Shown here in pieces: positions 1 through 32,351 of a stretch of 32,351 nt of DNA (positions are counted from its first letter, which is position 1; the number at the start of each line of letters is the position of its first letter). This stretch comes from Klebsormidium nitens. Its lineage: Eukaryota; Plantae; Klebsormidiophyceae. The stretch covers positions 1 through 32,351 of the forward strand of contig DF237746.1 in NCBI GenBank assembly GCA_000708835.1, written 5' to 3'. The notes under the pieces were generated by a model that was not told the origin of the DNA, made no database searches, and saw only the letters and a program-made list of their open reading frames with translations. The translations under genes and the position numbers were made by a program.

Positions 1-194
1 TGATCTGCTCCTTCAATCCTCACCATTCATACATCATCCAAGGGCTCTGAGGCCAGAGAAGACAGCCAACGTGGACCCCATGTGATGTGGTGCTGCAGCA
101 CAGGGTCCCTGGAGAGCTTGCGCCCCATGGACCCTTCAACACCTTTCAAGTTGCGAAAGGTGATTCTGCCAATCCTACCATGTAGGAGTGTTTA

Positions 195-484
195 CCGTAG
201 TCCAACGTGATGATTCCGAACGATTTTATTTCGAACTATTTTCCAACAATCCGACCAGGAAAGTAGAATTATTTATGCTCATTCCGACCAAAATCCGAAT
301 GCCCTATGGTCTCACTCAAAAGGGGAATTTTAAGCTGCTTTTGGCAGTTTTACGGCTTCCGAGGACCATTTCAGAGTTATTTTGCGTTTCCGAATTTTCA
401 CTTTCCGAATGGAAAATCGGAGTTTCTGACTTTCCGAACGCAGATATTTATTTATTTATTCGGAATCATCACGTTGGACTACGG
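195..484. mobile_element. Non-autonomous Tc1/mariner-type MITE (290 bp, 26-bp perfect TIRs, TA target-site duplication)
   Basis: TACCGTAGTCCAACGTGATGATTCCGAA at 193-220 is the exact reverse complement of 459-486. Outer TA dinucleotides (193-194, 485-486) fit a TA TSD and the ends read CCGTAG...CTACGG. The AT-rich interior has about 10 copies of TCCGA(A) and no credible ORF. Confidence 0.85.
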
Positions 485-1716
485 TATAGTGCGGGTGGTG
501 GTTTTAGTGGCGACCAGTCTATTAGGCTCTGGCTGGCAGGGTCCTGGCAGAGCCGGCTGCAGGGCCGGCACAAAGCCGGCAGGGTGCCTTCGGCACCGGC
601 CGGGTTGGCAAATCTACCGGCCAGGTCCGCCCCAGCGTGCCGGCTGCGGGAAACCCTGAGTAGCCGGTACTATACTATAGTGGCCTCGCGCCCAGATGGC
701 CTTAATCGACGGACGTTAGTGCCCTCTCGGGCGCATCGGACGGCCAAGTTTCTGTCAGCAGGTGGATGTCAGAAAAGTTGTCAGAAATGTTCGAAGCGGA
801 ATTGCGCGCTCGCAATTCAGCTTGCATGCGGTTGTACTTCAGATGTTTAGATATGTTTCCACAGTGTGTTGACCAATCCAGTCTTGATGCGGGATGAATC
901 ACCAATCAGATTCTCGAACACTGATCAACAGCAGGTACCTAAGTTTACCTTGCTTGCTTTTCCCGCACAATTCATGGCCCCATGCCACAGCGCCATGCTA
1001 CCTAGAGCACTTCATTCGGCCCCGGGATTGGGGCCCAGCTTGTCAGGTCAATTGGTCATTGCTCATGTCATCACGGACAGATTACAGGGTGAAAGGAGTT
1101 TAATTCCTAGCTCTAGGTCTAGGCTGGAAGAGGCTGAGCGCTTCGTTTAGGAAAGATATTTAGACGGATGCAAGGACGAGCAAACAAACACGGTCATTCC
1201 TGCGAGCAAGATTACCCCGTTTTCTGTCTAGACGTCCCGCATCGTCCTGGCCCCCTGTGGTTGATATCTGTCTCCATGGAGATTTAACGGGCTAGAGGAT
1301 TATCTGCAGAAAGATTGTATTGACAGGATCTCTGCAAGGGGAAGCCTAGTTGAAGGCATAAGCGCGAAACCTATAGAACAGTTGCAGCTGGATTTTTGCC
1401 ACAGTATCAGTGGCTCATTCCTGCCTTAGCCGGCGCAAATTTCTTCAAAAGGTCAAAAGGACTTTGTACCTGATTCTGGGGGAACATAGCTCACTCAGGC
1501 TGAGACTCTACATAGGTAGGAGTAGAGCCCTACTTTCAAGAATGTGTTTTGAATGTTTTGAATGAACACTTCAAAGGTGCCTCCTCAGCTGCGACTCATT
1601 GGCAGCGCAGCAATGCGCCCTCCTAGAAAGCACTGGACCACCACGGTTTTGCAACCCCTGCTTATGGGCGCGTCAAACGGAGTGTAGCAAGGGTTTAATG
1701 AGCCCTGCAAACCAGC

Positions 1717-4700
1717 ATGGCGAGCAAGCATGTCAACATCCTCGAGCGCCGCACAATGGAGCTGCGCGCGCGGGACGAGGCGCTCGCAAACGCGCTCAAG
1801 GCGTTCAGCGAGCGCAGCAAGGAGCACGGCGGCGCCGATGCGGCCGACCGGCCGGGAAGCTCGGGAAAGAACAAGGCGCGGCTGAAAGTCGTGCGCGCAG
1901 TGGCGACGATAATGAAGCTCGCGAAAGTGCATGTCCAGGCAGACGTGGTGGCGCCCAAGCGGGACTCTGTGGAATCGAAAAAGCACTCCAAGCGGAGAGC
2001 AACGATCGATCCGGGGAGCGGTCACCCAGAGGGATCCCCGGAGAACTTGCCTGGGGGTGAAAGAAGGCCGAGTCACAAGCCGAACGGGCACAGCGAAAAG
2101 CTGACGGCTGTGCCGTCCTTTCGGAAGTTTGCTGCCAGCTCAGCGACCCGTGGATCAGGCCTCAAGGTCAGTGTTGCGCTTGGATCCGCCAGGGGGATGC
2201 TTATATGCAGCATAATGCAAGTTCCTGCTTTTGAAGCAACCAGCAATCCTCCGCTGTGAAATCTTCACCAATCTGCGTTCTGTTGATTGCATCATAGTCA
2301 CAGTGGTCACCAGTGGCTTCCTCCGTCCGTTGGGTTGCTTGCACGGAACAGATCAGAGAACTGTTCAAGGTGCAAATACGCTCGTACATTTGGTAGCCCC
2401 ACTTTGCTCGACGATCATTGCGGTGCTCGGCCCTTGCCAGACGAAGCAAGGATCAGACTTCAAACCATCACAAGGTTTCCTGCCCTGAATCGCCCAGAAT
2501 TTGTCCGTTTTATCAACCTTAGAAGTCCATCTTAGGGTCACCTGCGGATTCTCCTGCGGCCACCTCTACTACCTTTATTCCAGTCTTTCTTGAACGAGAT
2601 CTCATCGCTTCCGCGATTTAAGCCTCCCATTCCCTCCATTTGGTCAAAGGAGGAGAGAAAACACTAGTTGCAGGAAACATGAAGCATTTCATCTCGTTGC
2701 AGGATTCGTTGCGGGACCAGGTTCAACAAATGAGCCTCCAGGCGATGCGGCGGCTGTGCGAGACGCCGTTGGAGGAGCGCACGCCCGAGATCGTGGAGAA
2801 GATCTGTATCATGCTGCAGCAACTGACCCCACTCTTCAAGGACGTCACGCAGGGCGTGCTGGAGGAAGTGACGAAAGTCATGCGCGTGCAAGAGTACCAG
2901 GCATATACCAGCGGTGCGTAAATCTCAGTCTGCATTGCATTCTTTCAAGGTTTCGGGGCATTCAGGAAGCGACAAGAAGTCGGGTTCTACTCTCAGTCGA
3001 GGCTTTAGGGCGATCACGAGATGGTAGGGGCCATGTGCGTGCAGGGGTACCAGGCATACATCAGCGGTCCGGCGATCAGAAGTCTGCTTCCTCTACCCGG
3101 AATCCAGGTTTTGGGGTGTTCAGATTCATCGTCGGCTGTTTTCGGAAACCCACCCACAGAGAAAAAGGGTCATGCCGGATCAGAGTCTGATTGTGCAGCC
3201 GTCTAAGGTTGGGGCAAGTCGCAAGGTGACAAAAGTCGAGCGCGTGCAAGGGTACCAGGCATACACCAGCTAGTTTATGTTCCAATTCTGCTCTGGTTGA
3301 CTGGTCTCGGGCGGACAGAAAGTCACAGTTCTTGCTCTCCCTGGGTCGAGGCTTTGGGGCAACTGGAAATTGATAAGGGTCGTCCGCGGGCAGAAGCTCA
3401 AGGCCTACACTAGCGGTGCGCCGATGCGAGTTGGGTCTGCAAACGTTCTGGGGCATCGAGAAGCGGGGAATCTTCTCTGGAGGCCCTAGGCATAAGTGCT
3501 GTGTCTCTCGTCAAGTCACGTCAAGTATCAAGATTCAAGGACAGCCCGACTCACTCCGACCGAGTGCCGCTTTCGCGACACAGCACCACAAGCAGCCCTT
3601 CTAAGTTTCGTGTTCCTGACGAAAAAGCTCATGCAGATCAATCTCGTGGATCGTTTCTTTCAAGTTGCCAAACCCCGAGAGTTCACGGGAGTCAAAACTC
3701 CAACGGTTGACTCCCATACTAACAACGTTCTGTTTTATCACAGTGCACCATCAGAGCGAGCCGTCCACTGAGTTTTACATCATTCTTCGGGGAAAAGCGG
3801 AGGTTAAAATCGCAAACGGGAATCTGCTGAAGGCGGTCAACGTGCTCGCGCGGGGGGAGTATTTGTAAGTACCACCCACGGGAAGCAACTTGACCAGGAA
3901 GAAATCAGTGTTAAGCAAGCTTGGTCTGTGGTTGCTTCGAAGTTCCTTCTACCAAGAAAACTTGGTTCATTTCTGGTTCGATGCCTTTCAATCAATCGTG
4001 GATAAGGGCAAAACCTTTCTATGTTTTGTGGGGTTCAACCGACTGAAAGGAACTCACGATTGCAATCAATGTCAGTGCTCGGCGAAACTGCTCCTTACAT
4101 ATTGCTTTCAGAGTAAGTGCTTCTAAGAAGGCAGAGCTCGAGCTCTGAGCTGGTGACAGGCGTATTACGTTTGGGAGGCGATGAGAGAATCTTATGTGCG
4201 TTCACGTCTCCTTTGGAAGGTTCGGACAAACGTCGCCGTTTGTTGCTCTGCTCTCACACTACAGAGAGGTGCTATGTAGCTCAGCGCCTGTTCCAACGTC
4301 ACAAGTTGTTGGTCGAAAACGTTTTCACGTCGGAGTCTTTTGACGCGTTTCCAGCTTTGCACGCTGACCCACTTTTGGAACCGTGACTTCGCAAACGGCT
4401 GTCCTAGAAATTCTCCTTATTTCAACAGCTCGACCGTCCAAGAAGAATACAGCGAAATAACATTTTCGTCCTTCTAAGTCTAAGCATGGACTATCTTGCA
4501 GCGGTGAGATTGGACTTCTCAAGGGTACAAGACGATCAGCAACCGTCACTGCTCGGACGCGCATCGAGCTGCTCGTATTTGGGAAGGAAGACTTCGACAG
4601 ACTGTTCAGGGTCAGTCTGCGTTCCCTCTCGCCACTCTGGTTCTTACTTTGGCCGGATACGCAACGCGTACAAGCATTCAGAATAATGGAATCCTGAGAA

Positions 4701-7700
4701 GCTTCTGTCATACGAATCCAACGACTGCCGTCCAGTAAAGTCGGAAATCCGTCGCGTTTTTGCCTGAGCAGCCTTCCAACCTTTGAGCGAAGTTTGGGTC
4801 TAAAATCCAGTTGTCTCATATTCATAATGACTGACGAAAGTGCCCGAAGAACGGGTAGGGTTGGTTAGGGGGATTATGGGTGCGGACCGTATCTTTCCAG
4901 GTTCCGTTGGTTTTTTTATTTGCAACGGGCACGAGCCTCAGGCAAAGTGGTATAAGTCAACATCAAGTTGAGGTGTGTCTTGATCCGCACCCATCAAGTG
5001 GGCTCAGTTGCCGCGAATATTGGCGGCACTTAGCTCTCGTACTACTTTTACTTACGCTTTTTATCTGCTTCTCTGAAAGTAGCTCATGGCAGAGAATTCT
5101 CGAGACGGGCAGCACCCGTATATCCGCTTGTTAAAGGTGGCGAAAGCAGATATCCACTCTGATCAAGCGCTGAAGGTCGAAAAACGCTCTTTCTTTGTGA
5201 AGACTGTATAAGTCTGAAAGAAGGAAAGGCTGCTGATATGCCCCTGATTACGGCCAAGCACTGTCCGAAATGGACGCGTTCTAAACTTTCGTCACCGCTC
5301 ATCTCGCAGCCTCTTTTTGACCTGGCCCGCATCCGACGCGTCGAGTTCCTGCACTCCATCTACTCCTTCTTCAAGCTTCTCCCCGACGAGATAGAGAAGA
5401 TTGCCACCTTCTTCAGGCTTCGAGAGTGCGAAGACAAAACAGGTGCGCCTTTGCAGGAACGAAAAATACTCGGCTTCCTGAAGTATTGGTTTTCATTGTG
5501 AACAAGGTATAGCTGACGCGCCTTGAAGCAATCTGAGCGTATCGAGGTCCTGGTTTGCCTGGTTGGGACCAAACCCGTGCGCTCGCCAAAATAGGAGTAC
5601 GATTCCATATACATCCTGGTAGGGGACTCAAACCTCTGTGAAACAGTCAGCCTGTCCAACTAGAATGTCCTCCCCCTTGGAACTTTTGCGATGAAGGGTT
5701 TAGTATGGGGTCAAGGATTTCTCGTTTTTCGAAGCAGGGGTTTTGCTGGGGTTAATAGGGGGTTAGTCGCTCAAGTTTCGATCTCGGTCAACGCGGTCAA
5801 CCCGGTAAGGGTTTCGGCCAATAAGATCACGAATAAAAATGCCTTGCCGTTTTTGGAAGCATGTCATGTCCATAAGGGAGGCAACGAGCGGAATGAAACT
5901 GTGCTTTTTGAGACTCCTCACCGTCGCCGCAGTCAGTAATTGCATTTGCAGATACTGACCCCCTTATGAAGCCAATGATCGACCGTGTCTGGCGCTTGCG
6001 TGGCCGTGCAAGGAAGGGCCTCGACACAAAGGTCACAAGTGCCGTGCTGCCGTATCCATAACAAAGCGCTCTGTAACGTGTTGCAAGAGAGAGCCAACTT
6101 GGCATCCATCTGGATTAAGGTCCGCCTCCCCTCAGCAGTCAAAACGTCTGTTTGTAGCAAATAGCTGATTAGCATCGCGTCCCCGAGCTTATCGCCCCCT
6201 GACTTTCCAAGACCGGGCCGACTCCTCTGTCTCTCACCCCTGATTGTCCGATTACGCCTTCTCCTACTTACCGAAACCCTGGTATTGTTCATTTCTTAGT
6301 GATTAACGCGGAGGAGGAAGAGCGGTTGTACTTCATCATCGAGGGGGAGTGTCAGCTCAAGCATGCGCAGGGCGGGGACCTGCCCCCCGTCACTCTCGAC
6401 ACCGGAAACCCGGAGCTCGACGTGCCGTCCTTCTACAGGTGAATCGGTTGTTTCCAAATCCTGGAGGTTGAATCAACGCTGAAGCACAGTACAGAATACT
6501 TCTTGGAAACTTTGAATGACGGCGTGTCAAAGCTGCACGGTGCGTCCTCTTATAAGTTGTGCCGGAAAGTGACCGAAAACAATCATATCAGTAAAGATTG
6601 GCGGCGAGTCTCGGGTTTCATGAGATGTTCCTCAAGTAACAAGGTCCGACTTGTCCTTCGATACACGTGCACTGGACGTCCGAGCAGGGGATGGATCTGG
6701 TAAAGCATTCGCGATTACTTGGTAGCCATATGCCATTCTTCCGATGCAAAGAGAAGTTAAAAGCATTTTTGCGGGCATGCAATTGAAATGCAATGTCGAT
6801 GGACCGGACATCGGCGGAAAGGGCAGCGAGAGACTGAAAAGCTCCACAGAGCAACTGCAGAGCGCACAGAAACAGATAGAAATCTCCCACGAATCCTGCT
6901 TCTTGTCTCCGTCGATAAAACCCGCCTGCTTCTAGGCGATCTGCACTATCCCGTTTCCTTATCTGTCTTGCGACTTCTAATGGAACTCAAGGAAGGTGAT
7001 ACTTGGCCAAATAAAGAAACTACCCTCTTACACCGAAAGCCGATTAGTGCGCCTAGCTGCTCCGCACCTCTTCCCAGCCCAAAACAGAACCAACCCTAGC
7101 CGTCCCATTGAGATTACCTCCTTATTATTCTAGCTGATTATCATCACTCTCTTTCTTAAGTTCGCTTGATTTCTGTGCAGCGACGGGCGCACCATCTCCC
7201 GTTTGGGCCCCGGGGAGTTTTTCGGGGAGGGCTCGTTGTTCCCGCGCATGCGCCGCAACTGGTTGGTAGAAGCGCACGGGGCGACCAAGCTGTATTACAT
7301 CAACCGGATGGACCTCACAGCCCGTATCCTCTCGTGGCGCGCTCCAAAGTTTGCCAGCGTCAGCACTTTTACACGCCCCAACTTCAGGAGATACGCTAGT
7401 AATACAGCCACAAATGGGGCTGTTGCCCCTGCTTTCGCTCCCCTGGAAGGGGTAACGTGTCAATTTCTAAACGACGACAATTTAAGAGATGCGCCGTGAC
7501 ATGTTTTCCTGCTTGGTCTGCTTGCGTGCGCGGGTGGAGAGAGCAAGAGCAGTGGGCATGCTTTCTGTTGTTTCTTCCGCGCCGCTTGCTTGCGCCGTGC
7601 CCTGCTTCGAGGTTTTTTCAAACGACTGGTAGTATGAGCATCTATCTGGTGGAGTCGGTCCCGAAAATAGTTCGGCTCGCACCCGCTGCCTCCACTACTT

Positions 7701-9296
7701 TCAAAGCTCCAACGATGACGACATTCCAACGGAAAATCCCGCGAGCAGCAGTCAAACGTTGCGAAGACCGTTTAAGAGGGATTTGGAGTACAAGTGAGAT
7801 CCGAAAAGCCATCACCAAAGTAATAGCTCCTGTTGGATCAGATGCTGAGGCCGTATACGCACCCACTTTTCCTTGACTACGCTCCCGCTGACAGACGTCC
7901 TCCAAATGGTCTGGAAGTCGCTCGAGGAGGAAGCTGCCTTCCGGCTTGAGTACTTTGACGGCCGCCTCGCCGGGAAGAAACAGGTGAGAACCCCCAAACC
8001 CCACCGAACCCAACACTGCCTGCAAAAGGCTGGGCGCAACTTTGAGGGCAGCGTTCGGGGGTGAGTGTTCTCACAAGTCGCACTGCCGTTCGCTTTCAAA
8101 CCATCTGCGGGCTCTGCGGCCTGACGCGACCTTCATCTCGCTTTGGTTTGTTGCCTTCACGTTCTCCGGCGTCGACCCCGAGTGTGCTCTTGTTGGACGC
8201 ACCCGGTCACGATTTCATCCAGGCCTAAAACTTTGCCATGGCCCTCTTTCCGAATTCGCGCATTGATTCCCTTCATCATTCGCTGCCTCAACCAGTAAAT
8301 ATCCGCATCCACACCCATCGAAGTCTCAACGTCGCCGCTCGAGTTAATGATTCTCGTTTCCGTTGCTCCGTTCCAGTCGTTCAGCGACAAGTCCGGCCGC
8401 CCTCTGCACACGCTCGCGCGCCACGAACTCCTCGAAGAGTCTCTGAGCGCTGGCCTGTCGCCCGGCCTGGTCGACCCCCCGGGGGAGCTCACCGGAACAT
8501 TGAAGAGCGGGGAGAAGGCCCGGGGGGAGGAGGCGGCGCTCAAGCGGGAGGAGGCGCTGGCCGCGCTCAAGGCGGGGGTGGCGACCAAGCTGCGGGTGAG
8601 TCGCTAGAAGTGTCGCCCCTTTTTTTGTTGTTCGTTCTTTTGTTGCTTTCTTCTTTCCTGAGTTTGAGAGCATCCGATTGAGACGTCCGTCTTACCTTGC
8701 GGGCGTGGCATAGGCTTACTTGGATTGAGCAACGTGCAACCGCTCTCTGATTGTGGTACTATGCGATTGAGGACGACAGAGAATGGCTGTAAACTCCACC
8801 ATTTTTGCTCTCACTGCAGGATCTCGAAGCACGGCGGAGGTCGAAGTCTCACTTTTTAGCGTCCTTCAAGAGACTCGTTGATTCGCCTAACTGCGGGCTC
8901 CCTTCCGAGGCCTCGGGGGCGTCCCCTGAACACTTTTACAGCTTCTCCGCCCCCTGCTCTCCGGCGGGTCGACGCGATAACGTCAGCGTTTTTCGAGAAG
9001 GAGGGTTGCGCTCGTCCACAGTGTCATGGGGTGACCTAAGGTCCGAAGCAGGAAGCCCGTCGGAACGTAAGGGCAGGCGTGTTGATAAAATGAAAAATGT
9101 ATCTACATCTAGTCACCGCCCGGCGTCAGCTAGCTGCTTTGGCCCCCCGCGCTCCAAACCTCCGTCCGCGGAAACGAGCGGCGACGCGGCCAGCCCTGCG
9201 CGCCGGCATTCCACGGCAGCGCCGTGCGAGAAGCTCATTCCGCTGCGCACCGAGTCGTCACTGATTAGGAAGCTTAAGGCAGAGTACAGTATGTAG
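1717..9296 (+). CDS. Tandem cyclic-nucleotide-binding-domain (2x CNBD) protein, ~669 aa, 10 exons: 1717-2056, 2674-2913, 3744-3864, 4502-4610, 5310-5442, 6300-6438, 7181-7323, 7895-7983, 8377-8595, 8820-9296
   Basis: All introns GT-AG with consistent phases; CDS totals 2010 nt. CNBD-A reads VHHQSEPSTEFYIILRGKAEV...LARGEYFGEIGLLKGTRRSATVTARTRIELLVFGKEDFDRLF. CNBD-B reads EERLYFIIEGECQL...LGPGEFFGEGSLFPRMRRNWLVEA. The exon 1 donor (2057) and exon 7 donor (7324) are the least certain. Confidence 0.8.
2885..3420 (+). repeat. Four degenerate tandem copies of the exon-2 3' end plus donor site of the CNBD gene
   Basis: CGTGCAAGAGTACCAGGCATATACCAGCG|GTGCG (donor 2914) recurs at ~3038-3070 (GT at 3067), ~3241-3272 (donor lost) and partially at ~3401-3420 (GT at 3416). 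Spacer motif TCGAGGCTTT(A/G)GGGC is also repeated. Confidence 0.8.
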
Positions 9297-9773
9297 GTGC
9301 AGAAGCGCCTGCACATTACAGCGCACGCGTGTTGGGTCGCTTCTTAATCCTAGTAGATTTGTTTGATTACTAACCCTGTTATCGTGTTACTAACCGTCTC
9401 TGAAGGACCTTCAGATTGCTTTTGACTGAGCTTGTTTCCTTACCCTGAGTTACAAGCCGTGCAGATGATGCCAGTGGAGGAGTCGGCCTTCTGTTGAGCA
9501 CTCTCTCAGTGCAGCACCCTTCACTTCCTCGTTTAACATAATTATGCACGACCAGGTTGGGTCGATCATCCGGACGGTCAGAGAATTGCGTGCAGTATGC
9601 CTGTGCGTCAATGGTGTCAACCGCAGGTTTGACTTCGTGCATGTCAATGCATGACACATGATCGTTGCAAGCCTGACAAGCTTCGTTCAAGGAAGAAGTC
9701 TGGATCTACTTTGATCCTCATAACAAGGATGCCGATGCTAGCAAGCTAGTTGCATTGTAGACGGCAAACGGCG

Positions 9774-9820
9774 ATTTGGCATCTACATTTGGCTGCGATG
9801 TATGGATGTAGACGCCAAAT
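9774..9820. repeat. Short imperfect inverted repeat (15-bp arms, 17-nt loop) downstream of the CNBD gene
   Basis: ATTTGGCATCTACAT (9774-9788) versus ATGTAGACGCCAAAT (9806-9820): 14/15 complementary. Confidence 0.6.
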
Positions 9821-11217
9821 TCGAAATTTCACGAGCAGGCAGTTTGACTACACATGTAGCCGTCAGAAGTCTTCTTGGATCGTGATAAGGAGCTGATTGC
9901 AAAAATAATGCCGTCATAATGAAAGTTACATGAAGTAAGTAGTTGTGCGGTCCTCGAAATCAAAACGAAGTGGCAACCAATGTGGTCGCGCAGTGTGCTA
10001 GCACCCAGTGCTCACAGGGAGCTCTCACATCCTCTCAATTGTTGGTACCTTTTCGGGTGCATATAGGCCCGTTACGATACTTTCTATCTTTTATCCTCCT
10101 TATGGAGATGTATTTTCGTTTCGATTGAGGAGGCATCATTGTCCAATACGAATGGGATACGAGGGCTGAGCGCCCAGGTTGGAAATAATCTGTTTTTGCG
10201 TCATTCGATGATTCGTCCTTATCCATACGATCGCGTGTAGAAGAAGTGAGCATCAGTTTCAACATGCGAAGTGCTTATGGAATCATGCATGGTCATTGCT
10301 TCATTCCTCCAATCCTTCATCCACCCGTCATCCACCTGATTCACGAATTACTGCAACTTTGCATCAAAATGCTGAAATGCGAATCCCGGGAGAATTGGAG
10401 AATCCTGACTTGACGTGAAGGGTGACGGACTGACCATGAAATCTTTGACAGGTAAAAGCGCTCAGCAGCTCAGATCTGCCTAGAGGTACCAAATACGTAT
10501 GAGGGCTGATAGGCAATTATTAGGCTGGTACGTACTGGCTGCCATGGTGCAGCAATGTACAGTGTACTAGCTCCCGTAACTCGTCGATGACTTTAGATAG
10601 GCGCCCGGGAGATGGATAATGTTAGATGGGTGGTTAGGGTGGCTTCGAGTGGAGAACCTGCACGTACCCATGGGTTAGAGTTTTTCGTTTGGAGTGCCCG
10701 AGTAACTCGAATTCCGGGTCTTACTGTTTACGTCTGTTAGTTCATACAACAGTTACCAGTATGTGGTACTGACGGTAGGAACCAGGGTGCTACGGTCTAC
10801 CGGTAAATCTTCGCCGGGTTCACTGTTATACGCCTCGGTCGGATGATGTCGGATCCAAGAAGTTCACATTGACACTTTATGGGTTCGGTACTGTATCGGT
10901 GTAAGCCTTTTACAGGAGAAGTGTCATTTTGTCAAGGTTTCCCGATTTTGTCGCTCGGTCACTGCCATATTATCGCTAAATCAATAGCGGTCAATGTCAC
11001 GGACAAAGAAGAGCGGAGCCTGGAGGCCATTCAGACCGGATCGGACGGTTTGAATGCACGCAAATCGCGGACACCGTGGCATTCCGGGCAGAGAAATAGG
11101 CGTGAGCCCCGGGCAGGGTGAACTGGAGAACTCCCCGCGCCACCTACCAATCCTCTGGTAGGTAGGTACTCTCTTGACATCGGAGTCATGCAAGCCTGAG
11201 CATGATGTGCCAGTGCA

Positions 11218-11886
11218 GCAAAAGGGACAATCTACACTATTATATTAGTGTCTCCGGTCGATCTGTCAGGGTAAATACTCTCACAGGGCGTCGGCATTGG
11301 TTAATGGTCTGACATGTGTCAGAGTGGTCTGTTTGCTTGGATGCGGGACTCCGGTCCTCTTTGACCGGGCACCGGCCTGGTACCGAGCCACTTCCCGGGG
11401 ACCTCCTGGGGACCTCTCAGTTCCCGGTGACTGCCTTTTCAGTCTCAGTCACAGTCACAGTCTAGGTACCTCTTAAAGTGTCCATGGTGTCAAGACCCAC
11501 AGTATGAGTCAATTGGTTTCCGGCAGGTTAAAAAGCGCCACAGTTTACGGTCACAATCAAGGTTTAATCGTGTCTCAGTCTCAGTCACAGTTACAGTCTC
11601 AACCACAGTCACAGTGTCAATCCTAAAATCAAAGTTACAGTCACAGACACCGTTTAACCGTATTAGGTAGCTTAAAAAAGATTCAAAACTGATTGACACA
11701 GAAAGATTTGGCGGTCGTCCAGCTACCCGGCCGGCGATAGCAAGTGCCCGGATGACCGCTGTGCAGGTATGGTACCTACCGGCCAGCTTCATAGATTTGT
11801 TTCACTTATGGTCGCGGCACGGGAGGGTGTTAACACAGAAGAATTTCCGGAGACACTAATATAAAAGTGTACTTTGTCCTACTTGC
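11218..11886. mobile_element. Non-autonomous Mutator-like element (MULE), 669 bp
   Basis: 40-bp imperfect TIRs at 11218-11257 and 11847-11886 (34/40 complementary), flanked by an exact 9-bp direct repeat GCCAGTGCA (11209-11217 and 11887-11895), the TSD length typical of Mutator. No transposase inside. Confidence 0.85.
11440..11650 (+). repeat. CAGTCA/CAGTCT hexamer arrays inside the MULE
   Basis: CAGTCTCAGTCACAGTCACAGTCT at 11440-11463; longer degenerate arrays at 11572-11618 and 11634-11650. Confidence 0.75.
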
Positions 11887-12100
11887 GCCAGTGCATACCC
11901 CGGTACGTGGCAATGGCTGCTGCTGGTGTTGAACCTTTTGCTGACCTTCTGCTCGCTAGCGAGCCCCAGACTACCTAGGCAGGTTGCGAGTCCGACTGTG
12001 GCCACCATGACGGTCCACAGGTACGTCTCAAGCTGGAATGGATGGAAAATGGCATGAAGGCGAAATGAGAAGAGGCTGGGAACTCCCCTGGGGAGGCAGC

Positions 12101-15100
12101 ATGGCGGGAAGTGGGGGCCTCTGCCAAAGGTGGCACGCCCTGGTTGTAGTATTGCAGCTGTTCTTGTTGGGCCTCACTGTGGGAAGCAAAGGAGAGGGTG
12201 AGTGGACATCGGACATGAACAGGCTCAGAAGGCGTGTATGTCCGTATTGTACCAAGGGCATGATGAGCTGCTGCATGGAATGCAGCATGATATTTCTTGT
12301 CTCTTGCACATCACAAGGTGACAGCTCTGGTTTGCTCTGGGAGTCACGCAGGTTGCCTCATATTCTCAAACAGGTTCTCTTGTCTTTCCCTAGATCTGCA
12401 ATGGTGCGTGTACTCTGAACCTGGTCAGCAGCAGTGCGAGCTCCTGGCCACGGCTGCAGGTACATGGGGTGCTGGATCAGGGTTGCAATGGTGAGGAGAG
12501 TCTTACTGTCAACTTGCAACAACAAGCATGGCATTGCGAAGTATAGTTTCGATGGTTATGGATGATTGTGTAGGCGGAGTTATCCAAAATGACGCTTGCT
12601 TGAATGGTTAACAGAAGAGTTTTTGGTGCGTCTGGACGACCTTGAGTTGCAGTTGCTACATAGGATACAGATATAAGATTAAAAGGTGTGGATTCGTCTC
12701 TGTATCTTGATGAAGAGCAGATGTCACACATTGAGTTTGGGGCTCTGAAGGTTTTCCGTTATCGAAGTTGCGAATGTCTACCTAGTGTCAACACCTCTGG
12801 TTTCCCACCTCCTAGAAGATAATCAATGTTTTTCAAAGCAAGTGCATTTCCTGCTGTCCTTGTGGCCACTCAACAGAACGACAGCAAAACGTCTACTGCA
12901 TGTTTTCCTTACATCTGCTTGGCAGCAAACCTCCACTCGACAAACTCGTTTTAATTATGCAGTCGTCACATGCTGGACTTCGCTGCGTGCCTCGCCTCCA
13001 CCTCAGGGGGCAGTGTTGACCTCATGTTGGCGCCCCCTGGGCCCCTTCCGGAGCTGCCTAGGGGGCTGGCTCTGGTGGACATGCGTCATGGGGAGCCGCA
13101 CAGTTCAGGGGTTGTGCGCTTCGGTCCGAAGTATGCCTTGGTTGGGAACAAAGATATGTGCCAACAGAAGTTGGCACCAGGGTCTAAGGGAGAGGATCGC
13201 TTCAAACTCTGCCAAACAACCATGGACTGTCTGCAAGGGTCTGCTGGGGAGGCTGCATTTGTCAACCTCTCCATGCTGGAGGGCCTGGACAGTGACCTTG
13301 AAAGAGAACTCAGGTGAGTGCGATCGCGCTGCGAAGTTTGTTGGTGAGGGAATGACATTGGCTACTGGATGTCTTGACGCCTTGAAAATGTTGACACGCG
13401 TTCTTGACGAGGGAAATGCTGATTGACTGAACGAACAAATATCTGGAAACTTTGTATGAAACAATTGAGTTTGTAGATGTATGTAAAAAAGGTCGGAAAA
13501 ATAGGTTGCTCAGCACATGATTATCGGTGCCTTTAAGCATGCACATTTCACGAGCAGCTGCATATTTTACAAGTGACAACGTTCATCATTGGTGTAGAGC
13601 ATCCTTGATAATCAGCGACCTTCTCTGTATGACTCGCTTCTTGCAATCTGTGTTGAGAATTGCACACAATTACCTTCACAGTATGAATTGAAGCTTCACA
13701 ATGTGAATTGACAAGGAAAAGGTTCGCAACCTATTATTGGCTCCTGTGCAGATTGGTGTGTCCAGATTTGAGCTGTCAGCCAGTGCAAGGGAAGCCATGC
13801 TGGTAGGTTTACAGTGACCTAATGCTGGAAAAGAAGGTTTTCTTTTGCACATCGGGGCAAGGAGTTGCAGTGTGATATTAAGCAATTTGATCTCATGGCA
13901 GTATAGAGGCTGTCCTTGCTTATCATGCAGAACCATTTTTCTCTGTGACATCTCAGGGCATGCCTAAGCAACCATGTAATCATTGTCCTGCTTTTGAAAC
14001 CACTCTACTGTCATTTTTTATTTCAAACCTTCCAATCTGCTCCATTGAACTGCTGACAGGCACTGGCAAGCACCACCACGCACAGCATTAGTCCAGTCAG
14101 GATCTACGAAGGCCCTTCTATTGGGGACTTTGGCGCACGAGCTCGACAGATTAGAAGCAGCTTCTGCTTTCAAAAGGGCATCGGCAGGGGAAAGCGGAGG
14201 GAAAAGCACGCGCTGGAGGCCCATCCAAGAGATCCTCAATGTCGATTTTCCTGGAAAGGAATCTTCCCGACGGGGGCAAGCTGCAAGCCGGCGCTTGCTA
14301 CAGAGCCCAGACCCAAGCCCCACCAGTGATCCAGCCACACCCGGTCCCACAGCGGTTCCAACTACTGCTGCCCCAGACCCCACTCCTGCTCCCCCACCAC
14401 CGACTCCTGCCCCAACCACCCCAGTCCCTGCGACTACGGCCCCTTCCACCCCAACCCCTGTGACCCCAGCTCCTTTTACGTTCACTCCAGCCCCCTCAAC
14501 AACCACCTCAGCCCCCACTCCAGCACCTGTAGTCTCCACTCTGCCCCCCGCCACTCCAACTCCAACGACCCCTGCGCCTACGCAAGCACCGGCCACCCCC
14601 GCACCCACCAATCCTGCACCCGCTACACCACAACCCACTCCTGCACCCACAAACCCGCCCCCAACGCAACCCCCCCCGACGCAGCCCCCTCCAACTGCTG
14701 CCCCGACTGTTGCAGCCACTCCTGCACCGACGCTGCCCCCCCCGACTGCGGCCCCAAGCACCTCCCCCCCCACAAGTGCCCCCACTCAGGCACCTACCAC
14801 TCTGGCACCCACACCTGTACCGACGCCAGCCGCCACTACAGGTACACCACAAACGCTCCCCCCCACTGTTGCGCCCACTTTGGCTCCCACTGTTGCCGCC
14901 ACAGTTGCTCCCACAGTTGCGCCTCCTACTGCCGCCGCCACCCCCCTGCCCACACCCGCAGGTACGTTAGCTCCCCTCACGACGCCATCTCCGTCTCTTA
15001 CCCCCGCTAGCACCACTCCTGTTGTTACGGAAGCGCCGACGCCGGCCCCGACACTTGCGACCGTCCCCCCAGGTACGTCACAACCGCCCACCGTCACTCC

Positions 15101-18100
15101 CGCTCCCTCTCTTCCCAGTTCCGCACCCGTGACACTTGCGCCAGTAGCCACTCCCCCGGCAACGCTCGCCCCACCCATTGCAACAGGTACGTTGCCGCCC
15201 GCCACTCTCACCCCGTCTTCTACCCCAACCCTTATTTTAACGAGCTCCACGCCAATTCCGACAATACCGCAGGCGTCACAAGCCCCCCCCACAGGTACGT
15301 CCGCCACATCCGCTCCATTAGACCCCACTAGTTTTCCCACTTTGCCGAGTCCCACGCCTCTTGCTACCGTTCCTGTTTCAACCCCGCTCCCCACGGCGCT
15401 TGGGCCACCCATTGCGACAGGTACGTTGCCGCTCACCACTGTCACCCCGTCTGTTACATCAGCCTCTATTTTACCGACCCCAGTCTCGACAATAACGCAG
15501 GCGCCACAAGCCCCTCCCATAGGTACGTTCGTCACATCCGCTCCGTTGAATCCCACCAGTTTTCCCACTTTGCCGAGTACTGCACCTCTTGCTACCAGTA
15601 TTGTTTCAACCCCGATCCCCACGACGCTTGGGACACCCATTGCAACAGGTACGTTGCCGCTCACCACTGTCACCCCGTCTGTTACTTCAGCCCTTACTCT
15701 GCCAACGCCAATTCCAACAGTTACGCAGGCGCCACAGGCTTTCCCCACAGGTACGTCCGTCACATCCGCTCCGCTGAGTCCCACTACTTTTTCTACTTTG
15801 CCGAGTACTGCACCTCTTGCTACCAATCTTGTTCCAACCCCGCTCGCCACACCGCTTGGGCCACCCACCGCAACAGGTACGTCGCCGATCGCCACTGTCA
15901 CCCCGTCTGCTACTTCAGCCGTTGTTTTGCCTAGCTCCATGCCAGTTCCAACTGTCATTCAGGCGCCGCAGGGCCCCTCGACAGGTACGTCCGTCACGCC
16001 CAATCCCATGATTCTTCCCACTTTGCCGAATACCACACCTTTCGGTTCGAACAGTCCGCTTGTATCAACTCCGATTCCCACGACGCTTGGACCAGGTGGG
16101 TTTCCCTTTCCCACTACGCCTGCTCCTCCAGTCACCACCGTTGTGCCCACTCCGCCTGGCACGCCCGCTATTACGACCAGCCTTGCATCAAATATACCAG
16201 GGGGGTCCCCCTCAACCCCTACTCCCACTCCGCTCGTTCCCAATAACGAACCCGCTTTGATGAATATCACCCCGACTGCTACTGCCAGCCCTTTGTTGAC
16301 ACCCACATCTTCAGCAACCCAGCAAGGGATAGTGCAGGCCAACACGTCCCTTGTTCCTACCCTTGTCACTAACGTACCCACCTCGCCAAACAGCACGCTT
16401 TCGAGTGCCAGCCTGTTGCCAACGCCGATTTCTAATGCATCCCTGCCAGGTACGGTGTTACCAACCGCCTCTCTTGTGCCTCCTTTCACTGATTTGCCCA
16501 CCTTACCAATTGGCACGCTTAAGAAAACAGGGAGCCCATCAGTGACGCCCGCTCTCACAAGAGTGGGAGAAGGTACGCCCCAACTGGTTATCGCGCTCGC
16601 CCCTACTTCATTTACTAGCTTACCCACTCCGCCGAGCACTGCATCTCCTGGTAACACTAGCCCTAATCTGTCGACGACTGCTCCTGAGGCAACTGTGCCA
16701 AATATTTCCTTTTCCATCACCCCGCTGCCTACAACCACTCTTCCCACTTCGGCAGCCAACACCCCTCCTTCTACAGCTGCCCTTTCCCCGCTCATAATGC
16801 CGCAAACAAATGTGCCTCTGCCCGGCATGTCCATCGAACCTTCTGTGACCCCTGCTCTAAGCACAGGTCTTCCCACCGTATCAAACGGCTCAAACTCCCC
16901 CCTAGCCAGTTTGCCATCAAGCCCTTCTCCTTCGTCAATGCCACCAGGTGTTATCCTACCTCCTATCAATAACACAAGTGTCAATTCTTCCCTCTATAAC
17001 GCTCCACTGGCTGCAGCTACTTTTTCCCCCACTCCTGTCTCAGCGAGCGTGGTGCTTCCCCCCACTGTTAGCAACATGAGTGGCAGTCCTACTCTCCCTC
17101 TTTCTACACCAACACCCTCCAACAACACTTTGCCTGCTTTTTCGTCCACTCAACCCCAAGTAGGGACTCTGCAATCCAACACCTCATCTTTTATGAATAG
17201 CACAAGTCCATTCGTAAAAAGCACAGTGTCCCCAGTATCTTCAAGTCCAGTATCAGCACCAGGTATGATTATTTTTGTTTGAGCACTTAAAAAAGTCGTT
17301 TCCTGTGCCTATGGAAAACCCCCAGTGAAACAGGGACACTGATTTTGTGACACTATTTGTCCTTGGCTGTCCAGACTTGTCCATAACTACCATTCCCCCT
17401 GTAGGTCGCATTGAATGCTGCTCTCTCCTTAAGATCCAGTCCTTCTATTTTCCCAAGTTGAGGCTCTATTTATGTTTGTTGCATATAGTCGGCAGTGCGT
17501 GTCACCTTTCTTTTCTTACACGTTATTTGGGGCTGGAGACGATTCTTGGGGGCCTCTGCAATGGTGAGCGCCATTTGCAGAGCATTCATTTCTTTGGATC
17601 TTCACCTTTTATCACTTTATCTTGACTTCTTTTGCTGTCCAGGTAAGTCTTCTTTCTTTCCTGCTCACTTAGTCCTTCCCCGGTAACCATCATTCCTTGA
17701 GGACATGCTTCGACCTCCAATCTTTCCTTTCATATTTTTAACTCATTTGTCCTGCTTGCCCCTGGGATGTGGTGTGAATGTACCTTTTTCTACATTCTGC
17801 TTAAATGCTTCAGAGCCCTCTCTGTTTGGGGCTCTAGTTTACATGAATTTCAGAGTCAATTGACATAAAGAAACTGTAACAAAGTCTCCGGTTGCTGCTG
17901 TGATTTGCATGGCTTTGGTGCTGGTAAAGAGAAGGGCAAGGTCAGCTTCAGCTGCTGTTAGCATGTATGTCAAACATGAGCAAGATTCGAATCCCTAATT
18001 GAAGAAGGATTCCATCGCCAGCAGCTGCTGGATAAGTCATGCAGTTGAGTGCAAAAATTGTTTGCCTTGTCTTGGTCTCCTTAACCCCTAAACTTAACCA

Positions 18101-21100
18101 AATGCCCTCACCTGACCAAGGCACTATGTCGGGAACTAACCTCTTGTCCCCCCTCTCCACACCCCTCCTTGCATGTGGCCTCTCTCCATCATTGCTACCC
18201 CCCTCTGGCTGTGCTCAACCATTTTCTCCAATCAATTGCGCCCTTTCCGCCCTTATTCTACTCACCCCGTGCCTTTCACTCGAACAGCTACCAGTTCTCA
18301 AGCGCCACTGGCAAATGCCACACTCGCCCCCGTAATCACGCCTGCATCAGCTGTGCCGGCGCCTGTAAATATTACTGTCCCGCAAGCGAGCAACATAACA
18401 GCACCAGTGTCACAATTAGCCCCTCCAACAACGGCACTAGTGAATGCGTCACTTTCGCCGTCAGCAGTGCAAAACGTAACCGTTCCGCCTGCACCCAACG
18501 TAACAATCCCCATTGTCACTCCCAATCTAACAATCCCACCTGTCACTCCCGCCTTAACAATCCCCACAGTCACACCCAACCTGACGATCCCCATCATCAA
18601 CGTAACGCTCCCCGCCTTAACGTTTCCGCCGCTCAATCTAACGGATCCTAATTTCACTACAGTGACTATCGCCCCACTCAACACGAGCGCGCCCATCAGC
18701 ACACGCGCGCCCCTCAGCACTCCACCACTGGGCTTTAACCTCACGGTTATTCCCCTGGTCACGCCGTTCGTGAACGTCTCTCAGCTGAATGGGACCATTG
18801 CACCGGCGCCGCCACTCATCTTCCCTCCGCCACCCCCCTCCAACAGAGGTGAGTTGCAGCCCCCCCTTTTCTGTATTCCTTGTCCTTTGTTTCGCCTGCC
18901 TGCTGTGAGCTGAAGCCCCTGACTTTGATTGCTTATCTCGCTGACCCACTGTGAAGCACGCCCAAGTGGTTGTAGCATTGTGGGTGCCATTATCTTTGGC
19001 GGAGGAGTCTTCGGATCTTGTGAGTAGGATTTCAGCGGATCCGGGTTTTCACAAGCACTGGGGTTGACGATTGTTCACACAACACACAATCGTGTCTGAT
19101 CAAGGTGTAGCCAGACCAGCAGATTCTGTGCAGATCCAGGTCGATTCAAACATCGGCAGTCAAGTGAACACCCATGAATCACCTGTGTAGATATTCTAAA
19201 ACGTCTCACCTTTTGTCCCAGACTGCCCAAGCCCCTGCCCTTTGGGCACCGCTCTGCGGCCGGCCGATCTGACCTGCGACTGCGTGCTGCCCATGATCGT
19301 CGACCTGGCCTTCCAGCGAACGGCCCAGCAGTTCCTGCCCACCGTCCCCGAGTTCGTTCAGGAGGTGGCCAACAGCACCAACCTGACTGCCGCCCAAGTG
19401 TCGGTAAGCCGGTTGCTGGCCTTCTATTCTCTCCATGTTACTTTTTCCGGCTGGGGGTTTCGCTCTGGATACCGATCGAGTGCTTCCCAAGTGTCGCTTC
19501 GTATCCAACGTGTCAACAGCTCAGGGCCTCAGTCTGAGGCTACATTAGGCTGCTCATCATTGTCTTTGATTGAGGATCTATTATTTGTTGATAGGTTTCT
19601 TGTGCTGGAGGGGCTTTGTGTGCTGTTTACACTTGCCTTCAAGCATTGGGACGAAAAACGGACGTGTTGTGTCATTGAGTATCATCTACTCCCTTATGCT
19701 GTTTGAAAACCCCCATTCACCATGTTTACTGGATTTGTACAATCCACGCCTTCAGTCAGACCACTTGTCTCTGCCAGAAACTGCTCCGACGATTTCTCGC
19801 AGCTCCTGCCAAGGAGTTTTTATACTTTCGACAGCTTCTCTCACAAGGATCCGCCCCCTCCTGTTTGCAGGTCCAAGCTTTCCGGGTGGTTCTGCGCAAC
19901 AGCCGCCGGTTGCTTCAGTCACAGACCCAGGACCTCATTGTGACGACCTGGCTCCTGCCGGTCGCTACTGCAGAGGATTCCGCTCCAATGCAGCTGTCCA
20001 ACAACCAGACAGCGGCAATCACGGACCTGCTCCTGAACAAGCAGCTGAGCTTGAACCAAACACTGTTTGGAAATTACTCGGTCATCCAGATCCTGCCCCC
20101 AGGTACGTGGCTGGTTGACGCTGGTTGTACTTTGTGAGCAGCATGTTGGCATCAGTGCGTATCAAAGCCCTCAGGTCAATTGCAATCACGCTCAGAAACC
20201 GTTTCCAATATTTGATGCTCCAAGCTTGATGCTTTAACACTATTTTCAAGATTCCCCGCGTTCATTCCCATCAGTGATTTGACATTTCAAGCACGTCAAA
20301 AATGCAGGGCAGAACTAATTTTACGTCCTAGGTTTGGATGAGCAAAGGCCTGATGTAGAGTGTTTCAGTCTCTCAAGGAACGGAACCGCTCATTCCCTTG
20401 CCCAGCGTTCCAGCCTGGTCTGTGAAGACAATGTTGCAGGTTTTATTAAGACGCCTGACAGAGCCCAGTCCTTGCCAAATGGGACTGGACCCTGTCTCCC
20501 AAAGCATACACCTCTCACGGTCTCTCCATGACGATTCACAACGTGCAATCCTCTCCTACCACAGGTGTGAAACCTCCCCCCCCGGCCCCAGGCACGGTGC
20601 CCATTGCAGCCCCAATTACGGTGCCCACAACCGGCAGCCCCATCCCTGGCATCCCCCCCGATGCTTCCCCTAGCAGCAGCTCAAGTTCCTTGAGCACAGG
20701 AGCAGTCGCTGGAATTGTGGCAGGAGCAGTTTGCGGAGTCGGGCTCTTGACCTGTTTGCTGATAGGGTTTGTGGTGCTGCGACGGCGGCGGCCGGACAGC
20801 AAGTCAGCGGACATGGGGGAGCGCAGCAAAGAGGAAGGGCTCTCCAAAAGTCTTCGTAAGTGGCAGTGGGAGCTCAATACGACAGAGCAGGCTGCATAGC
20901 GGTAAATGGTGCAACGACGATGGATATTCCGATCCCGGTGTTGTTGCTAGGATTTGCTCTGTTCGGTTCGTACCTCATTGGAGCTCTAACAAGGGAGAGG
21001 GTCGACCTCTTCTCTGACAAGTTTGGGTGTCACAAAAGTATTTGAAGGCGAGGTAGCATGTTTCGCCTTGTGTCAAGCTTTCCAAAAGGGAGTTTGTTGC

Positions 21101-24100
21101 ATGATAGGATCGTTGAACTCAACACCGCTGTGGCAGTGATGGCGCCCATGTGAGCAGCAAGTCCTTGCTGTAGCATGCTTTTTATATTTTTGGCCTAGAA
21201 CGGGATACATCGCCCTCAGCTTGCCCGAAGCCGCCAAGGTACTCTCACAAGCCACTTGCTTCTCTTTTGCTCCTAATTCACTCGCTTTTCTCCCTTGCCT
21301 GCAGCCCACGTGTTCTCGGTCGGTTCGCTCGGACACGAGACCGAGTCCAGCTATCCCACGGTGTCCGGATCGGCGCGGGAGTTCACGTTCCAGGAGATCG
21401 TGGAGGCGACCGACAACTTCAACCCGAACCACATCTTGGGAGAGGGCGGCTTTGGACAGGTCTTCAGCGGAAAGCTGCCCGACGGGAAGTCGATTGCGGT
21501 CAAACGGCTGACCAGAGACGGGACGCAGGTGAGAGCCACAGTTTCAGACGCCTTTGGAGTGGGTCACGAAGGAGGTCCTTGCATTTCTGGAACTCGGTGA
21601 GACTGCTTTGAGAAGCAGCAGCCTTGATTGATCATTTTGGACACAGAATGGACTTCGTGGTCCCGCTAGGATCCTCCTTGTGCATGCGTGTCTCGTATGT
21701 GAAGGAGCCATCGAAGTTAAGGCCGTTGTTGTATTCCAGGGTGGGACCACGAGACGTTTTCCATGCTTCAGTGAAGCTTGACCGCCCTTGTAGGCCCCCA
21801 CTCAGCAGACGGCATAGAAATAAAGCCCCAAGCAGGGCTTGCCGAGGTTGGATCCATCGTCGTGCACAGTCAGCAACGCATACAAACGCTTATAAAGCAA
21901 GTTGGCTGACGTCAGGTCTTTTTTGGTGCAGGGCACGAAGGAGTTCATCTCGGAGGTTGACCTGCTGAGCCATCTGCATCACAAGCATTTGGTGAAGCTC
22001 GTGGGGTACCATGCCAGCGCGCGTGGCCGCCTCCTCATTTACGACCTCATTCCCAACGGCAGCGTCGAGTCACACCTGCACGGTAAGTAGGCACCCGAAG
22101 GCGGTTTGAGACATCACGTTGGTTGGTCAGTTTCCTTCTTTTGCAGTGCCATCCCGTCTATGTTTCTGTGGATTTAGATACCGGTTGTCGTGGCTCCCCG
22201 GTGGCAGCATCGAGTCCCACCTGCATGGTAAGCAGGCACCCAATTGTGATCTAAGACGAATTGCTTTGATTGGTTCAGTTTCCTCTTTCTGCAGTGCCCC
22301 CCAGTTATACTTCCGTGGTTGTTGAATACTGGTATCTTTGCTCCCCAACGGCAGCGTTGAGTCGCACATGCATGGCAAGCAGGCACCCCAATGCATCTTG
22401 AGATTTTTCATATTGGTCGGTCCGGTTTCCTGGTTACGTAGTTGCACCACATCCGTCAGTACTGGACGCCCTGGTTGAGTTCCTTTGTTGGAAGTTATGT
22501 GATTTTGGACGTGCTGCGGACGTTTGCTACGGATGTTTTGCAAAACATCCGCGTTTTCCATCTTGGTTGCACCCTGGTGCTTTCAGTCCATGTTTCAGAG
22601 CGTCTTTTGTTCATTTCCAAGGGGTTATAGGAGAGGCAGCAGACAACACGAACATTGTGAAGAAAGAACTCCAGGATTTTGTTGCACGATGTAGCAGAAC
22701 GCCCACTTTGAACTAGGTTCAATATTGCCAGTCAAAAGTTATAGCAGCTAAAAGGCTGTTTCCTGGCTTCTCTTCAGGAATTGATAACTACGACAAACCG
22801 CTCGACTGGGAGACCCGCGTGAAGATTGCGCTGGGTGCCGCGCGGGGGCTGGTGTATCTGCACGAGGACTCGAACCCTCGCATCATCCACCGCGACTTTA
22901 AGGCGAGCAACATTCTGCTGGACAACGACTACACGGCCAAGGTGTCCGACTTTGGACTGGCCAAGGCGGCGCCTGACGGGGAGATGGAACACATCTCGAC
23001 GAGGGTCATGGGCACCTTTGGGTACGCCCCGTTGCTATCTTGGGCTGCTCGTGTTCATGTATCGGCTAAGCACAGAACGCTTATGTTTGCGCTTAAGTTT
23101 GAGTTTGTGGCCGATGTTTCATTGGTTTCTCTGTGCTTCCTTGCGAGAATGCTTATTCCACATCGACGCTTTCGTATATTCTACAGCTCAAAGCCGAACT
23201 ACTTTGTCATTCGTTTACCTCGATCGACGGCTCTGGCTTGCAACATCAACGTAGCTTGCCGCCAGCAAAATTCGCGAGTATCTCACGAGCCAAGAAACGG
23301 TGACCGACAGCCAGAGCGTTTCTGTCTCGTTGCGATTTCCCTATCTTACTCGATGCTCTTTGGAGTGGCCAACGAGGCTGTGCATACCTGGGGAAAAGAA
23401 AGAACCATAGAAAGTCACATTTCCAATATGAAGTCGCTTCTTGCGATGCTTGCCACCAAGGCCCTCAGCGGATCCCCTTCAGTTGGACGTCTGTCTCTTG
23501 AAAGTGCACCTCTTCTTGTTTCCTTTTGTCTTGCAAGCGCGTGATCAAGAGAAGGCGTGACAGGTGGCACAGCAAATGTTTTGGAGAGCTGAATCTCTAC
23601 CGGACTTCTGGTTTGCAGGTACGTTGCCCCAGAGTACGCTATGACGGGGCACCTGCTCGTCAAGAGTGACGTGTACAGCTACGGAGTTGTGCTTCTGGAG
23701 CTGCTCTCAGGCCGCAAGCCGGTGGACATGGATCAGCCCCCGGGCCAGGAGAATCTCGTGACCTGGGTGAGTGCTCGTGGCTTCACCGACAAGTTGCTTC
23801 TCTCGTCAACCACACCCTCATGTGCCACCGTTTCAGTCACTGGGACGACAACCGGAGGGGAACTCCCCTCTCATCCCGCCCTGTCATCCTGTTAGGCTCG
23901 GCGGCTTAAACCTCTTGGGACACCAATCCGGAACACTACTTCGGTCCACTCTTGTCAGAGGCAGCGTCGGACAGAGCATTGACAAAGCTCAAGACTCTGC
24001 CTTTTTGCGCTCAACAATCGCCACAACACCTTTCAACCCCTCGACACTCCCCCCACAACGCTCTCTCAGCCTTCTCGACCTCGCTCATGGCCTCTCAAGC

Positions 24101-26268
24101 CCCCTCCAAGCTCCCTTATACAAACCCGCCCGCAACTGCCGCTAACCCTTCCCAAACCCTCCTCCCCAGGCACGCCCGCTGCTGACGTCCAAGCCGGGCC
24201 TGGAGCAGCTGGTCGACCCCGCCCTGGGCGGGCGATACAACTTTGATGACGTGGCGCGCGTGGCGGCCATCGCGAGCATGTGCGTGCAGCCGGAGGTGTC
24301 CCACCGGCCGTTCATGGTGGAAGTTGTGCAAGCGCTGAAAGTGGTGTACCAGGAGACGGAGCGCAGCAGCGCCAACGGGAGCGACACGAGCGACATCATC
24401 ATCTACGACATCGACGGGCGGGCCGTGCGCCGCAAGGCTTCCCAGGTGAGTAGTTTAACAGCTGGCAGGGTCTTCGGGTTGGACACGTTCAGAAGCTGAT
24501 TTGCCTGCGAGATTGGGGCACGGTTATCACTGTTAGAGACATCGATTGTCGGTTCAAGCGATCACATTAGGAGGTTTCGATACCGGGTTGAAGCATCAGC
24601 CTCGGAGGAATACGTGAGAACGGTTCGAGAAAGCTTCGTTGTTGCTGGAACGCTCTACTCGTCGGTCTTCACTGGCAGAAGGTTATCTCGCTCGGCTTAG
24701 AGCCAGCACGCTAGCTACCAATGGACAGGCCGACAAGGACAAGGATAAATGCATAGCAACTGGCAGAGTTGAGTTGACGGTACTCAGGGAAACAAGTCGG
24801 ATTGATCAGCGTTCGTGCATTTCAGCAAAATCGTACTATGCAGGTAATGAGAGAGTGATCTAGAGGAACTGAGCGAAGCTCATCTTAATGCAGGATCTGA
24901 CCAACACCGGATTGTCTCGGGAATTCGCTTCTGCTGCCCCGGTTGAGCGGAGCAACTCTGCTGCATTCCACACCATCGATTTTGACTCAGGCGTCACCAG
25001 GGCTGAGTCGGGGCCCCAGAGCAGAGTGAGCTTTTCGACGATCGAAACCTGGATTTAGTCAGCCTTTGGTCTGAGCCTGGCCTTCCGGAACCAGAAAGAG
25101 AGCGGGACTGGACTCAGGGGAAATTGCATGGCCACAATGTCGATGAGAATGAGATAAGGTTACTCCCCAAGTCTGTACACTGCCTCATTGAGCTTTGTGA
25201 GCGACGATGCGGCCGTCCTTGTTCTACTTGTTCTGGCTTGGTAAGCTTTACGTCCTGAGCGTTTATCGAATAGCTGAACCAACCCTCATTGTGAGCCCCA
25301 ACTACAGAACAGGATAATTCTGAAACGAGCTCAACGAGCGCAAGCCAGCTGCCTTCCCTTCATCAGATGGTACCTGCGTCGTTCCAAAGCTCAAATGTGC
25401 TCCAGCCTCCCCTTGGTCCGGCTCAGACGCTTCTTTGCTCCGCAGAGCGGCTTTCCGTGATGTCTCTGCTGCCTGGCGCAACTAAACCCCTCTCACCCGC
25501 TCCTGCTTCAAACCCAGCACATCGATGTGCAGCCGGCAATCAACTGCGCTTTCTTCCCCGTCTTACAATCAAGCGAACAACGACAACAAGATAGCAACAA
25601 ACCACCCCCCCACTTCCTTGACCTTCTCCTCGTCCCTCTCCCCACAGGAACTTTCCCAGGTCACCGCCGCTGCCCTTGGCGCCGGGCTCGCCGCCGCCGA
25701 GGGGCGAAAGTCGTGGGGAACCCCCGCCACCGCCCCAATCGCGACCCCGACGATTCCCCCGGCTGCCGAGGCCCCCAAGGTCGTGACCCGCTTCCCCCCA
25801 GCGCTGACAATTAATTCCCCGGTCGCTGACTCCTCCCCGGTCCTTCCGGCACCAGTCATTCCCCCATCCCCGCGGTCGATCAGGCAGTTTTCCCCGGCCC
25901 GGAGGTCGTACAGTGGAGGAGGCACCCCCACACGCTCGGGCCAGTCGCCATTGAGTGCGGCGTCGGGGCAGCTTGAGTCGCCTCAGAGCGTCAACAAAGA
26001 TTCCCCCGGGGGGCGGTTCACCTCCCCCGGGGTGCAGAGGCCGTCGCCGGGGACGGAGGCGAAGGGGCCAAGCTGGGCACGCAGGAGCGGTAGTTTGGAG
26101 ACGCGCAGGAGTGGTAGTTTGGAGAGGAGCAGCTCCGGTGCGGCAAGAGCGGAGGAGAAGGTGGATCCCACCGGCATGGCGCCGGGGCTAGATTACAGCG
26201 GCGAGATGGAGTACTACAACCCAGAACAGCCAGGATTGAAGGGCCCGAAGTGGGCTAGGAAAAGCTAG
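12101..26268 (+). CDS. ALE2-like: Giant ALE2/extensin-like receptor-like Ser/Thr kinase (RLK/Pelle), ~2247 aa, 15 exons: 12101-12197, 12429-12459, 12963-13313, 14060-17262, 18288-18848, 19222-19403, 19871-20102, 20565-20855, 21305-21528, 21932-22082, 22778-23021, 23619-23766, 24170-24445, 24894-25025, 25648-26268
   Basis: Phase-consistent GT-AG model of 6744 nt. Signal-peptide-like N-terminus ([16 protein letters not shown]), Pro/Thr stalk, Cys-rich ALE2-type ectodomain (DCPSPC...[11 protein letters not shown]...[11 protein letters not shown]), TM helix [26 protein letters not shown] followed by RRRR. Complete kinase motifs: [41 protein letters not shown], and [20 protein letters not shown], which resembles the ALE2 clade. 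The first three exons and the start codon (12101 vs 12038) are least certain. Confidence 0.8.
14304..17262 (+). repeat. Pro/Thr/Ser-rich mucin/extensin-like coding region, including ~228-bp (76-aa) higher-order tandem repeats at ~15170-16060
   Basis: ORF 14121-17282 is dominated by PT/PA/TP motifs. Near-identical segments occur 228 bp apart (e.g. GTACGTTGCCGCTCACCACTGTCACCCCGTCTGTTAC at 15421 and 15649), each built from alternating ~126 and ~102 bp subunits. Confidence 0.9.
22051..22392 (+). repeat. Three ~146-bp tandem copies of a kinase exon end ([10 protein letters not shown]) plus donor and intron start
   Basis: Donor-equivalent positions are 22083 (GTAAGT), 22228 (GTAAGC) and 22375 (GCAAGC), each followed by AGGCACCC. 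The first two spacers contain a pyrimidine tract ending in GCAG (22146, 22294). Confidence 0.9.
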
Positions 26269-26910
26269 GCAGTGTGGTCAAGTCTGCTAGTAGAGTGCCA
26301 AATCCAAGGCCGTCAGCATATCCTAGAGTCTAGAGTAGAGGCTTTGTGATGGATCACATGGAGCGGCGGCGGGCATTCTCATTGCCCATCACCGTCTGTA
26401 AATTATGTCACTTTGCTTGACGGTGTGCGGGAGTCGTTTGCTACCTTGCAGCAACCAAGGATGCCTCTTTTGCTGCAAGCCGAAAGTTGTCGCATGACAT
26501 AAAAGTCGGGTTACATGCATCTTGATTGCATGGGAGGATTGCATGCTGTCATGCCAGATCATGTCGCATGCGATTCGTGTCTGAATTAGTAGTTAAATCA
26601 AAAATTGGATAATAAATGAGGACATGCCGGTAGCATAGGCTATGACTCAGGCCCTAGGCTAGAACTTCAGACAGGTGTGACTTGTGAAAGAATGAAGCTT
26701 GTGCTTCATTCTTTCTTCTGTTCTATCCAAGGCTGTGGTAGAGACGGTGTAATAAGGAACTCTTGACAGCTGAACGATGGCCTAAAGTAAGTCTCATGTG
26801 CAAGCGCGGAGCGCGCGCGAGTAGTGCTGTGTATACCTATCACATTCATGGACCTTCTGTGATGCGCGGAATGTGGCGCAGAACAATTAGAGAAGAAAAA
26901 ATCAGGGTTC

Positions 26911-27702
26911 TGTGAGTGTGTCGTGGGAGTGAGAGTAGGCTCGTCCAGTGAGGGACGAGGCGCGCAGAGAGCGCGGAGTGTTCGGGCTGTTTAAAGAGCA
27001 GCCCGCTGTACGGTCTGTGAGACTGGGGCTGAGGTGGCTGTTTCTAGGTGGTAGAGTCTGCCGTTACCAGTTTGGCGCAAGGGCAATAGGCCACTTGCTC
27101 CTGAGGTGCTTCAGGAGGCAGGCCACTCGGTCTTATCTAAGGCTAGGGGTGGTCTCGCTGATCGGTATTTGTGGGGGGCTGCGCATGCGTAAAGGGCTTC
27201 GGCCTTTTGCTCAGCGGCGGGAGACCGTGCCTGCTGGGCTCCGGCACTGAGCTTGATCATTCAAGAAGTGCCGGTTGCGTGCGTTAAGCCTTACGGAGTT
27301 CCCCCGTTGCCGTGACTCGTNNNNNNNNNNNNNNNNNNNNNNNNNNNNNNNNNNNNNNNNNNNNNNNNNNNNNNNNNNNNNNNNNNNNNNNNNNNNNNNN
27401 NNNNNNNNNNNNNNNNNNNNNNNNNNNNNNNNNNNNNNNNNNNNNNNNNNNNNNNNNNNNNNNNNNNNNNNNNNNNNNNNNNNNNNNNNNNNNNNNNNNN
27501 NNNNNNNNNNNNNNNNNNNNNNNNNNNNNNNNNNNNNNNNNNNNNNNNNNNNNNNNNNNNNNNNNNNNNNNNNNNNNNNNNNNNNNNNNNNNNNNNNNNN
27601 NNNNNNNNNNNNNNNNNNNNNNNNNNNNNNNNNNNNNNNNNNNNNNNNNNNNNNNNNNNNNNNNNTTACGGAGTTCCCCCGTTGCCGTGACCTGGTGGCA
27701 CA
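26911..27702 (+). repeat. Putative 5' LTR (TGTG...CACA), interrupted by an assembly gap
   Basis: Starts with TGTGAG (26911) or TGTGTC (26917) and ends with GGCACA (27697-27702), shortly before a TGG-starting PBS-like site. No second LTR is available to confirm the boundaries. Confidence 0.5.
27321..27665. other. Assembly gap (345 N) whose flanks share a 26-bp identical sequence
   Basis: TTACGGAGTTCCCCCGTTGCCGTGAC at 27291-27316 and at 27666-27691. Confidence 0.95.
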
Positions 27703-27710
27703 AGTAGTGG

Positions 27711-27720
27711 TGGTGACAGC
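27711..27720 (+). promoter_or_regulatory. Putative primer-binding site (TGGTGACAGC)
   Basis: Begins with TGG (complement of tRNA CCA), 8 nt after the putative LTR end. Complementary to ...GCTGTCACCA, which I recall as a plant tRNA-Leu 3' end (unverified). Confidence 0.45.
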
Positions 27721-27722
27721 GC

Positions 27723-28420
27723 ATGGACCGTCAAGAAGCTATAGCTTGGAGCTCATTCCAGCAGAAGTGGGAAGCGTTCGCGGCAGAGTGGGTAGGTCTG
27801 CCAGGAGAGAAGTTGTGGGTGAACTTCTTGGCGAACAATCAGGAAGAGGCCGAGCTACTGGGGTTTGTAGTGGACTTGGCCGATCACTGGCCGATGGCGC
27901 AGAGCGGGTGCTTGACAGACTGTGTCATTTGTGACGCACCGGAGAGTGACGGAGCGTTTGCTGGCTTTGAAGCCGTAGACGGGTCAGAGCCGCTGCGGTT
28001 GTGGGAGGCGGGGCAGGCGCGGAGACATCCCTGCCATTGGTGCTGGGTTGAGGGTGCGGAGGAGATCAGGGAGAGCAGGCGTGCGGAAGAAGCGGGTGAG
28101 GACTTGAGTGCCCTGTTCAGGGAAGGGGGCATCGAGGACTTGGACTAGAACTGGCGGGGGAACGGCCCGGCACTCAGCTGCTGGACCTGCCAAGGGACCT
28201 GCTGGAGCTGATTGCTGAGAAAGCAGCGGTTGGGGCCCACCGCCGTTGGGTGTCGCTGTGGCACGTCTGCAGGCGACTGAGGTGGCTGGTTCTGTTGGGA
28301 GAAGACCCGCCGGAGGAGGTGGTAAGCGAAGGACAGGCGACCTGGGTGCGGTGGCCTGGGTGCGGAGGCAAAGCGATAGGGTTTAGGAGGGCGAGTCCTT
28401 CTTATGCCAGTGGAGACTAG
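27723..28420 (+). pseudogene. Extra upstream ORF (ORF0) of the retrotransposon: 141-aa frame with CxxC-x33-CxxC (27723-28148), continuing in the -1 frame into an F-box-like motif (28178-28294; stop 28418-28420)
   Basis: ATG at 27723, CVIC at 27921-27932, CHWC at 28032-28043. The -1 frame is open from ~28100 to 28420 and reads ELAGERPGTQLLDLPRDLLELIAEKAAVGAHRRWVSLWHVCRRLRWLVLLGEDPPEE. The ORF track missed it because it has no start codon. Confidence 0.6.
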
Positions 28421-28577
28421 GTCCCAGCTGGCTGCTCGCTACCGGGAGGTGGTGGAAGCGGTGTCGTAGAGTACGGAGCTGGTGCGAGCGGAGAGCGAGG
28501 GGTCGGTTGGGGAGGAGAACTCAGCGGAGTCCGAGCAAGCTAGCCAAAGGGGCTGGTGGGAGGAGGAAGAGACGGAG

Positions 28578-31500
28578 ATGGCGTCTGGCGCTGGTCCAGA
28601 GGGGAGGCAAAGGTTTTCGGGAAAGAAAGGTGATGGGCTGACTATCAAGCAGTTCGAGTTGATGACCAAGGGGAGCCTGGCGGACAAGTTCAAAAAGTTG
28701 CAGAAAGATGTGGGGAACGCGGTTGAGGGGCCGGAGTTTAACGGGAAGTACTGCATCTACCTGGGTGAGTTTTTGGACAACCCGGCGAAGTTGGCGCACG
28801 AGAGGGAGTACGAGGCGCATTGTAGGACGTCGGACCCTGTGGGGGCGCTGCTGACATCCTTGAAGCGGCACTTCGAGGACCACAAGGAGGGGAAGGCCCA
28901 GGAGTGGGTCCAGTTCAAGAGGGAGCCGGGAGAGGAGTTGCCGTCGCTGTTGTTCAGGCTGCAGGGACTCGCACTGGACTTGGAGAAGCCAGAGGGGGAC
29001 CAGGAGTTGGTCACAAAGTTCGTCACTAGTCTTGACAGGCGGCTGGCAGAACAAACTAGCTCGCAGGCATTGGCGGCAACCAAGGAGGCGGGAGGAGCGT
29101 ACACGCTGGATGAGGCGTACGAGGCCGCGTTGCGGGTGTCTGCCATCAACGCTCGCCTGAAGATAGCTAGGGAGTTGGCTCCCAGGGTGGCGGACGCGAG
29201 CAGGCTCAGGTGGAGTAACAAGCCGGCTGCGGCGCACGCGGCGACCGTCCCTGCGCCGGTGCAGCTGGTGGCGGCAGCTCCGGCCGCGCCGTCAGGGGGC
29301 TCCGGAGCGTGCCACAACTGCGGTGAGTTGGGACACTACCGGGGTTCGTGCCCACACCCGCGGAGGAACAGCTCCGGGGGGAGAGGCGCGGGCGCAGGCG
29401 GTGGGGGGCGCGGAGCTGGCAGGTCCAGGGCGTGTTATGTGTGCGGCGACACAGGGCACTTGGCGGCCCAGTGTGCGAAACGGGTGGTGCCGGTTGCAGC
29501 GGCAGCGCCGCGGCCCCAGGCAACTCAGAGCGTCACCAGTGCAGAGTTCGCGGAGTTCCAGGCCTGGAAGGCGACGGCGCAGGCGGCCGCGGCGGTTGGA
29601 GCAGGCGAGGAGGAGGATGAGGGCTCGGATTGGGATGATCAGGAGTACGAGTTGGGAGCGGTGGCGCTCCCACTCGTGGGGCCTGGGGTGGTCATGGCGG
29701 CGGCGGGCACGAAGGAAGGGGCAGTCAAAGCCAGAGCGACCAGGGCCGCCCAGAACGGGGGAAAGGGCAAAGGGGGTCAGGCACAGGGCACGGCCGCAGC
29801 GGGTGGCGGAGGGACGGGGGTTGGGACGGCGCAAATCGCAGGCCCGGTAAACCTTGCGGCCGTGGAAGCGTTGAAGGCAAGGCGGGATAAAGCAGCTGCG
29901 AAGGAGCGTTTGGTCAAACTTCCTGATCATGGCCGCCAGGTGGCGCCCCAGGGACTTAACAGATTGCCCAAGGGCTTTGCTGTGGGGAACGAGGGTGGAG
30001 GAGCTGACGGGGTTGCAGGGGTTTCGCGTGCGTATAGACCAGGAGCAGAATTGCTTGTGCAACCTGTGGTGACCGCCGAGAACACGGCCGCCGCGAGCGC
30101 TGTCGGCAGAACAGGGGCGGGGGCCCAGCAGCCGGGCATAGCTGGGGCGAACTCCGCTGTCTTCGGTGAAGTACGCCTCCCTGTTGCGCTGTTCTTGGAC
30201 CTCGCGGAGAGGGCGGGTCTGGACCTGGCCACGGTGGCGGCACTGACGCGGGGTAGCGCGACGTCAGGAGTTGGGCTTCCGGTGCGCAAAGGCCCAGCAG
30301 TACGAAGCCTCTCCCCGATCGCGCTAAGAGCCCAGAGGGCAAGGGATGGACAAATTGCTGCCAGCGCAGCGCAGGCGCCGGGGGCACAGGTGCGCGGCGC
30401 AGAGGTGGTCAAGGGCAGCGGGAAACACGGTGGCAGCGTGGTGGGACTGGCAGCACAGACGGTGCCAGCTGCTGGCGCCGCGCAGGCAGCTGAGGTCTTG
30501 GTCGAGGAGAAGCAGGCCAGGGAGGAAGTTGCGTTTGCGGAAGCAGTCGCGTGGGCGGACTTGCAGGAGCAGGAAGATCAGCCGGAGAGCTCCGCGATGG
30601 GGGCGGCGCGGGCGGAGGCTAGAATGGCCAGGGGGCGCGAAGGGCCGCGGGGTGACGCTGAATTGGCGCGTACCTTGGCAGCAGAAGAACGCGCGGCAGC
30701 AGAGGCGGTGGATGCGGAGCGCACGCTTGCCGTGAGCAGAGACGCGCGCGTGGCCAGGGAGTTACTGGAGCAGGAGGCACGCGATCAGGGGTTGGATCAG
30801 GAGGCCGCCATGTGCGCGCAGGGTGCGGGGGCGGCACGTGATTGTGAGGCAACGGGGACGCGCAAAGGGAAGGCAAAAGTGGACGCCCCTCTGATGCAGG
30901 CGATGGCATGGGAGAAAAAGCTCGGTGCCGGAGCTTGGAAGGGGTCGCAGCAGTTGGCAGAGGTGGTGGTGCAGCCCAAGGAGGACGTGGTGGTGGCGGC
31001 CGCCACGCGGGCGCAGGCGATGGCATGTTTCGCTGAGGGGAGACCGCTCGTCAGCCCGGCAGAGCGGGAGCAAGTAGAAGGGGTCCCTGACTGGGTTGAC
31101 AACACCAACAAGGTGGTCAAAGTGATGACTTCCAAGGGGTGGTGGGCCCCAGAGCGGGTGTTGTTGGACGGCGGGAGCTTCTACTCTATGGCGGGGGCAC
31201 GGCTCAAGGCGCGGTTGGGGTTGACAGAGGCAGACATGGATGTCGGCGGACACCGCGTACAGACCGCGATGGGGAAGGTGGAGGTGCTCTCGGGGGGCCT
31301 CACCAAACAACCTGTCCCAATAGTGTTGAACCCAGGAACCCAGGAGGAGTTGTGCGTGCTTGAAAAGCTCGCGTTCACGGAGTCAACGGGGTACGATCTC
31401 CTGATCGGGACCAGGGCTGCTTACCCGTCAGGCCTGTCGGTTGACAGATGGACAGAGCAGGGGGTGTACCGGGTTAACTGGCAGACCGAGGGGAACAAGG

Positions 31501-31628
31501 TGGGCAGGCTCCCCTTGAAACTCCACCAGGGGAAACCGGGGGGCTGGGCACAAGTGACAAGACGCGGAGGAAAGCGTCCAAGCAAGGGCGTAGCAGGCGT
31601 TGCCCTCGCTTGCTGCCTCACTCAATGA
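28578..31628 (+). CDS. gag: Gag-protease polyprotein (retrotransposon Gag core, two CCHC zinc knuckles, long Ala/Gly-rich spacer, aspartic protease)
   Basis: Gag core FKREPGEELPSLLFRLQGL...LVTKFVTSLD. Knuckles CHNCGELGHYRGSC (29310-29351) and CYVCGDTGHLAAQC (29433-29474). Protease VLLDGGSFYS (Asp at 31167) and GYDLLIG (31389-31409). Likely ATG at 28578 (GAGATGG); the frame is open from 28470. Confidence 0.9.
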   Translation: MASGAGPEGRQRFSGKKGDGLTIKQFELMTKGSLADKFKKLQKDVGNAVEGPEFNGKYCIYLGEFLDNPAKLAHEREYEAHCRTSDPVGALLTSLKRHFEDHKEGKAQEWVQFKREPGEELPSLLFRLQGLALDLEKPEGDQELVTKFVTSLDRRLAEQTSSQALAATKEAGGAYTLDEAYEAALRVSAINARLKIARELAPRVADASRLRWSNKPAAAHAATVPAPVQLVAAAPAAPSGGSGACHNCGELGHYRGSCPHPRRNSSGGRGAGAGGGGRGAGRSRACYVCGDTGHLAAQCAKRVVPVAAAAPRPQATQSVTSAEFAEFQAWKATAQAAAAVGAGEEEDEGSDWDDQEYELGAVALPLVGPGVVMAAAGTKEGAVKARATRAAQNGGKGKGGQAQGTAAAGGGGTGVGTAQIAGPVNLAAVEALKARRDKAAAKERLVKLPDHGRQVAPQGLNRLPKGFAVGNEGGGADGVAGVSRAYRPGAELLVQPVVTAENTAAASAVGRTGAGAQQPGIAGANSAVFGEVRLPVALFLDLAERAGLDLATVAALTRGSATSGVGLPVRKGPAVRSLSPIALRAQRARDGQIAASAAQAPGAQVRGAEVVKGSGKHGGSVVGLAAQTVPAAGAAQAAEVLVEEKQAREEVAFAEAVAWADLQEQEDQPESSAMGAARAEARMARGREGPRGDAELARTLAAEERAAAEAVDAERTLAVSRDARVARELLEQEARDQGLDQEAAMCAQGAGAARDCEATGTRKGKAKVDAPLMQAMAWEKKLGAGAWKGSQQLAEVVVQPKEDVVVAAATRAQAMACFAEGRPLVSPAEREQVEGVPDWVDNTNKVVKVMTSKGWWAPERVLLDGGSFYSMAGARLKARLGLTEADMDVGGHRVQTAMGKVEVLSGGLTKQPVPIVLNPGTQEELCVLEKLAFTESTGYDLLIGTRAAYPSGLSVDRWTEQGVYRVNWQTEGNKVGRLPLKLHQGKPGGWAQVTRRGGKRPSKGVAGVALACCLTQ

Positions 31629-32305
31629 AAGGACGGGCTGGGCCGCCTGCCAGCGTGGTTGGGAGAGCGCACGCAAGAGGAAAGGTTAGCGGCCCGGCCA
31701 GGGGAGGGGGCGCCAGCACGAAGGGTGCTGCCGCAGGAGGAACGCGTTGGGAGGCGGCTCGCGCGGAGGTGGCCAAGGGGGCCACGATTGGATGTCGCGG
31801 CTGAGGCCGCAAAAGCTGTGAGGGCAGCGGTTGGCGTGCCTCGGCGCAAGGTGAGGGGGCCACAAAGGGTCACCCTTCCCCAGCTGAACGGCTGCCAGCC
31901 CCTAGATCAAACTCTAGTGCCAGCACTGCCGTCGGACAGGCCTCTCAGGGTGTTGGAATTCTTTGCCGGGGTCGGGTCTGCCACGCAGGCGCTGGCGCGG
32001 CTGGGATACGAGCTAGGGGAAGTTGTTGCGTGCGAGGCGCGGGGGGCTGCCAGGGTGGTGCACGCCCACTCCCTGACGGAGCTAGCCAGGGAGTTCCCGG
32101 GGACAGTGTCCAGCAGAGCGGGGGCTCAGCTTCACCACCGGTTTCCCCAGGACATCCGGTTGGTGACAAGGCAAGCGCTCCAGGAGTTGGGGCCAATATA
32201 TATATAGACTTAGTGGTGGCAGGGTGGCCCTGCCAGGGGAACAGCGCCGCGGGGAACGGCCGCGGGTTGGATGATCACCGCAGTGGGCTCTTCACAGAGC
32301 TCATG
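31629..32305 (+). pseudogene. Disrupted DNMT3-like C5 DNA cytosine methyltransferase domain, in frame with Gag-protease
   Basis: Motif I LRVLEFFAGVGS (FxGxG, ~31944-31979), motif II VVACEA, motif III PQDIRLV, motif IV DLVVAGWPCQ (catalytic PC, after an 8-nt TA insertion at 32199-32206), motif V GLDDHRSGLF. QDIRLVTRQALQELGPIDLVVAGWPC parallels DNMT3A [26 protein letters not shown]. Motif VI (ENV) is not present. Confidence 0.9.
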
Positions 32306-32351
32306 TGTGACGATTACTCTGGTTAAGGCTAACGTCGTTCTCGTACAGTTA
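32306..32351 (+). mobile_element. Possible start of a nested insertion (TGT... LTR-like end) truncating the methyltransferase
   Basis: MTase similarity stops after SGLFTELM. The sequence then begins TGTGAC, drops in GC and hits stops (TAA 32324, TAA 32330) before motif VI. Only 46 bp visible. Confidence 0.35.

Follow-up and report, generated by a model that had tools for sequence, protein, structure and literature searches.

The 3' quarter of the window, by which is meant the whole stretch of 32,351 nucleotides of Klebsormidium nitens DNA that was analysed (contig DF237746.1), is a single retrotransposon copy on the plus strand. Between its first reading frame, ORF0, and its gag gene lies a short frame without a start codon, and the best explanation of this frame, to which we give slightly more belief than doubt, is a separate F-box-like cistron of a Gypsy-order, Dnmt3-carrying LTR retrotransposon. 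Attention was drawn to the frame by a sequence-only reading of the same DNA, and its basic description is accurate. The frame (position mod 3 = 2) is preceded by a TGA at 28097-28099, is open from 28100, contains no ATG before the gag ATG and lies at -1 relative to ORF0. The peptide reported from it, LLDLPRDLLELI...VCRRLRWLV, is reproduced by translation of 28148-28420, which ends in the TAG at 28418-28420. The 38-residue motif within it spans 28178-28291, and the end given earlier as 28294 was one codon too far, which is trivial. The methyltransferase attributed to the element is likewise present as a C5 DNA methyltransferase domain (PF00145), and gag of the window copy contains two CCHC zinc knuckles by Pfam. 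The layout of the copy is given in Table 1.

Table 1. Layout of the retrotransposon copy at the 3' end of the window (positions are those of the window)
Feature	Position	Strand	Basis or remark
5' repeat and leader of the element	26677..27722	+	blastn likeness to about 700-860 nt upstream of ORF0 in L004, L005, L006, L007 and L012
ORF0, 141 aa, family unknown	27723..28148	+	16 homologues, 52-67% identity
Conserved CTG, proposed non-AUG start of the F-box-like cistron	28151..28153	+	A/G at -3, G at +4
F-box-like cistron, 90 codons to TAG 28418-28420	28148..28420	+	frame open from 28100, without ATG
F-box-like core LLDLP...I...WHVCRRLRWL...GED, predicted SKP1-contacting part	28178..28306	+	invariant residues, dN/dS, complex model
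Variable C-terminal tail of the F-box-like protein	28307..28417	+	overlaps the first gag AUG
gag and protease reading frame	28404..31628	+	first AUG (MPVETR) 28404; second AUG (MASGAG) 28578
Dnmt3-type C5 cytosine methyltransferase domain, same element	31848..32305	+	PF00145, E = 2.4e-6; window stops within the domain

The window copy is degraded. An in-frame TAG (28467-28469) lies between the two gag AUGs, and the match of the methyltransferase region to the DNMT ORF of a related copy, L005, shifts frame near 32204-32267 (tblastn, two frames). The leader contains an assembly gap of 345 N (27321-27665) with the same 26 nt on both sides (27291-27316 and 27666-27691), and probably little if any real sequence is missing there. 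Repeats of another kind were observed elsewhere in the window. Positions 15148-16024 consist of tandem units of about 228 nt within a proline-rich ORF of 1053 codons (14121-17282), each unit containing the splice-donor-like GGTACGT, and positions 22052-22403 hold three direct repeats of about 146 nt, each with a splice-donor-like GGTAAG.

Related copies were gathered by fetching the contigs of protein homologues of ORF0 and of the F-box frame, and were compared one by one. This yielded 12 distinct DNA copies (the window, L001, L002, L004-L007, L011, L012, L015, L016 and L018), which are related to one another, so that counts across them are non-independent. The order ORF0, F-box frame, gag was found in 12/12 copies, no two of which share a genomic site. 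The loci resemble one another up to about 700-860 nt upstream of ORF0, and the flanks beyond this point are unrelated by blastn; the host flanks differ by locus and include a histidine-kinase-like gene in L004 and G6PD in L006. The assignment of the frame to the LTR element and not to host DNA is thus borne out by 12 copies with unrelated flanks. Its occurrence in the same element as a DNMT, also claimed from the sequence alone, was seen directly in two further copies. In L005 the full order by Pfam is ORF0, F-box frame, gag, DNMT, RT-RNaseH, integrase and PHD, and in L016 a DNMT and RVT_1 lie downstream of the F-box frame. The pol region of L005 ends in a PHD finger (PF00628; L005:13058-13834), at the place where chromoviruses have a chromodomain. 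Metagenome contigs scanned with the ORF0 alignment yielded 187 pattern matches, none of them confirmed.

De Mendoza et al. (2018; PMC5890265) have described KnitGypsy-Dnmt3 from Klebsormidium nitens, a Gypsy-order element with an intronless Dnmt3-type methyltransferase in its polyprotein and with DIRS-like repeats. The present copies resemble it in the domain order of L005 and in the succession of gag and DNMT in the window, and gag, protease, Dnmt3, RT-RNaseH and integrase were all found. From these sequence features we infer that the element belongs to the KnitGypsy-Dnmt3 family. In L005 the 5' repeat is partly inverted with respect to the 3' copy (3712-4192 against 14214-14523), and a piece of 109 nt occurs twice, at 14103 and at 14535, with an offset of 432 nt. 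This repeat layout, seen in incomplete copies, is consistent with the DIRS-like arrangement reported for KnitGypsy-Dnmt3. Neither an F-box nor an upstream ORF0 nor a PHD finger is mentioned in the text of PMC5890265.

Comparison of the copies indicates that the F-box-like frame codes for a protein and is strongly conserved; it would form a small cistron of its own, 81-90 codons long. It runs open to nearly the same end in 11/12 copies, and in the remaining one, L012, it is cut at codon 55. In all copies compared it begins where ORF0 stops and ends 7-14 nt past the gag ATG. A dN/dS test on the family copies, which the sequence-only reading had suggested, revealed purifying selection, with a ratio of 0.095 in the F-box core (pN 0.13 and pS 0.65 between copies, synonymous sites being near saturation) and values of 1.07 and 2.70 for the other two frames of the same nucleotides. 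The whole F-box-like ORF gave 0.14, and the tail, in subfamily B, 0.26 (other frames 1.1-1.3). Corresponding values were 0.157 for ORF0 (other frames 1.2-1.3) and 0.146 for the N-terminus of gag (other frames 1.2-1.4), so that the F-box core is more constrained than either ORF0 or the start of gag. The alignment also contains synonymous replacements that take several steps, such as Leu CTG/TTA and Arg CGA/AGG. It is hardly credible, in the light of these comparisons, that the frame is no gene at all and represents a chance open frame or a cis-acting RNA or DNA signal in the leader. Such an interpretation can draw on the missing ATG, by which the frame is uncallable for gene callers that accept ATG only, and on the RNA data, which provided no evidence for it: the stretch was in no listed RNA run, and contigs from four runs that carry the same species label match gag only (28748-29076, about 80% identity, no joints). 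Against it stand the low in-frame dN/dS at saturating synonymous divergence with off-frame controls above 1, the frame kept open in 11 of the 12 copies, and the failure to find a conserved RNA structure (for the region 3' of the CUG, RNAalifold predicted a fold of -7.5 kcal/mol that covariation did not support). The frame-specific dN/dS and the multi-step synonymous changes effectively exclude both chance and a purely nucleic-acid function. Because selection acts on the amino-acid sequence, the frame must be translated in active lineages. ORF calling based on ATG misses a gene that is more constrained than gag.

How a frame without an ATG is expressed was approached through its position behind ORF0. 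The sequence-only reading had proposed that one slip would fuse the two frames and that other copies might carry ORF0 and the F-box as one intact ORF. Under that proposal the F-box frame would be a C-terminal extension of ORF0 reached by a -1 slip, or part of one ORF in intact copies, and ORF0 would be the substrate-binding part of one F-box protein. The geometry gives the proposal some appeal, since the F-box frame is at -1 to ORF0 in 9/10 copies examined and starts exactly at the end of ORF0, and in the window its opening reaches 16 codons upstream. The upstream opening in L004, L006 and L007, however, is just 1, 3 and 4 codons, with TGA codons up to the ORF0 stop, and the overlap varies over 1-61 codons with no conserved X XXY YYZ site. 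The run AGGGAAGGGGG named as the place of slipping is present in the window, but it is not conserved in the other copies, and the run GGGAAGGGGG is specific to the window. L006 and L018 have both frames in the same register, still split by a stop. None of the 16 ORF0 homologues (0/16) is fused to the F-box, although the length window used would have permitted a fused protein. With an upstream frame that is too short, no slippery heptamer and no fused homologue, fusion by one slip did not hold up, and we consider this account of the frame, including one intact ORF in other copies, very improbable. A mini-intron joining ORF0 to the F-box frame (GT 28096 ... AG 28120) was also rejected, being 25 nt long, of a phase that does not fit and with a non-conserved donor. 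The GT of a GTGAG directly 3' of the CTG is not conserved either.

The alternative is a start of its own. A CTG in strong context sits 2 nt past the ORF0 stop codon and is found in register in 10/12 copies, whereas other conserved Leu columns use CTG in only 2-8/12 copies. The degraded L016 has TTG at this position. In L018 (1492-1503) the CTG is kept, but a 4-nt insertion (CATG) sets an ATG exactly at the proposed start; the same insertion brings the F-box frame into register with ORF0, with the ORF0 stop still between them. The ORF0 AUG itself is in weak context, with a pyrimidine (T/C) at -3 always, the first gag AUG (28404) is weak and the second (28578) strong, so that the starts in order are a weak ORF0 AUG, a strong CUG, and a weak and a strong gag AUG. 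From the ORF0 ATG to the gag ATG (about 667 nt) no extra ATG occurs in 4/7 copies, one occurs in 2 and three in the degraded L007. About 10 would be expected in the stretch from ORF0 to gag (P <= 0.003, with the span extended to the MASGAG ATG and the gag ATG counted), and a comparable stretch of gag holds 2-13. Out-of-frame ATGs within ORF0 number 0 against 3-5 expected from codon shuffles, and degraded copies have gained some; inside the F-box ORF alone, AUG depletion was not significant. An AUG-poor stretch of about 670 nt around a conserved CUG suggests leaky scanning or reinitiation, and the sequence features looked for in leaky scanning are all present, namely a long stretch with few AUGs, a first AUG in weak context and a start in good context downstream of it. 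It is plausible, though not quite probable, that the F-box-like cistron starts at this conserved, strong-context CUG just past the ORF0 stop. Ribosomes would get to the CUG by passing over the weak ORF0 AUG in leaky scanning or, equally possibly, by reinitiation after the adjoining ORF0 stop, and those passing the CUG would continue to the gag AUGs. Rice tungro bacilliform virus, which is also reverse-transcribing, has its first ORFs in a long AUG-poor stretch with one non-AUG start, and scanning ribosomes thereby reach the downstream ORFs. In comparison with this virus, leaky scanning in the present element is proposed from sequence features and reinitiation would serve equally well. As a retrotransposon whose cistrons may be translated by leaky scanning with initiation at a CUG, the element is a candidate for such a case among eukaryotes.

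By its motif the product of the cistron is F-box-like. The pattern LLDLPxDxLxxI ... WHVCRRLRWL is invariant in the family and follows the order of the F-box motif (about 45 residues), and the invariant core residues are L11, L12, L14, P15, D17, L19, I22, A23, A26, W38, H39, C41, R42, R43, W46, L47, E52 and D53. In the window translated in all six frames, a loose F-box regular expression matched a single time, compared with 0.003 matches per composition-matched shuffle. The spacing from LP to VC is 24 residues, which is 3 residues longer than in Skp2. The same spacing of 24 occurs in P0029, an unnamed protein of 76 aa (NCBI/ENA) that came closest of the non-family sequences among 5.8 billion proteins. 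P0029 aligns to the F-box-like frame over 39 gapless columns, shares the LLDLP..I ... VCRRLR spacing and has sub-threshold Pfam matches to F-box-like models (E = 0.02-0.03). In the ESM Atlas the ten best family-bearing neighbours of the frame are all F-box or F-box-like, the top named cluster scoring 0.93; the same test on ORF0 gave no coherent family.

Searches with profiles were negative. A scan with the Pfam F-box and F-box-like HMMs, which the sequence-only reading had put forward as a check, left the window copy unmatched at E <= 10 (PF00646, PF12937 and PF13013). Among the family members the sole match was F-box-like_2 in 1/11, sub-threshold at E = 0.14, and Pfam on the window copy plus 17 family members gave nothing else besides. 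A family profile found no F-box protein among PDB sequences, only noise (best Zuotin, E = 0.37), and among 1.84 billion representative proteins it found the family itself and the unrelated repeat protein P0021 only. Bona fide F-box ORFs were sought in the fetched loci for a reference profile, and none was found there. By these searches the product did not fall into a Pfam F-box family.

The AF2 monomer has low confidence (pLDDT 61) and consists of two long helices (16-29 and 32-50) plus a hairpin, as against the three-helix F-box fold. Foldseek and VIA-align searches with this low-confidence model gave no significant fold match, FBXO31 appearing only at E = 3.3. Modelling of a complex with SKP1, another of the checks proposed at the outset, gave a positive outcome. 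The partner was located by scanning viral contigs for the conserved Skp1 motif and comes from a giant-virus bin, not from the host (L013:1378-1905; Pfam Skp1, E = 1e-29, plus Skp1_POZ). Two giant-virus metagenome bins contain full-length canonical SKP1 genes with Pfam Skp1 and Skp1_POZ domains (L013:1378-1908 and, on the minus strand, L014:4364-4957). With this giant-virus SKP1, residues 7-61 of the F-box-like protein were docked in the model with an ipSAE of 0.78 (runs 0.80, 0.77 and 0.78) compared with 0.34 for the best of 3 controls, that is, above the controls by +0.44; the partner had a pLDDT of at least 64, and agreement of the contacts was 78% or higher. In calibration of the complex tool the mark was reached by 51/78 solved complexes and by 2/108 mismatched pairs. 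The modelled interface comprises residues 8-15, 18, 21-28, 35-37, 39-42 and 45 on the F-box-like side and residues 85-89 and 111-170 of SKP1, which is the C-terminal Skp1 domain with the canonical F-box-binding surface. The closest modelled pairs involve L14, L18 and I22. The passing result may stem from the model's memory of solved F-box-SKP1 complexes, and as such it speaks for likeness and not for binding.

The F-box claim thus came out divided, with the motif, the ESM neighbours and the modelled SKP1 docking in its favour and the HMM, profile and fold searches against it. In a contrary interpretation the product is a small, conserved accessory protein that leaves SKP1 unbound, such as a helical hairpin working with Gag, with ORF0 or in translational control, its likeness to an F-box being convergent or coincidental. 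This would agree with the negative outcome of every F-box HMM and fold test, with the low-confidence monomer of two helices and a hairpin, with the lack of a substrate domain, and with the invariant residues, of which 10/18 lie at the modelled interface against about 8 expected, showing no clear enrichment. It does not account for the coherent F-box identity of the ESM neighbours, for P0029, which bridges to F-box-like models, or for modelled docking that beats the controls by +0.44 on the canonical surface, and we regard it as unlikely but deserving of serious weight. A BC-box-type adaptor for Elongin C in place of an F-box is a further, highly improbable reading. The invariant S-L-W-H-V-C-R-R-L resembles the SOCS/VHL pattern S/T-L-x3-C-x3-hydrophobic, and Elongin C and SKP1 have a common fold, which counts in its favour. 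However, the residue four past the cysteine is an invariant Arg and not a hydrophobic one, the upstream LLDLP..L..I is a hallmark of the F-box, and no Cul-box LPxP follows downstream; in addition, plants and their algal relatives are not known to have CUL2 or CUL5. Overall, the F-box-like product is probably a minimal, divergent F-box-like module, which would bind host SKP1 through its LP...I and WHVCRR helices.

After the core the polypeptide has a tail of only 30-40 residues and no substrate-binding domain. A 14-nt indel separates subfamily A (the window and L002) from subfamily B, and because of this indel the tails of the two subfamilies are unrelated in sequence. With a tail so short and so variable between subfamilies, the F-box-like protein alone cannot be a classical substrate receptor. 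Having no substrate domain of its own, it would either need a partner (ORF0, Gag or a host protein) with which it would act in aiming SCF, or it would tie up and sequester SKP1; partner-dependent SCF targeting or SKP1 sequestration is suggested here weakly. The sequence-only reading had suggested that the adaptor may remove a host silencing factor, a role for which the protein has no conserved substrate-binding domain of its own. ORF0 has conserved cysteines in the arrangement C-x3-C-x2-C ... C-x2-C and an N-terminal helical part that is modelled with confidence, and it had no match in Pfam, ESM Atlas or fold searches. It may bind zinc and act as a partner of the F-box-like protein.

The most far-reaching form of the proposal is that the LTR family makes its own CUG-started minimal F-box protein, which would recruit host SKP1/SCF so that a host factor restraining the element is destroyed or disabled, alongside Dnmt3 and the PHD finger. 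Taken as a whole this is quite unlikely. If it were true, the element would carry a transposon-borne module for hijacking ubiquitin, which could be compared with viral suppressors of silencing, for instance polerovirus P0. If SKP1 binding is true, the family would carry three tools of chromatin and proteostasis, namely Dnmt3, a PHD finger and an SCF hook, and would offer a tractable model for the manipulation of host control by a transposon in a close algal relative of land plants.

Both F-box mimics of parasites (viruses and bacteria) and extra ORFs of LTR elements have been described before. Polerovirus P0, nanovirus Clink and the F-box mimics of poxviruses and bacteria are small, have a minimal or divergent F-box that is often missed by HMMs, and engage host SKP1. 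The present case differs from these in that the carrier is an LTR retrotransposon, that the protein comprises little beyond the F-box and that SKP1 binding is modelled only. Additional ORFs of LTR retrotransposons have been reported as conserved extras beyond gag-pol that are under selection (PMC7264820, PMC5408684); the term 'F-box' is absent from both papers, and the F-box-like ORF differs from the ORFs described there in lying upstream of gag and in having no AUG. A literature search found no retrotransposon-encoded F-box protein, and none under selection inside an LTR retrotransposon. The nearest case was a telomeric non-LTR transposon of Drosophila auraria/triauraria that carries fragments of the F-box gene CG12520 (PMC13534243). 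That transposon is a non-LTR element with captured fragments of a recognisable host gene, whereas the element described here carries a complete mini-ORF that is under selection and has no detectable host parent.
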